DNA of 64,000 nucleotides. Origin: a virus. A program made the translations under genes and the position numbers. The stretch is taken from the IMG/VR virus record IMGVR_UViG_3300050029_000114, positions 1 to 64,000 of that record. One strand, given 5' to 3'. This document shows, in pieces, positions 1-64,000 of the stretch. Each line of letters opens with the position of its first letter. The stretch's first letter is position 1. The notes below the pieces were generated by a model. The model was not told the DNA's origin and did no database searches. It saw nothing but the letters and a program-made list of their open reading frames with translations.

Positions 1-710
1 CAGCGTTTCACGACGCTCCTGGACACGTCGTACTGTTTCGCGGCCCGGTAGACGGTCGAGGCCCGGGCGAACGCGACTATCTCGGTTTGCTCCTCCGTCG
101 TCCAGGAGCGGCGCGGCCGGGGCGCGTGGCGGTGGTCGTCTGGTTTTTGAGGTTTCTGGGGTTCCGTGACCGCTTTGACCTCAACCGGTTCAGGGGCCTC
201 AACCGGCGGGGGAGGCGGGAGCGGGTGGCGTTCCCGGTCGTAGCCGGGGGAGAGCTGAGCACAGATACCGCCCTCGGCCAGTACCTCTCCTCGCGTCGAG
301 CGGATGACCGGCCGGACCACGCCGTCCCGGCCGCGCGCCCCGTCGAACGTGAACGGGTTAGGGGAACCGGTCACCGTGGCCTCATCCGGGCCTAGGAGGG
401 CCTCCAGAATGTCCCGGGGGACCGGGGACGTATCCGGGCGGAGGAGCGGTTCCGGTTCGCTCAGCCCGAGGACCCGGAGACACGCCTTAGCCTGTGAGGA
501 CGTGTGCTGCCACCACGCCCGCCCGCATATCTCACAGCCCGGGTCGTCCCCGAGACGGGCGGCGGTCGCGCATTGGAGATGGGCGGAAATCTCGGAGCCG
601 GGTTCCGCCTGGTCGAACGCTACGAGGAGAGCTATGAACGCGGTGAGGGTGATCCGGTCACAGTCGAGGGTGAGCGCGGGGAGCATCTTCCCGTACGGCG
701 GGTCAGCCAT
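1..710 (-). CDS. Hypothetical protein with C-terminal helix-turn-helix (runs off window start)
   Basis: Hand-translated frame from ATG at 710 (overlapping the stop of 703..1302) stays open to base 1. It has a CEICG motif and ends RRSWTTEEQTEIVAFARASTVYRAAKQYDVSRSVVKR, an HTH-like pattern. Absent from the ORF track because there is no stop in the window. Confidence 0.6.
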   Translation of the reverse strand, partial: MADPPYGKMLPALTLDCDRITLTAFIALLVAFDQAEPGSEISAHLQCATAARLGDDPGCEICGRAWWQHTSSQAKACLRVLGLSEPEPLLRPDTSPVPRDILEALLGPDEATVTGSPNPFTFDGARGRDGVVRPVIRSTRGEVLAEGGICAQLSPGYDRERHPLPPPPPVEAPEPVEVKAVTEPQKPQKPDDHRHAPRPRRSWTTEEQTEIVAFARASTVYRAAKQYDVSRSVVKR

Positions 711-1302
711 CGGTACCGGGGGCGGGTAGGTCCTTCCCGTAACAGACGAAGTACGCCATCCCGTCGTGGTGTAGCTGGTGGTGGCCGGGATGCCCGGGCT
801 CCCCGCAGTTCGGGCAGTGGCCCTCTACCGCGCTCCCGGTTAGCTCTTGCGGTTCTTCCGGTTCAGTCCCCATCCTGTTCCTCCCGGTCACAGGTATAGC
901 CGAGTAGGCCGTTGGCGTCCTCGATGTGGTGGTAGCGGCCGCCCGGCTCCCCGCAGTTCTCACAGCGTCATCGAGGGCCTCCTCCAAGAACCATACGACC
1001 TCGATCCGCTGGCGGCCGGGCGTGTCGTTGAAGCCGATAGCGCCTAGCCAGTCGGCGTTGTCCGAGTAGCCATAGGCGAAGTCACTAAGGAACTCGTAGG
1101 TCGAATCGCTGAACGTGTCTACGGGGAGAGCCCACCGGTCTGTCCGGCGTAGAGCGAGGCACCGGCAGGGCTTCTCCATCCGCAGCGGCCCGCTGATCCA
1201 GTCGGTCGCCGGGTCGGCTATCTCGAACAGGTTCGCCTCTAGCTCGGCGATGATCTTGCGGGTCGGGGTTATCGGCCGGTCGGCCGTCAGTGAGGGTGCC
1301 AT
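703..1302 (-). CDS. Hypothetical phage protein with C-terminal Cys/His motif
   Basis: 199-aa ORF; leaderless start 6 nt after TAGAGT; CPNCG...H motif near C-terminus. Confidence 0.6.
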   Translation of the reverse strand: MAPSLTADRPITPTRKIIAELEANLFEIADPATDWISGPLRMEKPCRCLALRRTDRWALPVDTFSDSTYEFLSDFAYGYSDNADWLGAIGFNDTPGRQRIEVVWFLEEALDDAVRTAGSRAAATTTSRTPTAYSAIPVTGRNRMGTEPEEPQELTGSAVEGHCPNCGEPGHPGHHQLHHDGMAYFVCYGKDLPAPGTDG

Positions 1303-1323
1303 GCGGCAACTCTAGCGCGCTAG
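1303..1323 (-). promoter_or_regulatory. Class B promoter motif CTAGCGCGC-TAGAGT, leaderless
   Basis: TAGCGCGCTA at 1313-1322; -10 TAGAGT at 1309-1314; 6 nt to ATG at 1302; 26-nt identity with the copy at ~20962-20987. Confidence 0.7.
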
Positions 1324-1336
1324 TGGTCGCGGCCGC

Positions 1337-3091
1337 TCAGCGGCGCCCGGTGCTGGTCACCCGGGGGATCATCACCCGGCCCGCCTGCCGGGCCTGCCCC
1401 GGGCCGCGCTCGGTCGTCGTCGGTGTCGCGGGCATCTGCCGGTGCGCGGCGCTCGTCATGCTTGCCTCTCCCCCGAACAGCTTGAGTAGCGCCTGGCTGG
1501 TCGCGTCGACCATGTCGTCGTGCGGGCCCGGGAACGCCGACATCTCCTCAAGGTAGGTGCCCGTCCACGGGGCCCGGGCGAGAATATGGACGTTCCCGGC
1601 CTCGATCTTGCCGGACTCGGCCCGCATCCGGGTCGCCTTATCCCCGACCGGTGTCGCCTTGATCAGCCCCGCCATGCCCTTGCGGCGGAGCCGTTGGACG
1701 GCGTCGCGTTCGTTGTCGGTCATGCCGATCTGGCTCGCCATCTCGACGCTCAACGTGTAGCCCGGTTTCGCCTGGCGTAACTCGGTCATCACTTCGGGGG
1801 CGTTGCCCGTGTACTCGCAGAAATGGCGGCGGATACCCGGGTGGCGGACCGCCATCAGGGCGATCGCGTTCGCGGTTGTCGCCTGGTTCCATTGGCCTCG
1901 TAACTGGTCGAGTAGCCATGCGTCGCTGCCCGTCCTGATCCAATACTGGCCCACGACGTAGTCGCCCTGCTCGTTGTCTTTCAGCTTGAAGTCCCACGAG
2001 GAAATCGCGTCGTCGAAACCGGGCGGGGCCTGATCTTCGAGCCGCCACCATGACCGCTTGATTTCGCCGCCCTCGGCCGGGCTGGGCCGCTGCTGGGATA
2101 GCGCGGCCGTCAGATAGGACCCGAGGCGTAGCTGGCGGCCTTTGACGGTCGCGAGCGAGAAGCGTTCCGGTTCTATCGGTTCGCCGGGCGCCCGGCCGAG
2201 CGGGTCCGGTTGGTGAAGGTACGGGTCGAGGCTGTCCGGGTCGTACTCCTCGGCTAGCTCGGGGATGCGGACTATCTCCCAAGCCTCGCCGGTCCCGTCC
2301 TCCATCCGCTGTTTCAGGCGGGCGGTCGTGTCGTCCTCGTGCCAGCGGGTGTGCACGATGAGTATCCAGGCGTCATCGGTTTCGAGGCCGGATGAGACGA
2401 CAGCCCGGTATTGGTTGTCGACTAGCTCTCGGCGGGCGAGGCTGTGCGCCTCCTGCCAGTCTTTGAACGGGTCGTCGAACACGACGCCGTGCGCGCCGAA
2501 CCCGGTCAGGCCGGACATGATTCCCGCGGCGACCACTCCGCCTCCGTCCCGGGTGGTGAACTGGCCTTTCTCCTGCTGGTCGGAGCGAAGCTCGGCGCGT
2601 AGCTCGTGGCGATGGAGGCGGAGGATGTCTCTGATGGCGAGGGCGTTCGTGGTGGCGAGCTTGTCGCCGTAGCTGACGAGGATCAGTTTGGTGGTCGGGT
2701 CACGGTCGAGCGCCCATGCCGGGCCCCACTGGCTCGCCCATGTGCTCTTGCCGTACCGGCGGGGCAGGTTCCATATCTGTCGGGGTGATTCGCCGGTGAC
2801 GGCCCGCGTGAACTTGGTGCCGAGGAGGACGGTGTACCGCCATAGCTTGATTCGGCCCCGGCTCAGGTGGTGGGCCATCGTGGCGGGTGTCTGCCGCCAC
2901 GCGAGGGCCGGGTCGCGCCCGGCGACTAGGTCTAGCTCCGGTTCGGATAGGGCGGCCTCGATGACCGTCATCGTGTCCTCGTCGGCGGCCTCGACTACCT
3001 CGGCGAACTCGGCTTCGCTGAGTGTCGTCAACCAGCGGCCCATCGCCTGCACCGCCTGGCTGTCGGGGCGCTGTCGGGCTCGGGTCGCCAT
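1337..3091 (-). CDS. terL: Terminase large subunit
   Basis: Walker A-like LPRRYGKST, VVFDDP Walker B, HTRWHEDD, C-terminal nuclease SSWD...DY and HDDMVDA motifs. Confidence 0.93.
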   Translation of the reverse strand: MATRARQRPDSQAVQAMGRWLTTLSEAEFAEVVEAADEDTMTVIEAALSEPELDLVAGRDPALAWRQTPATMAHHLSRGRIKLWRYTVLLGTKFTRAVTGESPRQIWNLPRRYGKSTWASQWGPAWALDRDPTTKLILVSYGDKLATTNALAIRDILRLHRHELRAELRSDQQEKGQFTTRDGGGVVAAGIMSGLTGFGAHGVVFDDPFKDWQEAHSLARRELVDNQYRAVVSSGLETDDAWILIVHTRWHEDDTTARLKQRMEDGTGEAWEIVRIPELAEEYDPDSLDPYLHQPDPLGRAPGEPIEPERFSLATVKGRQLRLGSYLTAALSQQRPSPAEGGEIKRSWWRLEDQAPPGFDDAISSWDFKLKDNEQGDYVVGQYWIRTGSDAWLLDQLRGQWNQATTANAIALMAVRHPGIRRHFCEYTGNAPEVMTELRQAKPGYTLSVEMASQIGMTDNERDAVQRLRRKGMAGLIKATPVGDKATRMRAESGKIEAGNVHILARAPWTGTYLEEMSAFPGPHDDMVDATSQALLKLFGGEASMTSAAHRQMPATPTTTERGPGQARQAGRVMIPRVTSTGRR

Positions 3092-3098
3092 AGGCGGT

Positions 3099-3335
3099 CT
3101 AGTCTGCCAGGTAGGCGTGCAGCGCCGCTCTGATCGCCTTAGAGCGGGCTCTGGCGGCCTGCTGGTGGGCTGGGTCAGCGGGCTCCCAAGTGTCCGCTAG
3201 TTCGGTGCCGTGGAAGATCGGGGCGGGCTTGCGGAACCGGTCGCCCTCGGCCATGAGCGAGTCACGTAGCCGGTCCCAATCAAGCCATAGCTGGCGTTCC
3301 TCCGCTCGGCGGTTCCGGCGGTTTACGGGCGGCAA
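3099..3335 (-). CDS. Hypothetical protein
   Basis: 78-aa ORF in the co-directional run between terS and terL. Confidence 0.5.
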   Translation of the reverse strand: MPPVNRRNRRAEERQLWLDWDRLRDSLMAEGDRFRKPAPIFHGTELADTWEPADPAHQQAARARSKAIRAALHAYLAD

Positions 3336-3517
3336 TCGTATCTGCCCGAGTCGGGGTCGAGATGGTCGAGCGGGGCGCCGTCGTGGCAGGCCGGGCAGCG
3401 TTTGTCGGCGTCCGGGTGCGGTTGCTCGGTCGGCGGCCTCGGGGGCGCGGTGATGGTCGAGAGCGGCGGGGCGGGCAGGACCGCCTCGAACACAGCCCGC
3501 ATGACCCGCGCCAGCAT
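3323..3517 (-). CDS. Small hypothetical protein with CPACH motif
   Basis: 64-aa ORF between terS and terL. Confidence 0.4.
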   Translation of the reverse strand: MLARVMRAVFEAVLPAPPLSTITAPPRPPTEQPHPDADKRCPACHDGAPLDHLDPDSGRYDCRP

Positions 3518-3522
3518 CGGGT

Positions 3523-4116
3523 TTACGCCTCCTCGGCTATCGCTTCGCCCGCCGCCTGCTCGTCGCTTCTACCGCCCCCACCCTGGATCACCCTGAACCT
3601 CTGCATCACCGCCGCCGCCCGCTGCTCCATCGGCACCGGGTCCGGTTTCTCGTCGCCCGGCCTGGCCTGCGCTATATCCGCGCCCGTCATCTTCCGGTAC
3701 GACTCCTGCACCTTCAACAGCACGAGGATCGCCTTCAACCGAATCTCGTCGTCCTCGACCGCGACCAGTTCGACCGCGCCGGTCACCCGGTTCTTGCGCT
3801 CCTCGTAAACCACCTTCCCCGCGTGCCGGACCGGGTGGCTCGCCACCATGATCTGCACCGTCCGGTAATACAGGTCCGCTAGCTGCTCCGCGGCGAGCGC
3901 CCGTATCTCCTCGACGTGCGGTGCCGGTAGCCGCTCCAGTTCCTTACTGATCGCCGTGCTCACGCTCCCCGGCCCGCCCGGGTACAACGGCCTGCCGTCC
4001 AGCCCGGGGCTGTCCGCTATCGCCTGGAGCGTCGCCCCCGCCTTCCGCAACTCCAACGCACGCGTCGCCTTCACCCGCGACTCCACCACCCGGCTCGACG
4101 TTTTCCGCCCGGCCAC
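3523..4116 (-). CDS. terS: Terminase small subunit (HTH)
   Basis: N-terminal HTH (ALELRKAGATLQAIAD), helical body, position upstream of terL. Confidence 0.75.
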   Translation of the reverse strand: MAGRKTSSRVVESRVKATRALELRKAGATLQAIADSPGLDGRPLYPGGPGSVSTAISKELERLPAPHVEEIRALAAEQLADLYYRTVQIMVASHPVRHAGKVVYEERKNRVTGAVELVAVEDDEIRLKAILVLLKVQESYRKMTGADIAQARPGDEKPDPVPMEQRAAAVMQRFRVIQGGGGRSDEQAAGEAIAEEA

Positions 4117-4798
4117 TAGCGCGCTATACCTTGCCGGGGGGTCGGGTTGCCCTCATGGGGTGGGACTATAGCGCGCTTGGGTGGGGGGTTGGGCGGTGAT
4201 GCGGGTGGCTTCGTAGATGCCGTTGTAGATGCCGTTGTAGGGGTCCTCTTGGGGGATGGGTTTGTGGGGGAAGTAGCGGGTGATCCAGTGGTGGTTTATT
4301 GTCCAGCCTCGTCCGCAGCAGGGGCACCAGCCTGGGGTGATGGTGGCGTGTTCGTCGAACAGGGTGTTGAGGGTGTGGGTGAACTGGTCGGGTAGTGGGG
4401 CGGGGGTGAGGGGGGCGGCGCATTCGGGGCAGCGACCTTCGGATAGTTGGGCTAGGCGTATCGGGTGGTCGTTGGCTAGGTCGCTGATCCGGTGTTCGGG
4501 GCAGGTGCAGGTGGGCGGCGGGACGTTCCGGCGGCCTCCTGGGCGGTCGTAGCTCACGCTGGGAGCCAGCCGTTGTCTCGGGCGCAGTCCTCGCACACAT
4601 AGATGCGGACTAGCTGGGTGGCTGGCGGGAGGCCGAGGGCTGCGGCGGCGGCTTCAGCGTCGGCGTCGGTGCCGATCTTCGTGAAGAACCCGCCGCATCG
4701 GTTGCATTGGAAGTGGGTTCCGGCGGTCGGGTGGCCGTCGGCGGGGTTGTGGCGATGGTCGGCTAGCTGGGGGCCGCCGCATGTAGGGCAGAGGGCGG

Positions 4799-5080
4799 TC
4801 ATCGGTTGGCAATTTCGAGGAGTACGTCGGCGTGGCAGGGCCGGTCGAGGGGACACCAGCACATCAGGTCGTGTCCGGCTAGTTCCGTCTTGGCTGCGGC
4901 CAGTAGATCAGCCTGCTCCGCTTCGTTGATCCATCGCCGGTACTCGGCCACGACAACCTCGGCGCCGTGAGTCCCGATTAGGAACGGGTTGCCCCAGCGG
5001 GTCGGGCGGGCGACGTTGACCGCTCCGGGCGGTTTCCGCCATCCGCCCGTCCGGCGCATCTGGATTCGTTGCGGGCTCAT
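4799..5080 (-). CDS. DUF4326 family protein
   Basis: VARPTRWGNPF and LAGHDLMCWCP...CHADVL motifs. Confidence 0.85.
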   Translation of the reverse strand: MSPQRIQMRRTGGWRKPPGAVNVARPTRWGNPFLIGTHGAEVVVAEYRRWINEAEQADLLAAAKTELAGHDLMCWCPLDRPCHADVLLEIANR

Positions 5081-5769
5081 GTTGTCACGTCCGGTGGGGT
5101 GCGCCCTTGCAGTTCGGCGGGGCTGGCGCCCTTACGTTCGGCTAGCGCGTACAGGTAGGAGCAGCGGCCTTGAAGTCGGCGGACCTCGGCCGCTTCCCGC
5201 TGGCCCCATGCGAACGCTGAGGCGTGGCGGTCCTCGGCTGCCCGGCGGTCCGCGTCGGCGATGTCGTGGGCTCGGTTCTCGCGGCGGCGGGTCGCTTTCT
5301 CGATGATGACGTAGCCGGAGGCGTCGAGGTGGGTGATCAGTTCGTCTATCTCGTAGCCGTACATCGTGTTCCCGTCCCATGCCTCGATGGTCCGGCGGAG
5401 CTTCGGGTCGTCTACGATCACGGCGTCAGCGTGGTAGCCAAGTAGCGGGCCGGGCAGCCCGGCGGCTTGTGCGGGCTCCTGGGGGCCTCTCGTGGCCTCG
5501 TGGGGCCGGTTCCACATCAGCGTGAACGCCGGGTCGCTGTTGTGGTTGCCATACTCGATCCCGGCGTAATGGCGGGGCCAGTCCTCGTCGATACTGAGGT
5601 ACGGGCGGTTGATGTTGCTCAGGTCGACGAGCAGGGAGAACGGTCCGGCCCGCCATTCCCATCGGCACCGGTCAAGGGTGTGGTCGGTGCATAGCCCGAT
5701 TATCGGCCATGCCCGGTTCCAGCATTGCTGGCGGCTGCCCCATGAGTCTCGGTGGCGGCAGCGGCTCAT
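5077..5769 (-). CDS. Hypothetical protein
   Basis: ATG at 5769 couples (ATGA) to the upstream ORF; part of ORF 5077..5901. Confidence 0.5.
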   Translation of the reverse strand: MSRCRHRDSWGSRQQCWNRAWPIIGLCTDHTLDRCRWEWRAGPFSLLVDLSNINRPYLSIDEDWPRHYAGIEYGNHNSDPAFTLMWNRPHEATRGPQEPAQAAGLPGPLLGYHADAVIVDDPKLRRTIEAWDGNTMYGYEIDELITHLDASGYVIIEKATRRRENRAHDIADADRRAAEDRHASAFAWGQREAAEVRRLQGRCSYLYALAERKGASPAELQGRTPPDVTT

Positions 5770-5920
5770 CGTGGCCGCCGTGGTGCTAGGGCGGCGGCGA
5801 TGTACCGGTCTATCTCGGCCCGGTTCGCCCGTATGAAGCTGCTGATGCCTTGGCCGCTCGACAACCACCAGCGGTACAGCCCTTCGTCGTTCTGGACCCA
5901 TTGGTCCCGCTCGCCGTCGT

Positions 5921-6535
5921 TCATCCGGTCATCTTCCTCCACTCGTCGAGAGTCACGGTTTGGCCTGCCCGGATCGCCTTCTCCAACTTGCCCATAGGGA
6001 ATCTCTTGCGGCCTTGGTTCGGTTTCGGCCATTCCTCGTCGGTCAGGTCAATCGGTTTCACCCCGCACTGCCGCCATGCGGCGAGGATCGCCGGGAGCGT
6101 CCAGTCGTCGGGCCGCTGGTAGAACTCGAACATGCAGGCGTAGTCGGTGCAGCCCGCGCCCGGGCATCCCCGGTGGGCGATTGTCAGCTTGTCGGCTGTC
6201 TCGCGGAGCGGGCGCCAGCCGTCGGGGTCGTCCTTACCGACGCTCACCATGACCTCCTCGCGGTCCGGCCAGGTGATGTCGAGGATGGCGCCGTTCTCCA
6301 TCGGCAGGCGAGCCTCAATGGAAGCGTTAACGGTGTACGGCTTGCCGTCCTTCGGGTGGGCCTCGTGCTCGGGCGTGTAGGCCCAACTGGCTACCGGGAC
6401 TGTCTCATGGTCTACGAGGACGATGCCGGGCCTGGTCCGCTCGACAGTCACGGTCGGCCCGCCTGGGATCAGGCCGTGGGGGTATGTCTTGTAGTCGGTC
6501 GTCCATCCCTTGGCGCAATGCACGGTGGCCGTCAT
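5921..6535 (-). CDS. Hypothetical protein
   Basis: Coupled ATG at 6535 within ORF 5921..6688. Confidence 0.55.
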   Translation of the reverse strand: MTATVHCAKGWTTDYKTYPHGLIPGGPTVTVERTRPGIVLVDHETVPVASWAYTPEHEAHPKDGKPYTVNASIEARLPMENGAILDITWPDREEVMVSVGKDDPDGWRPLRETADKLTIAHRGCPGAGCTDYACMFEFYQRPDDWTLPAILAAWRQCGVKPIDLTDEEWPKPNQGRKRFPMGKLEKAIRAGQTVTLDEWRKMTG

Positions 6536-7174
6536 CGGCCTATCGGCCTCTGGCTGAGCGGCAGCCAGCCGTCCGGGCCCTCGCCGACCGCGGCTAGTCC
6601 GTCGAATCGGCGGTCGCCGCGCGGGCCGCTCACATGCCAGCGGAGACAGCCGCCGTAGCACGGCCAGGGTCGGTCCTTCCGCCACCACGGGAACAGGCGG
6701 CGCAGACTGGAACGGCGGACCGCCTCAGACATCGTGAAGCTCAGCCGTCCCGTCAGCCCGCAAACCTCCGGGTAGACCCCGCCGGGCGCTACCGCTGCTC
6801 CGAATCCCAGCGTCTTGAACGTGAGCCCGCCTCGGGGCGCCTGGAACGTCGGTAGGGCTGCCCTCGCCGGGGCCCAATAGTCGGGGCCGTTCGGCATCAG
6901 CCGAACCGGTGCGCGATGGAAGGCGGGACAGCCAGGCTGCCACCGCCCTCGATGAATACGAGCGTCAGGCCTTCGTCCTGTGCCCACTGGAGGGCGTCCC
7001 CGTGTTGCCAGTCGTCGAAGTCGGCCTGTAGGACGGTCATCGCTGCCGCCCACTCCGCCGTGTGAACGAGCCCTCGGGCCCGCTCGCCGTTGAATACGGC
7101 CAGCTTCTCGAATGCCTCGGGCATCGGTGATCCTCGGCCCATCGTGTCTCCGTTCGGTGAGGGTTCGGGTAGAA

Positions 7175-7585
7175 CTATAGCGCGCTAGGGGTGCGGGCGG
7201 ATTGGTAGGTGGTTTCGGCCTCAGCGCATTCGTCGCAGACGGCGCCCGATCGTCGTTCTAGCTGATAGCGGGCTCTCGTGCCGTGCCTGGAGGTTGCGGG
7301 CCTCCCGGGGCGCCCTGGGGGCCTTAGGCCGGGGATTACAGCAGTGATCCGGGCGAGGATCGTCGCCAGTTCGGGGGCGGTCAGGTCGCATGACTGCCGT
7401 TCGGGCATTCCGAGGGTGGCGCGCAACCGGTTCGCCAGTATCCGGCGGGTGTCGCGCTGACGGATCGTGTCGGCGGCCTCCCGGCAATGATCCGAACAGT
7501 ATTTCGTGGTGGTCCCGTTCGTCGGGTTGACATGGCATGGCCGGTATTGGCAGTGGGCGCACAGCGGGGGCGGGCGCTCGGTCAT
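7175..7585 (-). CDS. Zn-binding hypothetical protein
   Basis: CAHC...YCSDHC and HGTRARY...CDEC motifs typical of actinophage proteins. Confidence 0.6.
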   Translation of the reverse strand: MTERPPPLCAHCQYRPCHVNPTNGTTTKYCSDHCREAADTIRQRDTRRILANRLRATLGMPERQSCDLTAPELATILARITAVIPGLRPPGRPGRPATSRHGTRARYQLERRSGAVCDECAEAETTYQSARTPSAL

Positions 7586-7905
7586 GCCGCGTGTCTCCGC
7601 TGGCTGGGTAGTTTGCGGGCGAGAATCCGGTTGACGATCATCGGGGCGAGAAGCGGGCAGTACTTGGCCGCCGACTCGCCGTTAGCGATCGCCTCCCATT
7701 CCGGCCATACGTCCGCGGCCCACAGATTGCAGCGGAGGGCGAAGTCGTCGGCCTGCCACCATGTCAACCCGCGTGTCATCTGATGGCGGGTATGGCTGCT
7801 CGTCATCCCGATCTTGGCGGCTAGCTGCGTCCAGTTCGCGCACCGGGCTGCTACCCGTAGCGGGTCCATCGGGAGGCGGGCGGGCAGCCGGAGGGGGCCG
7901 GTCAT
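7582..7905 (-). CDS. Putative HTH DNA-binding protein
   Basis: NWTQLAAKIGMTSSH...ADDFA...VWPEW pattern. Confidence 0.55.
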   Translation of the reverse strand: MTGPLRLPARLPMDPLRVAARCANWTQLAAKIGMTSSHTRHQMTRGLTWWQADDFALRCNLWAADVWPEWEAIANGESAAKYCPLLAPMIVNRILARKLPSQRRHAA

Positions 7906-8269
7906 CGCTGGGCCCGGAGTAGGGCAGCGGCATGCTGGAGTGCCTTAGCCGCGTCGGCGATCGCTTCGTCCTCGGCGCAGGTGATGATGAGCCCGGTCCC
8001 GTAGCAGCACGCCGCGCAATGAGCATGGCCGGGCACGCCGTAGGCGGGGGTCCGGCAGATCAGCGGGTCGACTATCTCGTCAGCGAATGCCATACGGTCG
8101 GCGGCCTCTGTCGCTGTCGAGGGCGGAGCCGCTTCCTGCTCGATGACCCGCACTAGGTCGCGGATCAAGTAGAAGGCGCCGTTGGTGAGGCTGTAGTTGC
8201 CGACCTCGGACGCGGCGAGCATAGCCTTGGCGTGAGCGAGGGCGTTCTCGACGCTCAGCGGGCTCGTGC

Positions 8270-8959
8270 TCATCGCCATGCCAGCAGGATCGACTCGTGC
8301 TCGATGACCGGCACGGCCTTCGCCTCGCCGCCCTTGTGCGGCGCCTTGGTGCCCTCCCGGTTCTGGCGCTGCCCCGGGCAGGCTGGCTGGGCGGCGATGA
8401 CCACCCGGTAGGAGCGGGTTTTGAGGAGGGCGATCCATCGGCCCGTCAGGTCGTAAACCTCGCCCGCCCGGATCGAGTCCTTCACGTTGACGATCGCTAG
8501 CGACGGCCACCACTGGACGGCCTTGCGGTGGATCGTCCAGTACATAAGCTCGTGGGTTCGGCTCCCCCGCCCGCTGTACCGGCCACTGTTGTTCGGGTGG
8601 AGCGCCCGGCCCGCGGCTACCCGGTAGGTCATGCGGTCGCTGTCGTCCTTCGGCTGCCACGAGTCGCTGCAGCCGTTGTTGTAACTCGGACTCGTAACCA
8701 CGGCGTGGGCCTGGATCGGGTAGCTGTCCATCTCGGTCGCGTCGGCGAGGGCCACGCGGGAGTCGGCGTCCCGCCACGGCTCGATGTCGCCGCCCGCGAA
8801 TACGTAGCCGAGCCGGTCGCATAGGGCGCCCAGCCGTGTGCCCTCCCCGGCGAACGGGTCGAAGATGAACTCGTGGTGGCGGACCACGTTCGGGATCAGG
8901 GTGGCTAGGGCCTCGATGACCTCGACGCTGAACTGTGCCGGGTTCCGCTCGGCCGTCAC
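8270..8959 (-). CDS. Amino (N4-C/N6-A) DNA methyltransferase
   Basis: SAM-binding FDPFAGEGT followed by catalytic-type VVTSPSY (SPPY-like). Confidence 0.8.
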   Translation of the reverse strand: MTAERNPAQFSVEVIEALATLIPNVVRHHEFIFDPFAGEGTRLGALCDRLGYVFAGGDIEPWRDADSRVALADATEMDSYPIQAHAVVTSPSYNNGCSDSWQPKDDSDRMTYRVAAGRALHPNNSGRYSGRGSRTHELMYWTIHRKAVQWWPSLAIVNVKDSIRAGEVYDLTGRWIALLKTRSYRVVIAAQPACPGQRQNREGTKAPHKGGEAKAVPVIEHESILLAWR

Positions 8960-9134
8960 TGGCGCAGCGAGTCCGTCGCCGCCGCGTGGACCAGGTAGGA
9001 AAACTCGGAGACGTGCTCAACGGCCCGGACGTGGTGCTCGCATAGGGCGGTACCGCCGATCAGCGCCGCTGCTGGGGCCGGTGGGATGCCCTTCGGGTTG
9101 GTCACTATGCAGAGCGCGCAGTCGGGGTGCCAGT

Positions 9135-9921
9135 TCACAGCGTGTCCCCGGGCATCTGCTGCCACACGGTCCCGTCAAGCTCAGGCTGGTGAATCTTGCG
9201 GCCGTTCGGCTCAGCGTCCTGCTTGAAGAAGAACGGGATGCCCTGGTCGTAGCAGCGGTCCCGTATCGGCCGCACCCAATCGATGTCCATCGGCCGGGCC
9301 CCGTGCCCGCTCTCCGCCCCGACGATCACCCATCCGATCCCGGTCAGGTCGAGCGAGGGCAGCGGTCCTAGCAGCGGCTCCAAGCTGAGGAACCGGACGG
9401 CGGCTGGGGTGTCCCGCAGGTGGTGGGCTCGGAACGTGAAGCGGTCGCTCTCGATGCTCGTGCCCAGCCAAATGTTGCGAGGTATGCCGACCGGCGGTGA
9501 GCCCTGCCCTGCCGACCAGCGCGCCCGGACGTAGCCGCGCATCCTCGGTGCCCGTTTCGTGAGCACCTGATAGGTGTGGCGGTCCGCTGTCTCCATCACG
9601 TCGAACACGGCGTTGAGGAAGCTGGCTGACGCGTCAGGGTGGAACAGGTCGCTCATGCTGTTCACGAAGATCAGGCGCGGCCGGGTCCAACGGTGCGGCT
9701 GGTCGAGCCGGTCCGGGTGTTCGGTAAACTTGAAACCGGGGCCGCTCGTGCGGGGATCGCCGTCAGCCTGGTAGGCCGCGCTACCCATCCGCTTCAGGCG
9801 GCCCGCCATCGTCAACGCATAGCAGTGGTCACCCGGGTAAGCACCCGGGCGAGACGCGATCGCAACCCGACGAAGGGTTCCAAGTCGCGTCGGTCCAATC
9901 GATGTTCGAGTGGTCGCCCAT
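9135..9921 (-). pseudogene. DUF5131 (phage Gp37/Gp68) protein interrupted by a 10-nt insertion
   Basis: ATG at 9921 gives [27 protein letters not shown] then LPG-stop. The rest (DHCYALTM...IFVNSMSDLFH...SLEPLLG...WVIVGAESG...FFKQ) is in another frame. The extra bases are TTACCCGGGT (9831-9840). Confidence 0.8.
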
Positions 9922-9933
9922 GGTTCTTTTGCC

Positions 9934-10344
9934 TCACCTCACTCTCGTGTTATGGCCCGAGACGAATCTCCTCGGGCGGTTCTCGCTGTCGTACTGCTGG
10001 AAGGTCGCCCCGCAGCCGCACTCGCATCCGGTCGATGGGTTCGGCGCGTCGGGGTGGCGCAAGTCTGTCCTTTTGCGATGATGCACGCGGTGGTGGGGCC
10101 GGTCGGTTACCTCTAGGTTTTCTAGCCGGTTGTCGGCCCTGTTCTCGTTGCGATGGTGGACCTCCTCGCCAACGGCTAGGGGTCTACCAAGATGGGCTGA
10201 GGCCACGAGTACGTGCTCGTAGACGTACCCGCGTACGTCCGCGTTCGGGTGGTCCGGCTGCTTGATCAGGACGTAGCCGTCGGGCGTCACTGTCCGGCCT
10301 CCCTTCCAGTTCGGGTTAGCGGCGCCCGGCTGCGAGCGGCCCAT
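9934..10344 (-). CDS. HNH homing endonuclease
   Basis: [31 protein letters not shown] motifs. Confidence 0.9.
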   Translation of the reverse strand: MGRSQPGAANPNWKGGRTVTPDGYVLIKQPDHPNADVRGYVYEHVLVASAHLGRPLAVGEEVHHRNENRADNRLENLEVTDRPHHRVHHRKRTDLRHPDAPNPSTGCECGCGATFQQYDSENRPRRFVSGHNTRVR

Positions 10345-10646
10345 CAGTACGCATCCCGGTAGCGGGCTCGCGCTGTCTCGCGCTCGGCTTCCCGCAACCG
10401 TCGTTCGAGGCTGACGCGGGCATCCTCCAACTCGTGGGCTCGGCGTTCAAGGTCGGACACTTGACGTTCAAGGTCGGCGACCTGGCTGTTCCGCCGGGAT
10501 AGCTCGCACTCCAACTCGTAAATCGTGTCGTGGGAGTCCCGCAGGGTCGCGGCTATCCTGGCGGACTCCTTCTCGGCTGTCTCGATGCGCTGGTCGCGCT
10601 CCTCGATGACTTGGCGTAGGTCGGCTATGTCCTCTCGGTCACCCAT
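10344..10646 (-). CDS. Coiled-coil hypothetical protein
   Basis: Heptad-rich 100-aa ORF, coupled on both sides. Confidence 0.55.
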   Translation of the reverse strand: MGDREDIADLRQVIEERDQRIETAEKESARIAATLRDSHDTIYELECELSRRNSQVADLERQVSDLERRAHELEDARVSLERRLREAERETARARYRDAY

Positions 10647-11235
10647 CGGGGTCGCCTTTCGTGATCGTGAACCCGAGCCCGCGTAGGCGTCGGGCGTTGC
10701 TGCGGCGACACTCGCCGCAGTCGTCGTAGCTCATGCCGTCCGGCTGGTCCGGGTGCGTGTACTCCAAGCGGACTAGATGAACCTCGTACTCGATGCCGCC
10801 GATGTCCGGGCCTGCGCCTGGCTTGCCGCACGAGTGGCAGCGCGGCCACGGTCCGGGCCGGTTGAGCCGGGCGCGCCGGTTCGGCTCCGTCAGGATCGCC
10901 TCGATAACCGACCAGTCGGCCGGGGTCCACACGTACGCCCGGACGTGGGCGGCGTTCAAGCTGGCGAGCACTTCCCGCTGGGCGGGTGTCGGCCGGTCCG
11001 GCGGTATCTTCAACTCGGCGGCGATGCAGCCGCCGTGGGCGGGATGCCAGAGGAGCAGGTCGGGCCAGCCGGTGATGTTCGTGCTCGTGATCCACTGGTC
11101 GCCCCTGCCGATGCTGCGCCGGATCGTCAGGAACTGCCAGCCCTGGATGGTGGCGAACTCGGTGACGTGGCGCTGAAATCCGATGTGATTGAGTTTTCCG
11201 CCGCCCATCCCCGGTAGAGGGCGAGGCGCGCTCAC
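10639..11235 (-). CDS. VRR-NUC domain nuclease
   Basis: GWPDLLL...AELK...PTPAQREVL PD-(D/E)xK motif; GTG at 11235 overlaps the upstream stop. Confidence 0.8.
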   Translation of the reverse strand: MSAPRPLPGMGGGKLNHIGFQRHVTEFATIQGWQFLTIRRSIGRGDQWITSTNITGWPDLLLWHPAHGGCIAAELKIPPDRPTPAQREVLASLNAAHVRAYVWTPADWSVIEAILTEPNRRARLNRPGPWPRCHSCGKPGAGPDIGGIEYEVHLVRLEYTHPDQPDGMSYDDCGECRRSNARRLRGLGFTITKGDPDG

Positions 11236-11867
11236 AGTGCCCCCCCTAGGTTGAGCCTGGCGAACTCGCCCCACGCCTCTACTGCGGCCCGGTCGAAGGC
11301 TCGTGCAGCGTCGTCCTCGTTATCGAACAGACCCAGGTACCTTTGACGACCGGCGATCTGGATATTGGCGCGCCATTTACCGCCTGATCGGTCGGTCCAA
11401 CACACGCCCCGGTATCGAGAAGAACCTCCCCGTGACCCTGCGTTAGCGATGTTCTGTGTCCGGGTCGCCGGACGGAGGTTCGATCGGCGGTTATTAAGCC
11501 CGTCTCCATCTCGGTGGTCTATCTCAGTCTTAGGCGGCGCTCCCACGATGAACCGGTGGAGGAGCGCCCATCGCTGCTCAGCTATAAGCCACGCATGGAC
11601 GTAGAAGCGGTCCCCGCTGGTGTGCAACGACCAACTGTGCTCGATCGCCCGATCCCAATCTCCGTCATCCACGTAGGCAACGTGGCCGCTGGGGAGGGAT
11701 AGGACACCGCGTATCGTCTGGCGCGGTGGCTTAGGGGGCCGCTTTGCTCGCTCTCGTTCCCGGTATCGGCGCGCCTTCAGTCGGTTGCGAACGCGTGTCT
11801 CCTCTAGGTCGACGTGCGTCAGTTTCTTCCCGGCGCCCATCCCGGGCAGCGGGCGGGGCGCGCTCAT
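11232..11867 (-). CDS. HNH-AP2 homing endonuclease
   Basis: LHRFI...IDHRDGDGLNNRRSNLR HNH, then AP2 domain SRYRGV...KWRANI...YLGLF...AARAFD; ATG at 11867 coupled to the upstream gene. Confidence 0.9.
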   Translation of the reverse strand: MSAPRPLPGMGAGKKLTHVDLEETRVRNRLKARRYRERERAKRPPKPPRQTIRGVLSLPSGHVAYVDDGDWDRAIEHSWSLHTSGDRFYVHAWLIAEQRWALLHRFIVGAPPKTEIDHRDGDGLNNRRSNLRPATRTQNIANAGSRGGSSRYRGVCWTDRSGGKWRANIQIAGRQRYLGLFDNEDDAARAFDRAAVEAWGEFARLNLGGAL

Positions 11868-12230
11868 CGCCCTCCCTCGGCTATCTCGCGTAGGGCCTGG
11901 ATGACCTCGCCGATGGCGTCCTTCTCGTGGCCGTCGAACTTGGCGTGCCATCTCACCGAATGCTCGATGAGCCGGTCGGCTGTAACGTCGGCCGGATGGG
12001 TGCGGGTTCTCCTGCGCTTCACAGGCATGGGTCGGCTCCGTCGAGGATGGGCGGTTCGGGCTCGGGGCATCGTGCGCACCGGCCCGGCGTCGTCGCGGTT
12101 AGTTGCTGGACGCGCTGGCCGGGATGACGACCCAACGTCTCGGCGGAATGCTCGGCGCATAGGACCGTCGAGAGCATCCGGCCGCCCTTCGGGTTCGGCG
12201 CCCAATGCAGGAACAGTGCCCCGTCGGCCA

Positions 12231-12479
12231 TCAGCCGCGCCCAACGAACACGCGGTGCTGGGCTGGGGTTCCGGGTGTAATGCAGACCTCGGATATGTCG
12301 CCTAGCTCTACCATCCGGTCGAAGCAGGCGAGGGCGAACCATGAGTCTCCGCCCTGGTGTGATGCCGCCTCTTGAATCCGGACGGCTCCCGCCTCGCCCA
12401 GCAATTTCTTTACTCGGTCGCGGATACGTATGAACGTTCGCTGGCCCTCCTCGGTGAACAGCTCGTAGCGGTATCCCAT
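12231..12479 (-). CDS. Hypothetical protein
   Basis: MGYRYELFTEEGQRTF...; coupled ATG at 12479. Confidence 0.5.
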   Translation of the reverse strand: MGYRYELFTEEGQRTFIRIRDRVKKLLGEAGAVRIQEAASHQGGDSWFALACFDRMVELGDISEVCITPGTPAQHRVFVGRG

Positions 12480-12766
12480 TAGTCGACCAGTCCTCCTAGG
12501 TTGGCCGGGGGCCGTGGCCGGGGCGGTTCCCCGTCGGCCCGCTCGGCTTGGGCGACTGCGTTGACGTGATAGCAGGGGCGCACCCCGCCGCGGCCCATCT
12601 CGCCGCGCTGCCGTCCTGCCATGCAGGTGCACGTGAAGAACGACGGTTCGCCGGTCGGTTTCTGCCAAGTGACAATCCGGTTCGTGTCGGGCTCGCTTCG
12701 CGACTTGACGGTCCACAGGCCCCGCTCGATCCGGTTCACGGGTCCGCGCGGCCAGGGGGCGGTCAT
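12479..12766 (-). CDS. SWIM zinc-finger protein
   Basis: FTCTC...PCYHV (CxC...CxH) preceded by WTVKSRS. Confidence 0.7.
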   Translation of the reverse strand: MTAPWPRGPVNRIERGLWTVKSRSEPDTNRIVTWQKPTGEPSFFTCTCMAGRQRGEMGRGGVRPCYHVNAVAQAERADGEPPRPRPPANLGGLVD

Positions 12767-13023
12767 GCGGTCGCCTTGTGGATCGGGACGTGGTAGCCGA
12801 AGCCGCCGTCCCATCGGGTGACCGCCGCGCACTGGTCGTACACGGCGCGGTAGGCCCTGCACATGCCAAGCTCCTCGATCGCGCACCAGCGCATGGTCGG
12901 GTGCCAGCGGCCGGTCACCGGGTCGAGTGAGTCTCCAACCTCGTCCTCGATGAGCGGCTTGTCGCAGTTCATGCACACGACGGCCGTGGTGAAGGCGGAC
13001 TTGTCTGTGCAGGTGAGGGTCAT
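12763..13023 (-). CDS. Cys-rich hypothetical protein
   Basis: Leaderless ATG under a class A promoter. Confidence 0.55.
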   Translation of the reverse strand: MTLTCTDKSAFTTAVVCMNCDKPLIEDEVGDSLDPVTGRWHPTMRWCAIEELGMCRAYRAVYDQCAAVTRWDGGFGYHVPIHKATA

Positions 13024-13072
13024 GGTGCCATCCTACTCCTCCGGGGCCTTGGTTGTCTAGGGGGTGCTAGCG
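13024..13072 (-). promoter_or_regulatory. Class A promoter CTAG-N6-CTAGACA-N18-TAGGAT-N6-ATG
   Basis: -35-like TAGACA at 13054-13059, -10 TAGGAT at 13030-13035, ATG at 13023. Confidence 0.75.
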
Positions 13073-13237
13073 GTTTTTTCGGCTCGTCCGGAAGGGGCTG
13101 GTGGACCGGTGCGCCATCCCAGGTCAGTTGGGCGTGGATCGCCACTTTCATCCGGTGCTCGGCCTCCTCGACCTCTCTACGGACCTCTGACGGCCAACTA
13201 GAACGGTCGACGCCCAACCCCATCGCGTTGCGGGCCA

Positions 13238-14059
13238 TCAGGACTTCCGCCTGGCATGGATGTGGCATACGTCGCCGGGGTTGGCCACATAGCGTTTACA
13301 GGCGGTTCCGTTGTTGTTGGTCGCTGCGCATGGGACCCGGCAGGGGGTATGTCCTAGTGGCCTGGGATCGCTGATTCCCGCCTCTGTGATCAGCGCTGAC
13401 GCCAGGCTGTCGCGCCGGAATCGGCGGTTGGGTGGCGGCGGGTCATCCGAGAGCATGCGGCGCGCCCAATCTATCCTCGTCGACGCGTGCCTGTCGGGGT
13501 GTCGGAGGATGCTCCTGGCGTTAGTCAGCCGGTGTCGGTCGTACCGCTCCGGGTCTAGGGCGGAGCGGGCGGCCGACATATTCAGAACGGCGCATCGGGG
13601 CGAACAGGTGACCGCTCCCGGCCGGATCGCCCATCCCCCGCACATCGGGCACGGCCGGGCGTGCGCCATTGCGTCGAGGACTCGCTCTAGTTGCCGTTGC
13701 GCGTCGGCGGCCAGGCGGCGCTCTCGGGCCTGGCCGACGATATTGATCTGTTGCTTCGTGAGAACTTGATGGACGCGCTGCCGTGACACATTGAAGGCTT
13801 CGGCGATCTGTCCGGTCGTCCATTCGCACGCCGTGAACAGTAGGGCCCATTCTTTATCCCGCTCAGGTACCTGCCGTTCCGTCTGCTGCTGTCTCCAACG
13901 GCGGACGATACGGGCCCGGTACTCGGGGCTGCGCTCGAATCCGACGAGGACGGTAGGACGCTGGTCGCTTAGAAGATCGTTGGCGAACTCGACTAGGGCG
14001 GTTATCCGCTCGTCGTCACGGGCGTCGTCTGATGCCCAGCTAACGGTAACCCGGGCCAT
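13238..14059 (-). CDS. HTH (sigma-70 region 4-like) protein with Cys motifs
   Basis: WTTGQIAEAFNVSRQRVHQVL HTH; CPMCG...CSPRC; C-terminal C..C..C.H. Confidence 0.65.
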   Translation of the reverse strand: MARVTVSWASDDARDDERITALVEFANDLLSDQRPTVLVGFERSPEYRARIVRRWRQQQTERQVPERDKEWALLFTACEWTTGQIAEAFNVSRQRVHQVLTKQQINIVGQARERRLAADAQRQLERVLDAMAHARPCPMCGGWAIRPGAVTCSPRCAVLNMSAARSALDPERYDRHRLTNARSILRHPDRHASTRIDWARRMLSDDPPPPNRRFRRDSLASALITEAGISDPRPLGHTPCRVPCAATNNNGTACKRYVANPGDVCHIHARRKS

Positions 14060-15720
14060 CAGTCAGCTTCCGATCTGTCGGGAGCCGGTCCTGAGAGCGC
14101 CCACTGTAGGGCTTCGCGGCGGGCGTCGAGCCGGGCGTACTCGGTCGTGTTGTGCATGGCGGCTGCCTGCTCGCATAGCCGCTGGAGTCGGTCTAGCTCC
14201 CGCTGGATATCGGCGGTGGACCGCATCAGCCCCACGCTCCCCGGGGGAGCCCGATGAACAGGCCGTGCCGGACCGGGTGGCAGGCTATGACGGCCCGGTC
14301 ACGGTGGCAGTCGACGTACCGGCGGGCCGCGTCCTCGCCGTCGGCGCCCTCCCACTCGACGGTCCTCGTCGGCACGCCCGGGGTGGCCGGGTGCCCGGCC
14401 TCGAACGCAGCCTGGTAGGTGTCGGCGTCGGTCAGGGCGACCGTCTTTAGCTCGTAGCGGGGCATGGCTGCCTCTCGTGGGCGTTGCCCTCGGCGATGAT
14501 CGTCCGGGGGCCCTTCCTTCGGGCCGACCGCCACCGTGAAATGGCCGTCCGCGTCCAATGTCGTCTCGATGCTGCCCTGCCAGGTTTCGAGACGACCGAC
14601 GATCTTCCGTCCCGCCAGCCGTGATGCCCGGCCTCTGTCGCCCTGCACGTATCCGATCAGGTTCGCCATCAACTTGTCCTCTCTGCTCGTTTGAACTCCT
14701 CGCCGTCGATCCAGACCCGGACGCTGCGCCCGGTCGGTGAGACGCTGATCGTGATCGTGTGGTCTGACCATTCACGGTCGAACGCGTACTCCTCGCCTGC
14801 GCACGGGACAACGTGCTCGGTGTGGTGCCGTCCGGCGTGAACGGTGACTTGCTGGTAGCCACGGAACCGGAACTTGGTGACTCGGCTCTCAGGTGCCTCC
14901 CGCTCGCTCATCGTGTCTCCGTCCCGGCGCACTCGGCGCAGCACTTCGCGGTCTGCCATTGGGCTATCGCCTCGCCCGTGTCGAGATACCGTTCGCCTAT
15001 CTCGATGGTCCGTTTGCACTGGCCGCAGGTGTGCGCTTTCTTGGTGGCGGTGCGCCAGCGGACGTGCTCGTGGTGCAGGTCACGCCAGAAGTCCTCGATC
15101 GTGGTCATCGGTCCTCCCCGGGGTTGGGTCCGGTTAGCTCGTCCGCGTGTTTGCGGGCGTGGATCAGCTCGTCGAGGCCTACCGGCGGCCCGCAGGCGTG
15201 GCGCCAGCCGTGCTCGCCGCGGAGATGGCCGTCGACCGTCCAAGTCGCCCGCTTCCATAACTCGCGGGCTTGGAGTCGGTCCGCTCCGCTCCGGCGGGGC
15301 GCTACCGCGTGGGCGGCTACCCGCTCGGCGATCTGCTCGTGGTGGCGGGCGTGCCGCTCCTCCGCCGTCAACGTTCGATGGGCCATCAGTCCTCCTCGTG
15401 CCGCCGGTTCGACCCGGGGGCGGGCCGCCCGCAGGATGGGCATTCGCCGTGCTCGTCGGAGCCGCACCGGCCACCGGCCGGGCAGCGCGGCGCCCGGCGG
15501 TCCCGGGCGGTGTGGGCGGCGTCGCCGTCGGCGGTGCAGAAGATGCCGCCGTGATCCTTCTCTTGCAGTCTGCGGCCGCATCCGAACACGTCGCAAGTGA
15601 CCTTGGCGCCGTCGGCGTCGCGGGCGTAGGTGGTGACGGCTGGCGCTCCGACCGGCACGGTTGCCGGAGGGCGAGGGATGAACCCGCCCGAATGGTAGAA
15701 CGCGCTCGATGTCGGCTTGC

Positions 15721-16077
15721 TCACTCCGCCTCCTCTAGCTCGGCGTGGAAGATATGGGCGATCCCGTGGAAGATATGGGCGATCCCGTGGTTAGCGCCCG
15801 CACACGAGCACTCGCAGTCGGGCCCGGTGGCGTTACGGCAGCGGGCGTCGCAGCGGACCCCGGCGTGGTGGCTGGCCTTGATGCGGGCGATCGTCCGGGT
15901 GGTCCGGCCGCAGCGGCAGCGGAGCCCGGCGTACATGGCGGCGTTCACTTCGCCTGCCGGGACGTTCACGGTGACCGTCCGGTGGCAGTAAGGGCAGCGG
16001 GCGAACAGGCGGGTCGTGGCTGCCTCGTCCTCGGTCGCGAAGAGGGCGGCCTGCCCTAGCGTCGCGGTGGCGGTCAT
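15721..16077 (-). CDS. Cys-rich hypothetical protein
   Basis: CPYC, CRCG and CDARC...CECSCAGANHG motifs; in-frame 21-nt duplication near the 3' end. Confidence 0.55.
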   Translation of the reverse strand: MTATATLGQAALFATEDEAATTRLFARCPYCHRTVTVNVPAGEVNAAMYAGLRCRCGRTTRTIARIKASHHAGVRCDARCRNATGPDCECSCAGANHGIAHIFHGIAHIFHAELEEAE

Positions 16078-16259
16078 CGCCCTGCCGCCTTGCACGGGCA
16101 ACCGCGGTGGGCGCGCAGGCCGCGGGCGTGGGTGCAGCACAGGTGCCGGACTTTTGCTGAGCCGAGCCCGACGACCCTGATGTACTTGCCGAAGTCGACT
16201 GTCGCCGTGTTCGGGCAGTCGCCGAAGCTGCCTGCGTCGCATTGATGGTTGAGGGCCAT

Positions 16260-16306
16260 GTGAACATCCTACCGCGGCTCGACGCGTTTGTCTAGGGGTT
16301 CCTGGC
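16260..16306 (-). promoter_or_regulatory. Class A promoter, leaderless
   Basis: TAGACA (16289-16294), N17, TAGGAT (16266-16271), N6, ATG at 16259. Confidence 0.72.
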
Positions 16307-16442
16307 GCTCAATGCGCAACATTTTCAGTCGGCACAACCGACAGCCCGCGCGCAGGTGCGCCTCCACGAAGCTCGCCACGTCGTCTGTCGCAATAGTCAG
16401 GGCGGCGTCAAGTAGTTCGGTGTCAAGCGGGTGCCGCCTCAC
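16269..16442 (-). CDS. Small anti-sigma-like zinc-binding (zf-HC2/ZAS-like) protein
   Basis: 57 aa: HPLDTELL...VEAHLRAGCRLCR; GTG at 16442 overlaps the upstream stop. Confidence 0.5.
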   Translation of the reverse strand: MRRHPLDTELLDAALTIATDDVASFVEAHLRAGCRLCRLKMLRIERQEPLDKRVEPR

Positions 16443-17095
16443 GTCGGCATCTCCAGCACGCCGAGCCCTTCGAGCCCTAGCTCGCGCTGGAGCAGGATGA
16501 TCTTCTCGACTAGCTGTACGGCCGTCTCTCCCTGGATGGCGACCGCCCCGGCGCAATCGCCGCGCCTGCTGTACGCGATGGCACTGGCGACGTTGTGGGA
16601 GGCCAGGAGGGCAACGTAGTCGCGGGCGGCCTGCTCGTTCTCCCGGGCCCGCTGGTCGGCCTGGGTTTGGGCCTCGTATCGGGCTTCTCGCGCCTCGTCG
16701 GCGGCTTGGCGGCGCGCCGTGACGGCCAGGTGCAGCCCGCAGGCTGGAACCTGGGCGTACCTATCGGGACCGGGCGCCTTAGCCGTCGGCTTCATCCATC
16801 CTCGCCATAACGGCACTTCGCCTTTCGCTGTCCGGCCGCACGGGTGGCTGTCGCTCCAACCGTCCGACGGGTGGACTTGGACGCGGCATGTCCCGGCGAT
16901 CCATTCCGGCTCGACGTGGCGGGCCGCCTTGCAGGCGCACGGGCCCTTCGCCTGGCCGCTCATGAACTGGCCGCCATAGCGGATATTGAAGCAATCCTCG
17001 TGCTGCCCGTAGTTGCACGCCTGGCACCATTCGCGGATCATCGTGCCCGCCCGCAGGTCGGGCCTGTCGAGCCGTTTGGCCTGTCGTGGGCTCAT
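16439..17095 (-). CDS. Hypothetical protein
   Basis: MSPRQAKRL... coupled start within ORF 16439..17461. Confidence 0.5.
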   Translation of the reverse strand: MSPRQAKRLDRPDLRAGTMIREWCQACNYGQHEDCFNIRYGGQFMSGQAKGPCACKAARHVEPEWIAGTCRVQVHPSDGWSDSHPCGRTAKGEVPLWRGWMKPTAKAPGPDRYAQVPACGLHLAVTARRQAADEAREARYEAQTQADQRARENEQAARDYVALLASHNVASAIAYSRRGDCAGAVAIQGETAVQLVEKIILLQRELGLEGLGVLEMPT

Positions 17096-17300
17096 CGCCC
17101 GTTCCTGGCGGTAGCGGGGTTCCTGGGGCCGTCTAGGGGGCTCTCCGGGGCGTCTGGCTTGCATCCCCGGCGGCACGGTCCGGTCCGTCCGGCTGCGACC
17201 TCGCTGGCGGGTACCTCGATGATGCTCCGCTCGCACCAGCAGGTCACCGTCAACATCTCGGTGCCGTCGCCCCGGGTGCGCTGCCCGTACCGGTATCTCG

Positions 17301-18968
17301 TCATCCGCGGGCCTTGCCTGGCTTCCAGCCGGGGGCGGCGTGCCCGACGGCCTCGATGTCAAGCTCGCACTTGGCCCGGGTGCAAGCCACGTAGAGCAAG
17401 CGAAGCTCGGCGGTGGACAGGTCGCCCGCATCCTCTTTGGGGGCGAAGAAGTCCGATCCAAGCTGGACGCTGTTCCACTCCCGGCCCTTCGAGCGGTGCG
17501 CCGTGCTGATCACCACGTCGGCGTCCTCCTCGCGGATGCCGCTGTCGAGGGCCCGCAGGATCGTGTCGATCCCGAAGTCGTCGATCAGTTTCACCATCTG
17601 CCGCAAGTCGCCGCCCTGCTGGTCGTTCTCAACGTAGTCCTGAACCTCGCCCCACGTCGAGAAGCAAGCCAACTCCGGGTGGTCGGTCGGCTGACCGGCC
17701 TGGAGGGTCCGGGCCGCCTTAGCGAACCGGATCGCCTCGACCGCCCCGCCCACGATGAACGGGCGGCGCCCGGCGGCCTGGAGGCTAATGACCTCACGGA
17801 CGGCCCCGGCGTTGGTGCGGGTCAGGATCGCATTCGGCTCAGCCGCAGGGCCGACAACGCTGGCCCGCTCCCCGAACCCGCTGATCCGCAGATCGGCGCC
17901 GATCCGGGCGAGCAGCCCGTTCGCAACCTCAGCGACCGCATGGCCGAACCGGAAGCTCTGGCTCAGGTAGGCGACCTTGCCGCCAAGAGCGGCGAACCGG
18001 TCGAGAGCGTCAACTGCGCCCCGCCACTCGTAGATGGCTTGCTGGCTGTCGCCAACCGCCACGACCTGCACGCCCCGCTCCATCTGCTGCTCGATGATGC
18101 TCAGCATCACCGGGTCGGCGTCCTGGGCCTCATCAAACAGGATGAAGTCGGCCTCGATGACCGGGCTGTTCAACTGCCACATCTTCAGGTAGTGGTCGTG
18201 CTCGAAGCGAAGCTGGCCGTCGGTCCGCTGGATGTCGGCCCACGCCTTGACGGCGTACGGGAGGACGTGGACGGCGAGGTCATTGTTGTTCGAGTAGGTG
18301 CGCTTGCCGTCCTCGGTCATCGGGTCGATGCCGTCCACGTAGGGGACGTGGCGCTTGCTCAGTTCGCGGTCGGCGCTCTGGCAGAACTGGCGGACCGTCT
18401 TGATCGCCAGCCCGGCGACCCATCCGGCCGCGAGCACCCGGCGCTCGGTCCCGTACTGCAACACGTACTGGTCGACGCCGAGGATGCGGGCGATCTGCTG
18501 GCCGGTCATGCGGACGCTGTTCAACCGGTGGCTGTAGGCCCGGCCGTACGCCCGGAAGGCGAGCGAGTGGGCCGTCGAGCATTGCACGTTGCCGCTCATC
18601 GTGAGCGCCGTGTCGTCGACGATCTTGCGGTTGAACGCTGTGTAGACGCCCTTCAATCCGCGGGTGTCGGCGTGCGCGGCGAGGAGGCGCAGGGTGCTCG
18701 TCTTGCCGGTGCCAGCCCCGGCCTGGATGACGAGCGGGTCGCCCGTGGCGAACGCCTTGACGCACACGAACTGCTCGGCGGTCGGCGTGAACGTCGGCAC
18801 CCGGGTTTCGGGGGCGGTCGGCTCGGCGCCGTCGGTCACGGGGCACTCCGTGTGCGCCACAAGCCACTTGCCGTCGACCTTCTCGATGGTGCCCTGCTGG
18901 GCGAGGACATGGCCGCCACAGGTGCGGCAGGTACCGGCGAACTTGTTGGGGCGGTTCGGTGAGGTCAT
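17301..18968 (-). CDS. UvrD/Rep-like superfamily 1 helicase
   Basis: AGAGTGKT, DEAQD, VGDSQQAIYEWRGA, LSQSFRFG, STAHRSKGREW, YVACTRAK. Confidence 0.95.
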   Translation of the reverse strand: MTSPNRPNKFAGTCRTCGGHVLAQQGTIEKVDGKWLVAHTECPVTDGAEPTAPETRVPTFTPTAEQFVCVKAFATGDPLVIQAGAGTGKTSTLRLLAAHADTRGLKGVYTAFNRKIVDDTALTMSGNVQCSTAHSLAFRAYGRAYSHRLNSVRMTGQQIARILGVDQYVLQYGTERRVLAAGWVAGLAIKTVRQFCQSADRELSKRHVPYVDGIDPMTEDGKRTYSNNNDLAVHVLPYAVKAWADIQRTDGQLRFEHDHYLKMWQLNSPVIEADFILFDEAQDADPVMLSIIEQQMERGVQVVAVGDSQQAIYEWRGAVDALDRFAALGGKVAYLSQSFRFGHAVAEVANGLLARIGADLRISGFGERASVVGPAAEPNAILTRTNAGAVREVISLQAAGRRPFIVGGAVEAIRFAKAARTLQAGQPTDHPELACFSTWGEVQDYVENDQQGGDLRQMVKLIDDFGIDTILRALDSGIREEDADVVISTAHRSKGREWNSVQLGSDFFAPKEDAGDLSTAELRLLYVACTRAKCELDIEAVGHAAPGWKPGKARG

Positions 18969-19017
18969 GTTCTCATTCTACGCCCTAGGTGTGTCCGTTG
19001 TCTAGGGTTTTCTAGCG
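18969..19017 (-). promoter_or_regulatory. Class A promoter, leaderless, driving the helicase
   Basis: CTAG at 19012-19015 and 19002-19005; TAGACA-N18-TAGAAT-N6-ATG at 18968. Confidence 0.78.
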
Positions 19018-19736
19018 CCTTTTGGGTTACAGGAAGGATCGGGCCTCGGCGAGCACGGCATCCGGCATCGGCTCGACCAGCCATGCCCGCCCGAACCGAT
19101 AGCCCGTCACCGGGCACACGAGATGCCTGTTGGCGTCGTAGCCGTTCCCGGTCACGGCCATATGGGCGCACCCGGCGCGCATGTCATTCAGATGCCAGCG
19201 GGTCCACAGGGCGTGGAGTCGGCGGGCCCGGTCGCTCGACCATCCGGCAGCGAAGTCGGTGACCTTCAAAAGCTCATCGAGGCACTGGCCGCCGCTCGCC
19301 TCCTGCCAGACGCCATTCCCTTTACGATCCTTCGTCTCGCCGCACACGCTCAACGTCAGGGTGCCTTCGGGCACCGCCCCGTCGATGACGATGGTCGGGC
19401 TCGTCACGTTCGGTTCCCATTCGCCCTCGGGTACGCCTGTTCGCAGCAGGGCGTGCGCGGCCTGGCGGTCGCCGTGGTCGGCCCGCGTCACCGGGATCAT
19501 GCCGGGTGGGCCTCGGCGAACCCGGCGAGCATCGCGCCGAACAGGCCCGCCATCGTCTCCGCCCCGTGCGCCGGTTTCGCCCTGGCCGCCACTCCCATCA
19601 GCTCGATCGGCGCCTGCGCCTTCAACAGCTCGTACAGGTCGGCTGTCTCGGCCGGGTCGTAGCCGACGCCGACCAGTCCCGCCTCGGTCGCGCTCAGCCC
19701 TTCGAGCATCGTGGCGAGTCCTTGCAGGTCCCTTGC

Positions 19737-20042
19737 TCACGCTTGCGCCTCCACTGTCGGCCGGGCCCGCCGGTTCGCTGTCGCTCGTGCCATCACATCG
19801 TCGCCGTCCGGCAGCCGCTTCACGGCGAACACGACCGCCATCGCCGTCACTCCGCTCAGCGCCGCGATCTGTGTCTGAGTGCGCCCTGCCAACAGCAGGG
19901 TCGCGTACGCCTCGGCCCGCTGGGCCTGCTTCATCTTCGCCTGCGTCAACGCCGCGTCTATGTCATCGGTAAGCCACGCGACGGCCGACTCGGCGACGGC
20001 GATCTGCTCGTCGGTCGGGTCGGGGCGCCGTCCGTTGTCCAC
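19737..20042 (-). CDS. HTH DNA-binding protein
   Basis: GRTQTQIAALSGVTAMAV. Confidence 0.6.
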   Translation of the reverse strand: MDNGRRPDPTDEQIAVAESAVAWLTDDIDAALTQAKMKQAQRAEAYATLLLAGRTQTQIAALSGVTAMAVVFAVKRLPDGDDVMARATANRRARPTVEAQA

Positions 20043-20362
20043 GTCGCCCGCCCTAGCGCGCTATAGGCCGCGGGCGCCGTACCGCCACGGGCAGGTGGCG
20101 CACAGGTCGGCGAGCGGGTCGGCCGGGTCTATGGCTCTCAACTTGGGCGTGTGTTTGCAGCGCCGGAACCGGCGAACCTTCCACCAGTAGAACCGGCGCC
20201 GCATCCGTCATCCCGCCAGTGGCCCTGCCTGCAACCACATGCCGTCGTTCGCCTGCCATACCTCGGTGCTGGCCGGGATGATCGGAGCCCGTAGCGCGAA
20301 ACCGTCCACGCTCGCGGTCGGCCGGTTCGCTGACAACCCGCCTTGCACTCCGATGAACCGGC

Positions 20363-20929
20363 TCATTCCTTCGGAGCGGAGGCGGCCTTGCGGGTCCGCT
20401 TCGCCTTGATCGGTGTCACGCTGCCGCCCTCGGTCCGCACCCCGTCCGCGACCCGCTCCGCCTCGATGGCGTCGCGCTCCTGCTGGCAGACCGGGCAGCC
20501 CTCGACCAGCCCGCTCAGGTTCGTGTCGGTCGGCTTGTGCTCGCTGTTCGCGTGCGCCACCATCAGGTCGGCCTCCTCGTCCGAGGTCGGGGCGAACCCG
20601 AGCCGCTGGATTCCAGCGGCCTCCTCTTTCGCCTTCTTCAACGTGTCGGCCGCGGCGCGGAGCATCTTGCTTACCGCTCCCTCCTCGACACGGATTATCT
20701 CCGTCGTGACGATGACGTGCTTGCGAACCAAGTCCTCGCTGCCCGGTTTCGTCGGCCCAAACGTCACCTTGTCGACGATGCCCTTCAAGACGAAGAACAC
20801 GGTGTCGAACTGGTCAAGTTCCTCCGGGTCGAGTTCCAGGGCCTCGGAGAGTCCGTCTCCGGCGCGGGTGATCTGGACGGCTGACTTAACGACCGGGTGG
20901 CCGCCGAACGGGGCTAGCTGCGCTCCCAT
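20363..20929 (-). CDS. Hypothetical phage protein
   Basis: AAAGGA SD upstream; ATG at 20929; class B motif upstream. Confidence 0.6.
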   Translation of the reverse strand: MGAQLAPFGGHPVVKSAVQITRAGDGLSEALELDPEELDQFDTVFFVLKGIVDKVTFGPTKPGSEDLVRKHVIVTTEIIRVEEGAVSKMLRAAADTLKKAKEEAAGIQRLGFAPTSDEEADLMVAHANSEHKPTDTNLSGLVEGCPVCQQERDAIEAERVADGVRTEGGSVTPIKAKRTRKAASAPKE

Positions 20930-20970
20930 GATGGTTCCTTTCGCCTGCTGGTGATGGGTCGGCGGCAACT

Positions 20971-21321
20971 CTAGCGCGCTAGTGGTCCTCTCGGGGCAAG
21001 AAGTCCTAGCTCGGTGCTCACCTTGACTTCGGCCTCGGTCACTTCGTGGCAGGGGCGGCATGTGGGGAGCAAGTTGGCCGGGTCGAGCGGCGATCCGCCC
21101 CGGCTGCGTTTCACCCGCTCGTGAAGCTCCGATGCCCATCCACGGCAGTTCGCCGCCTCGGGCCGCCCGGCGGTCTGGAGAATGGGCCCGATAACGCAGC
21201 GGGGATGGGCGTTGAGATAGGCCCGCCGCCAGGCCCGCTCTTCCCATGCAGCGTCGCTGTCCCGCTTGCGGATCGTGGCCGTCCGCAGGGAACCGGACCG
21301 TTTAAGCGGTGTCCGCTTCAC
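20971..21321 (-). CDS. HNH endonuclease (resident phage type)
   Basis: MKRTPLKR N-terminus; LHE...RSRGG...NLLPTCRPCH. Confidence 0.8.
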   Translation of the reverse strand: MKRTPLKRSGSLRTATIRKRDSDAAWEERAWRRAYLNAHPRCVIGPILQTAGRPEAANCRGWASELHERVKRSRGGSPLDPANLLPTCRPCHEVTEAEVKVSTELGLLAPRGPLAR

Positions 21322-22007
21322 CCTCGATGCGCCTCGATGATCCGCTTGGCCTCGTCGAGCCGCTTGAACAGTTCGTCATCTCCCCCCGTGTCGGGGTGAA
21401 GTGCCATCGCTGCCGCCCGGTATGCGACCCGGAGCACGTCGGGGTCAACGATGATAGACGGGTCCCGCTGGTCATGCCAGTGGGCGTGTTCGCCTATGAA
21501 CCGGGCTGCCTCCTCGACGGTCATCTGCGCAGCGGGCGTCGCGATACCGGCGCCTAGCTGCCGCCATCCGGTGTACTGCTCGCCGTGGCTGGCTATCCCG
21601 TAGCGGTCTACCTTGCGGAGTGATTCTAGCCCGAGAGCTACCGCACGGGTGTTGGCCTGCCAGCCCGGTATATCCCGCCAGCCCGATCCGCGCCCGTATG
21701 CTGATCCGCCCGCAAACGTGTCGCACGGATACGACAGGGGCCCGTGTCGCGGATGGTCGAACGTGACGATGATCCCTGGGTGGGCCGGTTTAGCGTCGGC
21801 CTTGATCCAGCCGTCTCGCCGTAGGTCCCGTTCGGTGACGGCGACCTGCACGGCGGCGCTGTCTACCCCTAGCGCGGCTAGCTCCGTTTCGAGGAGACGC
21901 ACCGTGTCGGTCCACGTGGCCCGGAACGGGAGCGCCAGCCGTTGGTCGTCGGTTCGTAACCGGCCGGGCCACCTCTCAATCGGGCGGCAGGTCAGGTCGA
22001 CGTTCAC
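21318..22007 (-). CDS. J-domain (DnaJ-like) phage protein
   Basis: C-terminal AYRAAAMALHPDTGGD (HPD motif). Confidence 0.8.
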   Translation of the reverse strand: MNVDLTCRPIERWPGRLRTDDQRLALPFRATWTDTVRLLETELAALGVDSAAVQVAVTERDLRRDGWIKADAKPAHPGIIVTFDHPRHGPLSYPCDTFAGGSAYGRGSGWRDIPGWQANTRAVALGLESLRKVDRYGIASHGEQYTGWRQLGAGIATPAAQMTVEEAARFIGEHAHWHDQRDPSIIVDPDVLRVAYRAAAMALHPDTGGDDELFKRLDEAKRIIEAHRG

Positions 22008-22203
22008 GTGCTGCGGGGACCGCAGTGGCGACAGCGCCGCCGGTCGTGGTCCGGCCGGTAGCAGCCGTGGACCCATCTGTCGAACATGGCCGGGTTATGC
22101 GTCGAGCACGGCACGACGGCCCCGCCTCCCGGTAGCTCGATCTGCCCGGTCGGCTGGCCGTCGACCTCGCAGGCGCATGGGGCCTCGATGGTCGCGGCCA
22201 TGC

Positions 22204-22914
22204 TCATCTAGCCCGTCGCCGGTCCTGGCCGCTCAACACCACGGCGATCGCCTTGTCGCCCACGAGACGGGAGAATGTGCGGGCCCCGAGATGGGTTTCG
22301 AGGGCGGCCCGGTCGAGGTTGCTCGTGATGATCGTCGGCCGCTCGTCAAGCCACCGTCGGTTCACCACGGCGTACAACCGTTCGGCGGTCCACTCGGTGG
22401 CCCGTTCCCCGCCTACGTCGTCGATGACGAGCAGGTCTACCCCGGTCAGGGCGTCGAGTGCCCTCTCCGGGCCGTTGGGCCGTAGCTCCTCCAACATCTC
22501 GTCGATCGGCTTGAACGCGATCGTGGCGCCCTCGTCGCTGGCCGCCCGGATCGCAGCGCACGCCAGATGGCTTTTCCCGGTCCCGACGGGGCCGAGGATC
22601 ACGAGGTTCCTGCCTCCCGGGTCCGTCGACCAGTCGCCTATCCGCTCTCCGGGGATCAGCCCGACGAAGTCGGCCAGCCGGGCCTCGTGGAACCGGGGCG
22701 GTATCGCCCGCTCCCACCGGGCCCATGCGTTCCGCTCGTCGGCCTCCGCCCTGGCGGCCGCTCTGACCTCGGGGTCCATGCTGAGGGCCCTTAGCGTGAC
22801 CGGCTGGTCCGCGGCCGGGAGCGGGGGCTGTAGGGCCCCTCCACGGTCGGCTAGCTGCCGCTTCAGGTCGGCGATCAAGCTCGCCTGGCCGATGCGCTGC
22901 GGCTCGCCGCTCAT
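22204..22914 (-). CDS. DnaC/IstB-like AAA+ ATPase (helicase loader)
   Basis: GPVGTGKSHLA, LLVIDDVGGE, PTIITSN. Confidence 0.9.
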   Translation of the reverse strand: MSGEPQRIGQASLIADLKRQLADRGGALQPPLPAADQPVTLRALSMDPEVRAAARAEADERNAWARWERAIPPRFHEARLADFVGLIPGERIGDWSTDPGGRNLVILGPVGTGKSHLACAAIRAASDEGATIAFKPIDEMLEELRPNGPERALDALTGVDLLVIDDVGGERATEWTAERLYAVVNRRWLDERPTIITSNLDRAALETHLGARTFSRLVGDKAIAVVLSGQDRRRAR

Positions 22915-22960
22915 GCCATCAACTCTAGCGCGCTATGGCTGCCCGTGCGTCCCATTACCG

Positions 22961-23683
22961 TCACAGGTCTTCAATGTACCCGCTCGGCTGCGATCTATCC
23001 GTCATCATGCCAGCGTCCCGTCCTCCGCCGTTCGCTTTCGGTGTCGGGCGTTCGTCCAGCCATCTGTCCTTATTCAGCCAGGTAGCGGGGTAGGGGATGA
23101 AGTCCCGTTCGCATCCCGGGAAGGCAGCGAACATACGGGCCGCCGCGATAATCGTGTCCGGGTCGGCGCGCTTGACCGCCTTGTCCCATGCTCGCTTGGC
23201 GTCGGCTCGGGCTACGTGGCGGGGATAGGGGACGTAGAACTCATCGAATCGTGATTCGGGGTTCTTCTTCCCTTCATCTACTTCTAAACCTAATAAAAGG
23301 CGCGATTCCGGTTCAATACCGCTCTCGTGCGGTTTCGAGTCCGCGTCGGTGCGGTTTCGAGTCCGCGTCGGTGCGGTCTTGTCGTCGGGGGTCGTGGGCC
23401 ACAGCCAATAGCTCACGAGAGGGTGCCCTCCCCCGGGGCGAGCCGTGCGCTCGATGGTCACCGCACCGACCGCTGTCAGGTCTGCGATCGCCCTGTCGAG
23501 GGTGTCAGTTGAGTAGCCGGTTAGTTCTGCCAGCCTGGGTCGGCTGGGATGGGCCTCGTCGCTCGTTATGGCATGGGACTGGAGTACTAACAGGAGCCGA
23601 ATGGCGCGGTCTGGAAGCGGCGGGTCGTGGAACAGAAACCGTTTATAGATGGCGACGAATGGCTCGCCGTGAAGGCGGGCCAC
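22961..23683 (-). CDS. Replication initiator (N-terminal wHTH)
   Basis: PSRPRLAELTGYS...RAIADL HTH; C-terminal FDEFY..YP...AW.K...YPATWLN motif; upstream of the DnaC-like gene. Confidence 0.8.
   Translation of the reverse strand: MARLHGEPFVAIYKRFLFHDPPLPDRAIRLLLVLQSHAITSDEAHPSRPRLAELTGYSTDTLDRAIADLTAVGAVTIERTARPGGGHPLVSYWLWPTTPDDKTAPTRTRNRTDADSKPHESGIEPESRLLLGLEVDEGKKNPESRFDEFYVPYPRHVARADAKRAWDKAVKRADPDTIIAAARMFAAFPGCERDFIPYPATWLNKDRWLDERPTPKANGGGRDAGMMTDRSQPSGYIEDL
23327..23377. repeat. 22-bp tandem repeat (probable iterons) in the initiator gene
   Basis: GTGCGGTTTCGAGTCCGCGTCG x2 plus a 7-bp partial copy, beside an AT-rich tract (~23260-23300). Confidence 0.65.
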
Positions 23684-24196
23684 CTACATCTGCCAGCGGG
23701 GCCGCATCCGATCCCTCGTCGGGTCCGGCGCCATCTCGATAGCGAACGGTTCTTCCTCTTGCGGTCCCGCATAGGTCGATCCGCCGCTCGCCGCTGTCCG
23801 GCCTCCGCTCCGCTCGCTGGGCTCGTTCGGCGTGTGCCGCTCGTTCTTCGTGACCGTGACGGTCGCCCAACTCATCGCGGCGCCTATCTCGTCGGCGACA
23901 AGCTCGACCTTCGACCGTTTCTGGCCCTCTTGGTTCTCCCAGGTCCGCTGGTCGAGGCGGCCCGTCACGATCAGCCGTGTGCCCTTCTCGATGGACTCGG
24001 CGGTGTTCTCGGCTAGCTGGCCCCAGCAGGTCACGTCGAAGAACGACACTTCTTCGACCCATTCGTCATCCCGTTTCCATGATCGGTTGACGGCGAGCCC
24101 GAAGCTCGCGGTGGCCTTGCCGCTCGCGGTGAACCGTAGCTCGGGGGCCCGGGTGCAGTTGCCGGTCAGGGTGATCGCATTCGTGTTCCTGCTCAT
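23684..24196 (-). CDS. ssb: Single-stranded DNA-binding protein
   Basis: ITLTGN.TRAPELRFT.SG...FFDVTCW..LAEN...GRLDQRTWE. Confidence 0.95.
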   Translation of the reverse strand: MSRNTNAITLTGNCTRAPELRFTASGKATASFGLAVNRSWKRDDEWVEEVSFFDVTCWGQLAENTAESIEKGTRLIVTGRLDQRTWENQEGQKRSKVELVADEIGAAMSWATVTVTKNERHTPNEPSERSGGRTAASGGSTYAGPQEEEPFAIEMAPDPTRDRMRPRWQM

Positions 24197-24651
24197 CGTG
24201 TGCTCGCTGGTGGGTGAGGGTGTCGCTCGTGTGCTGCCTGGAGGGAGGGTGGGAGCCTGCTAACCAGTCGGGGGGTGAGACGCGGCCATAGGGTCCGGGC
24301 CTCGATCCCTTCCTCTGGCTTGGTCGGGTCGACCCATCGGATCAGCCCGTAGGTGACTAGCTGCCCGAACGCTCGGGCGAGCGGGCTGTTCCGGTTCGTT
24401 TCGTCCCGGCCGCCGTGTCTCGGGCTCACGCCGAGGCTGGCAGCGAGCATCTCGATCAGGATGGGGGTGCAGCGGTCGGGCCTCGCTATCGCCGCAAGGC
24501 GTTGCCCGGCTAGGAGGGCCGTCGGTCCGACGATCGGCAGCCAGTACGTCAGGCTGTAGGAAGTCATGGGGCTCGTGAACCCGTCGGCGGCGGCCGGGTC
24601 GCACCATTCGGCAACGATCAGTCTCTCGGGCAGGGGAATCCGGGCGCTCAT
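24193..24651 (-). CDS. Hypothetical wHTH-like protein
   Basis: YWLPIVGPTA...LAASLGV pattern. Confidence 0.55.
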   Translation of the reverse strand: MSARIPLPERLIVAEWCDPAAADGFTSPMTSYSLTYWLPIVGPTALLAGQRLAAIARPDRCTPILIEMLAASLGVSPRHGGRDETNRNSPLARAFGQLVTYGLIRWVDPTKPEEGIEARTLWPRLTPRLVSRLPPSLQAAHERHPHPPASTR

Positions 24652-25697
24652 AGCGCCTGCTTTTTGGCGTCGGCGTCGGCCTTGATGATCGCCGTTCCCA
24701 GCCGCTTGCGGAGTGTGTCGAGGTTCCCGTTCGTGGACCGCCCTCGCCGCTGCAACCGTTCGGCCAGGGCCCTCGGGCTCAACTTGGCGATCGCCTCGAT
24801 CATCGGGTCGATGCCCTTGTCGGCGAACAGGTCGTCAAGGTTGTCCCGCTGATATTCGCCTTCCTGGCGGTCGCTGTCCGGCCCGTCTGCCGTTTCGGGG
24901 GCGCTTGCCGCCCGTCCCGGCTGCGGCGGCTCTGGCGGCCCTGTGGGGGCCTCTGGCTGGCTCGTGGTCTTGCCGGTCTGGATAGCTGTCGTCACTTGGG
25001 CGACGAACGCCTCGTGGGCAGCCGGAGTCTTGACCGCTGTCTGCCAGGTGGCCCAAAGGTCGGCGCCCTGTTCCTTCGTCAGTTCCCCCGCCTCGGTGTG
25101 GGCGTGCAGGTCGTTCTTCGTCTGCTGGCGGGTCTGCTGGTAGTGCTCGTCGCTGTCCCAGCCGTGCTCATGGGCCCATATCTCGGCCTGTTCGGCCTCG
25201 GTCTTGGTCGGTGCGCCGGGGGCGTCCGTCTCGCTGTGGCTGCTGTCGGCGTCGTCTTTCGCATCGCCGATCTGGAATAGCTCCATCAGGCAGTACTTGA
25301 ACGCCTGCGTCTCCGCCTTGTTCGCGCCCTTGTCACTGTTGTCCCGGCCGAGCCCGATGAGCGGGCCCGCCTCGATGTAGTCGGTGATCCCGCCGGGCCC
25401 GTAGACGGTGTAGGTGATCGTCAGGCAGTCCTCAGTCCACGGTTTCCCGTTGGAGAGGTAGTCCTTGACGGACCGGTCGATGACGTGGGGGACGATGACG
25501 ACGCCGTGGCGGGCGCACAGCCGTTGCGCCTCTGCGGTGATCGCCTCGATGCCCCGGTAGCGGTATTGCGCTCCCTGGGTCATCTGCTCGTTTTTGCCGA
25601 TGGGCGGCATGTCCCGCATGACGCGGGCTATCGCCTCGATGACGTGCGCAGCGGGCGCCTCGGTCGCGGTCGTTGCGGTCGTGGTCTGCTCTGCCAT
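24648..25697 (-). CDS. ERF family ssDNA-annealing protein
   Basis: YRYRGIE, G.D..DKGANKA.TQAFKY motifs; SAP-like C-terminus. Confidence 0.85.
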   Translation of the reverse strand: MAEQTTTATTATEAPAAHVIEAIARVMRDMPPIGKNEQMTQGAQYRYRGIEAITAEAQRLCARHGVVIVPHVIDRSVKDYLSNGKPWTEDCLTITYTVYGPGGITDYIEAGPLIGLGRDNSDKGANKAETQAFKYCLMELFQIGDAKDDADSSHSETDAPGAPTKTEAEQAEIWAHEHGWDSDEHYQQTRQQTKNDLHAHTEAGELTKEQGADLWATWQTAVKTPAAHEAFVAQVTTAIQTGKTTSQPEAPTGPPEPPQPGRAASAPETADGPDSDRQEGEYQRDNLDDLFADKGIDPMIEAIAKLSPRALAERLQRRGRSTNGNLDTLRKRLGTAIIKADADAKKQAL

Positions 25698-25918
25698 TGT
25701 TGGCCTCCGGGGCTCGGTGAGGGTGACGGTCGAAGTCTACTGCGGGGGTGTGTCCGATAAGCCAGCGAGCATGGCGGCGGAAGCTAGGACCAGCCGCCCG
25801 GTTACGCCGTCGACCGTCGGGGCGCCCCCGTCGAATAGGCATTCCAGAAGTTCGCCGCAGCGGTCCTCGCTGATGGCCGCCTCGAAGATACGCCGGGCTG
25901 CTGCGTCTAATGGGTGGC

Positions 25919-26569
25919 TCATGCGGGGGCGACCTTGACGGTCAGGTGTTCGGGCTCGATCATCAGGCCCGGCACGACGGCTACCTCGCCGGTTGTCGCG
26001 TCGACGATCTGGCCGTCCTTGATCTTGAACCGGTCCTGCACCTTGTCGGCTACCGGCTGCGGGTGCGCCTTCAATGTCTCCGGCGCGTTCGTCTCCGCCC
26101 ACGCCACGTAGGCGTCCTTCCCGACGATCTTCACCGTGTCGGCGTGCATCGTGGACCGCACGACCCCCGATGGCAGCGAGAGGGTTTTGGCGGTCGGGTC
26201 GGCCTCCCGGCGGGCCCGCTGGTAGCGGTTGAGATGGTTCTCGAAGAACACGATCTTCGCGGCCGGGCGGCGCCGCTGGGCGGTAAGCCAGTCGGTAACC
26301 TGCTCGACCCAATGCTGGGCTTTCGCTTCGGCGTCGGCTATCTCCCGATTCGCGGCAGCGACATGGCGCATGGCCCACTCGGCGCTGTTGTCATCCTCGA
26401 TCCGCCATGCGTAGGCGCGGGACGCGCTCGACATCGGGTGCGGGATCGGCTGGGTGCTGTTCTGGCTGAGGATCAGGTCGACCGCTAACTCGACCTCGTG
26501 CGGGTCGAGCCCGGTGGTCGGCGCTGATAACTCGGGGGGAATCGGGTCGGCTGTCATGGGCGCCTCCAA
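25919..26569 (-). CDS. Mu Gam-like host-nuclease inhibitor
   Basis: WRIEDDNSAEWAMR, coiled coil, KTLSLPSG...GEV..VPG. Confidence 0.75.
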   Translation of the reverse strand: MEAPMTADPIPPELSAPTTGLDPHEVELAVDLILSQNSTQPIPHPMSSASRAYAWRIEDDNSAEWAMRHVAAANREIADAEAKAQHWVEQVTDWLTAQRRRPAAKIVFFENHLNRYQRARREADPTAKTLSLPSGVVRSTMHADTVKIVGKDAYVAWAETNAPETLKAHPQPVADKVQDRFKIKDGQIVDATTGEVAVVPGLMIEPEHLTVKVAPA

Positions 26570-26622
26570 TGGTGAGGGAACGACCCAACCTTAGCGCGCG
26601 GGCGGTCCGGCGCGCCGGGGCG

Positions 26623-26913
26623 TCAGTATTGGTACACCGACCACGAGGCCAGGAGGTTGCCGCCCGTCCACGGCGCCCGGTAGCGGCCGTCGGGGAACAC
26701 CGCCCCGCAGTTCGTCGTCCCGTACGAGTGGGCCGCGAACGGGATGCCCTCCCACGAGCCTCGCACCCAATCGTCGAACTCGCTGCCCGTCGAGTTATAC
26801 CCGGACCAGGCCCGCACGGCGCACGCTAGGGCGGGACCTCGGGTGTGGGCTTGGACAGGGCTGGCGAACCCGAAGCTCGCTGCCGCTATCAATGCTAGGA
26901 CTGTCCGTTTCAC
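26623..26913 (-). CDS. Small secreted protein
   Basis: Signal peptide MKRTVLALIAAASFGFASPVQA; GAGGAGG SD. Confidence 0.65.
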   Translation of the reverse strand: MKRTVLALIAAASFGFASPVQAHTRGPALACAVRAWSGYNSTGSEFDDWVRGSWEGIPFAAHSYGTTNCGAVFPDGRYRAPWTGGNLLASWSVYQY

Positions 26914-26933
26914 GGGGCCTCCTCGTCCGGGGA

Positions 26934-26977
26934 AAGGTCAGCGCCCCGGGCCCTCTTGGGGCGCACCGGGGCGCTGA
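26934..26977 (-). terminator. GC-rich hairpin, possible terminator or attenuator
   Basis: TCAGCGCCCCGG...CCGGGGCGCTGA 12-bp stem followed by CCTTT. Confidence 0.45.
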
Positions 26978-27217
26978 TGTCGGCCCTCACCGTAGCTCCC
27001 GGAGGAGCAAAGGCGTCGAGGGAACCACCGCTCGACGTTGCCCACTATACCGCTCGGCCGGTCCTCCGGTGTTCCCAAGCCTCATCCCACCCGGCCCGCC
27101 ATCCCGCCCGGTATGTCTCCTCGAAGCATCGCCGCCCGGCGATCCTCCGTCCCAGCCATCGCCTCGCCCGCCGTACCCGCGACCCTGGGGGTTGCAGATG
27201 CGGGTGATGCACCGGGA

Positions 27218-27661
27218 CTACTTTTGGGCGGCGACCGCTGCGATGTTCACCCGGTGGATGCCGTTCACGTGGATGGCCGTCAGTAGGCCCTCGACGCCGA
27301 GGGCGATCCCGACGACGCTGCTCTGCACGTCGGCCGACACCGAGAACCCTGGGTGGATCAGGCCGACGAGGGCGACGACGGCCGCTACCGCTCCCGCTAT
27401 CGCCGTTGCGCCGGTCGCCCCGGTGGCGACGGTGACGGGCGGGCTCGTGTCGGCTGGCGCCGCGGCCGGGCTCGGGCTCGTGCTCACCCTCGGGTTGAGG
27501 TCGACATAGACCGGCAGGGTGATCCCGGTCTGCGTGAGCGCGGCCGTGAGCGGATGGGATTCGAGGACGGCCTCGCCGGGTGGGAGCGGCGGAGCCCATC
27601 CTTGGGCGGCTGCTTCCTCCTGCCAGGTCGGGGCGGCTACGGGCTGGGCCTGCTCTGACAT
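27218..27661 (-). CDS. Holin-like membrane protein
   Basis: Two C-terminal hydrophobic helices; GGAGGAG SD; downstream of Rpf. Confidence 0.45.
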   Translation of the reverse strand: MSEQAQPVAAPTWQEEAAAQGWAPPLPPGEAVLESHPLTAALTQTGITLPVYVDLNPRVSTSPSPAAAPADTSPPVTVATGATGATAIAGAVAAVVALVGLIHPGFSVSADVQSSVVGIALGVEGLLTAIHVNGIHRVNIAAVAAQK

Positions 27662-27705
27662 TGGGCGCTCCTCCGGTTACTCGCTGTGACCGGAACGATA
27701 GCGCG

Positions 27706-28182
27706 CTAGTGGGCTCCGCCTTGATTCTTGGCCTTCCATCGCTTAACTCGGCAGTTGTTGCCGCACACCTGCGCGTCCAATCGGAGCGCCGTGATGTCCA
27801 CCCCGCAAACCTCGCACGCGCGCCGTCCCGCCGCTTGCTTGCGTGCTCGGTTCAAGCTGGCGATCCCTTGTCCGACGATGCCTTCGCCGTGTTGGTTACG
27901 AATGATCGAGCCGATCGGATGGTGCTCACGGTTATGGGTCGACGACGTTTTCGGGACGAGATTGCCGAGCGTGTTGTCGGTCTTGTCCTCGTTGTCGTGG
28001 TGGACGTGGAGGGCCGGGTCCGTTAGCAGCCCGGCATCCCACGCCAGCTTGCGGTGCTCGGCCACATACCCGTCCGCCATCGCAAGCGGGTGCGTCGGCT
28101 CGAACAGCATCACGTATCCCTGGGTGCCGATCCTACGCTTGGTCCCGTAGCTCGGGCGCTTGCCGCCCTTACCGGATCGCAC
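27706..28182 (-). CDS. HNH homing endonuclease
   Basis: YVAEHR...VHHDNEDKTDNTLGNL; C-terminal CEVCG...CGNNCR. Confidence 0.85.
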   Translation of the reverse strand: MRSGKGGKRPSYGTKRRIGTQGYVMLFEPTHPLAMADGYVAEHRKLAWDAGLLTDPALHVHHDNEDKTDNTLGNLVPKTSSTHNREHHPIGSIIRNQHGEGIVGQGIASLNRARKQAAGRRACEVCGVDITALRLDAQVCGNNCRVKRWKAKNQGGAH

Positions 28183-28204
28183 AACTGGTAACTATAGCCG
28201 TTAC

Positions 28205-28798
28205 TCAGACTCCGCACATTCGGCTCGTGTTCGGCCACGGTGACCAACCCGCTCGCGCTTGGAGCCAGACTCCTGCCGCATCCTGCACGCTGGGCGGGGC
28301 CAGGTCCGCCCGGCCATTCGCATACCGGGGTAAGCCCATGCCGCGCATGACACTGTTCCACGTTCCGGGCGCCCATTGCAGGGCCCCGTAGTAGCCGTTG
28401 CCGGTGTCCTCGGCGTAGTTGCCGCCGCTCTCGTGCTGGCGGATACACGCCCACACCCCGCCGGGAGCCGGACCGGTCGCTGTCCGCTGGAGGGCGACCT
28501 TGTGGGGCGCCCGGGTCGGGGTGCGGGGTGCAGGTGTCCGCGGGGCCGAGGTTACCCGCTGGGCGGCCCTCGGTGCTGGACTAGGGGCCGTGGCCGCCGG
28601 TTGGGCCGGGATTATCGTTGCGGGCGTCTGCGGGCCTTCTAGTGCCCTCTCGTGGTTAGCCGTCGACCAGGGCCGTGCGCTGGGCGCAAGAACCTCCAGA
28701 CGGGTAGTGCGGGTGGGCTGGGTTTGGGCGGCCTGGGCAGCGATAAGGCTGGCGCCGATCAGCGCAGCTATCCCAAGCCGGAGCCTTGCTCCGAGCAT
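28205..28798 (-). CDS. Resuscitation-promoting factor (Rpf)-like transglycosylase, secreted
   Basis: Signal peptide, Pro/Thr linker, WACIRQHESGGNY..TGNGYYGALQW...TW...Q...GWSPWP. Confidence 0.9.
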   Translation of the reverse strand: MLGARLRLGIAALIGASLIAAQAAQTQPTRTTRLEVLAPSARPWSTANHERALEGPQTPATIIPAQPAATAPSPAPRAAQRVTSAPRTPAPRTPTRAPHKVALQRTATGPAPGGVWACIRQHESGGNYAEDTGNGYYGALQWAPGTWNSVMRGMGLPRYANGRADLAPPSVQDAAGVWLQARAGWSPWPNTSRMCGV

Positions 28799-28838
28799 CC
28801 GGCGACCCTAATGCCTGGCTGCCGGGCCGTGTCAAGTC

Positions 28839-29105
28839 TCACGCAAGTTTCCCTATCACCAGCGGGTCGGCCCCGGACGGCGCCAACGTCAAGTCGACGA
28901 TCACCGTGTCGCCGATCGTCGGCGAATACGAAGCCAGGTAGCTGACATTCGGAATCGTCACCGTCCCGATCACGACATCCACACTGTTCGGGCCCGTATG
29001 CGTCGCCGCTATCACTCCCCACCGTCGCCACACGTTCCCGCCCGGCGGGCCCGGCACCAACCGCGAAGCGATGGCCCGCTCGGTCGCAGCTACCGCCGGG
29101 TGCAT
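28839..29105 (-). CDS. Small minor tail protein
   Basis: ATG at 29105 overlaps the upstream stop; beta-rich YSPTIGDTV..LVIGKL. Confidence 0.55.
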   Translation of the reverse strand: MHPAVAATERAIASRLVPGPPGGNVWRRWGVIAATHTGPNSVDVVIGTVTIPNVSYLASYSPTIGDTVIVDLTLAPSGADPLVIGKLA

Positions 29106-30250
29106 CAGGTGTTCCTCGCCGCAACCGACACGAAAGTCTGCGGCGCGGTCAAATCGGCGACGAACGTGAAGCTCTGGATCGCCACCGTCGGGATCACCCC
29201 AAGGTCGGCCATCAAGTCGACCGTCACCACGTCGTAGCCTTCGAGCGCCGGGTGCGGGGCCGCGGACCATGAAAGCTGTTCGCTGCCGCCCGCGTTCTGG
29301 AGCAGCAACGCCAGCGCAGCGGCGTCGCAGTCGCCCTGAGTCGTGATAGACGATGTGTTCAAGAACACCGGCCTCCGCCCGAACGCACCCGGGTAGATCG
29401 GCGACAACGGGTTCGTTATCTCGGCCTCACCGCGCAACGGCACAGCGATCCCGGTCCCGCTCGCCGTCACCACCGCTACGTTCGCGGCGGCCTTCCCGCC
29501 GACGGGGGCGAGCGTCACCAGCCGGTTCGTCGCTGCCGTCGTAAGGTTCTCGTCGCCCGCCAGGTACTCCCAAACTGGCGGCAGGCTCGTCGGGTCCGGG
29601 TATGCCCTCAACACGACGGTCCCGGTCGCGTCGAAGTAGAGCACCATCCCCCCGGCCGCCGCCAAAGCGATCGCGCTCGCCCACGGGTCGGTGTTCTCCT
29701 GATAGACCGTCAACGGGACAAGCTGGCCGGTGCCCGCCAAGTTGTATGTCAGGCCCGGGTACCGGGAATCGATGATATCGTGGATCGCCGTCGCCAGGTT
29801 CGTCCCGGCCGCGATCACATACGGAACCTCGAACTTGGCCCCCGCCACCACCACCGACCGGTCGCTGCCGATCAACGGGATCGCCCCGGTCGTGTCCGGC
29901 GTAACATCCTCCAGGCGGAACACCCCGCACGGCAGGAGCTCGGGCGGGCTGCCGTCGTTGTAGTCGAACCCGCTGTATAGCAATAGCTCCGATAGGTACG
30001 GGGCGAGCGGCGCATTCGGGTTCGTCGGGGTCAGCGACAGGTCGCCCGGGTCGACGCTCGATGCTCTCAGTTTCCGCAGGGTCGGCGCTGTCGTGTCGAG
30101 CGTGACCGCCGCACCGGGCAGCAACGGAATGTCCTTCAACGTCGAGGACACCGCGCCCGACGAGATGTTCACCTGCTGAATGTCAGCGCGCACCACCGGG
30201 CTCCCGCCGTTGATCACTGCGTTGTCGAACGCCTTCGTCCGGGTCAGCAT
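29105..30250 (-). CDS. Minor tail / baseplate hub protein
   Basis: Second gene after the tape measure; MLTRTKAF start at 30250. Confidence 0.7.
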   Translation of the reverse strand: MLTRTKAFDNAVINGGSPVVRADIQQVNISSGAVSSTLKDIPLLPGAAVTLDTTAPTLRKLRASSVDPGDLSLTPTNPNAPLAPYLSELLLYSGFDYNDGSPPELLPCGVFRLEDVTPDTTGAIPLIGSDRSVVVAGAKFEVPYVIAAGTNLATAIHDIIDSRYPGLTYNLAGTGQLVPLTVYQENTDPWASAIALAAAGGMVLYFDATGTVVLRAYPDPTSLPPVWEYLAGDENLTTAATNRLVTLAPVGGKAAANVAVVTASGTGIAVPLRGEAEITNPLSPIYPGAFGRRPVFLNTSSITTQGDCDAAALALLLQNAGGSEQLSWSAAPHPALEGYDVVTVDLMADLGVIPTVAIQSFTFVADLTAPQTFVSVAARNT

Positions 30251-30251
30251 C

Positions 30252-31796
30252 TCACGGGACGGCGACCTGATAGAAGTCGAACGATACCGTCCTGAACTGG
30301 CTCGTGTTTTGGTCGTTCGTCGTGGTCCGCACCGTGGTTGGCTGGGCCGACAGCCGCCCATAGAACTGCTCCATCTCGTCGTCGCCGTAAAGGGTCTGGA
30401 GGAGCAGCGTGTCCCGGGCGGCCCGCAACGCCAGCCATGCCTCCCATGCGGTGTCGTTCGGGAAGAACAACGTCACCGTGATCGTCGATGCCCGCAGCGC
30501 GCCGATATGCACGACCGGGAACTGGCGGTTGATCGGGTTGAACACCGTCACCGCCGCGTCGCCCTTGTCGCCCATCCCCACCACCTGGCAGAGCCCGGTG
30601 TTCAACGCCGGGTTCGACACCGACTTCAGCCACGTCAATCCGTCGCTCGGCTGCGTGTACTTCGTGACCGTCGAATACGGGCCCGGCACGAGGATCGGTC
30701 CCGCCAGCGTGTCCACGACCTGGGCCCGGTACTGAGTCTGCGGCTTCGTCGCGCTACGCGGGCACTCATAGTCGTATGCGACGTTCGCCCCGCCTCCCAC
30801 CAGCACGGGCGCCAGGTTCAAGCCGCGCACGAAGCGCCACGTCACCCCGCCGTCGTCGGACCGCTGGACCGTGTAGTTCGTCGGTACGTCGCCGCCGGTC
30901 GGTGTGACCGTGAGCCTTGTCCTCCCGTTAGCAAGGTCGGCACCAACCGCCAGGAGGGGCGCTGGCGGTGCCGCCAGCGAGATCGTGTACTGCGAATGGG
31001 CCCAACTGCCTGTCAAGCCGGACAGGGCCGAAGTCGCCCTCGTGTAGACCCGCCACACGCCGTTCATCTGGAGAACTGTCGGCGTGTATGTCGTCACCCC
31101 GGCACCTACCGTGACCCGCTCGGTCGCCGGGGAACTAGCCGCGTCGAACCCGGGGGCCTGGTACTGCGCCTGCGTGAAGAACGCCACTTGCGCTGAAGCT
31201 TCGCTCCCGCCTTCCGGATCACTGTACGTCCAGGCGGCCTGCGGGACCGCTGTCGTCGTGACCGTCCCGGTCGGCGCCGTCGGGGTCGCTGTCGGCGGCA
31301 GGTAGTAGGTGACAATGATCGAGACTTTGTAGATCGAGACGCCCGCCTCGACGTTCTGGAACACGAGGGCTAGCTGGTTTAGCTGGGCCGGTGACAATGC
31401 CCCCGAATACGTGAACCCGTATGGGCCGCCCACCCCGGAGCCCGGTGAGGCGGCGTGAACGATGTTGTTGTTCGTCACTGTCGCCAGCACGGTCGAAGTC
31501 GTCGTGTCGATTAGCTGGACCGTCTCGAAGTTGCGGCCGAGCGTGTTCGGGTCGGTCCCGGTCGCCCGATATTGGATGGTCAGATATTGGAGCGTGGCAT
31601 TGGCTGGCAGCGCATACGGCCCGAACCCAATCTCGAAGTTGACAGCGGTGTTGCTCGACGGATTCGTGACATAGCTGTTGTCGTTGTTGTCAGCAAGGAT
31701 CGCGTCGATCGTGTTCGACGGCGCCGAGCCCTGCGTCAACGTCCACGCCCCGCCGTTCCCGATAGTCGAAGTCGGGTTAAGGGTATGCGTCGTCAC
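30252..31796 (-). CDS. Minor tail protein with fibronectin/Ig-like segments
   Basis: Directly after the tape measure; WTYSDPEG, YTVQRSDDGG.TW motifs. Confidence 0.7.
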   Translation of the reverse strand: MTTHTLNPTSTIGNGGAWTLTQGSAPSNTIDAILADNNDNSYVTNPSSNTAVNFEIGFGPYALPANATLQYLTIQYRATGTDPNTLGRNFETVQLIDTTTSTVLATVTNNNIVHAASPGSGVGGPYGFTYSGALSPAQLNQLALVFQNVEAGVSIYKVSIIVTYYLPPTATPTAPTGTVTTTAVPQAAWTYSDPEGGSEASAQVAFFTQAQYQAPGFDAASSPATERVTVGAGVTTYTPTVLQMNGVWRVYTRATSALSGLTGSWAHSQYTISLAAPPAPLLAVGADLANGRTRLTVTPTGGDVPTNYTVQRSDDGGVTWRFVRGLNLAPVLVGGGANVAYDYECPRSATKPQTQYRAQVVDTLAGPILVPGPYSTVTKYTQPSDGLTWLKSVSNPALNTGLCQVVGMGDKGDAAVTVFNPINRQFPVVHIGALRASTITVTLFFPNDTAWEAWLALRAARDTLLLQTLYGDDEMEQFYGRLSAQPTTVRTTTNDQNTSQFRTVSFDFYQVAVP

Positions 31797-34081
31797 GACC
31801 CGACTCCCGCCTGCGCCATCCCCAACACCCGCTGCAAGGTGGCCGCTATCTCGTGTTCGGCGATGCTCTTGAACGCCGCCATCACGTCGTCAGCGTTGGT
31901 GCCCGGCCCGAAGCTCGCCGATATCTCGATCGTCCCGATCAGCGGCCCCCCGCCTGGCCCGCTCGGGCTGCCCGATCGGGTCTGCTGGGCGTTCTGCTGC
32001 ATCTGACGGGACACGACGAACTCTCCGCCGTGACCGACCATCAGGATTGGTTCGTCAGGCCGCCCCGGTATCCACCCGCCCTCCTGGGCATGGAACAAGC
32101 CCCCGACCTTACCGATGGCGCCGGTCACCCCGCCGATCACCCCGGCGATGCCGCTGACCGCTCCGCTGATCTTCGACGCTATCCCCTGGATGATGCTCCA
32201 CGCCGTCTGGATCACCTTGGTCACGCCCGCCCATGCGTCGTTCCACGCCGTCTTGAACGTGTTGATCGCCACGGTTATGAGCCCGAGGCCGAGGTTAACG
32301 ATGAAGTTGAATACCGTCTGCATCTGGCTCCATGCCGTCTGGACTACCGCCGACACCCCGGCCCATACGGCATTCCAAACGGTTTGAAGGAGGAGAATAT
32401 TTAGGCGAATCGGCAGTAACCCGATGTCGACTAGCGTGCGGAATATCTGGATAACCACCGAAACTACAGCCTCTGTGATCGCCTTGATCGCGCCCCAAAT
32501 AGCCGTCCAGTGATCCTTCACCAGCATAATCGCGGCCACGAACGGCAGGAATATCTCGATTATCAACATGATGTGCTGGCGCACAAAGTCGGCGGCCGCG
32601 CTGGCTATCGATTTGATGAATCCCCAAACGGTGTCCCAATTTCTGTACAGCAGGTAGGCCGCAGCGATCACGACGGCGATCACGGCTATGACCGGCAGGA
32701 ACGGCAGAAGCATGGCGGCCCCGGCGGCGATCGAAGCGGCAGCGGTGGCGGCCATGCTCGCTACCCAAGCGACGGCCCCGGCTATCGCCGCTGCGGCGGT
32801 CGTAGCCCATCCCGCTACGGCAGAGGCTGCCTGCGTCGCCATTGTCGCTACCCAATCCGCGGCGTACATAGCCATCAATGCGATCGTTTCGCTCAGGCTG
32901 GCCGTCGCCTCGACGGCCCATGTTGTCGCCGCCGCAGCCGCTCGGGCTGCCACTAGCAGGAATCCGGCCCCGGCCTCTGTCTCGGTGACCGTAGCGATGG
33001 CTAGCTCGGCGATGTAAACGCCGATGGCGGTTACAAGGACCCCGCCGATTACCGCTCCCAAGGCTATTGCCGCTGTCTTGTGCCGCTCCAAAAACTGCAC
33101 GCCGCTTAGGAGGATTGACGCCAATAGTTCGAGCTTCGGGATCAGCCAGAGTCCGACCTTCACGCCCAAGTCTTGGAAGGTCGCCTCCAGAACCTTCACC
33201 TTGCCACCGAACGTCTCGGCTTGCGCCTGGGCGCTCCCGGCGAACCGGGTCCCCAGCGCGGTTACAGCGAGCGCGCCCGCGTTCCCGGCGGCGGCCAGCT
33301 TCGTTGTCGCCGCTGCGACGGCCTCGTGTGCCTTCGTCACCCCGGCAGCGGCCGTGGTAACGGCCTTGTGCGCGTTGAGCAAAGCGGTCGCCGCCGCCGC
33401 CCCTTTCAGATGCCCGGACGTGACCTGCCCCTCGACGATCGTCAACTTGGCCTGGGCTGCCGTCAGTTTGTCGGATGCCGGGGCCACCGCAGCCTCGGCC
33501 TTGGCGAGCGTGTCGTGCGCCTTCGCCGCGGCGGTCACCCCGCCGTTCGCTATCCCAAGGTCAATGCCGTACCGCTTCAAGATGCCAGTGTTCCCCTCGG
33601 CCACCTTCCCGACGAGGGTCGCCGCCGTCTCCAAGTCGATATGCCGGGCAGCAGCCACGTTCACGGCGACAGCCAAGTCCTTCAACGCCAACGTCGGATT
33701 GTTTGTGGCCTGGGTCAACCGGGCGAGAGCGGCCTCGGTTTGGGCATTCGTGTACCCGTAATGCTCGTTCGTCGAATCGGCCGCCTTGATCTGCCCGGCG
33801 AACTTGTCGATGCTGCCCCCGGCCGCGGTGATGGCCGTTTCAAGTCGGGCGTGCGCTGCCTCCCACTGGTCGGCCATTTTGATGGCGAACGCCCCGCCGA
33901 CCACGGCCACCACGCCGAGCCCGAGAATGGCTTTCTGGCCGACCTGGGCGAACTTGCCGAACGTCGATTCGCTTTTCGCCTCGGCCTCGCTCGCGGCGGC
34001 CTGGACCTCTTTGTTGAGTGCGCTGGAGAACCCGCCAGTTACTGGCAAGACCTCAATGAACGCGGTGCCCACGACCCCCAT
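31793..34081 (-). CDS. Tape measure protein
   Basis: 762 aa, Ala-rich helical with periodic Trp repeats; follows the tail chaperone. Confidence 0.9.
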   Translation of the reverse strand: MGVVGTAFIEVLPVTGGFSSALNKEVQAAASEAEAKSESTFGKFAQVGQKAILGLGVVAVVGGAFAIKMADQWEAAHARLETAITAAGGSIDKFAGQIKAADSTNEHYGYTNAQTEAALARLTQATNNPTLALKDLAVAVNVAAARHIDLETAATLVGKVAEGNTGILKRYGIDLGIANGGVTAAAKAHDTLAKAEAAVAPASDKLTAAQAKLTIVEGQVTSGHLKGAAAATALLNAHKAVTTAAAGVTKAHEAVAAATTKLAAAGNAGALAVTALGTRFAGSAQAQAETFGGKVKVLEATFQDLGVKVGLWLIPKLELLASILLSGVQFLERHKTAAIALGAVIGGVLVTAIGVYIAELAIATVTETEAGAGFLLVAARAAAAATTWAVEATASLSETIALMAMYAADWVATMATQAASAVAGWATTAAAAIAGAVAWVASMAATAAASIAAGAAMLLPFLPVIAVIAVVIAAAYLLYRNWDTVWGFIKSIASAAADFVRQHIMLIIEIFLPFVAAIMLVKDHWTAIWGAIKAITEAVVSVVIQIFRTLVDIGLLPIRLNILLLQTVWNAVWAGVSAVVQTAWSQMQTVFNFIVNLGLGLITVAINTFKTAWNDAWAGVTKVIQTAWSIIQGIASKISGAVSGIAGVIGGVTGAIGKVGGLFHAQEGGWIPGRPDEPILMVGHGGEFVVSRQMQQNAQQTRSGSPSGPGGGPLIGTIEISASFGPGTNADDVMAAFKSIAEHEIAATLQRVLGMAQAGVGS

Positions 34082-34083
34082 CG

Positions 34084-34733
34084 TCAGCCTCCGCCTATCA
34101 GGCCCATCATCGCGGCCTGCCCGGCCTGGGCGGCCTCGCTCTCACCCCACGCCTCGCGGGTCGGGTCGTCCGCGCCGTCAAGCCACTTATCGAACTCAGC
34201 TTTCTCCTTCGCATCGAGGTTCCGGGTGAACATGACGTACAGGACGCTCAGTAGTCGCGGCAGCCTTAGCCGCGTGAGGTCGACGCCTTCGAGGAGCGCG
34301 TTGCCGTCGATCGTCTCCCATTGCCAGGCAGCGAGCCAGAGGAGCGTCGCTGCTCTCGTGTAGGGCGGCCCGTGTATACCTCCATCAGTTCGTTGAACGC
34401 GTCCCCGAATGTCTCGCTTGGAATCATGATGTCGTGTCGCTCATAGATAGCGTCGTGGAGCACCGCATACTCGTCCTCGGGCAAAACGCGCCGGTAAAAC
34501 TCCATGATCCCGTTGATATCAACGATCTGCCGTCCGCGCTGGTCGTAGCGGACGAGTCGCCCGATAGTCATGTCGAGGCCGACGCCCGGATCGCCCATTG
34601 CCGTGAACTGGAGAATTTCGTGTTCGCCGGGGATGATCCGTTGGTTGCTATCGACCTTGTTGAACTTCAAGCCGAATGTGACCGGTTCTCGTTCGGGCTC
34701 CGTTGAGGCCTCGAAGATTCCTAGGTCGGGCAT
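34084..34733 (-). CDS. Tail assembly chaperone, long (-1 frameshift) form
   Basis: At CGC CCT ACA (~34360-34368) the -1 frame reads YTRAATLLWLAAWQWETIDG...MMGLIGGG-stop at 34084, abutting the tape measure start. Confidence 0.75.
34266..34733 (-). CDS. Tail assembly chaperone, short form
   Basis: GAAGGAG SD; ends YTGRPT plus a low-complexity tail. Confidence 0.75.
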   Translation of the reverse strand: MPDLGIFEASTEPEREPVTFGLKFNKVDSNQRIIPGEHEILQFTAMGDPGVGLDMTIGRLVRYDQRGRQIVDINGIMEFYRRVLPEDEYAVLHDAIYERHDIMIPSETFGDAFNELMEVYTGRPTREQRRSSGSLPGNGRRSTATRSSKASTSRG

Positions 34734-34749
34734 GGGTTCTCCTTCGTTG

Positions 34750-35139
34750 TTAGAAGCTGTTGACTTCGGCTAGGGCCTCGGCGAGTTTCTTCTCCAAGTA
34801 GGGTCGGAACTCGCTGCCCGGGTGGTTGACGTGACGCAAGAACATGAGTTGGCCGCCCATCTTCTTCCAGTTGAACACGAGCAGCGGGTTCCCGTCGATG
34901 GGGTGGGGGGCGGTCTTGGTCTTGTCGGTCCCGACCATGATGTGCGGGCCGTCGGACTGCATCGACATGCGCTTCACGATGGTCGGGCCAAGGAACTCTC
35001 GTGCGAACTTGGGGCTCAGCAGCGATATCGTTTTCAGCTTGATCCGCTCGCCCAACACCAGCATGTGGCGGGCGAGCGGACCGTCCGTCTCTCGGAAGAA
35101 TGCCGCCACGGCGGCGCGGTCGATATCTACTTTCGCCAT
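34750..35139 (-). CDS. Neck/tail completion protein (HK97 gp10-like)
   Basis: Position; VNHPG...PYL..AL motif. Confidence 0.6.
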   Translation of the reverse strand: MAKVDIDRAAVAAFFRETDGPLARHMLVLGERIKLKTISLLSPKFAREFLGPTIVKRMSMQSDGPHIMVGTDKTKTAPHPIDGNPLLVFNWKKMGGQLMFLRHVNHPGSEFRPYLEKKLAEALAEVNSF

Positions 35140-35639
35140 CAGGTCAGGTCGATCGTGACGATCATGGTCATGCCGCCTATCTCCCCGGCGGCCGGGGTCG
35201 GGGTGACCGGGCCCAGCGACACGCCTTTCGGGTCGCCGAACGCTCGTGCGTTGGCGGCGGTCATCAGGCCCCGGTGCATCAGGAACGCATCCGTCATCAG
35301 GTCGATGCCGCTCGCCTGAATGTCGGCGGCGCTCGGCGCCATCGTGCCCTGCCCGACGCCCTCCAAACTCGGGATCAGCCGGTTGATCTGCACCGTGAAC
35401 GTCGCCACCCGCGTCGACGACGGCCGGATGAACTGCGGCGTGGCGGCCTGGCCGGGCGTGCCAGTGAAGATCGAGTCGAACGCCACCACCAACTGCTCGC
35501 AGTCCTCCGCGATCGTCGTCCCGGTCGCGAACTGGCGGTCCGGCAACGGTACCGGCGGGCTCGCCGTAGCGAACGCGTTCTGGACTGCCGCCAGCAACGC
35601 TAGGGCGAGGTCGGCGGCGTTCGTGTTCCCGGTGCTCAC
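35139..35639 (-). CDS. Tail terminator-like protein
   Basis: Position; DCEQL.V motif seen in actinophage neck proteins. Confidence 0.55.
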   Translation of the reverse strand: MSTGNTNAADLALALLAAVQNAFATASPPVPLPDRQFATGTTIAEDCEQLVVAFDSIFTGTPGQAATPQFIRPSSTRVATFTVQINRLIPSLEGVGQGTMAPSAADIQASGIDLMTDAFLMHRGLMTAANARAFGDPKGVSLGPVTPTPAAGEIGGMTMIVTIDLT

Positions 35640-36073
35640 TCGGGGGCTCCTAGCGGTACGCCCTTCAGGCGTTCAAGCTGGGTTATCAACCGGGTGCGCG
35701 GCAGGTCGCGGCGGCGCTCGGCAATCAGAGCCACGGATGCGGCGGCCTTGACGGCCGGGTGGCCCTGCACCCAGGCGATCACGACGTTCGCCGCGCCGGT
35801 CGGCGCGATCAGCATGGACGGTCCGTACCGTTTCATCTGCTGGTCGGGGGCGACGGCGATCTTCGCTGCCATCGCCGTCCGGCTTCTCGGCCCGGATTCC
35901 TCCCACAACCGCCGCAGGATGGTCGTCTCCAACTCGCTGACTCCCAGCCGCTCCAGTCTGGCGGTCGGGAACGTCGCATCCGACCTCGGCGGGGCCGGCT
36001 GGCCGCGCCTGTCGCCGACCTTCCGCCGGGGCGGGTAGTTCGGATGCGGGAACCCGGCGTACGGGTCAGGCAT
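35636..36073 (-). CDS. Hypothetical protein
   Basis: 145 aa, coupled on both sides. Confidence 0.55.
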   Translation of the reverse strand: MPDPYAGFPHPNYPPRRKVGDRRGQPAPPRSDATFPTARLERLGVSELETTILRRLWEESGPRSRTAMAAKIAVAPDQQMKRYGPSMLIAPTGAANVVIAWVQGHPAVKAAASVALIAERRRDLPRTRLITQLERLKGVPLGAPE

Positions 36074-36602
36074 TGGCTGGGACTCTGCTCGTGATGAATC
36101 CTCGGCGGCGGGCCTCCCGCACCCAGGCGCGGGCCCGGTCGACGGTCACGCCGTTCGCCTCCGCCAGCTTCACGGTCGGGGCCGCCGACTGTGTAGCCGC
36201 CAGCCCATAGGCGTCCGCCACGGAACGGTAGAACTCGTCGTCACGCATGGCCCCGTCACCGGCCACGAGGGCGGCGAGGGTGTCGGCCTGTTCCTCGGCT
36301 CCGTCCCGCTCGCCCCACTCGGAGCGTGTCGCGGCCTCGGCTCGTTCCTGGCTGTCGGTTGCGTCGTGATGGTGCGTGGCAAGCTCAGCAAGAAGCTCGG
36401 ATCGGCCGGGCCCGTTAGCCCAAGCGATCAGCCGTCCCGTCGGCACCCCGCGCACGACTGGCGATCCGATCCCGGCGCGCCGGGCGAGCAGCAGTTCGAC
36501 GATGACGAGGCGCCCGTCGACCTGGCGGAAGCGGGCTCGGGCCTCGGTGCCGTCGTCGAGGGTCGCCCGGCACCATCCTGCCCGGGTCGCTATCACGTTC
36601 AC
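36066..36602 (-). CDS. HTH protein (DUF6214-like)
   Basis: FYRSVADAY...LAEANGVTVDRARAWVREARRRGF; leaderless TAGTGT-N6-GTG. Confidence 0.65.
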   Translation of the reverse strand: MNVIATRAGWCRATLDDGTEARARFRQVDGRLVIVELLLARRAGIGSPVVRGVPTGRLIAWANGPGRSELLAELATHHHDATDSQERAEAATRSEWGERDGAEEQADTLAALVAGDGAMRDDEFYRSVADAYGLAATQSAAPTVKLAEANGVTVDRARAWVREARRRGFITSRVPANA

Positions 36603-36657
36603 CAGGCCACACTACATGAGCATCCGCCGACTTGGCCGGATGGTTAGTAGATTGGGA

Positions 36658-37806
36658 TCAGGTGCCCTTGTAGTTGAGAACCTGATGCAACGTGTGCTCG
36701 ATCGCGACGAGGTCCGCTTGGTCGGCCATCACCTGGTCGATCGACTTGTATGAATCGGGGTGTTCGTCGAGCAGCGCCTTCGCGTCTCCGTCATTCCACG
36801 CCCGGCCCTTCATCGCTGTCTCTAACGATTCGACGGTCAACGTCTTACGGGCCGCCGATCGGGACATGCGCCGTCCCGCACCATGTGAGCACGACTCGTA
36901 GCTGGCCGGATTCCCGAGCCCGCGGACAATGTAGCTCGACGTGCCCATCGAACCGGGGATCACGCCCTCGTCGCCGGTCCCGGCTTTGATCGCCCCTTTG
37001 CGGGTCAGCCACACGTTCCGGCCGTGGTGGTTCTCCATCTGCGTGAAGTTGTGATGGCAGTTGATGCGGCGTACCTCGTTGCCGACGCCGTGCTCCCGGT
37101 CAACGCCAACGAATCCCCATAGCTGGGTGAGAACGGCATCCATCATCGCGGCGCGGTTCCCTAGCGCGTACCGCTGCGCCCATTGCATGTCGCTGATGTA
37201 GGCGTCGAACTCGTGGGTTCCCTGGACGAGATAGGCAAGGTCGGGGTCGTCTAGCTCGATGAACCATTGGCGCATGAGCCGCTTCGCCCCGTCGATGTGC
37301 TTCTTGGCTAGCTGGTTGCCGATCCCTCTGCTACCGGAGTGGAGAACGACCCACACCCGGTCGCGTTCGTCGAGGCAGACCTCGACGAAATGGTTGCCGC
37401 TGCCCAAGCTGCCATATTGGTTGGCGGCGGTCGCTGCCTCTTTCTGGCTGAAGTGCGCTGGTATCTCGACCCCGCGCGCTGATGCGTGGCCCTTGCCTAC
37501 CCCGGCCGGTACAACCTCGGCGATCCACCCGTGGAGCGGGTCAAGGTTGTCGGGCAGGCCGTCGGCGACTAGGTCCGTCTCGACGGCGATCATGCCGCAG
37601 CCGATATCGACACCGACCGCTGCTGGGACGATCGCTCCTCGTGTCGGGATGACCGATCCGATGGTAGCTCCGATACCGATATGGGCGTCGGGCATGAGGG
37701 CAAGATGCCCGTCAATGAATGGCAGTCGGCTGGCTTTGGCTGCCTGCTCGATCGTGGCGGCCTCGATGTCCGAGCCCCACGCCAGCACGTTACCGATCTT
37801 CTGCAC
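36658..37806 (-). CDS. rtcB: RtcB RNA 2',3'-cyclic phosphate/5'-OH ligase
   Basis: LMPDAH.G, GVDIGCG, GSGNHF.E, LHSGSRG, HHN, RKGA, PGSMG, SHGAGR; GTG at 37806 after GAGAAAGG. Confidence 0.96.
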   Translation of the reverse strand: MQKIGNVLAWGSDIEAATIEQAAKASRLPFIDGHLALMPDAHIGIGATIGSVIPTRGAIVPAAVGVDIGCGMIAVETDLVADGLPDNLDPLHGWIAEVVPAGVGKGHASARGVEIPAHFSQKEAATAANQYGSLGSGNHFVEVCLDERDRVWVVLHSGSRGIGNQLAKKHIDGAKRLMRQWFIELDDPDLAYLVQGTHEFDAYISDMQWAQRYALGNRAAMMDAVLTQLWGFVGVDREHGVGNEVRRINCHHNFTQMENHHGRNVWLTRKGAIKAGTGDEGVIPGSMGTSSYIVRGLGNPASYESCSHGAGRRMSRSAARKTLTVESLETAMKGRAWNDGDAKALLDEHPDSYKSIDQVMADQADLVAIEHTLHQVLNYKGT

Positions 37807-37828
37807 CGTCGCTGCCCTTTCTCTCGAT

Positions 37829-37971
37829 TGGCGGGAGCTAGGAGTAGGCGTGTAGAGACGCCTCGTTCTTAGGCCACGGTCTAGTTGTCGAACACAAACC
37901 CGACAGCTACGACTCGCCCGCTCGGTATGCAACCTCCTACTAGGTACCGGACTGTGGCCTCCTAGCTCCAC
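37829..37971 (-). ncRNA. Unidentified structured RNA or leader upstream of rtcB
   Basis: 11-bp terminal stem GGAGCUAGGAG/CUCCUAGCUCC enclosing four further stems; starts ~7 nt after a TATAGT -10. Confidence 0.7.
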
Positions 37972-37989
37972 GCGCCGAACTATAGCGCG

Positions 37990-38994
37990 CTAGGGGCCGA
38001 CGTGCGCCCTGATCGCCTCTGCGGCCCTCTGTGCCGCTTGCCCGTCCGTTGCGACGTAAACGGTGCGGACCATCTCCTCGCGGGCTGTGCGGACCTCTGG
38101 CGGATCGCTGAGGGCAATCTCGACGGCCCGGACTAGGTGCTCAGGGTCGGATGCCCCGACCTGGCCGCGCGGCCAGTCCCAAAACCGGCCGCCATGCTGC
38201 ACGTCCCGCCGGTACCACGGGGCGTTCAACCACACGAGCGGGATGCCCAAGCTCGCCGCCTCCGGCAGAAGACTCGTGTTGTCGCCCACCAACACCGAGG
38301 CCCGGGCGAACACGTCGTCCACGTCGGGAACTGTCTCGACGCCGATCGCCTGCCACCGCTGCTCGATCTTCCGCCATAGGCGCGGGTGGCCGTGCCCGAT
38401 CACCTTGAACCGGTCCGCCAACGCCGGGAGGGCGTCGTCGTAGTGGCGCCACGCCCCGATCGTCTCCGGTATCTTCCTCGCCCCGAACCCGTGGAACGTG
38501 ACCGCCACCGTCGGCACTACCTCGCCCAACCCTGACGGCTTCAGCTTCCCGTCGTGCCAGCGGTCCAGGCGCGGGCAGCCGACCGCCACCGCCGGGGTTT
38601 CCGGGTACTCGTCCCGCCACCGGTCGGCGACCGCCTCCGATGGGCACAAGAAGAGGGCGGTCCCGTCGTGGCCTCCGCTGCCGCTGTAGCTCGTGTCGCC
38701 CGCGGTGTTCGGGTCGCCGTCGTAGCTCTGCCCGGCGCCGTGCTCGACGTAGACGGTGCGCCGCCCGGCTCGCTCGACGGTCGTCTGATCCATGATCCCC
38801 GCTACGATCACCGCTGGGCCTAGCCCGTGGGGCGCGCCCCACTCGACCCGGTCCTGCACCCATTCGGGCGGCTCGACACTGGCGAACTGGCCCGCCAGGT
38901 AGATCGTGCCCCGCTCCCCCATATCCAGGGCCCTCCAGATCGGCTCGATATGGGCCAGGTAGTGGGTCATCGTGGCGTACACGTCGACTGTCAT
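37990..38994 (-). CDS. GT-B fold glycosyltransferase / TagF-like transferase
   Basis: VEHGAG, VGCPRLD, HGHP, VLVGDNTSL..EAA.LG.P motifs. Confidence 0.7.
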   Translation of the reverse strand: MTVDVYATMTHYLAHIEPIWRALDMGERGTIYLAGQFASVEPPEWVQDRVEWGAPHGLGPAVIVAGIMDQTTVERAGRRTVYVEHGAGQSYDGDPNTAGDTSYSGSGGHDGTALFLCPSEAVADRWRDEYPETPAVAVGCPRLDRWHDGKLKPSGLGEVVPTVAVTFHGFGARKIPETIGAWRHYDDALPALADRFKVIGHGHPRLWRKIEQRWQAIGVETVPDVDDVFARASVLVGDNTSLLPEAASLGIPLVWLNAPWYRRDVQHGGRFWDWPRGQVGASDPEHLVRAVEIALSDPPEVRTAREEMVRTVYVATDGQAAQRAAEAIRAHVGP

Positions 38995-39118
38995 CGCCCT
39001 CGGACTCTAGCGCGCTAGGGGCCTCGTGGGTTCGTGGCGGGGACAGTAGAACGGGCCGTTGATATGCCCGCAAGCCTGGCTGCAAACGCAGCAATGGCCC
39101 GGTCCCAATCGGATCGGG

Positions 39119-39526
39119 CTATCCATTCGGATGGGCCTTGCCGGATGCCGGGTCGTTCCATCTCAGGTCGTCGTCCCTACCCATCCCGCACTCGCTGCAC
39201 TTGCCGTGGCCGTACTCGCCTTCGGCCACGTCTGACAACCTGAACGGATGGCCGTCGCCCGGCCAGCCGTCCTCGCTCGGGCTGATGTCGATGAACACTT
39301 CCGGTTGCTTCCCGGTCGCCCGCGCTGTCCGCATGAACTCGTCCCACTGCTCAGCGGCGGCCAGGTTGTTCACCGTCATGCTCAACTGGCCAATGGGGGT
39401 CGCCTTCGCCCAGCTTGCGTTGCGGTCGCCGCGGGCTACCGCCGATAGGTTGATCTGGATGCCTGCATCCTTGCCGGGCAGCAAGGTTAGGCCGGTCAGG
39501 TAGAACTTGGCTCGGGTGGTACGCAT
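39119..39526 (-). CDS. Hypothetical phage protein
   Basis: RAKF...N..WAKATP.G...MTVNN; GAGGAG SD. Confidence 0.65.
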   Translation of the reverse strand: MRTTRAKFYLTGLTLLPGKDAGIQINLSAVARGDRNASWAKATPIGQLSMTVNNLAAAEQWDEFMRTARATGKQPEVFIDISPSEDGWPGDGHPFRLSDVAEGEYGHGKCSECGMGRDDDLRWNDPASGKAHPNG

Positions 39527-39595
39527 CGTGGCTCCTCGCGCTGATAGGGCGGAACTAGCGACGATGCGAGGGGCGCTCGGCCAACTCGACGTTCG

Positions 39596-39668
39596 AGGCG
39601 GAGACGGGACTCGAACCCGTGTCCTCTGGCTTATGAGGCCAACGCGCTACCGACTGCGCCACTCCGCT
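39596..39668 (-). tRNA. tRNA with CAT anticodon (Met; initiator-like 1:72 mismatch)
   Basis: AGCGGAG acceptor, D arm GCGC/GCGC, anticodon loop CTCATAA, T arm ACGGG-TTCGAGT-CCCGT; no encoded CCA. Confidence 0.88.
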
Positions 39669-39685
39669 CCGGCGAGTGTAGCCGC

Positions 39686-39979
39686 TCAGGTGGTCCGGCC
39701 GAGGTATCTGTCGCGCTCGGGGAACGTGCCCGTGCGGATACCGGTCATCAAGTCGTCGGTGATGGTGCCCTCCGGGCTGTAGCCAAGGTCGGCGGGCCAA
39801 TGCTCGATCCTGGCGACCTTGACCGTCTCGTTCGCACGCTTCAAGCGGCGCACCAGTTCCCGGGCCATGCAGTCCGGGCAGTTCGACCGCTCGCATCCGA
39901 CGACGCTCTCGCTGTCGCCCTTCTCCCGCTGGCAGCCGTGGCCGCCCATGGCCTCGATAACTATTCTGTAATCTCCGAT
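39686..39979 (-). CDS. Small Cys-containing protein with a duplicated, recoded 5' end (ATC start at 39979 or ATG at 39949)
   Basis: AAAGAGG-N6-ATC GGA GAT TAC AGA ATA GTT ATC GAG GCC is in frame with MGGHGCQRE. Confidence 0.6.
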   Translation of the reverse strand: MGDYRIVIEAMGGHGCQREKGDSESVVGCERSNCPDCMARELVRRLKRANETVKVARIEHWPADLGYSPEGTITDDLMTGIRTGTFPERDRYLGRTT

Positions 39980-40009
39980 GTCACACCTCTTTCGGGTTAT
40001 TGTTGCTAG

Positions 40010-40705
40010 GTGAAATCTCGATCGGTTGAGCCTTGCCAGGTCGCCGAATGCGGCGGCCGGTTTTACGCCCGTGGATGGTGCCGGTCACACTACAAGCGGT
40101 GGCAACGCTGGGGCGATCCGCTTGGTGTCGGGCCTCGCCGGGTCCGTCCGCCCCGCCCATGCGCCGTCCCGGGCTGCCCGAACCGTCACGCCGCGCATGG
40201 ATACTGCCAGGCGCACTGGACGCGAGTACGCCGATATGGCGACCCGCGGGCCGATCGACCGATCGCTGTCCCGGCTCCAGATCGTTGCATCGTTGAAGGA
40301 TGCGGGCGAAAACCATTCGGGCATGGCCTCTGCCAAGCGCACTATTCGCGCTTACGCCACACCGGCGGCCTTCGAGCGGATATCCCGATCGGTGCTCCTC
40401 GCCGTGAACTAGCCGATGGCGAGGAGCGGATCGGCAAGGATGGGTACGTCTGGACCCGAAGGGCCGGGCAGAGCGGCTACCAGCATCGGCTCCTGATGGC
40501 TGAGCACTTGGGGCGTCCCCTGCTCGGTAATGAGAATGTCCATCACCGCAACGGGGACAGGGCCGACAACCGGCTTGAAAACCTTGAACTCTGGATTGCT
40601 CCGCAGCCGCCGGGGCAGCGGGTAACCGACACATTGATGTGGGCACGAGAGGTTGTCGCGCTCTACAGCGCCCTTGTGGATAGCGGCGATGCGGTGGTTC
40701 GGTAA
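40010..40705 (+). CDS. HNH homing endonuclease with three C..C...C..H zinc-finger repeats
   Basis: [36 protein letters not shown]; the only clear plus-strand gene in the window. Confidence 0.9.
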
Positions 40706-40781
40706 GCCTCAATAACGATCCTGTAGTCACCCATTATCGGTCCTCCTCGGTTGCTGCGTCTGGCCTGCTGGCGCCAGGGTA

Positions 40782-43685
40782 CTAGAAGCCGAGCATCGAC
40801 TCGAACAGCGCGTGGTAGCGGGGCAGCAGCACCTTCCATTCGTGCTCAGCGGCGATCCGGTCGGCCTCCGCGCTCATCCGGCCCATCAGGTCCGGGTCGG
40901 TCTGCAACCGGTCCATGCGCTCCGCCAATGAGGAGGCGTCGGTGTCGTGCAGGTCGACGCGCCCGGCCTGGCAGCGGAAGCTCCGGTACGTCTGACATTC
41001 GATCAGCATCTCGGCCGGGAGGATCGACCGGTTCGGCTCGGCGTCCGGCATGAGCACCGGCATCCCCCGGCTCAGGGCCTCCATCATCGGCAAGCTCTGC
41101 CCGCCGTACCGCCTGGGGGCGATCACCACGTCGCCGTCGTCGTAGAGTCGCCGGTTGTCTCGTACGTCCTCGACTCGTAGGTCTAGCTCGATGTGCGACG
41201 GGAACCGGCGTGGCAGGGTCGGCATCTGTTGGGCGCGCACCACCAGCCGTGTCGGCTGCTCCACGATGTAGAGGGCGTCGATCAGAACGGTCGTCCCGGC
41301 CCGGTCGTGCCCGGCTGGGTGGCCGAGGACATGCAGGAAGCTGCGAACCTCGGTGCGGTGCTCGTAAGGGAAGCGGCTGCGGTCGATGCCATGCGGGACG
41401 TGCACCGCGTCCGGTACCTCGTCGATATGCCACGTCGAGGGGGCGATGAACAGGTCGGGGCGGGGCAGGTCGTGGTCGGCGAAGTACCGGAAGAACTCGA
41501 AGTTGTAGATGCACGCCGTCTTGACGCCCAGCTTGGCGGCCAGGTCGTAGATGCGGTACGCGTACGGTGTCTCGGCGGTGATAACCACGTCGAGCCCGCC
41601 CAGCCATAGCTCTAGCTGCTGGTCGCTGCACGTCAGGTCGCTGCCCTTGAACTCGAACACGGCGGCCCCCGGGAACCGCTCCAAGTGCATCGGGTACGGG
41701 GAGATGTCGCCCATGTCCACGACGAGGGCCTTGTCCGGCTTCAAGTGGCGCACGAGGTCGGCCGACTGGATGCCGAGCCCTCGGTTCTCGCTCCGACAGA
41801 TGATCCCCAACCGTAGGTGGCGGCCCCCGTAGACCGTCTCGTCGCGCGGGTTCGGTGCGCCCTCCGGGGTCGGCCCGTCGTACTCCCACGTCATCCCGTA
41901 CTTCGGGTCGGTCCCCCGGCCGTCGGTGTGCGTCGACCGTTTCAGGTCGCCCTCGGGGGCGTACAACCACAGCTTGAACTCCCCCCACCCGCGGGTTATC
42001 CCCCGCTTCATCCACCGGTTGTGGACGACGCCGTGCAGCACGTCCTCGATCATCGTGCGGGCCTTCGCCCCGAAGTAGTCGGCCATGAGCCACCGGTAAT
42101 GCTCGGTGCCCGACAGGTGGGGCCGCTGGCTCCACTGCACTGTTCGCATCAGCGGGGCGCCCTCCACGTCGACCGGCGCGGTGTCGAGCATCAGGTGTTG
42201 ATGCTCCGGCTGGATGCGCGCCTCGTGGTGCAACCGAATCGTGTGGGCCTGGCCGCTGCGGACGGCCCGCACCAGCGCAGACCAGTCGACCTGGCCGACG
42301 ATCGGGGTATCGTGCTCGACGAACAGAACGCAGTCAGATCGCACCCGGTCGAGCGTCGCTCTCGTCATGGCGGCCTGGTGGGTGTACTCGTCGAACATGA
42401 TCGGCAGGACGTTCCGCCAGCGATGGTTCGTCGCCCACGCCAGCCGCCGCCGGTACTCGTCGTAGTCGGCCCGGCGGTCCTCCTGCTCGGGCCGGAGCCC
42501 GTCGACCATGACCAGTATCTCGCAGTCGCCTAGCTCGGTCTGCGCCCGGATACTGTCGATCGTCTCGGCGATCACGTCGATGCTCGGGTGCGCCGGTATC
42601 ACGCTGGTCGGCATCAGTACCGTCACGGCGGCCGGTACAAGGGAAACGGGCCCCGAAGGGCCCGCTTCCCCGGACGAGTCGTTGCATCGCTCGCCCTCGC
42701 TGGCGGGGCCTTGCGGCCCCTCTATGGGTGTATTCGTGTCGCCCGTGCTGGTGCTGGCGTTGGCCTTCAATGTAGCCAGGTCGTCGGCCAGCCACCAAGC
42801 CATCTCCCGTTTCTTGCCCTGCCACCACGCGTGGCAGCGGGCCGCCTGGGCGGGCCAGTCGTCAAGTACCTGCTCGACCGTCACCCCGAAGTCGGCCCAA
42901 TCCTCCAACACCGGGAACGGCGGCTCCTCCCCGAACAGGTACCGCCAGTATCCTCGCTCGTCCGGCGTGTTCGGGGCGCTCGTGTCAGCTATCGGCACGC
43001 ACCCTGCCTCCAACGCCTCGAACAGCCGGAACGTGTCCGGCGAGTAGGTGCCGCTCGGGCATGGGATGACCTTGCTGGCCGCCATCTCCCTCAGATAGTC
43101 CGGGTAGTCGAACCCGCTCCCGAAGATGCGGGTCACTCGGGTCCGGCCGTCATGGTGGCTGTCCCGGCGGGCCTGCAACGCCTGGATGCACTCCTCCCGG
43201 CGGGCGTTGTTCAACTGCCCGGCGAAGAACCACCCCTGGGTGCGGCGCTCGGCCGGGTCGAACGTGTCCAAGATGCCCGGCGCCTGCGGCGGGAACCCGT
43301 CGCCTATCCGCCGGTCGGCCCGGTCGTGGCGGCCCTCGTGCGGGGTCTGCACCCATACCTTCATGTTCGGGTGGGTCAGCCGCTCGTACGGGAACTCGCC
43401 TTCCTCGTCGCCGCACAGCAGCACGAGCACCCACTGGAACCGGGCGAGCGCCGCGTTGATCTGCTCGACCTGGGTGGCGTACCACCGGGCCGGGAACACG
43501 ACGATCGCCCCGTCCTCGCTCTCAGGGACCTCCTGCGCCGTCGCATAGTGCTCCCACTCCATCGGCAGGGTCGGTGCCCGCCAAGCCCATACGGCCCCGG
43601 CTAGCAGCCCCTCAATGATCCCCTGATCCCAGTAGCCGCGGGCGTAGACGCCGGGCTCGGTGCCCCACCATATGACAGCGGTCAT
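40782..43685 (-). CDS. Tri-modular glycosyltransferase (exostosin/GT47-like + GT-A + GT-B/GT4-like)
   Basis: CPSG...DTFRLFEALEAGCVP; linker; VTVLMPTS...FVEHD; C-terminal YGGQSLPMMEALSRGMPVL. Confidence 0.8.
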   Translation of the reverse strand: MTAVIWWGTEPGVYARGYWDQGIIEGLLAGAVWAWRAPTLPMEWEHYATAQEVPESEDGAIVVFPARWYATQVEQINAALARFQWVLVLLCGDEEGEFPYERLTHPNMKVWVQTPHEGRHDRADRRIGDGFPPQAPGILDTFDPAERRTQGWFFAGQLNNARREECIQALQARRDSHHDGRTRVTRIFGSGFDYPDYLREMAASKVIPCPSGTYSPDTFRLFEALEAGCVPIADTSAPNTPDERGYWRYLFGEEPPFPVLEDWADFGVTVEQVLDDWPAQAARCHAWWQGKKREMAWWLADDLATLKANASTSTGDTNTPIEGPQGPASEGERCNDSSGEAGPSGPVSLVPAAVTVLMPTSVIPAHPSIDVIAETIDSIRAQTELGDCEILVMVDGLRPEQEDRRADYDEYRRRLAWATNHRWRNVLPIMFDEYTHQAAMTRATLDRVRSDCVLFVEHDTPIVGQVDWSALVRAVRSGQAHTIRLHHEARIQPEHQHLMLDTAPVDVEGAPLMRTVQWSQRPHLSGTEHYRWLMADYFGAKARTMIEDVLHGVVHNRWMKRGITRGWGEFKLWLYAPEGDLKRSTHTDGRGTDPKYGMTWEYDGPTPEGAPNPRDETVYGGRHLRLGIICRSENRGLGIQSADLVRHLKPDKALVVDMGDISPYPMHLERFPGAAVFEFKGSDLTCSDQQLELWLGGLDVVITAETPYAYRIYDLAAKLGVKTACIYNFEFFRYFADHDLPRPDLFIAPSTWHIDEVPDAVHVPHGIDRSRFPYEHRTEVRSFLHVLGHPAGHDRAGTTVLIDALYIVEQPTRLVVRAQQMPTLPRRFPSHIELDLRVEDVRDNRRLYDDGDVVIAPRRYGGQSLPMMEALSRGMPVLMPDAEPNRSILPAEMLIECQTYRSFRCQAGRVDLHDTDASSLAERMDRLQTDPDLMGRMSAEADRIAAEHEWKVLLPRYHALFESMLGF

Positions 43686-43711
43686 GGTTTCGCTGACCCG
43701 CGTACCTCGGC

Positions 43712-44095
43712 CTAAACGTTCTTGATGTCCCGCTCGGCCTGCTCCTCGATCCCGACGAGTGCAGCCCGGCCTCCGACCGCTTCGAGGATCGCGTCGAGCT
43801 TGACCTGTTGGGCTCGGCCCTCCCGGTTCTGCGCCGACTGGATGATGAAAACCATGATGAACGTGACGACGGTCGTGAACGTGTTGATGTACAGCCCGTA
43901 GTTCGTGTTCTGAAGCCCTCCCCTGACGAAAAACAGCCCGGACGCCCAGGAGAGCACGACGAGGATGGCTAGGGCTATCGCCCATGTCGAGCCGAGCCAG
44001 CCGGTCATCGCCGAGACGGCCCGCACTAGCACCGGCGGGTTCTGTGCCTGCGTCTCGGCCTCGATCGCCTCGACTGCGTCGAGCGGGGCCATCAC
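43712..44095 (-). CDS. Low-affinity iron permease (Fet4-like) family membrane protein
   Basis: GSTWA...INTFTTVVTFIMVFIIQSAQNRE.RA.Q.KLD motif. Confidence 0.8.
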   Translation of the reverse strand: MMAPLDAVEAIEAETQAQNPPVLVRAVSAMTGWLGSTWAIALAILVVLSWASGLFFVRGGLQNTNYGLYINTFTTVVTFIMVFIIQSAQNREGRAQQVKLDAILEAVGGRAALVGIEEQAERDIKNV

Positions 44096-44102
44096 GCTCC
44101 TG

Positions 44103-45026
44103 TCATTGGGTCGCCCCGTGGATCGCGGCTAGCTCGGCCGTGATCTTCACGATAGCGTCGTGGTCGCCTGGCACCCCGCCGGTCGGCAGGCTCGCCACGA
44201 GGGCCTGGAGGGATGCTAGGGCGGCCTCGTCGGCGTTCAGCCGCGCCAGCCATGACGCCACCCGGTCGGGTGTCCCGGCGAACCGGTAATACCGGAACGG
44301 GTCGCCCGTCGTGTCGGCGTGCTCGAACGTCACGATCACGTACCCGGTCGTCCACGGGGCCCCGCCGATCGTCTCGCTCGATCCGGTCCCGGCGTGCCAC
44401 TCCGGGTGAGCGTTCAGCCCGCCGCAATACGGGGCACCGTCGGCCGTGAAGATGCTGCCGTCCGGCTTCATCGACCACGACCCGCCGCTGATCGGGTCGC
44501 CGAAAGTGACTGCTGTGATCATCGGTCCTCCTATGTCCGCCGCGGCGGCGATAGCTGGTAGCTGCCCCAGGCGCAACGGCCCCGGGCACGGATGGTTCCC
44601 CCAGGCAACGTCCGGCTGGCCGGTCGGGAAATGGCAGTGTGCCGTGATGCCCTTACCGCCATGGTCGACGGCCGTGTAGGGCCACTGGCCGGGCTCGGCT
44701 ATGTCATGCAGCCATCGGAGCAGCTTCACGAGCGTCCCGATCTGCGCCACGTTCATGTACTCGTCCACGGTGCCGTCTACCTCGATGGACCCGTACCAGC
44801 CGTTGCCGTTCATCTGCGCCCACGAGACTTCGGCCGTGTCGATGTACTGCTCTAGCTCCCCGTTCGCCCCGACCCAGAAATGGGAGCTAGCGCCGTGGGC
44901 GGGGTCGACGAAGTAGCCGTACGGGTCGACGTGGGTTGTCGTGACGTGGATGACCCAACCGAAGTAGCCGGACCGGGCGAGCCCGTGGCTCGGGACCGGC
45001 TTCTGGATAGCGAACGAGCAGAGCAT
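44103..45026 (-). CDS. Endolysin, N-acetylmuramoyl-L-alanine amidase
   Basis: VIHVT, SSHFWV, SIE, H...CPG amidase_2 motifs. Confidence 0.85.
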   Translation of the reverse strand: MLCSFAIQKPVPSHGLARSGYFGWVIHVTTTHVDPYGYFVDPAHGASSHFWVGANGELEQYIDTAEVSWAQMNGNGWYGSIEVDGTVDEYMNVAQIGTLVKLLRWLHDIAEPGQWPYTAVDHGGKGITAHCHFPTGQPDVAWGNHPCPGPLRLGQLPAIAAAADIGGPMITAVTFGDPISGGSWSMKPDGSIFTADGAPYCGGLNAHPEWHAGTGSSETIGGAPWTTGYVIVTFEHADTTGDPFRYYRFAGTPDRVASWLARLNADEAALASLQALVASLPTGGVPGDHDAIVKITAELAAIHGATQ

Positions 45027-45065
45027 TCCGGGCCGGACTCTAGCGCGCTAGCGCGCCGGTTACGC

Positions 45066-45099
45066 GCCACCGCCCCGGGCGGGTGGCCTCGGGGCGGTG
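45066..45099 (-). terminator. Hairpin, probable terminator
   Basis: CCACCGCCCCG / CGGGGCGGTGG 11-bp inverted repeat after 45131..45343. Confidence 0.45.
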
Positions 45100-45130
45100 G
45101 TCGCTGCGGTGTCTCGGGTGGCTTATGGGA

Positions 45131-45343
45131 TCATGCCGTGTACCTCGACCCTGGGTTTAGCCGCTCTAGGCGGGCGATCGTCTCGTCTACCTTGTCCGCG
45201 TCGACGTACAAGGAGATGGCTTTGGCCGGGGTGCCGCTCTTGGTGGTCCGGCGGATACCGACCTGGGTGGCCTGGCGGCGCTCCCGGCGGATCGAGGCCA
45301 ACTGGCCGTGCGTGGCGTTCGTGATCTTCATCGGGCGGGCCAT
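45131..45343 (-). CDS. Small basic protein under a class A promoter
   Basis: TAGACA-N16-TAGGAT-N6-ATG. Confidence 0.65.
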   Translation of the reverse strand: MARPMKITNATHGQLASIRRERRQATQVGIRRTTKSGTPAKAISLYVDADKVDETIARLERLNPGSRYTA

Positions 45344-45374
45344 GTGTCCATCCTACCCCTCGGCTCCCGTTTGT

Positions 45375-45761
45375 CTAGGGGTTTCTAGCGGCTGCCGTTA
45401 TCGGCGCCCTCTCCCCTGAGCGGTAAGCCCGATCGTAATCCCGGCGGCACTGGCGGCATCGTCGATGTCCCTTCCGGTTGCGCAGGGTGTTCTCCGGCGT
45501 GTAGTCGTGCCCTTGCGGGCAGGCGGTTTTGCCGTTCGTGTCCCGGCGGTCACCGGGGCGTCCGCTGCGCGTGTTGGCTGATCGGGTCGCGGGGCGGAGG
45601 TGGTCGGGATTGCAGCAGCGGCGGTGCGGGCAGGAGCCTCCACCGGGGCACGCCTTGTCCTCGTTATGGCATTGGTGATCCAAGTCGAGTCCCGGCGGTA
45701 CCGGCCCTTTCTTGAGTCGCTGGCGCTCGGCCAGGTTCCGTTGGCGTGGCTTGCGTGGCAC
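45375..45761 (-). CDS. HNH endonuclease (possibly N-terminally truncated)
   Basis: LDHQCHN...RCCNPDHL...N; KTACPQGHDYTPENT...RRCRQC. Confidence 0.75.
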   Translation of the reverse strand: MPRKPRQRNLAERQRLKKGPVPPGLDLDHQCHNEDKACPGGGSCPHRRCCNPDHLRPATRSANTRSGRPGDRRDTNGKTACPQGHDYTPENTLRNRKGHRRCRQCRRDYDRAYRSGERAPITAAARNP

Positions 45762-46704
45762 CGTCCTCCATACCTATCAGCCGCAGAAACTCTGTGACTC
45801 GGTGGGTGTAGGTGTGGAAGTCTAATACGTGCTGGCGGCCCGTTGCGGCTATCTGGCGGCGCTCGTCGTCGGCCTTCACGTAGTAGTCGATCAGCGAGCG
45901 AAGCTGCCCCCAATCGCCTAGCTCCCACAGCCGCAGGTGGGTGCCATCGGTGTAGCTCTCCTCGATACCCTCCGTGTACGGGTGCAACAGGAAGCCGCCC
46001 CGGCCGACCGTCTCCGGTACCCGGTCGCTCCAGTACCAGCCGGTCCCGCCAACCATGCAGGAATCCCCGACGACCACCCGGCTGCTCGCATACAGGTCGG
46101 CCAGGTCGGGGCCTCGTATCCCGCCGCGGCGCCGGTTCGGCCAGAACCTCACCCCGCCCATATCCTTCAGGAACGCGACAAGCTGGCCGCGGTGCGCCCA
46201 CTCCGTGTGGTAGCCGTATCGGGTGCCCACGAACGCCACGTCGGCGTCGAACTCGTCCCGGTACTGGCCGGGTGTCTCCGCCTCCGGCCCGAACACGCCT
46301 GGCGGCAGCCAGTGATGGTTGATCCCCAACGCCTTGAACCGGGCCTGGTTGCCGCCGTCGGCGGTGCACACATGCTCGCACCGGAAGAACGGCGACAGGG
46401 GAATGTCCTCCTCGCGGGGCAAGTCCCACCACTTGTCGAGATGGTATCCGGCGGTCACGATCCCGGCCTGGCGGAGCTTCCCCAACCCGACGATCATGGC
46501 GTCGAGGTCGCTGTCCAGGCCCTTCGTCCGGGTCCACACGACCAGCGGAACCTCGTGCTCCATCGCGATGCCCGGCAGGTCGGCCCACACGTGCTCCTGC
46601 TCCTGCACTCGCACGACCTCATGCCCGGCTAGCTCGAAACTCGCCGACACATGGTTCTCGGTGCTCGACGGCGGCCCGAAGTTCCCGAGATATGCCAGTT
46701 TCAC
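45664..46704 (-). CDS. Glycosyltransferase (Glyco_trans_1_2/CgeB-like)
   Basis: DVAFVG, YWSDRVPETVGRGGFLL, HTYTHRV. Confidence 0.82.
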   Translation of the reverse strand: MKLAYLGNFGPPSSTENHVSASFELAGHEVVRVQEQEHVWADLPGIAMEHEVPLVVWTRTKGLDSDLDAMIVGLGKLRQAGIVTAGYHLDKWWDLPREEDIPLSPFFRCEHVCTADGGNQARFKALGINHHWLPPGVFGPEAETPGQYRDEFDADVAFVGTRYGYHTEWAHRGQLVAFLKDMGGVRFWPNRRRGGIRGPDLADLYASSRVVVGDSCMVGGTGWYWSDRVPETVGRGGFLLHPYTEGIEESYTDGTHLRLWELGDWGQLRSLIDYYVKADDERRQIAATGRQHVLDFHTYTHRVTEFLRLIGMEDGATQATPTEPGRAPATQERAGTAGTRLGSPMP

Positions 46705-47108
46705 TCCTGGGCCGCCTTCCGCCCGGTGGCCGTCTGCGGGCCCTTGTGCGTCGCCCTGGGTTTCGTGGCCGTAGCAGGCCTTGTAGGGGCCTCTGGCGGC
46801 CGATTCAGTAGCTCGTGCTGGTCAGGGTGTTTGCGGGCGTGGTCAGCGTGCAGTCTGGAATGGTGGGCGATGGTCGCGTGGACGTGGCACGTCCGGTACT
46901 TGGTCCCGCCGACCGAGTGTTTCCCTACCCGCCAGCAGCCCTTCTCGGCGCAGTTGAAATGCATCAACGCCTTGATGACCACACCGAGCAGGGCGAACTC
47001 GGTCAGGTCGCTGCCGAACCCGCTCCAGAACCCGTACCACGGGCCGGAGAGGTTGTCTAGCCCGAGTACCCTGGCTAGAAAGTCGAAGATATCTCGGACG
47101 CCGTGCAT
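46701..47108 (-). CDS. Membrane protein
   Basis: WYGFWSGFG, one TM helix, NC...CWR.G...CH.H. Confidence 0.6.
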   Translation of the reverse strand: MHGVRDIFDFLARVLGLDNLSGPWYGFWSGFGSDLTEFALLGVVIKALMHFNCAEKGCWRVGKHSVGGTKYRTCHVHATIAHHSRLHADHARKHPDQHELLNRPPEAPTRPATATKPRATHKGPQTATGRKAAQE

Positions 47109-47138
47109 GGCCCGGAGGTTACCGCTGGATTGGTGCAG

Positions 47139-47921
47139 CTAGATGGATGAGAACGCGAACACGTAGCCGTCGCCGACGTGGCGGATATGGCGGTCGACGA
47201 CCCCGGTGTTGTCGCCGTTGCCTTCGATAGTGTTGATCGTGACGCCATCGGTCCATTCGATGAGGGCGACGTGCGAGGCATAGCCCGTGGCGCCGCCTTG
47301 GCCGGTCAGGTCGATGTAGACGAGCCCGCCTATCTGCGGGCCAGCGGTGATCCGCCCGGATCGTTGCGCGTCGCCCATCAACGCCGCGGGCCCGTCCTCA
47401 TAGACGAATCCGGGTACGAACGCCTTGCGGGCGACCCATGACACAAACTTGGCGCACCAAAACCCGCCTGCCGTGTACGGACCTGCTAACCCGACCTGGC
47501 TGGCGGCGATGCCGATGTCCTCCGGTTCTATCGGCCCGGTGAACGTGTAGCTCTCGCCGTGGACGTTCCGCATCAGGTAGCCGTCTCGGGTAAGCGAGAA
47601 TCCTCCTGGGGCAAACTGGCCGTGCGCTGCCCGCTCAGCGCCTGGGTTGGGGGTGATAGCCGCATACCCGAGATAGCTGAACAGCCAGTGGCCGGGCGCG
47701 TTGCCGCTGGTCCATATGCCGCCGAAGTTGGTCATCCCGTACCATCCGCCCTCCGGGCTGGCCGTGCTCTGCACTACCAGTTCGCCGTTCGGCGGTGTCG
47801 GCCATGCTGGCGGCCCGTCGGCGCGGGCGACGGCCGGAGCTAGGAGACAGGCGGCAATGAAGGTTGCCACTAGAGCCCGGAACGTCGGGCGGCTAGACAG
47901 GTGGGGTGTCGGGGTAGTCAC
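47139..47921 (-). CDS. Secreted CHAP-domain cell-wall hydrolase
   Basis: Signal peptide; WCAKFVSWV...SHVA...TIEGN. Confidence 0.82.
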   Translation of the reverse strand: MTTPTPHLSSRPTFRALVATFIAACLLAPAVARADGPPAWPTPPNGELVVQSTASPEGGWYGMTNFGGIWTSGNAPGHWLFSYLGYAAITPNPGAERAAHGQFAPGGFSLTRDGYLMRNVHGESYTFTGPIEPEDIGIAASQVGLAGPYTAGGFWCAKFVSWVARKAFVPGFVYEDGPAALMGDAQRSGRITAGPQIGGLVYIDLTGQGGATGYASHVALIEWTDGVTINTIEGNGDNTGVVDRHIRHVGDGYVFAFSSI

Positions 47922-47969
47922 GCGTATCCTTTCGGCTAGGAATCGCCCGAACTATAGCGCGCTAGTGGT

Positions 47970-48845
47970 CTAGTTAGCTCCGGCGCGTCGCACCCGGCGG
48001 TGTAGGTCCGGGCTCATCACGCTCGCCCGGCGCCGCAAGTTGTGCGGGTTAACGCTCGACAGGAACAGGTCCGTCAGGTAGAGGCCCGTCCGGCCCTTAT
48101 CCAAGAACGCCCACGGATCGAGAACGATAGCCGTCACGCCCTGGCGGGTGATCTGCGTCACCCGTTGCGGCAACCGGCATTTCCCCACCATCGACGGCGT
48201 GAGAGCGAGAGCCAGTTCGCAAGCAATCTCGGCGCACGCCCGCACTCCGCTCCGGGGCGGCATCTGCCCGTAGTTGACCACGACCTCCCACGTCAACGGC
48301 TGCGACGAATCCAAGTCCATGCGCTGGTAAGCGGGCCACCCCGGGTTCTGGCCTGTCTTGGGGTCGGCCAGCCGCACCAGCCAGCGGTTGTCGTCCACCC
48401 GGTATGTCGACGGGTCGACGGTCACCCCGTCGATCGTCATCGACTGGACAGAGGACACCGGATAGACGCCCAACGTGACCTCGTACACGGGCGCTGTCGC
48501 CGGGCCGCCCCGCTCCTCGGTGTTCACCCCCGAGTAGATCATCGCAGCGTTGAATCCCTGCAAGCCGCCCGTGAAATACCCGAACGGCCACAACGGGTAG
48601 ATCGGGCGCCCGTGATCACGGGTCAACGACCGGGGGTATGGGCGCACCACGTCCTGGCAGGAACCGGCCCACCGCTGCCCGGATAGCTCGAACAGGATGT
48701 CGCTCGCGGCCTGGAGGCAGTCCTCCATGAGTGCCAGGTCGAACGAAACGTTCGAGCACGGCTCGCAGATGTCGTCGGGGCCCGCCCACGGCGAACAGGT
48801 GCCAGCGCATGGCACTCCGGCCCCGGTTTGGACTACGAAAGACAC
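47970..48845 (-). CDS. Head-to-tail adaptor
   Basis: ASDILFELSG.RW.G.C; CRLPQRVTQITRQGV...GRTGL...D.F...NP. Confidence 0.75.
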   Translation of the reverse strand: MSFVVQTGAGVPCAGTCSPWAGPDDICEPCSNVSFDLALMEDCLQAASDILFELSGQRWAGSCQDVVRPYPRSLTRDHGRPIYPLWPFGYFTGGLQGFNAAMIYSGVNTEERGGPATAPVYEVTLGVYPVSSVQSMTIDGVTVDPSTYRVDDNRWLVRLADPKTGQNPGWPAYQRMDLDSSQPLTWEVVVNYGQMPPRSGVRACAEIACELALALTPSMVGKCRLPQRVTQITRQGVTAIVLDPWAFLDKGRTGLYLTDLFLSSVNPHNLRRRASVMSPDLHRRVRRAGAN

Positions 48846-48876
48846 GGCGGCTCCTCTCGCCCCCGATAGTACGGGC

Positions 48877-51141
48877 TCACCGGCATACCAGGGCGTGACC
48901 TTCCCGGCAGGCTCGGGTGGTCGGGGCGATGATCGTGCATCCCCGCTGCGAGGGCAACGGGAACGGGGCCGGGAATACCTCCTCGATCCGCGTCATCGTG
49001 TCGATCAGTTTGAGCGCGTCGGTGAGGGTCCGCCGGTAGGTGGCGGTCTGCACTGCGATGTCGGCCAGGTCGGCTAGCTGGTCGTCGTCGGTGATCGTAT
49101 GCGTCTCGGTGATCGGGTGCTGGTCGGTCAGCCCTATCGTGTCGGTCAGCGCCCGGGTGATTGCCCGGCCGATGGGGTCCGTGAGGGTCAGCGGGTCGGC
49201 GGCAGCGTGTATCTCCGTGAGGGTCAGCGGGTCGGAGAGGCCCAGCGGGTTCGTCTGCGGCCGTGCTGCGGCCTGTGCGGCCACAGCCGGGTCGGTCAGC
49301 CCTTCGGCCTCGATGGTCGCCCGGATCGCGTGTTGGGCTAGGTTCGCCTGGTCGGTAAGACCCTCGGGCTCGGTCAGCGGCCTGACCGCGGCCTGTGCGG
49401 CCACCTTCGGGTCGGTCAGGCCCTCGGCCTCGGCGATCGCACGGCTGGAGGCGGTCGCCTGAACGAGCGGGTCGGCTAGCGATTCCCGGTCGGTGAACAG
49501 GTCGACCCCGGCCCCGGACCGGTTGATCAGGTCGAGCAGGCCCAGCGACTCGGTGACTACCCGGATATACGGGACCGCCTGGGAGCGCGGGTCCGTCAGG
49601 CCGACCGTCTCCGTCAGCGTCCGGGTAACGGCGCGCGCCGCGATCGCGTCGGTCAGGCCCTCCGGGTCCGTAGCGGGGCGGCTGGCGGCCTGGGCAGGCA
49701 CCCTGGGGTCGGGCAGGCCCTCCGGGTCCGTGAGGGCCCTCGCTGCGGCCTGGGCAGCCACCCTGGGGTCGCTGATGCCCTCGGCGTCGGCAATCGCCCG
49801 GATCATCGTCTGGACGGAAGCCTCGGCGTCCGTCAGCCCCAACGCCTCCACCAGTGTCCGGGTCAGGGTCCGCAGCGCCGTGTCTGTCAGACCCTCGGCG
49901 TCTGTGGGCGCCTGGGCGGCCGAGAGGGCCTGGCCGAGAGCTAGCGCCGAACTCTGCCCTGGCGGCAAACCGAGGGACACGAACCCTAGCCGCGATTGGG
50001 CGGTCCCCAGCGTCCCGTCCGCAGTGTTCGTCCCGACCCGCACATCGGCCAGCCCGATCACGTCGAAGAAGATGCCCCGGCTCGTCTGATTCGCCAGGCT
50101 GTCGGTGATGCCCTCGGCGTCCGTGAACGTCCGGCTGTACGACCACTGCCAGCCGGTATCGTTCCCGCCGTTCGTGGCGTTGGCGCTCGCCTGCCACGTC
50201 GCCCCGCCCGTCGCGTTGCTATCGGTCAGGGAGACGTAGTTGGCGGTGAATGTCCCCGAAGCCTTCGAGAGCGTCCACTGTGACCCGGGGGAGGAGGAGA
50301 CGAACGTGTAGTGGTGGGCCGAACCGGAGCCCTCCGTGAACGTGGTCACCGTTTGGGTGGTCCCGGCTGTCCACGTCACCGTTGTCGTCCCGCCCGTGAA
50401 GGCCAGGGATGCGAACGTGTTGGAGCCGCTGATCGTGACGTTCGTCGCGGCGATGGTGACAGCGTTGTAGGTGAGCCCGCCCCCGGCGAACGTCGTCGGG
50501 GCGGCAATGGCCGCGAACGAGATTGTGGAGGTCCCGGCGCTGAACGTGAGCCCGGTCGCCGCCGCGCTCCACGCCACGCTCCCGCCGTTCGTGATCGTGA
50601 TAGTCGAGGACCCGAGGGTAAGACTCCGGGTGAACCCGGAGTCGACCTGGAAGGTCCCGACACTGATCGGCTGGCTACCGGTATCGAGCGCCCCGCGGAT
50701 CACTTGGAAGGACCCGGACAACGCGATAGTGATCCCCGAGGAAAGCAGCCAGGAACCGCCCGCCCCGTTGAACTTGGTCGTCCCGAGGTTGTGGCCCCCG
50801 GTGTCAATCGTTAGCTGGGTGGCGGCCGTCGATGCGAAAGTGATCGCCGACGTATTGACGTTCCCGAGGGTGTACGTCCACCCGGTCGACGGGAACAGCA
50901 GGGCGAGTGTCCCGTTCGCCGTGCTCGTCCCGATCGTCAGTGTCACCCCCGCCGTGTGGGTGACCGTGCTCGTGTAGCCGGTCAGGTCGATGCTGCGGCA
51001 GACAGCCCCGGCATCGACCGTCAGCGCCCCCGAGGTCCCGGTCGCCACCACGTCGTCGGCGGCGGTCGGGGCGAAGCCCTCGACCCATGTCCCGGCGGAT
51101 GACCATGCCCCGCCTCCGTTAGCGATCGTGCGGGTCGCCAT
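48877..51141 (-). CDS. Thr/Gly-rich virion fibre protein with C-terminal ~19-aa repeats
   Basis: N-terminal beta-solenoid-like T/G/S segment; repeated R.LTD.EGLTD units. Confidence 0.7.
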   Translation of the reverse strand: MATRTIANGGGAWSSAGTWVEGFAPTAADDVVATGTSGALTVDAGAVCRSIDLTGYTSTVTHTAGVTLTIGTSTANGTLALLFPSTGWTYTLGNVNTSAITFASTAATQLTIDTGGHNLGTTKFNGAGGSWLLSSGITIALSGSFQVIRGALDTGSQPISVGTFQVDSGFTRSLTLGSSTITITNGGSVAWSAAATGLTFSAGTSTISFAAIAAPTTFAGGGLTYNAVTIAATNVTISGSNTFASLAFTGGTTTVTWTAGTTQTVTTFTEGSGSAHHYTFVSSSPGSQWTLSKASGTFTANYVSLTDSNATGGATWQASANATNGGNDTGWQWSYSRTFTDAEGITDSLANQTSRGIFFDVIGLADVRVGTNTADGTLGTAQSRLGFVSLGLPPGQSSALALGQALSAAQAPTDAEGLTDTALRTLTRTLVEALGLTDAEASVQTMIRAIADAEGISDPRVAAQAAARALTDPEGLPDPRVPAQAASRPATDPEGLTDAIAARAVTRTLTETVGLTDPRSQAVPYIRVVTESLGLLDLINRSGAGVDLFTDRESLADPLVQATASSRAIAEAEGLTDPKVAAQAAVRPLTEPEGLTDQANLAQHAIRATIEAEGLTDPAVAAQAAARPQTNPLGLSDPLTLTEIHAAADPLTLTDPIGRAITRALTDTIGLTDQHPITETHTITDDDQLADLADIAVQTATYRRTLTDALKLIDTMTRIEEVFPAPFPLPSQRGCTIIAPTTRACREGHALVCR

Positions 51142-51164
51142 CGCTTACCGCCGGGCCGCGGCGA

Positions 51165-51386
51165 TCAGCCGGGCGGGACGGCCCCTTCGATGACGGCGGC
51201 CGGAAGCTCGCCGGTTATCTGGAAGATCGCTAGGTGTAGCTCCTCGATCTGCGCCTGAAGCATCGCGACGGCTTCGTCCTTCCAGTCCGGCTCGTCTGTC
51301 TCGTCCGCTTCCACGAACCGGGCGATGGCCGCGGACTTCGAGTTGTGGGTCCGGATGAGTAGCTGGTTTACGTCGTCCTTGGTCAT
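51165..51386 (-). CDS. Hypothetical protein
   Basis: MTKDDVNQLL..., coupled ATG at 51386. Confidence 0.5.
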   Translation of the reverse strand: MTKDDVNQLLIRTHNSKSAAIARFVEADETDEPDWKDEAVAMLQAQIEELHLAIFQITGELPAAVIEGAVPPG

Positions 51387-53755
51387 TACGAGGGAGTGTA
51401 CGTGCTCGTCGTGAGGTCGTGCTGTAGGCCGGTCACTGCGCCCTGCATGATCCCGACGGCCGACGGGATCACCGCGACGGTGAACGTCTCGCCCGAGGCT
51501 GAAGTCACGCAATCCTTGTTGACCGTCGCCGTCAGCCCGTCGTCGCTGACCGCGATGATCTGCGTGCCCGCCGGTATCTTCCCGCTCTGCGCAGTGACCA
51601 CGGCGTTGAGCATTTGTTTGCGGAACGAGAAGTTGGCGACCGCGGTCGTGACGAAGAGGGTCCGGGCGGAGGATATGCCGGTAGTCCCGTTGCCCCCGAC
51701 CGTCTTGATATTGGCGGCGGCCGTCGCGATATGGAGTTGGTTTTTGGAGAGGAATACCCGATCCAATCCTTGGAGCACGATCGGGTTTACCGGCTGGACG
51801 ACGCTCTTAACGCCATCCACGTTCCCTACGATCTGATAGTCGTAGCGGACGACCCCGGGATGCTGGACCTGATCCGCCCCGAGGATCATATCTAACGGGC
51901 AGGCGCCGTCCGGGGTCGCCGTCGAGTTGTTGTGGTTGATCTTCACATGATCATTGATCGGCGCTCCTCCCCGCATTCCGATACAGGGCGAGGCTCCGTG
52001 GGCCCCGAAGCTGTTATCCAGAATGTAGGTGTCGAGGTTCCCGGGGTCGGCGTTCGGCTCGAAGTCGATGTGGTAGCTGCTCTGATTCCACATGAAGTTA
52101 CTGATCACATGATTGTGATAGCAGTGGGTCCCTAGGATCGCCCCCTGGGCGTTACCCGTGAACCCGCATTGCTGGACGATGAGCCCGGTCGTCGGGCGCA
52201 TATAGGCCGCGCTGGTGAGCCAAGACGAGAAGTTCATCGCGTCGGACGGCGAGTTAGCCATCCGGCAGTTGAAGTGGCGGGGGTCCTTGCAGGCTTGCAC
52301 AGAGAACAGATGCTGGCCCTGGACGGCGTTCGTCGATGGCCCGTTGTGGTAGACCCCGCCGAAGAACACGTCGGGCAGGACGCATTGGAGCCCGGAGAGG
52401 TTCACGGCGGCTGCCGGGCTCGCCGCGTTCGCCAATGTCAGCGTGTGTCCGTCGGTACTGATCGAGGAGATGGTGACCTTCCCTCCGGCGAAGAACGGGG
52501 AGAGCAGGACCGGGTTGTTCGGTGGCGCTGCGTTCGTGGCGGGGAGCGCGCACCAAGGCGGCATCGTCGTGGAGATGGTCAGGTTGTTCGTCCCGGATGC
52601 GGTTGCCAGCATCTTGATCTGCGGGTTCCCGCCGACACAGGAAAGGGTGAAGCTGTTGACCCCGACCGTCCCTACGTAGGCGTTCGTTGAAATGTTGATC
52701 TTCTGACCGCTAGCCGAGTTAGTCGCCAGCACGTCGATCTGCGTGGTCGGGGAGGAGGACAGGGAGAACGTCCCGCCCGTCACAGTCCCGACGAACGTGT
52801 TGGATGGGATGTACGGCCCCATCACCAGCCGGTAGACCCCGGCGTCGCCGGAGAGGATCGCTGCGTCCGTGATGGTCTTGCTCCCCGAGGACATCGAGCA
52901 GCCGGAGTCAGTCCGGTTGAACGCGGCCGGGATGCCCGTCCCGACGACGCTCCGGTAGGCGGTGTCATCGCCAGCCAGGATCGAGTTGTCCGTCACGGTC
53001 GCCGAGCCGCTGGTCGTGGTGCAGCTATCGGTTCGGTAGTTCGGGGTGCCAACCCCGCCGCTTGTCAGGGTCGTGGCGCCGTTGTTGATTGCGCCGTCCT
53101 CGATAGTCAGGTTCGTGAAGCTCCCGTAGAACTGTGCGTTCTGCCATTGGACATCGCGGCATTCAAGCTCGTTGACGATGTCTCGTTTCAGGAGCGGCGC
53201 CCCGCCCGTGAAGGCCGGGTCCATGAAGGCGTTGTTGCCCGACGTGTAGCTGTTGAACTGGCAGCCGACTCCGCCCTCCCGGCCGGTACCGGAGACGCCC
53301 GGCGCTCCGCCGCTCATGTTGCCGAGGGTCGTCGCTCCGCCCTCGAACCGAATGTTGTCTCGGTAGAGGAGGAACATCTGCCCGTCTACCCGGAGCTTGG
53401 TTGTCGCGCCCAACGTGACGAGCGTGTTATCGAGCAGGGTCGTCGTGTACCACTTGTAGAGCCCGTAGGAGGAGGCTTTCACGCCGGTCAGGTCGATAGG
53501 TCCGCGGAGCTTCAACGTGACAGACCCGTTCCCGGCGTGAGCGGCGTTCGAGTTTTGGGTCGCGAGGGCGTGCGTCGAATCGATAATCGACATGATCTGC
53601 GTGTTAGCGGGCCAGTCCCCGGTTAGCCCGAGCCCGATATCGTCGCTGGTCAGGTTCGCTCCGGTCACCGTGAGGGTGTTATCGGTGCCGGTAGTGGTAG
53701 CGGTCGCGAATGTCTCGTCCGCTCCGACGCTGGTTGTGAGGGTGAGAAGGTTCAC
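51386..53755 (-). CDS. Tail spike / beta-helix (pectin-lyase-like) protein
   Basis: 789 aa, T/S/N-rich; IDFEPN and parallel beta-helix-like repeats; internal repeated RTDS.C..TSGS.T.TD domains. Confidence 0.6.
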   Translation of the reverse strand: MNLLTLTTSVGADETFATATTTGTDNTLTVTGANLTSDDIGLGLTGDWPANTQIMSIIDSTHALATQNSNAAHAGNGSVTLKLRGPIDLTGVKASSYGLYKWYTTTLLDNTLVTLGATTKLRVDGQMFLLYRDNIRFEGGATTLGNMSGGAPGVSGTGREGGVGCQFNSYTSGNNAFMDPAFTGGAPLLKRDIVNELECRDVQWQNAQFYGSFTNLTIEDGAINNGATTLTSGGVGTPNYRTDSCTTTSGSATVTDNSILAGDDTAYRSVVGTGIPAAFNRTDSGCSMSSGSKTITDAAILSGDAGVYRLVMGPYIPSNTFVGTVTGGTFSLSSSPTTQIDVLATNSASGQKINISTNAYVGTVGVNSFTLSCVGGNPQIKMLATASGTNNLTISTTMPPWCALPATNAAPPNNPVLLSPFFAGGKVTISSISTDGHTLTLANAASPAAAVNLSGLQCVLPDVFFGGVYHNGPSTNAVQGQHLFSVQACKDPRHFNCRMANSPSDAMNFSSWLTSAAYMRPTTGLIVQQCGFTGNAQGAILGTHCYHNHVISNFMWNQSSYHIDFEPNADPGNLDTYILDNSFGAHGASPCIGMRGGAPINDHVKINHNNSTATPDGACPLDMILGADQVQHPGVVRYDYQIVGNVDGVKSVVQPVNPIVLQGLDRVFLSKNQLHIATAAANIKTVGGNGTTGISSARTLFVTTAVANFSFRKQMLNAVVTAQSGKIPAGTQIIAVSDDGLTATVNKDCVTSASGETFTVAVIPSAVGIMQGAVTGLQHDLTTSTYTPS

Positions 53756-54462
53756 GAAATCACCTGATAGAGAAGGTCGATGAGAATGTTCGGCTGGGGG
53801 AAGCGGAGCCCGATATCGAACCCGTTGACGGTGACGTTCAACGGGACCGGGATCGCGTCCGCGGTGGCCTCGTTCAACGGCTCAAAGGAGAGAGTCGGCG
53901 GGACCGGATGGGGGACCGCGAACGTGACCGTTGCCATCGTCGGGGTCGCGGCCCCGGTCGCGCTGGGCCGGTAGGCGGTCGGGTTCCCGCCGGTAGTGAA
54001 CTTGACCTCTCCCCGCACATCGTTCCCGGCTATCACCGGGCCGGGGACTCCGGGCGCGTTCCCGAGCGCGCCACCCGCCGCGATGGTCGCGGCGGTCCCG
54101 GTTCCGGTCAGATGGGTGAGAGGGAACACCTGTAGGCCGCCCAACGTGAGAACACAGACGAGGAGGTCCCCGAGGGCGTGAGCTTTCACCGGGCTTCCCT
54201 CGATCCCCCGGGTCACGGAGACATGAGAGGCGTCCGGCGGCTGGCCGACCATCACGTACTCCGGTTGGGTATCCGGCGGGGAGAGCGGGGAGATAGCGGC
54301 CCGGTACTGGCTGACCCCCGCGACCGGCTGCGGGAGCGGGAGCCCGGAGGAGACGACCTGCCATGTTTCCACGGTGCCCGGAGCAGGCGCGGCGGCCCAC
54401 GGTTGGGCTGTGCCCGCCAGCGTGGTAAGTGCCGCGTTGGCGAACAGGTCGAGAACGCCCAT
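53752..54462 (-). CDS. Virion structural protein
   Basis: FAN.A.TTL, E...V...VTRG.EG...AH..G motif of tail-associated proteins. Confidence 0.6.
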   Translation of the reverse strand: MGVLDLFANAALTTLAGTAQPWAAAPAPGTVETWQVVSSGLPLPQPVAGVSQYRAAISPLSPPDTQPEYVMVGQPPDASHVSVTRGIEGSPVKAHALGDLLVCVLTLGGLQVFPLTHLTGTGTAATIAAGGALGNAPGVPGPVIAGNDVRGEVKFTTGGNPTAYRPSATGAATPTMATVTFAVPHPVPPTLSFEPLNEATADAIPVPLNVTVNGFDIGLRFPQPNILIDLLYQVIS

Positions 54463-54465
54463 CGG

Positions 54466-54717
54466 TTAGCCGCTAGGCCAGTGAGCCGGGTCCGGTCCTT
54501 TTTCGACTCCCTCGCCCGGATCGAACTCCGGTTCCGGCTGGCGGTTCTCCACCGGCCAGTGAGCCTCGTCCGGTCCCTTTACGCCTCCGGCGCCCTCCGT
54601 GACCTCTACGGGCCCGCTAGGGGCCTCCCCGGTCAGGGTGGCCGCGTCGACGGTAGCCACATCTGGGGAACCGATGGTCACGACAACCTCGTCGCTGATC
54701 CCGCTGCCGTCGCTCAC
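54466..54717 (-). CDS. Small acidic protein
   Basis: Duplicated GV.(K)GPD.AHWP unit. Confidence 0.5.
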   Translation of the reverse strand: MSDGSGISDEVVVTIGSPDVATVDAATLTGEAPSGPVEVTEGAGGVKGPDEAHWPVENRQPEPEFDPGEGVEKGPDPAHWPSG

Positions 54718-54732
54718 GTCAGGCCCCCAAAC

Positions 54733-55326
54733 CTAAAGCCAGGCGCGCTCCAGATAGGCGACAGCCCGCTTCGCTACCGCTGGGTCGTCTCCCATAAATC
54801 CGATCGCACGATTGCATGGTCCGCACAGTAGCGCCCTCACTTTCCCGCTCCGGTGACAATGGTCGATATCTAGCGGTCGATCCGTCCGTAGGCAGATCGG
54901 GCACTCGCCCTGCTGGGCGTCGACCAACGCCTGGTATTCCTCGGCGGTCAGTCCTCGCCTGCGGAGCCGGGCATTGAGTCGTACCTGTACCCGATTCGCC
55001 GCGCTCCAGCGGTTCATGGCTGCCGCGAGGCATGGTCGACAGGTCCGCTTCGGCTGGTCCCGAGTCGTATCCCAACCGAACTCGCCCTCGTCCACGAACT
55101 GCTTGCACGACCCGCACCACCGATATCCCTCCGCTGAGTCCGGCCTCGATGGACGAACGGCACGCAACTCGATCCCGCGTCGCTTCTGATCTGCATGGGC
55201 GGCGCATAACCCGTGGGCATGATTCATTCGATCGCACTCGGGGAAGCTGCACTTCTGCCGTCCTTTAGGTCGCTTCGGTTTGCGAGGGGTCTTTGGTCGA
55301 GCGGCGAACTTCTCGGGTCTTTCCAT
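54733..55326 (-). CDS. Endonuclease VII-family (recombination/homing) endonuclease
   Basis: Q.G.CPIC...L.IDHCH.SGKVRALLC..CN..IG; leaderless TAGAAT-N6-ATG. Confidence 0.9.
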   Translation of the reverse strand: MERPEKFAARPKTPRKPKRPKGRQKCSFPECDRMNHAHGLCAAHADQKRRGIELRAVRPSRPDSAEGYRWCGSCKQFVDEGEFGWDTTRDQPKRTCRPCLAAAMNRWSAANRVQVRLNARLRRRGLTAEEYQALVDAQQGECPICLRTDRPLDIDHCHRSGKVRALLCGPCNRAIGFMGDDPAVAKRAVAYLERAWL

Positions 55327-55367
55327 GCGGCCATTCTAGCCGCTCGTTGTAAGGTGGAACTAGTCGG

Positions 55368-55943
55368 TCAAGCACCCAAAAGCTGGTGGTTCCAGTCGAC
55401 GACCAGGCTGTCCGAGGCGCCCTTGTTCACGACCGGGCTCAGCAACGCCCGGCTGATCGTGTTCGCCGCGGTGCTCGTCGCGTCGGCCAGCGTGTCGTTC
55501 ACGATCACGACCTCGGCCAGCGAGTTGACGGTGACCACTCCGGCCGCCCAAGTCGTCTGCCATTGAATCTGGCGGGACGACCCGGAGAGCGTCGACTTCG
55601 GCCACGTCGCGTCGATCGCCACGTCGGAAGTCGCCGTGTACGTCACGAGGGCGGCCCCGGCGCCCGTCTTGGCGACAGCGGTGTTCCCGATGCCGAGCTT
55701 CATGCACGTCACCTGGCCGGGCGGGGAACCGATACCGGCGGCCCGCTCCCCGTAGTACTGGTCGCCGATCTGCGTGATCAGGTTGCGGAACACCCCAAGT
55801 TCCTTCAGGTGTCCGTCCTCGTCGACCAACCGGAAGAAGCCGTGCCCGGTCAGGCCGACGCCATCGACATTCCCCACGTCCCGGGGCCGGACGCCGAGAA
55901 CCTGGCAGGCCCGGTGGAAGCTGGGAACCTCTATAGCTCGCAT
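55368..55943 (-). CDS. Virion/tail-associated protein
   Basis: NLIT..G...MKLG.G.T; ends DWNHQLLGA. Confidence 0.6.
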   Translation of the reverse strand: MRAIEVPSFHRACQVLGVRPRDVGNVDGVGLTGHGFFRLVDEDGHLKELGVFRNLITQIGDQYYGERAAGIGSPPGQVTCMKLGIGNTAVAKTGAGAALVTYTATSDVAIDATWPKSTLSGSSRQIQWQTTWAAGVVTVNSLAEVVIVNDTLADATSTAANTISRALLSPVVNKGASDSLVVDWNHQLLGA

Positions 55944-55959
55944 GGATTCGACCTTTCGG

Positions 55960-56607
55960 TTAGCTGACGGGTGTGGCCTGGGAACCGCACTGGATGGTCG
56001 GCAGCGTCCTCGTGTACGCGTAGCCGAGGGTGCTCGCGCTGTCCCACAGCCAGTCGCCAGCGGGCCCGTCCTCGAAGTTCGGATTCTCGCTCGTGTAGCC
56101 CTGGAACATGCGGCTCATGTGGTTCACGTCGAACGTCGTCTTGTCTGGCTGCCAGTAAGTCCGGCCCAGGTACCAATGGATGTACGGGTAGAACACGTCG
56201 AGGTCGCCGTTGACGATGTGCTTCGTCCAAAGCTCCATCGAAACCCCGAACGGCGCCCCGATCGCCCCGACCCGCGGTGTGGTCGCCCCGATCGTGAACC
56301 CACCGGCCGTGATCGGCAGGCCGCCCACGAGCATCTGCTCTAGCTCCGGGTCGAGGGTGCATATCTCCAACACGAGGTCGTACCGCTTGAACCGGTCCCG
56401 CTCCTTGTACGTGACGCACAGGCCGCCCCCGGCGTTCATTACCTCGATGTCATTGCCCTTCGTGAAAACGGGCGTGAGGTCGAGCTTCACGAGAGCGTCG
56501 GTCGTGTACATGTTGCCCGCGCCCGGGATCGGCACGCCGTCCTGCTCCAACACGGCGACCCTCGTGGCGACCGCCTCGACGGATGCCCCGCAGTTCTGTT
56601 CGGCCAT
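55960..56607 (-). CDS. Major tail protein
   Basis: Position; N.GG.LCV...L.IC..DPEL...ELWT motif of actinophage major tail proteins. Confidence 0.7.
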   Translation of the reverse strand: MAEQNCGASVEAVATRVAVLEQDGVPIPGAGNMYTTDALVKLDLTPVFTKGNDIEVMNAGGGLCVTYKERDRFKRYDLVLEICTLDPELEQMLVGGLPITAGGFTIGATTPRVGAIGAPFGVSMELWTKHIVNGDLDVFYPYIHWYLGRTYWQPDKTTFDVNHMSRMFQGYTSENPNFEDGPAGDWLWDSASTLGYAYTRTLPTIQCGSQATPVS

Positions 56608-56630
56608 CTATCGACTCCCTTGCTCGATAC

Positions 56631-57524
56631 TCACGAGGCCCCCGGGCTGGAGTAGACCGGCAGAGAAACCTCGACTCCGACGTGGACGCAGTTTGGCACA
56701 GCCACGACCGCCGGGCGGTACGCCCGCCACTCGATCGTGTTCAAGCTCTGCACTATCGCCTGATCCCACGTGTCGGGGACGACCGTGATCGGGCCCAGGT
56801 ACACGGTCGGCATCAGCGTCGCGTAAGCGAACTGCGTCGCCCCTGGCGCCACGCCCTCCGGGCCCTGCCCGGTGTACCCGGCGTCGGGAATGATGACCGT
56901 GCCCATGTACGTCTGAATCTGGCCGGGCACCGTCTTGAACGTGTTGCCTAGCTCCGACCATTTCGATCCAAGCTGCCGGGTGCAGTGGATCGCCCCTCGG
57001 GCCCCGGTGCTGAAGTCGGCGATCGCCTGCTCCAAGATAGCGAGCGCGTCCGCCACTGACGCCGGGGAACCGGAGTTCAAGATGCTGACGCTCGTGTCGT
57101 CCGCCAGGAAGAAGTTAGGCCAACCGCTCGCCTGCGCCTGAGTCCCAAGCCAGAACTCCTTCGCGATCGCCTTGCTCTGCGCCGCCCGCAGCGCCCGGGT
57201 GGCCCGGTCCTGATAGGAATGGGCCTCCCACCCGAACGAACTGCACTTATCTCCCGCCCAAACCTCGAACGGGACCGCGTCGACGATGCCCGGGTTCGCC
57301 GGGGTCGACAAGGTGCCGCCGCCGCACGGGTCCACGATCGCTGTCGCCGTGCACATCTGCTCGGGCAGGTAGCGGACCCCGCCCTCCCAACGAAGCTCCG
57401 CCCCGTCGATGTCGGTCAGTTTCTCCTCGGTAACGAGATACGGGCCCGACAACGACGCCAGCAACCCGACAACGGGCTCCTCCGCCGGAGGGGTACGGAC
57501 TACACCCAGGCCGAATGTCGCCAT
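56631..57524 (-). CDS. Minor capsid / capsid-associated protein
   Basis: Follows the major capsid gene; RWEGGV, PF.V...C, V.DAGY.G motifs. Confidence 0.6.
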   Translation of the reverse strand: MATFGLGVVRTPPAEEPVVGLLASLSGPYLVTEEKLTDIDGAELRWEGGVRYLPEQMCTATAIVDPCGGGTLSTPANPGIVDAVPFEVWAGDKCSSFGWEAHSYQDRATRALRAAQSKAIAKEFWLGTQAQASGWPNFFLADDTSVSILNSGSPASVADALAILEQAIADFSTGARGAIHCTRQLGSKWSELGNTFKTVPGQIQTYMGTVIIPDAGYTGQGPEGVAPGATQFAYATLMPTVYLGPITVVPDTWDQAIVQSLNTIEWRAYRPAVVAVPNCVHVGVEVSLPVYSSPGAS

Positions 57525-57576
57525 CGTCTAGCCCGTACCCTTCCCGCTCGTCGGTTCTTCCCTCAGCCCGGCTCGG

Positions 57577-59355
57577 TCAGGAACCGCTCAGGCAAAGGCT
57601 GGACGTGTCGACGGTGCTGGCCGTCTGGCCGTTCGGGCAGATGTCGAACTGCAAGCTGATCGACTCGTGGCCCCTGAAGATCGCCTTCTCGAACGTCTCC
57701 GAGAACATCTGGAAGTTGTTCGTGGCGTTGAGCGTCGAGTCGCGGATCATGCCCAGGTTGAGCTCTCCGCCGTCGAGGAACATCCAGCTTCCCTCCGGGT
57801 ACAGCCAGGTGATCACGTCCTGGCTCCACGGGAGCAGCAGTCCGGCGCCCTGCACGCCGAAGCCCTGGCCGGACTGGCCGGTCGGGGCGTCCATCGTGCG
57901 GGTCGTGTTGATCTGCCGGACAGCGAAGAAGTTGTCGATCTGCGCGTCCGTCACTGCAAGCCGTTCGGCGCCGCTGCCGCTGTCGCCGGGAAGCTGGCGG
58001 GCCAGGTCGACCCGGATCACGTAGTCGAGCCAGTCCGGGTACACGAACCGCAGCGGGGCGTCCGGGTCCATCCGGTGCCGGTACCGCATGGCGGCGGCGG
58101 CCCGGTCGACAATCGCGAGTACGTCTCGGGCTGCGCCGAGCAGGATCGTCTCGCCGAACGCTGTCGTCGAACCCGTGATCATCGCCGCCTGCAACGTGGC
58201 CTCGGCGAGCCGTGCGTGCACGGCGTCGACCTCCTCCAAGTATTGGGCGATCTGCTCGGGGAAGTACCGGGACTGGAAGTTGCCGAACTGAGCGATCGAC
58301 GTGACCGCGTCGACGGTGCTCTCCTGCACGTTCTGGCAAAGGAATGTGGCGTGGGGCTTCAGGGCCGGGCTCACCGGGTTGGCGTCGTTCGCAGCGGTCC
58401 AAAGTGCGGCCGGGCCGTCGGCGGTCACCTGGGCGAGCGTGTGCGGCAAGATGTACCGCAATCCGCCTCGGGTCGCCCCGAACTGCGCCATCGCGCCTTT
58501 CACGGGCCGGTCAGCGACGCTGATCCCGGCGACGTTGTAATCCACGCCAACCGGGCCGCAGATGCCGCCGCTGGCGGTCAGTCCGGCCTCGGCGGCGGCC
58601 GCGGCCATCGCTGCGGGCTCCAACACGGCCCGAACCTTGCGGTCGTTGTTCGCGGCGTCCTGATCGAGCCACCGGTCGGCCGGGTACATCGGCTTGCTGT
58701 CGATCATGCCCAACGGGATGAACTCGCCATTCCCGGCATCGCTGCTGACCTTCATCACGGCGTCGATCCGCTTTTTGGCGGAGTGGGCGAACTTCTCGAT
58801 GTCGAGCGGTTCGCCCGGCACGATGCCCGGCAGGTCGGCTGAAGCGACCAGCGAAGGCCGGACCCTGGTCACGGCGTCGGTCGCGGTCGCGGTCGGCCGG
58901 TGGGCCCTGGGGGTCCGGCTCGCCAGTCGGCTGATGCGGGGCAGCACCGGCTCGGGGGCGCCCCCGCTGGCGGCGACGGGCACCGGCTCGGGCTCGACCG
59001 TCTCCTCCGCCTCTCCCGTGGTGGGCTCGGGCTCGGTTGCTGTCTCCGCGGCGGTCGGGTCGCCCTCGGCGACCGTCTCGGCCGGGGCCTCGGCGGGAAG
59101 CTCGGCGAGCAGTTCGGCGGCCTGGGCGACGCGCTCGGCACGCTCATCGGCGTGGGCCTGAAGCTGAGCCTCAATCTCGCGGTTGCGGTCGCGGGCCTCC
59201 GTCAACACCGCGATGTCGTCGGCCGACGGGTCGGCCCGGTCAACCGTGGCGACTCGCTCGGCGATCGCGGCCTGGAGGGCGTGAAGCTCCTCGTCGGTCA
59301 GCGGGTTCGCCTCGTCGTGGAGACGCTCCAACAGGGCAAGCAGTTCCGGGTCCAT
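57577..59355 (-). CDS. Major capsid protein with N-terminal scaffold-like region
   Basis: GGAGG SD before ATG at 59355; LTASGG.C.P...Y, RGG, LDGGELNLG.IRDS.LNATN....F.ETFE. Confidence 0.85.
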   Translation of the reverse strand: MDPELLALLERLHDEANPLTDEELHALQAAIAERVATVDRADPSADDIAVLTEARDRNREIEAQLQAHADERAERVAQAAELLAELPAEAPAETVAEGDPTAAETATEPEPTTGEAEETVEPEPVPVAASGGAPEPVLPRISRLASRTPRAHRPTATATDAVTRVRPSLVASADLPGIVPGEPLDIEKFAHSAKKRIDAVMKVSSDAGNGEFIPLGMIDSKPMYPADRWLDQDAANNDRKVRAVLEPAAMAAAAAEAGLTASGGICGPVGVDYNVAGISVADRPVKGAMAQFGATRGGLRYILPHTLAQVTADGPAALWTAANDANPVSPALKPHATFLCQNVQESTVDAVTSIAQFGNFQSRYFPEQIAQYLEEVDAVHARLAEATLQAAMITGSTTAFGETILLGAARDVLAIVDRAAAAMRYRHRMDPDAPLRFVYPDWLDYVIRVDLARQLPGDSGSGAERLAVTDAQIDNFFAVRQINTTRTMDAPTGQSGQGFGVQGAGLLLPWSQDVITWLYPEGSWMFLDGGELNLGMIRDSTLNATNNFQMFSETFEKAIFRGHESISLQFDICPNGQTASTVDTSSLCLSGS

Positions 59356-59533
59356 CCGATTCCTCCAAGGTGAGCACAGCGGTTTGGGATACATCTCACG
59401 AGGGCGAGAACCGGCGGCCGGGCGACTGCGTGGCCTCGGCTGGCCTTTAGGATCGGACTAGGTGCGACCCCGCTCTATCTCTTGCCGGGGCAGGGTAGCG
59501 CGGATATGAACGGCGTGGGGTGGATGGCGCGCG

Positions 59534-60175
59534 CTACGAGCCTGCTGGGCCTTGGAACGGCGGCCAGTAGGAGAGCGGCAGGCTCGGGTCGTTGAACGGG
59601 TTATCCCACATCCCGTCGGGCCCGTTCGTGCCTCCCCACTTGCGTTTCATGTAAGCGATCAGCCGGTCGATAGGGACGTGGGCCCCGCCGAGGTCGACGC
59701 CGTGCCGGAACCCTGCCATCGCCACGTCCACGCTCACCTTCAGCCAGTACGGCTCGCTCAGGTTGAACCCTCGGGCGATCCGGTGCCCATAGTCGAAGTC
59801 CTCGTAGTAGCCCGGGTAGAAGTTCTCGTCGAACAACCCCACCGTCTCTAGGGCGCGCCGGTTGAAGGCGATCAGGTGCCAGCCGATCCCGTGGGCGGCC
59901 TCGACGGCCACGGCCTCCGGGTTGGCGTCGAGCGCGTCGATGAAGTCCTGGCCGCCGGGCTCGCCGAACCGGATCGACGCCGAACACACGATCAGCCAGT
60001 CGGCCTTCTCGTTGAGAACCTTGCGGGCCCCGACGTTCCATGCTGCCGCCACGCCGTGGTTGATCCGGCTGTTGTCGACGACGATGATCCGGCCGGGCAG
60101 CAGGCGGCAGCTAGCGAGGCAGCGGTCGGTCCACGGCTGGTGGATCGACGGGATCACCATGAAGTACTCGGTCAC
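59534..60175 (-). CDS. GT2-family glycosyltransferase
   Basis: VVDN..N.GVAAAWN; GLFDENFYPGYYEDFDY. Confidence 0.85.
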   Translation of the reverse strand: MTEYFMVIPSIHQPWTDRCLASCRLLPGRIIVVDNSRINHGVAAAWNVGARKVLNEKADWLIVCSASIRFGEPGGQDFIDALDANPEAVAVEAAHGIGWHLIAFNRRALETVGLFDENFYPGYYEDFDYGHRIARGFNLSEPYWLKVSVDVAMAGFRHGVDLGGAHVPIDRLIAYMKRKWGGTNGPDGMWDNPFNDPSLPLSYWPPFQGPAGS

Positions 60176-60876
60176 GGGCGCGGCTTGAACATGTAGTGGT
60201 GCTCGTGGTCGAACGCCAGGAACGTCTCCTCGTACCGGTGGAGGCGCATGTGGGTGAGCAGGTCGTCGGGGGTGTCGCCGTAGCGGTCCCGCATGAACTC
60301 GGGGTGGACCGAGATGAAGAAGATCGGTCGGTCCTCCTCCAGCAGCCGTCCGGCCCCAAGGATCATGCGGTACTCGGCGCCCTCGATGTCGACGGTCACC
60401 ACGTCCGGTCGGCGCTCGATGCGGGCCGTGAACGTGTTGAGCGTGATCGTCGGGCAGTCCGGTCGCTCGTCGATGTGCAGGAACCCGTGGTCGAGGATCG
60501 TCTCCCCGGTAGCGCAGTCCGGCCAGCCTGTCTCCGGGCTCAACGGCCAGTGCGGCCGCGTGATGTTGTCTGTCTCCCCGGCGAACCCCACGAAGCAAGC
60601 CTCGGGTTCGCCGGGCACGTTCGCCTCCCACACCGTCCGTATGTTCGGCCACACCTTCGGGTTCGGCTCGATCATTGCCACGTCCGCGCCCCAAGTCGCC
60701 CAAAGGGTCGGCAGGTCGCCCTCCTCAGCGCCCACGTCGACCACGAAGTCGCCCGGCCGTATGACCGAGTACATGGCCGCCAGGCGTTCCTTCTCCCAAT
60801 ACGGCCAGGCGATCCAACTGGCCCGCGGTTCGCCCAACTCCAGCGGCCACCGGTCGTTGATCCGTATGAGCGTCAC
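60172..60876 (-). CDS. FkbM-family methyltransferase
   Basis: VVDVGAEEG, IEPNP, VDIEGAE..L.GA. Confidence 0.85.
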   Translation of the reverse strand: MTLIRINDRWPLELGEPRASWIAWPYWEKERLAAMYSVIRPGDFVVDVGAEEGDLPTLWATWGADVAMIEPNPKVWPNIRTVWEANVPGEPEACFVGFAGETDNITRPHWPLSPETGWPDCATGETILDHGFLHIDERPDCPTITLNTFTARIERRPDVVTVDIEGAEYRMILGAGRLLEEDRPIFFISVHPEFMRDRYGDTPDDLLTHMRLHRYEETFLAFDHEHHYMFKPRP

Positions 60877-61529
60877 CGTTCCGCCACGTGCCAGCGCCAG
60901 TCCGGGTAGCGGCCACCCATGCCGTCCTGCTCGGCGTGGACCGACGTGAGCCCGGCGTCGGCGATCCATCCCTGAACTAGCTCGTCGGGCAGGTGGCCCT
61001 CGTCCTCGAAGTCGATGTCCGAGACGATCTGGAAGATGAACCGCCCACCCGGCCGCAACACCCGGCCGACGGCGTTCACTATCGCCGCGGCGTCGGGCCT
61101 GGTCAGGTGTTGGAGGACAACGACCGAGAACGCCGCATCGTAGGGCTCGTGGCCCCGGAACAGGCGCAGGTCGGCTGCCCCTCCCAGCATCCACGTCACG
61201 TTCCCGGTCCCGGCCGCGGCCGCCTCTATCCCGGCGAGCGCCAGCATCCGGTGGCTCGGGTCGATGCCCAACACCCGGGCGTCCGGGTGGGCGAGAGCGA
61301 CCGGGATTGTCAGCCGTCCGCAGCCGCACCCGACATCGAGCAGCCGGGTGTACGGGCCCGGCGGAAGATGTGTCTCGATCTGTTTCAGGCACAGGTCGGT
61401 CGTGTACTGCCACTGGCCGGGCGTCTCCGCCCAAACCTCCATGCGCGCCGTCTCGATGTCCGGCGCCAGGGAGTCCCAATAGCGGCCTGCTCCGCTCGTC
61501 ACTATCCCTCCGGGGGCTCGCTCGATCAC
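60873..61529 (-). CDS. Class I SAM-dependent methyltransferase
   Basis: LLDVGCGCGR, GIDPS..ML, VLQHL, VLRPGG.F. Confidence 0.88.
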   Translation of the reverse strand: MIERAPGGIVTSGAGRYWDSLAPDIETARMEVWAETPGQWQYTTDLCLKQIETHLPPGPYTRLLDVGCGCGRLTIPVALAHPDARVLGIDPSHRMLALAGIEAAAAGTGNVTWMLGGAADLRLFRGHEPYDAAFSVVVLQHLTRPDAAAIVNAVGRVLRPGGRFIFQIVSDIDFEDEGHLPDELVQGWIADAGLTSVHAEQDGMGGRYPDWRWHVAER

Positions 61530-62353
61530 GTTCGGCGCGGTGCCCGTTTCTTGACCGGTCGGGCCGCCACGGCGGCCGATGTGACCTTCTTCTCCTCCTC
61601 AACGATCTTCTGCTGCCGCATCCGGTCGGCAAGGATCGCTTCTAGCTCCTCGATCCGAGCGTCTAGCTCCTCGATCCGCTCCTCCGCCGTCGCGACGGCC
61701 GCCAGGTCGTCGGGGTCGGGTTGCTTGCCCGCCCTCTCGTCCAGTCGCATCACCCGCCGTAACGCTGCCAGCGCAAGCACGGTCTGTGCCCGTTCGTCCT
61801 TGCGGGCGTCCAGTTCTTCCTTGCGGGCAGCCGTCATATCGCTATTGACCAGCGTGTGAATCTGCTTCAGTTGGGATTCGGTTACCACGGCGCGCTCCTC
61901 GGCGAGCCGGGCAACCTCGTCGAGTGCTCGCTTCGATTCGGCCTGGGCGTCAAGAAGTAGCTTCGCTGCCGTGGCAGCCTGGGTCGCCGCCTCCTCGGTC
62001 CGGGCTGCCAGGGTCGCAGCGGCGATGGCCCTCTGCTTGTCGGCCTCGTCGGTGCGCTCACGCAGCGTCACGGCCGCCTCGGCCGCCAGCGTTGCCGCCT
62101 CTTTCGCCTGTTGGGCAACCTCGTCGGTCCGGGTGATGGATTCGGCCTGGGCAGCCTGCAACAGCGTCGCCGCCTTGGCGGCCTCGGCAGCGGCGGCAGC
62201 GGCGGTCGCTGCTCGGGCTTCCTCGCGCTTGTCCTGCCTATCCCACTCCTCGCGCCGGGCGCTACGAGCCTGCTTGCCGTTTAGCAACGATAGGGAGACT
62301 CCGGTTATCAGCGCGACTAATGCCGCCCCGAGGATCCCGTACACCTGGGTCAC
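61526..62353 (-). CDS. Membrane-anchored coiled-coil protein
   Basis: GTG at 62353; N-terminal TM helix, long coiled coil, IHTLVNS. Confidence 0.6.
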   Translation of the reverse strand: MTQVYGILGAALVALITGVSLSLLNGKQARSARREEWDRQDKREEARAATAAAAAAEAAKAATLLQAAQAESITRTDEVAQQAKEAATLAAEAAVTLRERTDEADKQRAIAAATLAARTEEAATQAATAAKLLLDAQAESKRALDEVARLAEERAVVTESQLKQIHTLVNSDMTAARKEELDARKDERAQTVLALAALRRVMRLDERAGKQPDPDDLAAVATAEERIEELDARIEELEAILADRMRQQKIVEEEKKVTSAAVAARPVKKRAPRRT

Positions 62354-62361
62354 GGAGGCCC

Positions 62362-64000
62362 TCAGCCCTGCATCGAGGCGACCAGCCGCTCCGCTGCCAC
62401 CGGGCGCAACGGGGCGATGGTCGCTTCGGCCGTGGCGACTCGGGCCGTCAGGTCGGCTATCTGCTGCGCCTGCTCGGCCTGCGCCCGCTCCCACGGCATC
62501 GGCTGCCGGATAACGCCAGACGCCACGAGGGCTGTGACGGTCCCGTTGGCGAATGCGGCGTGCGGGTCGCCGATCGGCGCTACAAGCCCGCTGGCGGCCG
62601 CTGAGGCGGCTATCCCGGCGATCGGGAAGCCCGGGACTGTCACCCCGGCCAAGATGGCAACAAGGTCCAGTCCTTTGCCCGACCATACGCTCCGCCAGTC
62701 GCCCGAGGTCGAGCACGCGGCGAACGCCTGCACCTGCGCCTCGGTGGCGTCGAACTTGACGACCCCGGCTATCCACGGCCCGAAGTCGTCATCCCCGGCC
62801 ACGACCTGCGCCATGCGCTCCACTCCGGGCCCGCCGTCGTAGTGGGCTCGGACCGCCTCAACGCTCATCGCTCGGGTCGTGCTGGCATGCCCGCATCCCA
62901 TCGATAGATGACCGACGTGGACGATGCCGCCCTCGGCCGTCAGGAACGGCCGCATGTTGAACGCTGCGTACCCGGTCTGGCTGCGCGGCGGGGTCATGCA
63001 CCGGTCGGTGTACCCGGTGTGGCACGAGAACCAACTGGCGATGTGCCCGTACACTCGGCGCCACCCATTCTCGTCGGGCGCCTCGATCGTCAATGGGCAG
63101 GCGTACCGGCCGTTCGGCTGGCGGACCATGCGCCGGTCGCCGACGTGGAATCCCGGGTTCTCGAAGTACCGTGCTGGCGGCGGGCTCGGCGGCTGGGCGG
63201 CAGCCAGGACCGGTTCTGGCTCGGGGTGAAGCTCGGCGGTCGTGGCGGCCTGCTCGGCGCACTCGACGCACGGCTCGTCAACGGTCGCGCTCGCAGCGAC
63301 CTGCCCGGCGGTCGGGGCGGTGTCGGCCTCGATGAACGCATCCTCGAACGCCGGGAACGGCGTCATCGTCAGGCCCATCACCCGGATCAGGCTGAACTTC
63401 ACGATCCCGTCGATGCAGTCGCCGTCCATGTCCCGCTCGGTGCACTCGAACTCGCCTTCGCTCTCGCACACGTCGATCGAAACGCCGAACTTGCCGCGGG
63501 CCGCCACGATCTGCTCGGCCTGACGGCCTGCGTCGCTGTCGTCGTAGAAGCCTTTGCCCATAGCGACCTGGCTGACCGTCCCGACGCCAGTGATCGCCCC
63601 CGCCAGGACGGCGCCATAGTGGCCGCCCTCGGTGACGGTCTGGAGCATGAGCGGTTGCGGCGGGTTCCTGTACTCGATGGCCCCCGGGTTGATGTACCGG
63701 CCGTCGCCGGTCGGCTTGCCCTCGTACGCCATCTCGCTCCGCCATCCGCCCGCCAGCACCGGCCGGTCGCCTTGTGCTAGCTGCTCGGCGAGCGCATCCA
63801 TCACGGATACATAGCCGCCAGTAACGTCCGGCGTCCCAGCCCACTCCGCGGTCGGCACCGCGGCGGCCGCGGTCAGCCCGGCCTCGGTCCAGTTCTTCGC
63901 GTCGATGAGCCGCCAGTCGGCGCCGTCCTGCTCCACGCCGAACCGGGCCCCTAGCCGGGCCATCGTCTCGGCAACTGGCTCCCAGGTGCCGCCTGTCTCC
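62362..64000 (-). CDS. Capsid maturation protease-like head protein (5' end beyond window)
   Basis: Frame open to the window edge; EG..TGDGR, T...PAF..A, VYGHIA.W..CH.G...PPRS, SGDWR motifs of actinophage head proteins. Confidence 0.7.
   Translation of the reverse strand, partial: ETGGTWEPVAETMARLGARFGVEQDGADWRLIDAKNWTEAGLTAAAAVPTAEWAGTPDVTGGYVSVMDALAEQLAQGDRPVLAGGWRSEMAYEGKPTGDGRYINPGAIEYRNPPQPLMLQTVTEGGHYGAVLAGAITGVGTVSQVAMGKGFYDDSDAGRQAEQIVAARGKFGVSIDVCESEGEFECTERDMDGDCIDGIVKFSLIRVMGLTMTPFPAFEDAFIEADTAPTAGQVAASATVDEPCVECAEQAATTAELHPEPEPVLAAAQPPSPPPARYFENPGFHVGDRRMVRQPNGRYACPLTIEAPDENGWRRVYGHIASWFSCHTGYTDRCMTPPRSQTGYAAFNMRPFLTAEGGIVHVGHLSMGCGHASTTRAMSVEAVRAHYDGGPGVERMAQVVAGDDDFGPWIAGVVKFDATEAQVQAFAACSTSGDWRSVWSGKGLDLVAILAGVTVPGFPIAGIAASAAASGLVAPIGDPHAAFANGTVTALVASGVIRQPMPWERAQAEQAQQIADLTARVATAEATIAPLRPVAAERLVASMQG

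Follow-up and report, generated by a model that had tools for sequence, protein, structure and literature searches.

The window analyzed here comprises the first 64 kb of a virus record in IMG/VR (86,051 bp, estimated completeness of 97%), and its G+C content is 67%. Every gene around the locus considered below is carried on the minus strand. A small ORF is followed by the gene for an HNH-AP2 nuclease and then by the gene for a VRR-NUC protein (Table 1). The TGA of the small ORF (11866-11864) overlaps the ATG of the nuclease gene (11867-11865) to form ATGA, and the TGA of the nuclease gene (11234-11232) overlaps the GTG of the VRR-NUC gene (11235-11233) to form GTGA, the latter as described in the original prediction. 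The sequence GAGGGAGGG in front of the nuclease ATG is read as a strong Shine-Dalgarno-like site, a resident initiation signal that would now serve the nuclease. The Shine-Dalgarno-like site for VRR-NUC is a run of G residues within the last codons of the nuclease gene. The GTG start of VRR-NUC is itself predicted, because the public gene call (P0001, 189 aa) begins at an internal ATG, M10, at 11208.

Table 1. Features of the HNH-AP2/VRR-NUC locus (positions in the 64-kb window)
Feature	Position	Strand	Description
Small upstream ORF	11864..12028	-	54 aa from ATG at 12028; no Pfam family
Shine-Dalgarno-like site GAGGGAGGG	11870..11878	-	2 nt before ATG at 11867; read from sequence
HNH-AP2 nuclease CDS	11232..11867	-	Complete, 211 aa, ATG start; protein begins MSAPRPLPGMGAGKKLTHV
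Copy A, nuclease codons 1-19 (MSAPRPLPGMGAGKKLTHV)	11811..11867	-	GC3 18/19, like the VRR-NUC body; peptide native to the VRR-NUC family
Linker, nuclease codons 20-52	11712..11810	-	Basic; no counterpart in HNH-AP2 homologs; GC3 0.6
G-run GGGGGGG	11240..11246	-	4 nt before GTG; read from sequence
VRR-NUC CDS	10639..11235	-	198 aa if translated from GTG; begins MSAPRPLPGMGGGKLNHI
Copy B plus two codons, VRR-NUC codons 1-20 (MSAPRPLPGMGGGKLNHIGF)	11176..11235	-	GC3 12/20; rare codons
VRR-NUC body, putatively resident, codon 21 to stop	10639..11175	-	GC3 0.9-1.0 per 20-codon block; Pfam VRR_NUC
Putative mobile unit, ~635 nt	11176..11810	-	Linker, HNH-AP2 body, stop/start overlap, substitute 5' end; limits from composition breakpoints

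HNH-AP2 proteins are a recognized family of homing endonucleases (PMC10448857). The nuclease encoded in the window has an HNH part at approximately residues 54 to 145, with a Pfam match to HNH_3 (E value of 2e-7, 31 bits versus a cutoff of 24.8), and an AP2 part at approximately residues 150 to 202, with a match to AP2 (E value of 4e-4, 21.1 bits) that falls below the curated cutoff of 33.3. A search returned 1275 homologs of the nuclease, and homologs carry the AP2 family PF00847. All invariant columns of the family are kept in the window protein, including D117, H118, N130, N139, and N142. The AlphaFold model (mean pLDDT of 88.8) consists of a long helix (residues 18 to 42), the HNH domain, and the AP2 domain, in that order, and it matches the homing endonuclease I-HmuI (1u3e) with a probability of 0.95. 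The model also superimposes on the plant AP2 domains of AtERF1, TEM1, and ERF96 with an rmsd of ~1.9 Å (range, 1.1 to 2.2 Å) over 57 to 63 residues at 32 to 43% identity. This structural match supports an AP2 domain in the modeled protein although the Pfam score is below threshold. Together, sequence and model predict an enzyme with the HNH and C-terminal AP2 features of HNH-AP2 homing endonucleases.

No counterpart of the linker (residues 20 to 52) was found in other HNH-AP2 genes by alignment or tblastn; tblastn matches to the linker were rejected as read-through of upstream DNA containing stop codons. A search of 9800-12600 against Rfam with E values of up to 1 gave no family, and neither promoter-like nor terminator-like sites were seen inside the region. 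Therefore, the cassette appears to depend on resident signals and not to be an intron. A group I or group II intron or an intein was rejected on the same Rfam result and because the nuclease ORF ends in a stop codon and VRR-NUC restarts at a start codon of its own.

The VRR-NUC protein matches the Pfam family VRR_NUC (PF08774) with 24.9 bits versus a cutoff of 23.8. In the VRR-NUC alignment, the columns GWPDL and ELK are invariant and are kept in the window protein, which is thus predicted to be a VRR_NUC domain protein with a conserved PD-(D/E)xK-type core. It also has a C-terminal CxxC...CxxC extension that its relatives lack. The closest homolog found is 54% identical, the best relative among 72 metagenome loci is 53% identical, and a search of IMG/VR gave one relative with 34% identity. 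Neither a nuclease-free allele nor a close relative of the locus was detected by megablast and tblastn in 50,697 phage records. The whole 64-kb stretch is contained in a peat metagenome run (X1), which may be its source; an X1 contig has a 5-nt insertion, CTGTA, behind 11871. In a second peat sample (X2), the phage is represented by short low-depth contigs with no coverage of 11114-11853, so that this sample is uninformative on a nuclease-free form.

The nuclease and VRR-NUC proteins both start with MSAPRPLPGMG, which bears out the claim of a shared N terminus in both coordinates and sequence. A repeat search of the window aligned 11195-11234 with 11827-11866 over 40 nt at 85% identity. When a wobble-degenerate 31-nt pattern of the repeat was searched, these two sites were the only matches in 64 kb, and 100 shuffles gave none. 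Between the copy at the start of the nuclease gene (copy A) and the copy at the start of the VRR-NUC gene (copy B), codons 2 to 19 differ by 6.5 synonymous and 3.5 nonsynonymous changes plus an indel of one codon (pS = 0.46, pN = 0.09), whereas codons 2 to 11 contain four synonymous and no nonsynonymous differences. The differences are mostly synonymous, and among the six purely synonymous changes, read from copy A to copy B, four are to A/T. The pS and pN values indicate a deep, protein-constrained divergence as expected for orthologous alleles rather than for a recent local duplication. The original prediction had called copy B a recoded substitute 5' end. A substitute with synonymous bias and foreign codon composition is supported here, but "recoded" is better read as the allelic variant of a diverged donor, and not as deliberate rewriting, because copy B also differs from copy A by three amino acid changes and the indel.

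The distribution of the shared peptide suggests which of the two genes owned it. Among 16 VRR-NUC homologs, P0007 (149 aa, 44% identical, encoded on a 2469-bp JGI contig) begins MSAPRPLPDVSEADFQ and is the only relative found with the same N terminus, its first eight residues, MSAPRPLP, being identical. None of the relatives in the 72 metagenome loci starts with MSAPRPLP; relatives there begin MTAPEPMSE, VSAAPEPMSE, VSAPVPITE, and MTAPTITE, starts that resemble M-[ST]-A-P-x-P. A search of IMG/VR with a wobble-degenerate DNA pattern for MSAPRPLP gave two matches, both by chance and in unrelated frames. In contrast, the N terminus of HNH-AP2 homologs is M-x-x-I-P-L-T-x-G and corresponds in alignments to residue ~53 of the window nuclease, and none of 119 HNH-AP2 homologs carries the shared N-terminal motif. 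HNH-AP2 homologs at unrelated loci that also began MSAPRPLPGMG had been named in advance as an observation that would speak against the proposal. By these sequence comparisons, the peptide belongs to VRR-NUC and is foreign to the nuclease. Furthermore, there is no in-frame ATG, GTG, or TTG between M10 of the nuclease and its conserved domain, and therefore the nuclease should be translatable only from the borrowed start. Together with the ATGA overlap and the strong Shine-Dalgarno-like site, this supports the proposal that the nuclease was fused in frame to the original 5' end of VRR-NUC and took over its coupled start.

Codon composition was used to ask which copy is resident. Reference genes of the window have a GC3 of 0.85. 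In 20-codon blocks, the GC3 of the nuclease gene is 0.95 in the first block and then 0.6, 0.7, 0.7, 0.75, 0.7, 0.7, 0.5, 0.6, and 0.7, while that of the VRR-NUC gene is 0.60 in the first block and then 1.0, 1.0, 0.9, 0.9, 0.95, 0.9, and so on. In copy A, 18 of 19 codons end in G or C, which differs from the nuclease body (129/192, GC3 of 0.67; P = 0.016, Fisher's exact test) and not from the VRR-NUC body (P = 1.0). Conversely, codons 1 to 20 of VRR-NUC (12/20) differ from the remainder of that gene (162/178, 0.91; P = 0.0007) and not from the nuclease body (P = 0.62). Copy B contains the rare codons CCT, CCT, CTA, GGA, and AAT, and it is followed, just outside the repeat, by two further ones, GGA and TTT; each of them accounts for 3 to 10% of the occurrences of its amino acid in this genome. 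A general tendency of 5' ends toward low GC3 was rejected as the cause, because the first 20 codons have a GC3 of ≤0.60 in only 5 of 74 crude gene calls of the window (mean of 0.84). Thus copy A looks native, and the nuclease body and copy B look foreign. We read copy A as the original 5' end of the resident VRR-NUC gene, displaced and now the N terminus of the nuclease, copy B with the two codons after it as a substitute 5' end borne by the cassette, and the linker as the probable first part of that foreign cassette. The functional VRR-NUC gene would be a chimera of a resident body and a donor-derived end, which fits the GC3 values of 0.91 and 0.60. Because codon composition breaks at the edges of the repeat, the mobile unit is taken to comprise the nuclease and the substitute 5' end, and its limits (Table 1) are probably trustworthy to within a few codons. 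A hexamer, CACGTC, that occurs at the left junction and again at VRR-NUC codons 23 and 24 was rejected as a microhomology junction because the empty allele that it implies would lack the FQ motif that is invariant in the family.

The opposite polarity would have the nuclease bring copy A, as an N-terminal tag, from the VRR-NUC gene of an earlier host and insert immediately upstream of an intact gene, so that copy B is the resident one. The layout by itself is symmetric and would accommodate this, but copy A has native GC3 and is joined to the resident gene upstream by the ATGA overlap, while copy B shares the low GC3 of the nuclease and the very rare codons of its region reach GGA and TTT beyond the repeat. 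We consider this alternative unlikely. It is also improbable that the first 19 codons were duplicated locally in tandem during an illegitimate insertion, after which the downstream copy drifted or was selected against recombination or cutting. Such a history would account for the excess of synonymous differences and for the share of them that are to A/T, as expected from random change at the wobble position of codons ending in G or C. However, a pS of 0.46 needs long residence, yet the GC3 of the nuclease is unameliorated (0.67 versus 0.85 to 0.9). The replacements and indel between the copies and the extension of rare codons past the repeat also argue against it. The combination of high pS with an unameliorated nuclease body therefore suggests that copy B arrived already diverged, as the allele of another phage. 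At this locus itself, foreign GC3 is the one feature that speaks for mobility and recent arrival, and the polarity is argued from the composition of 19 to 20 codons and by analogy with the sibling loci described below.

The flanks of 84 HNH-AP2 loci (83 from IMG/VR plus the window) were compared in a BLAST-based analysis of six-frame translations of the two flanks. The non-self maximum over 6972 pairs was 32.1 bits, and 3 of the 84 loci exceeded it: L104 (50.3 bits), the window (45.7 bits), and L083 (36.4 bits). The same layout was absent from 73 HNH-AP2 loci of bacterial genomes, mostly Planctomycetota; the one strong flank repeat in that set (L242) comes from two nuclease paralogs in tandem. 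In L104, the N termini are MMSESPFRPAAKEA for the nuclease and MTESPFRPAAKEA for the AAA_24 ATPase encoded behind it, with five synonymous changes and one replacement between the copies. The shared MSESPFRPAAKEA is the universal N terminus of the downstream AAA_24 ATPase family. Among the ATPase homologs, the starts that were read, those of the 62 closest, are MSENPF(K/R)PAAKEAVKARIAL or close variants, and therefore the peptide in L104 is again that of the target gene. The L104 genome (G001) is unrelated to the window phage, their VRR-NUC proteins being only 38% identical over 58 residues. No copy of the L104 ATPase was found in the window, nor a close relative of L104 in IMG/VR. The two L104 copies are inseparable by composition, and the upstream one is slightly richer in A/T-ending codons than the downstream one, which is a point in favor of the opposite polarity.

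In L083, the nuclease lies between the genes for terminase and portal, and it is preceded by a leader ORF of 24 codons with a copy of the portal N terminus; the stop codon of this ORF overlaps the nuclease ATG. A search with the portal identified two further occupied lineages, one with a leader ORF (L181) and one with the remnant fused in frame to the nuclease (L189/L190), and many empty ones. One empty allele, L180, has no nuclease and encodes a portal 89% identical to that of L181. Positions 1-2141 of L180 align with 334-2486 of L181, and 2181-4430 of L180 align with 3082-5338 of L181, so that 39 nt of L180 (portal codons 15 to 27) are replaced by 595 nt in L181. The alignment breaks off at codon 14 of the upstream copy and resumes at approximately codon 28 to 30 of the portal gene. 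The upstream copy in L181 continues the resident DNA at ~93% identity to L180, and the working portal gene has a foreign start of ~28 codons. The comparison of L181 with L180 thus directly shows both the presence and absence of the nuclease and a chimeric host gene. Between L181 and L190, the nuclease and the substitute 5' end form a block of ~86% identity, while the flanks that adjoin it are 48 to 68% identical and the remaining portal gene is ~75% identical.

These sequence comparisons indicate that, in the portal system, nuclease and spare gene start move together and the upstream copy is the resident one. The polarity seen in L180 and L181 matches what composition predicts for the window. 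That the empty portal allele runs from resident upstream DNA into the upstream copy argues against the opposite polarity, and the joint transfer of nuclease and substitute end in L181 and L190 argues against a local duplication. The sibling loci also bear on whether the shared N terminus might be a tag with a function of its own, such as a docking peptide required by both nucleases, acquired by recombination resembling exon shuffling and unrelated to homing. Identity of the first 11 residues despite four synonymous changes, and of the first 8 in P0007 despite only 44% identity overall, would suit such a tag. However, the sibling loci share a different peptide each time, always that of the downstream gene (ATPase or portal), and in L083 and L181 the peptide is a short leader ORF that ends in a stop codon and lies outside the nuclease. 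Moreover, the AlphaFold model shows no secondary structure for residues 1 to 17 of the window nuclease, and its confidence is lowest there (pLDDT of 65 to 72). We regard a functional tag as very improbable.

The reading that we favor, and think likely to be correct, is that a free-standing HNH-AP2 homing cassette lies within the 5' end of the VRR-NUC gene, at approximately codon 19/20, and carries a spare gene start. Composition, ownership of the peptide, and the sibling loci all support the original interpretation of a start takeover combined with a substitute 5' end. The cassette would need neither an intron nor an intein. Its mobile unit would consist of the nuclease gene followed by a spare allele of the VRR-NUC start (~20 codons) with a Shine-Dalgarno-like G-run of its own. 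After insertion, the first 19 resident codons would remain upstream with their ribosome-binding site and ATGA-coupled start, and the nuclease, fused in frame to them, would be translated from the initiation signals of VRR-NUC. The VRR-NUC gene would be rebuilt as donor codons 1 to 20 joined to the resident body and translated by termination-reinitiation at GTGA. We propose that VRR-NUC alleles that lack the nuclease gene are cut by the enzyme near codon 19/20 and that repair of the double-strand break, templated by an occupied genome, copies the cassette in. Of the two homology arms, one would be formed by the resident first codons, which match copy A, and the other by the gene body downstream of copy B. 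The occupied allele would resist cutting, its target being interrupted and its spare copy differing in codon choice. Across the loci, the nuclease would be expressed either as a fusion (the window, L104, and L190) or via a coupled leader ORF (L083 and L181).

Homing endonucleases have been thought to enter coding genes only when hidden in an intron or intein, or else to sit between genes. In WHO elements, a duplicated gene fragment forms the second homology arm and resistance arises from allelic differences (Coughlan et al. 2020, eLife, PMC7282813). The cassette proposed here resembles the WHO elements of Torulaspora and Lachancea in that a homing unit enters a coding gene without an intron or intein, the unit would combine an endonuclease gene with an allelic version of one host gene end, and the host gene would become a chimera with a donor-derived end. 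In both, the displaced resident end beyond the nuclease gene would serve as the second homology arm, and resistance would come from allelic differences in sequence. As in WHO elements, the nuclease gene in the window is flanked by the displaced fragment (copy A, 11867..11811) and by the other copy with the full gene (copy B onward, 11235..10639). In contrast, WHO elements replace the 3' part of FBA1 and encode LAGLIDADG/zinc-finger proteins in yeast nuclear genomes, whereas the phage cassette would replace a 5' end and encodes an HNH-AP2 protein. Unlike in WHO elements, the displaced phage fragment would not be dead DNA, as it would supply the ribosome-binding site, start codon, and first 19 residues of the nuclease. 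Cleavage has been shown for Who6 and is predicted for the phage nuclease. By its predicted enzyme type and 5' position, the phage cassette is one that would work like a WHO element but lies outside the WHO/HO family.

Fungal mitochondrial endonuclease ORFs, such as those of Allomyces macrogynus atp6 and Ophiostoma rps3-LAGLIDADG, make hybrid genes at 3' ends. As in those cases, the endonuclease ORF in the window is fused in frame, and a duplicated, diverged terminus would keep the host gene whole; an in-frame endonuclease fusion is described for rps3 (PMC7902536). The fungal cases differ in being organellar, in encoding GIY-YIG or LAGLIDADG enzymes, and in replacing the 3' terminus, with the nuclease fused behind the host gene, whereas the phage nuclease appears to take over the start of the gene. 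The enzyme family and the proposed general mechanism are those of free-standing phage homing endonucleases. In the "intronless homing" of the T4 Seg and Mob enzymes, a nuclease-free genome is likewise cut and repaired from a carrier with co-conversion of flanks, and the occupied allele is shielded by sequence differences. However, the classical T4-type nucleases lie between genes with a start of their own, or split a gene into two polypeptides, whereas the phage cassette lies within a gene, would borrow its start, and would bring a replacement gene end. Replacement of gene ends has been called a third, rare category of homing elements in a preprint in which phages are unmentioned (Osborne et al. 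2026, doi 10.64898/2026.08.13.744650), and we found no published phage description of a gene-start-replacing homing cassette in the literature searched.

The window locus and its siblings suggest that WHO-like logic operates in phages, mirrored to the 5' end and combined with capture of a start codon. Start-codon capture would explain how the nuclease is expressed without a promoter or ribosome-binding site of its own. For annotation, the layout would mean that orphan leader ORFs, odd N-terminal extensions of HNH proteins, and patches of rare codons at gene starts can be scars of homing, and that the first 15 to 30 codons of a phage gene can differ in history from the remainder.

Whether HNH-AP2 and the other nuclease families of this genome represent a widespread viral form of the third category, which so far comprises only the rare yeast WHO elements, is a question on which we see the chances as evenly balanced. 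Such a viral form would home at 5' ends and keep the displaced fragment as a translation start, either fused in frame or as a short coupled leader ORF. Nuclease expression would then be locked to the expression signals of the target gene, and repeated homing would go on exchanging the N termini of core phage proteins such as portal, ATPase, and VRR-NUC. The original prediction had counted the locus as a second independent case of the same architecture, and another case was indeed located in the window at 39950-40734, where nine codons (GDYRIVIEA) are repeated around an antisense HNH gene with six synonymous changes between the copies.

The VRR-NUC protein ends in a C-terminal extension of ∼75 residues with a CxxC...CxxC pattern (window 10639-10870, minus strand) that resembles a zinc ribbon in its sequence and is absent from the VRR-NUC relatives in our alignment. 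In the peat metagenome run that holds the whole window and may be its source, one contig has five extra bases (CTGTA) behind position 11871, just upstream of the HNH-AP2 nuclease start. The depth of this contig is lower (8.7 versus 33), and it therefore represents a second strain or a relative in the peat sample, which might carry a different allele of the HNH-AP2/VRR-NUC locus.

The window also contains two further HNH genes and several repeated sequences, which are listed in the table.

Coordinates of additional features in the window
Feature	Position	Strand	Remark
Second HNH gene	10344..9934	minus	
DUF5131 gene, frame-broken	break region 9815-9921	minus	directly downstream of second HNH gene
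Third HNH gene	40010..40705	plus	antisense to neighbouring genes
Conserved motif, ∼20 nt, core GAACTATAGCGCGCTAG	7156-7192, 20950-20986, 37961-37997, 47933-47969		four occurrences
61-nt repeat	13018-13078 and 18963-19023		70% identity
Large ORF	48877..51141	minus	contains imperfect repeats at 49122-50134

The frame break in the DUF5131 gene is explained by ten additional bases that repeat CCCGGGT. In the first frame, a 27-residue stretch is followed by LPG and a stop, and the coding sequence resumes with DHCYALTMAGRL... in frame +1. For the DUF5131 ORF behind the break, the Pfam alignment does not begin before profile position 31. On either side of the third HNH gene (window 39950-40734) lies a copy of a nine-codon segment (GDYRIVIEA) from a gene on the minus strand, and the two copies differ by six synonymous changes. 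The downstream copy is preceded by ATC and not by a canonical start codon. At window 54719-55382, a putative Endonuclease VII cassette may lie between two versions of the 3' end of the upstream gene. If this is read correctly, the same genome holds a 3' counterpart of the layout at the VRR-NUC 5' end.

HNH-AP2 genes are present in multiple copies in many of the Planctomycetota genomes that the genome scan covered. One locus from a Pirellulales metagenome-assembled genome (L242, 2249-3758) encodes two HNH-AP2 paralogs in tandem, both with Cys-rich N-terminal extensions; the pair contains a repeat of ∼300 nt (91% identity, spacing of 742 nt).

The copies of the GAACTATAGCGCGCTAG-core motif are apparently close to gene boundaries, and the motif is a candidate promoter or operator element of the phage. 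The two copies of the 61-nt repeat have GGTCATG...GTTGTCTAGGG...CTAGCG...TTTT in common and resemble a minus-strand gene start or regulatory region that occurs more than once. The imperfect repeats in the large ORF fall into several families (61 to 82% identity) with spacings that are multiples of 60 nt, a sequence pattern that suggests a repeat-domain structural protein.

Follow-up and report, generated by a model that had tools for sequence, protein, structure and literature searches.

The minus strand of the 64,000-nt window (positions 1 to 64,000 of the IMG/VR virus record IMGVR_UViG_3300050029_000114) encodes a structured RNA at positions 37969-37834, which spans 136 nt between, and including, the outermost bases of its closing helix P1. 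It lies directly ahead of rtcB (36658-37806, same strand), a gene for a protein of 382 amino acids (Pfam RtcB, 3.4e-110) whose homologues agree with it in length and start, and whose GTG start codon at 37806 begins 27 nt past the last base of P1. The sole tRNA gene detected in the window by ARAGORN and Rfam, a tRNA-Met (CAU; 39595-39668, 67 bits), is located 1.6 kb upstream of the RNA, also on the minus strand. Searches with the covariance model R1 (145.6 bits for the window RNA, E about 1e-33) identified a single copy in the 86-kb phage genome. No RNA sequencing run was listed for this phage; the one run listed, DNA from a peat metagenome, may be its source.

A −10-like hexamer, TATAGT (37984-37979), can be read from the sequence and precedes the 11-bp P1 by 9 nt, or the extended P1 by 5 nt. 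This motif, already pointed out in a preliminary description of the locus, is a plausible −10 box, although a consensus promoter scan found nothing because there is no matching −35 box. No terminator-like site was found between the RNA and rtcB, and the two are therefore probably co-transcribed.

Fold and covariation

The fold comprises a closing helix (P1), a long arm (P2) that bears the hairpins P3 and P4, and a further hairpin (P5). The minimum free energy of the RNA is −64 kcal/mol (z = −2.6) and was equalled by 1 of 200 shuffled sequences. The 5' strand of P1 (GGAGCUAGGAG, 37959-37969) pairs with CUCCUAGCUCC (37834-37844), and an optional extension by 3 bp joins GCG (37971-37973) to CGC (37831-37833), with U37970 bulged. 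The 5' strand of P2 (37946-37958) consists of GCCAC, a bulged A37953, and GUCCGGU, and is paired with 37873-37885. Hairpin P3 (37933-37945; stem ACCU/AGGU, loop AGUAGG) is followed by J3/4 (37914-37932, UUGCAUACCGAGCGGGCGA), a nearly invariant single-stranded segment identified by the invariant columns of alignments A1 and A4, and by P4 (37887-37913), in which a 4-bp stem of GUCG (37913-37910) and CGAC (37890-37887) closes an invariant 19-nt loop (UAGCUGUCGGGUUUGUGUU). Strand J2/5 of the main three-way junction (37864-37872, CUAAGAACG), which is invariant throughout the superfamily described below, leads to P5 (37846-37863; stem AGGCGU/ACGCCU, loop CUCUAC), and A37845 is the lone junction base before P1. 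The loops of P3 and P5 are engaged in a pseudoknot between GUAGG (37936-37940) and UCUAC (37852-37856).

This fold is supported by comparison with its closest relatives, referred to as class A. Among 34 distinct class A sequences, 93.4% of the cells pair (33-42% in slid controls) and 29 of the 34 pairs show compensatory changes. P1 pairs in 96.7% of cells, with compensatory changes at all nine modelled pairs; the corresponding values are 90.6% and 12 of 12 for P2, 93% and three of three for P3, and 100% and four of four for P4, where they include changes of the transversion type. The kissing helix between the loops of P3 and P5, which comprises 5-6 bp in class A, covaries as well (96.5% paired in the 34 distinct sequences; slid controls 19-70%), with C-G in 23 and U-A in 10 sequences at one position and A-U in 29, C-G in three, and G-C in one at the next. 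In an alignment of 78 sequences that extends beyond class A, P1 is paired to 96.6% and P2 to 86.2%, with compensatory changes at every pair, and the five stem pairs of P5 are invariant in all 78 members, followed by a last pair that is U-A, C-G, or A.G. The P4 loop could also pair with the 3' strands of P4 and P2, as in a two-state switch, and is 83% pairable in this register. Such a pairing lacks two-sided covariation, and P4 itself shows transversion-type compensations; the switch is not supported.

The multi-stem RNA that the preliminary description had proposed directly ahead of rtcB is thus upheld by fold and covariation, albeit with a partly different architecture. Of its five helices, P1, P2 (there given as GCCAC.GUC/GAC.GUGGC), and P5 have comparative support. 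The two others, CGGUA/UACCG and UAGCUGUCGG/UCGACAACUA, are 82% pairable in relatives, without compensatory change and no better than shuffles; one position of the former is unpairable in 12 of 15 relatives, and the latter is superseded by the covarying 4-bp P4. P3, P4, and the pseudoknot between the loops of P3 and P5 were missing from that fold.

The same stretch might have been an N-terminal extension of rtcB, translated from a GTG at 37971. The closest RtcB homologues, however, start at the position equivalent to GTG 37806, and the 55 codons of the putative extension across the element have a GC3 of 0.51, compared with 0.80 in rtcB. In addition, 16 of the 34 relatives have stop codons in all three sense frames across the element, which, as judged from the sequences, is not coding.

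A superfamily of phage RNAs with a common frame

The window RNA is a class A member of a large, uncatalogued superfamily of phage small RNAs, which was collected with the pattern (Y)UAAGAACG, hairpin AGGCG-loop-CGCCU, and A. All members share a nearly invariant frame (GGAG, P2, UAAGAACG, AGGCG-loop-CGCCU, A, and CUCC) that encloses a class-specific inner domain; about 35 frame bases are nearly invariant in phages with loci spanning 35 to 72% G+C. In the window RNA, the frame is represented by GGAG (37962-37959) and CUCC (37844-37841) in P1, whose four inner pairs are kept as G-C or A-U in 71-76 of the 78 aligned members, and by a junction of the expected form (37872-37845, CUAAGAACGAGGCGUCUCUACACGCCUA). 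Its inner domain pairs with the loop of P5 via the covarying loops of P3 and P5; classes C and D show a matching complementarity between inner domain and P5 loop, without two-sided covariation. The assignment to class A rests on the invariant J3/4 (UGCAUACCGAGCGGGCGA), the invariant P4 loop, and an R1 score that falls into the range of class A members (85-153 bits) and above that of other classes (16-76 bits). The length of P1 varies from 6 to 20 bp across the family.

The superfamily comprises at least 85 distinct elements in IMG/VR, and 17 elements are present in bacterial genomes, for the most part Actinomycetota. Carriers include prophages and phages of several genera of Actinomycetota, low-G+C uncultured phages, and one Flavobacterium MAG. 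About 35 records of cultured phages of Arthrobacter, Rhodococcus, and Microbacterium contain an element; the nearest cultured relative of the window RNA is the class A element of Rhodococcus phage REQ2. The sites are unannotated in all of these records except that of phage QuinnAvery, where a CDS for a hypothetical protein (gene 3) has been called across the element.

There is no match to any family in Rfam 15, neither for the whole window at gathering score nor for the region at E values up to 10 nor for 17 related loci; the searches, which follow the Rfam comparison proposed in the preliminary description, returned solely tRNAs and noise. A literature search found no description of the family, which may be among the 8,495 anonymous candidate RNAs of a catalogue from IMG/VR (PMC10690425).

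Among known RNAs, the position beside rtcB and the phage origin are reminiscent of YrlA (RF02553), a modular small RNA with paired 5' and 3' ends that occurs in phages and next to RNA-repair genes including rtcB (rsr-yrlBA-rtcBA), and in one species at least, YrlA-type RNAs are cleaved by the enzymes that process tRNAs (Chen et al. 2014, PMC4201824). The present RNA also combines a conserved segment at its closing stem with a variable module and has GUCCGG inside P2, a helix that the preliminary description loosely likened to the Ro60-binding stem of Y RNAs. These features are in line with a divergent bacterial-type Y RNA binding Ro60 and working with RtcB. However, YrlA RNAs are defined by mimicry of T- and D-arms and by a neighbouring Ro60/TROVE gene, and the window RNA has neither. 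The YrlA model did not match the element at E values up to 10, and its one match in the whole phage genome (14 bits) lies away from the element. As the preliminary description had already remarked, there is no convincing T-arm and no TROVE gene: a search of the 97%-complete phage genome for PF05731 was negative, whereas control genomes were positive, and no such gene was seen among the recurring neighbours of the elements. The reading as a Y RNA is already largely refuted, and we consider it extremely improbable.

A tRNA-like domain is likewise not apparent. Tests of the window for cloverleaf, anticodon, and T-loop with Rfam and ARAGORN recovered just the tRNA-Met; ARAGORN at default settings detected no tRNA-like domain in the 85 elements, and the few matches obtained at relaxed settings were partly on the wrong strand. 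The loop of P5 (CUCUAC) is no T-loop. The sequence CGCCA that follows P1 and precedes the ribosome-binding site of rtcB is indeed present, but the suggested tRNA-like NCCA end is not conserved: 16 of the 85 members have CCA no more than 3 nt from P1, which is a weak enrichment, and most members lack it. Since P1 varies from 6 to 20 bp and a T-loop, a D-arm, and a conserved CCA are absent, the RNA is no strict tRNA mimic of the kind represented by YrlA.

The closest analogues in genomic setting are species 1 and 2 of phage T4 (rnaC and rnaD), small (119-139 nt) non-tRNA RNA genes located beside phage tRNAs on the same strand, which the T4 record annotates as "small, stable RNA" and whose function is, to our knowledge, still unknown. 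They show no homology to the family in sequence or structure: R1 did not match the rnaC/rnaD region of T4 (69000-75000) at E values up to 1, the UAAGAACG/AGGCG frame is absent from the T4 RNAs also on inspection by eye, and rnaC has a canonical T-arm (GGUUCGAAUCC), for which the present family has no counterpart.

Genomic context and relation to rtcB

In their genomes, the elements behave like tRNA genes. A tRNA is present within 500 nt of 22 of the 85 elements, in every case on the same strand, and within 50 nt of 16; some elements are flanked by tRNAs on both sides at a distance of 1-6 nt. Newer class A loci conform to this tRNA-like behaviour. In phage REQ2, the gene order is tRNA, element, tRNA-Ser, tRNA-Ser, with no rtcB nearby. 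In 31 of 84 family members, P1 is preceded at a distance of 4-12 nt by the end of a TANNNT hexamer, corresponding to the TATAGT of the window, which amounts to 3.4 hexamers per position compared with 0.1-0.8 at other offsets, an enrichment of about seven-fold. No intrinsic terminator was evident after P1; a U-tract is present in just five of the 85 members, compared with one to three at control offsets. A search for a partner protein among recurring neighbours produced only clusters of terminase, portal, HNH, and RtcB proteins and no candidate; because ORF calling in the high-GC loci is crude, the tallies of neighbour strands are noisy and carry no weight in the conclusions.

The location of cos, HNH, and terminase close to the elements of REQ2, Kumotta, and Teacup suggested a packaging RNA or a late-operon antiterminator. 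This idea was rejected because terminase or portal genes occur in 29 of the 85 loci, about as often as expected by chance for loci of such length, and because the elements of class C lie antisense between terminase and portal genes.

The association with rtcB is real but loose. rtcB is found near the element in seven of the 85 loci and directly adjoins it in five; within class A, the window is the only locus with rtcB nearby. In four other phages, the element is located 12-60 nt downstream of rtcB, not upstream as in the window. Since tRNAs are present within 2.5 kb of rtcB in 17 of 60 rtcB loci, the proximity may need no explanation beyond the location of both genes in tRNA islands.

These patterns bear directly on the possibility that the RNA forms a cis-acting leader at the 5' end of the rtcB mRNA, which would set the level of RtcB as a stabilizing structure, by translational control, or as a riboswitch. 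The arrangement in the window would be compatible with such a role, because the −10 box, the RNA, and the ribosome-binding site of rtcB follow each other without a terminator, and a Shine-Dalgarno sequence and start codon also occur 15-25 nt after the element in three other class A members and within 45 nt in 10 of the 85 superfamily members. A comparison of sequences upstream of related phage rtcB genes, as suggested in the preliminary description, nevertheless argues against it: the element is carried by only three of the 80 closest phage rtcB loci, and in the closest homologues rtcB directly follows the preceding gene. The absence from the other 77 loci led us to reject an rtcB-specific leader. 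In addition to the downstream location in four phages and the isolated position of the window within class A, the tRNAs that flank many members at 1-6 nt leave no room for an expression platform, and the members of class C are antisense to their neighbours. Among the four roles considered in the preliminary description, the cis-regulatory leader is therefore disfavoured and appears quite improbable, whereas the RNA may be a decoy for host ribotoxins, a substrate of RtcB, or a ribozyme. The structured RNA is real and is best regarded as a separate RNA gene, not as a switch for rtcB.

Possible functions

The best overall explanation, to which we assign a probability of roughly 45%, is a gene for a small, stable, and compact non-coding RNA that acts in trans in the tRNA world. 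With regard to transcript ends, stability, processing, action in trans, and partner, we infer the following scheme. Transcription would be directed by the element's own −10 box and begin a few bases ahead of P1, as is apparently the case in the window (TATAGT); elements within tRNA arrays, with neighbours at 1-6 nt, would instead be freed by tRNA-trimming enzymes, although cutting by RNase P is a guess. In the window phage, transcription probably continues into rtcB, so that the RNA and an RNA-repair ligase would be made together. The inner domain would dock back onto the hairpin loop, in class A via the kissing helix between P3 and P5. That the RNA then serves as a mimic or scaffold in the tRNA world has, by our estimate, roughly one chance in three. 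In such a role, the invariant frame would offer a handle to a conserved partner, which could be a phage protein or a host machine for the processing of tRNA or other RNA, and the class-specific domain would provide specificity. The setting may be a contest between RNA-cutting defences of the host and the tRNA supply and repair of the phage.

The approximately 35 invariant bases of the frame would be equally compatible with a catalytic or ligand-binding core and with a handle for a protein. One such reading holds that the junction is the core of a ribozyme that cleaves at the element's termini and leaves 5'-OH and cyclic-phosphate ends, or that the RNA is a substrate of RtcB, whose ends, juxtaposed by P1, are joined to a circle. 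RtcB circularizes ribozyme-cut RNAs, and HDV-like "theta" ribozymes reportedly abut phage tRNAs. An invariant junction with variable peripheral arms and a loop-loop contact is typical of small self-cleaving ribozymes, P1 holds the two ends of the RNA side by side, and rtcB directly adjoins the element in five phages. However, none of the Rfam models for self-cleaving ribozymes (hammerhead, twister, pistol, hatchet, HDV-like) matched, even at E values up to 10, and junction strands of 0-1, 8-9, and 1 nt are a misfit to the hammerhead core. A 5' cut would be pointless in elements whose own promoter lies 4-12 nt upstream, rtcB is absent from the vicinity of most members, and the ends produced by RNase P and RNase Z would be chemically unsuited to RtcB. 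A catalytic RNA or ligase substrate is therefore distinctly unlikely.

The junction might also be a pocket for a small molecule, such as a nucleotide signal, in a trans-acting aptamer that serves as sponge or sensor. We know of no precedent for an RNA sponge of this kind. The layout of P1, an invariant three-way junction, and arms joined by covarying kissing loops is that of purine riboswitches, and a universal ligand would explain the conservation of the frame over very different hosts. The likeness to purine-riboswitch aptamers is limited to architecture; the window RNA is much larger, has a class-specific inner domain, and lacks an expression platform, neighbouring genes related to a ligand, and a match to any riboswitch family, which makes this reading improbable.

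If the loops of P3 and P5 paired between molecules instead of within one, the RNA could assemble into a ring or cage in the manner of phi29 pRNA, ROOL, or GOLLD. The RNA of phi29 is phage-encoded, of similar size, and has the same order of elements around its three-way junction (a helix formed by the two ends, one arm whose loop interacts, and a hairpin that bears the complementary loop), and the complementarity of the two loops covaries in class A. GOLLD and ROOL are structured RNAs of phages and prophages with unknown function that often adjoin tRNA genes, but they are several-fold larger, form large homo-oligomeric cages (PMC12286853), and have no Rfam match here. The pRNA model (RF00044) matched neither the phage genome nor the control genomes, and a comparison of the region with all Rfam families at E values up to 10 did not detect a pRNA either. 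Cultured carriers have the element near genome ends and terminase genes, but across the 85 loci the proximity to terminase or portal genes is about chance, and the carrier phages have ordinary terminases. Docking within the molecule is geometrically plausible and simpler, and self-assembly seems highly improbable.

More broadly, the 35-base frame may be the active core of a new class of RNA present in many unrelated phages. This core, tuned by exchangeable inner domains, would be a ribozyme or a high-affinity pocket that accommodates either a nucleotide-type ligand or a universal machine of the host; the RNA would then be no passive passenger but an RNA-based weapon of the phage in the contest over the integrity of tRNA and other RNA. 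We regard this as unlikely, and retain the trans-acting small RNA of the tRNA world as the best explanation.

It has been known for fifty years that the tRNA islands of phages contain stable RNAs other than tRNAs (RNA C and D of T4), for which no function is known. The present family is a widespread example of such RNAs and has an unusually strong signature, with about 35 near-invariant bases and covarying helices and kissing contact. The element also occurs in phages that are easily grown on harmless hosts, such as Arthrobacter phages Teacup and Kumotta, which renders the role of such RNAs directly testable. For genome annotation, the family accounts for conserved gaps that look "empty" in dozens of phage genomes on deposit, and for at least one erroneous call of a protein (gene 3 of QuinnAvery). 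If the frame is a catalytic or ligand-binding core, it would represent a new RNA class. The recurrent company of tRNAs and the RtcB ligase points to a contest between host defences that cut RNA and repair by the phage.

The rtcB-proximal element and its fold

On the minus strand of the window, a gap of 183 nt separates the stop codon of a 334-aa ORF (TAG, 37992-37990) from the GTG start codon (37806) of a genuine rtcB (Pfam RtcB, 3.4e-110). The features that the preliminary description had read from this gap were recovered, namely a TATAGT motif (37984-37979), an 11-bp closing helix (P1; GGAGCUAGGAG, 37969-37959, with CUCCUAGCUCC, 37844-37834), the enclosed helix GCCAC.GUC/GAC.GUGGC, and the hairpin AGGCGU/ACGCCU. 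A 151-nt stretch folds at -64 kcal/mol (z = -2.6 relative to dinucleotide shuffles; 1 of 200 shuffles was as stable). The open frame that begins at GTG 37971 and spans the element is noncoding: its GC3 is 0.51 (rtcB, 0.80; upstream ORF, 0.90), and the closest RtcB homologs start at the position of 37806, straight after a short spacer. The element is located 27 nt upstream of rtcB and occurs as a single copy in the phage genome (86 kb, 97% complete).

The 334-aa ORF that immediately precedes the RNA (37990-38994, minus strand) matches no Pfam or PHROG family, and the sole match of a 1067-aa ORF further upstream (40782-43985, minus strand) is C-terminal and glycosyltransferase-like (phrog_2170, 8e-9). 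Downstream of rtcB (31793-36602, minus strand), five small ORFs without family matches are followed by a tape-measure protein, which places rtcB and the RNA at the head of an apparent tail-gene block; this looks like an unusual site for an RNA-repair gene.

Core-pattern scans of IMG/VR and metagenome contigs brought the close relatives (class A) to 34 distinct sequences, in loci with a G+C content of 35 to 71%; a curated structure of this class was the basis of a covariance model (R1). In the model-based alignment of these sequences, 93.4% of the cells are paired and 29 of the 34 pairs show two-sided changes, counted as cells rather than independent events in model-fitted alignments of related sequences; partners slid by 1-3 columns pair in 33-42%. 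All nine modelled pairs of P1 are compensatory, as is every pair of P2, a 12-bp arm with a bulge that carries a short hairpin (P3) and a 4-bp stem (P4; 100% paired, all compensatory) closing an invariant 19-nt loop, UAGCUGUCGGGUUUGUGUU. The AGGCG/CGCCU stem of P5 is invariant. Three of the five helices originally proposed were retained, whereas CGGUA/UACCG and UAGCUGUCGG/UCGACAACUA (82% of cells pairable, zero two-sided change, no better than shuffles) were superseded by the extension of P2 and by P4. An invariant segment of the P4 loop, UAGCUGUCG (37909-37901), can also form pairs with the 3' strands of both P4 and P2 (37890-37882). This possible alternative conformation is pairable in 83% of cells, mainly via G-U tolerance, and shows no two-sided covariation (columns 65-74 with 86-94 of alignment A3).

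A tertiary contact that had escaped the preliminary description rests on complementarity between the P3 loop, (U)GCAGA, and the P5 loop, UCUGC(G). The pair varies to GUAGA/UCUAC (10 sequences, including GUAGG/UCUAC of the window), GCCGA/UCGGC (3 sequences), and GCGGA/UCCGC (1 sequence), with 96.5% pairing overall in class A and 19-70% for slid partners. The covariation fits kissing loops either within one molecule or between molecules. The inner domain of classes C and D again holds a stretch complementary to the P5 loop, so docking on P5 looks general across the superfamily, with two-sided covariation in class A only.

A superfamily with a common frame

The search pattern TAAGAACGAGGC-N4-14-GCCTAC matched at least 100 stretches in viral sequences, and nearly all of the matches listed share a common architecture. 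From 5' to 3', it comprises P1 (6-20 bp, ending in GGAG/CUCC), P2 with a class-specific inner domain, the segment (Y)UAAGAACG, and AGGCG-loop-CGCCU followed by A and the 3' strand of P1. At least 85 distinct elements of 93-218 nt with several classes of inner domains were extracted. R1 recognizes the superfamily by its frame alone (class A, 85-153 bits; other classes, 16-76 bits). Among 78 aligned members, P1 is 96.6% and P2 86.2% paired, with every pair compensatory, and five pairs of P5 never vary.

The family is present in about 35 deposited genomes of Arthrobacter, Rhodococcus, and Microbacterium phages, where its site is unannotated except for a "hypothetical protein" in Arthrobacter phage QuinnAvery (PQ844483.1). 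There, a full-length class D element (671-808; 95% identical to that of locus L044) underlies gene 3, which is probably a spurious CDS over an RNA gene. Copies in 17 bacterial genomes, mostly Actinomycetota, are presumably located in prophages.

Association with tRNA genes and rtcB

Among deposited phages, blastn retrieved one relative, Rhodococcus phage REQ2, with 84% identity over exactly the element. No rtcB lies beside it; the order is tRNA, element, tRNA-Ser, tRNA-Ser, separated by few-base spacers in an unannotated gap. The three tRNAs flanking this class A element (L001 2910-2993, 3129-3217, and 3219-3304; NC_016652 about 48268-48662), the first an 84-nt tRNA called by Rfam, are absent from the deposited annotation. 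A tRNA gene occurs within 500 nt of 22 of the 85 elements, on the same strand every time, and within 50 nt of 16; several elements are sandwiched between neighbors only 1-6 nt away, and newly found class A contigs show the same pattern. ARAGORN also reported "tRNA-???" genes 85-87 nt upstream of the element (L005 599-674, with a four-base anticodon, tacg; L278 622-697) and 98 nt downstream (L024 1964-2038); these odd tRNAs may have 8-nt anticodon loops.

Of 84 members, 31 have a TANNNT hexamer whose end lies 4-12 nt upstream of P1, as for a promoter of their own (3.4 hexamers per position vs. 0.1-0.8 at other offsets). The TATAGT of the window fits this pattern, lying 5 nt ahead of what may be a 3-bp extension of P1 (GCG 37973-37971 with CGC 37833-31). 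This extension would use up most of the tRNA-like NCCA end suggested previously, and a CCA end is not conserved among the 85 elements. A U-tract terminator after P1 is not general among the 85 elements scanned.

The link to rtcB is real but loose, as only 7 of the 85 element loci contain rtcB (tblastn) and, among the 80 closest phage rtcB loci (2.5-kb flanks), only 3 contain the element, all on contigs included in the first count. In four other phages, the element lies 12-60 nt downstream of rtcB on the same strand. A tRNA is frequent at rtcB loci (17 of 60), and the link may reflect shared residence in islands of tRNA and RNA-repair genes. The closest RtcB relatives (L187 and L191, 72% identity) lack the element, but in both loci rtcB is followed at about 1.9 kb by a tRNA-Met; the tRNA-Met of the window is located 1.8 kb upstream of rtcB. 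The combination of rtcB and an additional tRNA-Met may merit attention.

In the phage of the window, the rtcB transcription unit has the element at its head. A purely cis-acting role is excluded for the superfamily, because class C elements lie in antisense orientation in the interval from the terminase to the portal gene. In two class C loci (L103 2733-4177 and L055 1910-4179, both minus strand), the terminase large subunit is apparently divided between an ATPase-like ORF and a second ORF downstream of it, with the element antisense in the gap ahead of the portal gene. A packaging or late-operon role, suggested by the proximity of cos, HNH, and terminase in cultured phages, was rejected, since terminase or portal genes are nearby in 29 of 85 loci, which is about chance.

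Identity and putative function

No family of Rfam 15 matches the element, with gathering thresholds applied to the whole window and E values of up to 10 allowed for the region, and 17 superfamily loci yielded nothing besides tRNAs; these searches of the region and the related loci also returned no known ribozyme or riboswitch. The proposed likeness to Y RNAs, which are established neighbors of rtcB, was not upheld, as the element gives no YrlA-model match and has neither a T-arm nor a D-arm, and the phage genome lacks a TROVE gene. A YrlA-model match elsewhere in the window (22418-22508, plus strand; 14 bits, E 0.22) is taken as noise, because it is far below the family cut-off (69 bits) and 13 of 14 control genomes gave sub-threshold matches. 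The element is not a tRNA (Rfam, ARAGORN), and the phage genome, like the control genomes, has no match to the pRNA model.

The element is a strand-specific RNA gene in its own right, under heavy constraint; it belongs to a widespread phage family, and its genomic niche is that of tRNA genes. RNA C and RNA D of phage T4 are likewise stable non-tRNA RNAs in a phage tRNA cluster but share no homology with it; the kind is old, whereas fold and frame are new. Rfam and the literature provided no family or published description, although it may be among the anonymous candidate RNAs catalogued from IMG/VR. The following reading is considered the most likely, ahead of a ribozyme or RtcB substrate, a trans-acting aptamer, a self-assembling RNA, a cis leader, and a Y RNA. 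The RNA would begin at the base of P1, with a primary 5' end in members that have a -10 box ahead of P1 and a processed one in those preceded by a tRNA, and tRNA-maturation enzymes would release it from its neighbors. The RNA would act in trans, its invariant frame serving as a handle for a conserved partner and the class-specific domain as a specificity module. We give this functional reading as a whole a probability of about one in three; it would assign the RNA a role in the struggle over the integrity of tRNA and RNA that also explains the presence of tRNAs and RtcB in phages.

Follow-up and report, generated by a model that had tools for sequence, protein, structure and literature searches.

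Gene-end replacement by homing endonucleases is an established principle in yeast and in mitochondria. [quoted passage not shown] A sensitive allele is cut, its repair introduces the endonuclease gene and, with it, a diverged, resistant gene end, and the original end comes to lie on the far side (PMC7282813). Fungal mitochondria contain partial C-terminal duplications of cob and atp6 beside endonuclease ORFs, e.g. in Endoconidiophora resinifera (PMC6279837). The HNH element MobA of T4-like phages carries homR, a diverged replacement of the target segment that holds the nick site (bioRxiv 10.1101/2022.08.31.505936). The inserted state is protected from re-cutting, with immunity via a 50-nt translational bypass (bioRxiv 10.1101/2022.08.31.505936; review PMC2988022). 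One-sided, illegitimate break repair has been documented in T4 (review PMC2988022).

A related layout was analysed in a window of 64,000 nucleotides, positions 1 to 64,000 of the IMG/VR virus record IMGVR_UViG_3300050029_000114. The record comprises 86,051 bp. The window has a GC content of about 67%, and nearly all genes are located on the minus strand. The small gene considered here, termed gene X, is split after codon 10. Read in minus-strand order, the locus consists of the following features.

40782, minus strand: stop of a 1067-aa glycosyltransferase-like gene, the first in order, followed by an intergenic region and the native Shine-Dalgarno sequence.
40748-40742, minus strand: native Shine-Dalgarno sequence GAGGAGG, 7 nt before the ATG at 40734 and contiguous with the intergenic region after the glycosyltransferase-like gene.
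40734-40705, minus strand: displaced native 5' end of gene X, ATG and codons 2-10, encoding the N-terminal peptide conserved in the family.
40734-40663, minus strand: remnant ORF of 23 codons (the decapeptide, 13 further residues and a stop), in which the displaced start enters the HNH gene antisense.
40010-40705, plus strand: free-standing HNH_3 homing-endonuclease gene, 231 aa, GTG start, antisense to all neighbouring genes.
39980-40009, no strand assigned: spacer of 30 nt, 47% GC, with the replacement Shine-Dalgarno sequence AAAGAGG on the minus strand and TATTGT on the plus strand.
39992-39986, minus strand: replacement Shine-Dalgarno sequence AAAGAGG, 6 nt before the ATC at 39979.
39979-39950, minus strand: replacement copy, covering codons 1-10 and continuing in frame into the gene X body, with ATC at the start position.
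39949-39686, minus strand: gene X body from codon 11 to the stop, beginning with ATG at 39949 (Met11).
39595-39668: tRNA-Met gene, after gene X in minus-strand order.

The nuclease gene is located between the displaced old end and the in-frame replacement end of gene X, as in gene-end-replacement elements. The best reading, adopted with moderate confidence, is gene-end-replacement homing in a 5' form, carried out by a free-standing homing endonuclease. Both strands were re-read, and the coordinates and codon comparison of an earlier sequence-only reading of this DNA proved correct. It had placed the end of the upstream copy exactly at the HNH stop, which holds to within 1 nt: the TAA stop (40703-40705) overlaps the last base of displaced codon 10. 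Past codon 10, the remnant frame continues for 13 further codons up to a TAG stop at 40665-40663.

WHO elements and the gene X locus have in common an endonuclease gene beside a full-length target, a gene end replaced by a diverged copy, a displaced old end and the lack of splicing. WHO replaces the 3' end, whereas the gene X locus has a replaced 5' end including the ribosome-binding site and the start codon (ATC). The WHO enzyme is an intein-like LAGLIDADG-zinc-finger protein (HO/VDE-like) acting in a eukaryotic nucleus, in contrast to a phage enzyme of the HNH_3 type that does not belong to the WHO family. Resistance conferred by the copy, allele-specific cleavage and repeated homing have been shown for WHO and would be predictions for the gene X locus. 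The mobile ORFs of mitochondria, with Allomyces atp6 as a further example, share with gene X a homing-endonuclease ORF flanked by partial duplicates of a host gene end. Unlike the gene X locus, they are organellar, affect 3' ends, encode GIY-YIG or LAGLIDADG enzymes and carry fragments of hundreds of nucleotides.

MobA resembles the present case as a phage HNH element inside a coding sequence with an insert-encoded, diverged copy of the target. However, it deletes the native segment and splits the protein into two polypeptides, whereas at gene X the duplicate is left in place, the split occurs after codon 10, and a one-piece protein is encoded with no bypass. Features of the T4 gene 60 type are absent: the copy joins the gene X body directly and without a gap, and the remnant comprises ten native codons. 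Other known in-gene insertions, Aeh1 nrdA and T4 gene 39/60, give genes in pieces, unlike gene X. The free-standing seg and mob endonucleases of T4 are, like the HNH gene, sporadic, located beside a conserved target and foreign in codon usage. Classical free-standing phage endonucleases sit between genes without duplicated coding sequence, which distinguishes them from the gene X locus. A phage description of a 5'-end duplication by a homing endonuclease was not found in the literature searched. New here are the 5' end, the phage and the antisense HNH gene. The layout had earlier been called a little-described mode of homing; this overstates its novelty, as the mode has been shown experimentally for WHO, has been seen in fungal mitochondria and is partly paralleled by the homR of MobA.

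The displaced copy (40734-40705, minus strand) reads ATG GGT GAC TAC AGG ATC GTT ATT GAG GCT, and the replacement copy (39979-39950, minus strand) reads ATC GGA GAT TAC AGA ATA GTT ATC GAG GCC. They are identical at 23 of 30 nt, and their longest shared identical run is 5 nt. Seven of the ten codons differ, always at position 3. Six of these changes are synonymous and the seventh converts ATG into ATC at the start, so that all residues of codons 2-10 are kept (9/9). Both copies have diverged under selection for the peptide, which was kept in 4e-5 of the trials with six random substitutions in codons 2-10 (neutral P about 4e-5).

An allele from another locus, L004, encodes the identical decapeptide and differs from the upstream copy at 6 nt and from the downstream copy at 7 nt. 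The two copies are therefore as distant from each other as from an unrelated allele, and their divergence corresponds to ordinary allele divergence. The deliberate recoding suggested by the sequence-only reading is thus unneeded. The start codon marks the exact limit of homology between the two copies, whose ribosome-binding regions are unrelated. Together with the L004-level divergence, this makes the downstream copy look like a borrowing from another phage's X allele that arrived with the nuclease; a fresh duplication of the resident sequence fits poorly. The displaced copy is contiguous with resident sequence and matches the closest allele, L003, at each of its first 12 nt. Its peptide is still perfect, which indicates an event that is recent relative to neutral decay. 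GC3 is low in both copies (0.56 and 0.44), and composition alone thus does not say which of them is foreign.

Direct repeats of this kind, which sit exactly at the two sides of the insert and share one encoded peptide, could also result from a target-site duplication in situ, in which insertion of the HNH gene doubled 30 bp of the resident gene and silent drift followed. This would have required 23% divergence in a non-functional remnant with no amino-acid change (P about 4e-5), while the HNH ORF stayed intact. HNH enzymes leave overhangs of a few bases, too short to yield 30 nt. The end of homology at the start codon and the unrelated ribosome-binding regions also speak against such a duplication, which is very unlikely.

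The duplication is neither a chance match nor an assembly artefact. Peptide repeats 150-3000 nt apart were sought in a six-frame scan of the whole 86-kb genome. The scan yielded low-complexity (shadow-frame) matches, a real repeat domain at 65-66 kb, the gene X pair and a similar pair at 11867/11235. Another match, at 23068/22359 (DRWLDERPT), was dismissed as a chance match between two different proteins. A second assembly of the probable source run, a peat metagenome, showed no differences between 38500 and 42000 in its Logan contig (85,730 nt, depth 24). Among the sequencing runs searched, this one alone contained the stretch, and no RNA run was listed for it. The contigs of the source run contained only the occupied form, with neither a nuclease-free variant nor a variant at the ATC.

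The record is a metagenome assembly from peat that was inspected as contigs, and two strain variants of the X start might in principle have been stitched around the HNH gene. Such a chimera is highly improbable: the IMG/VR and Logan assemblies are identical over 3.5 kb (depth 24) with no alternative joint, the junctions are codon-precise, and a second similar locus lies 28 kb away.

Gene X is a small conserved phage gene of about 97 aa, rich in cysteine and histidine. The search yielded 35 protein homologues, and X loci were collected from viral (35), metagenome (73) and genome sequences (6). All 27 aligned homologues start with [MV]G, 24 of them with MGD[FY], and G2 is invariant. The commonest N-terminus is MGD[FY]R[IV]x[IV]EA, followed by GGHGCQRE; homologues thus carry GD[YF]RIVIEA as their N-terminus, in agreement with the sequence-only reading. 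The uninterrupted allele that this reading called for exists in numbers, as 81 distinct viral or metagenome alleles and 5 genome alleles. All of them are uninterrupted, with the N-terminal peptide encoded a single time and no HNH gene alongside. Of the 81 alleles, 74 start with ATG and 7 with GTG; the five genome alleles that include codon 1 all have ATG (5/5). The conserved M/V-G-D-[FY]-R start in about 87 uninterrupted alleles identifies the decapeptide as the native N-terminus and empty sites as the rule.

The closest genome loci belong to Dactylosporangium, a Jiangellaceae MAG and a Micromonosporaceae MAG; to judge from these relatives, the sequences point to an actinobacterial host. Gene X has no conserved neighbours across about 110 loci, and none of these has neighbours in common with the window. 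Neither the locus nor X had a counterpart in 50,697 phage records, in searches for near matches or at protein level. Relatives of the glycosyltransferase C-terminus or of a downstream 135-aa gene were not present in the viral contigs scanned. No syntenic empty site occurs among the contigs scanned, so that the pre-insertion state of this lineage is a reconstruction.

An AlphaFold2 model of X, calculated from the alignment, reached a pLDDT of 90.8 and places the first beta-strand at residues 3-12. According to this model, the decapeptide would be structurally needed, and a protein started at Met11 would be without a core element. No Pfam or PHROG match was found for X, and comparisons of the model gave no usable fold (Foldseek against PDB, best E 0.12; VIA-align wide, best Z 3.4). 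The residues H14, C16, C29, C34, C37 and H60 are invariant and suggest metal binding. A distance of 3 nt separates the insertion point (nt 30/31) from the 18-nt block that follows it (nt 34-51, GGHGCQ), the most conserved one within the first 150 nt of 69 alleles. Homing enzymes typically target conserved sequence blocks.

The start of the interrupted gene deserves separate consideration. The ATC at the replacement start is unique among about 87 alleles. The frame contains no other canonical start from the stop at 40087 to Met11, and its sole other near-cognate codons are ATA at 40000 and CTG at 40039. The spacing of the replacement Shine-Dalgarno sequence suits position 39979 and not Met11. 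In E. coli, initiation at AUC reaches about 1-2% of that at AUG, with methionine as the first residue (bioRxiv 10.1101/063800). Full-length X is probably made weakly from the ATC, or else not at all, with translation starting at Met11 instead. Given the ATC start, the gene may be crippled rather than repaired. The repair of the gene that had been proposed from the sequence is imperfect: an in-frame replacement N-terminus is present, but it carries ATC where the 86 other alleles have ATG or GTG, and no other canonical start precedes Met11. The only X product on record is an 87-aa protein from Met11 (P0001), and the protein collection does not contain the HNH protein of the window. In the public annotation, the nuclease was probably overlooked and the start of X misplaced.

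The nuclease gene, already recognized as such from the sequence, is real, intact and compositionally foreign. Its 231-aa open frame has no internal stops and matches Pfam HNH_3 (PF13392) with an E-value of 2.7e-8 and 33.8 bits vs a cut-off of 24.8. The domain is located at 40478-40591 on the genome and is preceded by three Cys/His repeats. Several PHROG HNH families are matched, down to E 3e-25. The protein has 2206 homologues at E<=1e-10, the best of them 43% identical. Relatives in isolated phages are annotated as HNH endonucleases of Streptomyces, Mycobacterium, Gordonia and Microbacterium phages, while for those in viral contigs identity does not exceed 40%, apart from 61% over a short segment. 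GC3 of the gene is 0.67 vs 0.84-0.91 for its neighbours. Similarly low values were obtained for the two other clearest selfish nuclease genes of the genome, HNH-AP2 (0.69) and endonuclease VII (0.68). The occurrence of the HNH gene is sporadic: none is present at or next to the site in the 81 distinct viral and metagenome alleles or in the 5 genome alleles.

Of the two starts, the upstream one has a proper ATG and the better ribosome-binding site, which would fit a true start at 40734 and removal of the insert at the RNA or protein level by an intron, an intein or ribosome bypass. However, Rfam intron families gave no match even at E<=1 across 39400-41000, and an intein is excluded by the antisense orientation of the nuclease gene to the interrupted ORF. 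The two copies are 755 nt apart, with a remainder of 2, and are thus in different frames; excision of the insert would moreover double the decapeptide. A bypass of 725 nt is without known precedent. Removal is extremely improbable, and the HNH gene is, as far as its sequence context tells, free-standing, in neither a self-splicing intron nor an intein, as the sequence-only reading had it.

Under gene-end-replacement homing at the 5' end, the events at this locus may be reconstructed as follows. Ancestral X would have been uninterrupted here and read from the GAGGAGG and the ATG at 40734. The HNH_3 gene would have arrived from another phage by break repair, and the donor phage's spelling of the X ribosome-binding site and of the first ten codons would have come along with it. 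The old start would then have been stranded upstream as the 23-codon remnant, followed by the antisense nuclease gene and by codons 1-10 of a foreign allele joined in frame to the resident X body. A replacement at the 5' end demands that the element also bring a ribosome-binding site and a start codon. The enzyme is predicted to cut naive alleles near codons 10-17, and the replacement copy is predicted to be immune. An identical copy beside the intact GGHGC block would rebuild the nuclease target at the junction and would form a perfect repeat of 30 nt, permitting deletion of the cassette by recombination. On these grounds, only a differently spelled copy would be stable.

The layout could first arise via one-sided, illegitimate break repair of the kind documented in T4. 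This route is plausible here because X is found in different neighbourhoods in different phages. Taken by itself, it leads to a different explanation, in which the layout is the scar of a single repair. A donor would have carried the HNH gene just upstream of an intact X, and the cut would have occurred near codon 10. With homology available downstream only, the upstream break end would have been joined illegitimately just past the HNH stop. The duplication would then be accidental, the nuclease and the replacement start would not home as a unit, and X would be decaying, as its ATC might indicate. Two-sided homology would often be missing, given the lack of conserved X neighbours in about 110 loci. 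One-sided homing with illegitimate, microhomology-mediated joins is known in T4, according to a review (PMC2988022, citing Parker et al., 1999). ATC starts are absent from all other alleles, and the cassette itself is unique in all collections searched: a second copy was found neither in the viral, metagenome or genome collections nor among 5.8 billion proteins. Around the three to five HNH relatives with readable flanks, a flanking duplication was absent. For these last two reasons, an accidental scar is a serious rival, although an unlikely one. The same genome holds a second, independent instance in which a nuclease is fused in frame to the displaced start, which argues for a recurrent, selectable layout. 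Moreover, a single accidental repair explains the origin of the layout and is in this respect compatible with gene-end-replacement homing.

The genome encodes five HNH_3-type nucleases and one endonuclease VII, and two of these genes show the layout. In the second case (11203-11867), the first 11 codons of a VRR-NUC gene, encoding MSAPRPLPGMG, form one reading frame with an HNH-AP2 ORF. The VRR-NUC gene itself lies downstream, starts with GTG and repeats the 11 codons in synonymous form. MSAPRPLP is also the N-terminus of a VRR-NUC homologue (P0162). A search of the phage records with the VRR-NUC protein returned nothing. A third candidate, the "LGA-stop" bracket at the endonuclease VII gene (54719-55382), consists of three residues and a stop. 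It is below the 6/7-residue threshold of the flank scan and was not convincing. Repeated use of the layout by unrelated nuclease families had been proposed. The repetition stands, as the second case was confirmed, but its nuclease also has an HNH_3 domain, and the endonuclease VII case fell below the threshold. As a whole, the original observation is confirmed and its interpretation partly supported.

To judge from its organization, the locus presents a free-standing homing endonuclease inside a phage coding sequence with no intron, intein or split protein. Differently spelled first codons widen the set of sites open to such elements. The layout also accounts for peculiar "orphan start" mini-ORFs and for wrongly called gene starts in the annotation of phages. 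The two forms of the X start are a compact, natural candidate pair of a sensitive and an immune target for an uncharacterised HNH enzyme. The interest is tempered by the known principle, by the lack of any sign of spread in the collections searched and by a repair that may be defective.

A more far-reaching proposal is possible but doubtful. Replacement of 5' codons might be a regular insertion mode of phage free-standing homing endonucleases, based on a 60-nt module that would supply an N-terminus with its Shine-Dalgarno sequence, immunity, resistance to deletion and a leaderless promoter for the nuclease. The ATC would in this case be a tolerated or selected throttle on X. A generic scan of 39400-41000 for sigma-70 promoter and terminator consensus sequences gave no hits. 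The plus-strand TATTGT at 39998-40003 occupies -12 to -7 of the HNH GTG. This hexamer spacing is the geometry of leaderless actinobacterial promoters, and the HNH gene may be expressed from such a candidate promoter in the spacer. Two further TAnnnT hexamers, at 39962-39967 and 39969-39974, result from the silent changes in the replacement copy.

The 86-kb genome carries six homing-type nuclease genes: five match HNH_3, and the sixth is an endonuclease VII gene. These genes and the sites discussed here are:

9934-10344, third HNH gene, with its stop immediately before ATG 9921 of the DUF5131/phrog_2045 gene
11232-11867, homing-type nuclease gene
27706-28182, homing-type nuclease gene
40010-40705, plus strand, HNH_3 gene splitting gene X
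about 45398-45800, homing-type nuclease gene
54733-55326, homing-type nuclease gene
11203-11867, minus strand, HNH_3+AP2 ORF followed by a VRR-NUC gene, second case of the main-locus layout
9829-9936, minus strand, site of the DUF5131/phrog_2045 gene start (ATG 9921), directly after the third HNH gene
54719-55382, endonuclease VII site (PF02945, E 1.6e-23; match given as 54748-60)

GC3 is clearly lower in three of the six nuclease genes (0.67-0.69) than in the surrounding phage genes (0.84-0.91).

The layout of the main locus, a nuclease gene between a displaced gene start and a differently spelled replacement start, recurs at 11203-11867. The HNH_3+AP2 ORF begins at ATG 11867 with the N-terminus MSAPRPLPGMG. 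The VRR-NUC gene (PF08774) that follows it opens at GTG 11235 and encodes the identical 11 residues in another spelling; the two 11-codon copies differ by four silent changes and the start codon. A VRR-NUC homologue (P0162) has the N-terminus MSAPRPLP, and the peptide is therefore native to the target gene. The nuclease lies in sense orientation and has borrowed the displaced VRR-NUC start as its own.

In the DUF5131/phrog_2045 gene, the frame from ATG 9921 runs to ...VSPGC LPG stop, and DHCYALTMAGRL... then follows in the +1 frame (ORF 9135-9815). Where VSPGCDHCYA would be expected, the gene contains a 10-nt insertion, TTACCCGGGT, which creates the imperfect repeat CCCGGGTG-CTTA-CCCGGGTG within the conserved Cys motif. 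This could represent a broken gene, an immunity scar directed at the adjacent HNH, or a programmed frameshift; the sequence GGG TGA C is similar to a prfB-type +1 shift site.

The endonuclease VII gene had been described as lying between two copies of the final residues of the gene upstream. The repeat consists of Leu-Gly-Ala-stop only, below 6/7 residues in the flank scan. Homologues of the gene at 55368-55943 would be needed before the site could count as a third case.

Gene X (39686-39979, minus strand) and its alleles at the fetched loci L003-L124 form a family of small proteins, about 100 aa long, in which H14, C16, C29, C34, C37 and H60 are invariant. The AlphaFold2 model is confident; no match was found in Pfam, PHROG or among PDB folds. 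Members are widespread, both among viral contigs from soil and peat and in actinobacterial genomes (Dactylosporangium, Jiangellaceae, Micromonosporaceae), with different neighbours at every locus. The public protein collection holds gene X solely as an 87-aa product from Met11 (P0001), and the HNH protein of 40010-40705 is absent from it. The original gene call probably overlooked the nuclease and took instead a 249-aa shadow ORF antisense to it (39981-40730).

The palindrome TAGCGCGCTA occurs at 12 sites between 1313 and 47964 with at most one mismatch (1.6 expected; maximum of 5 in 100 shuffles). Its copy closest to the HNH/gene X locus lies at 39008-39017.
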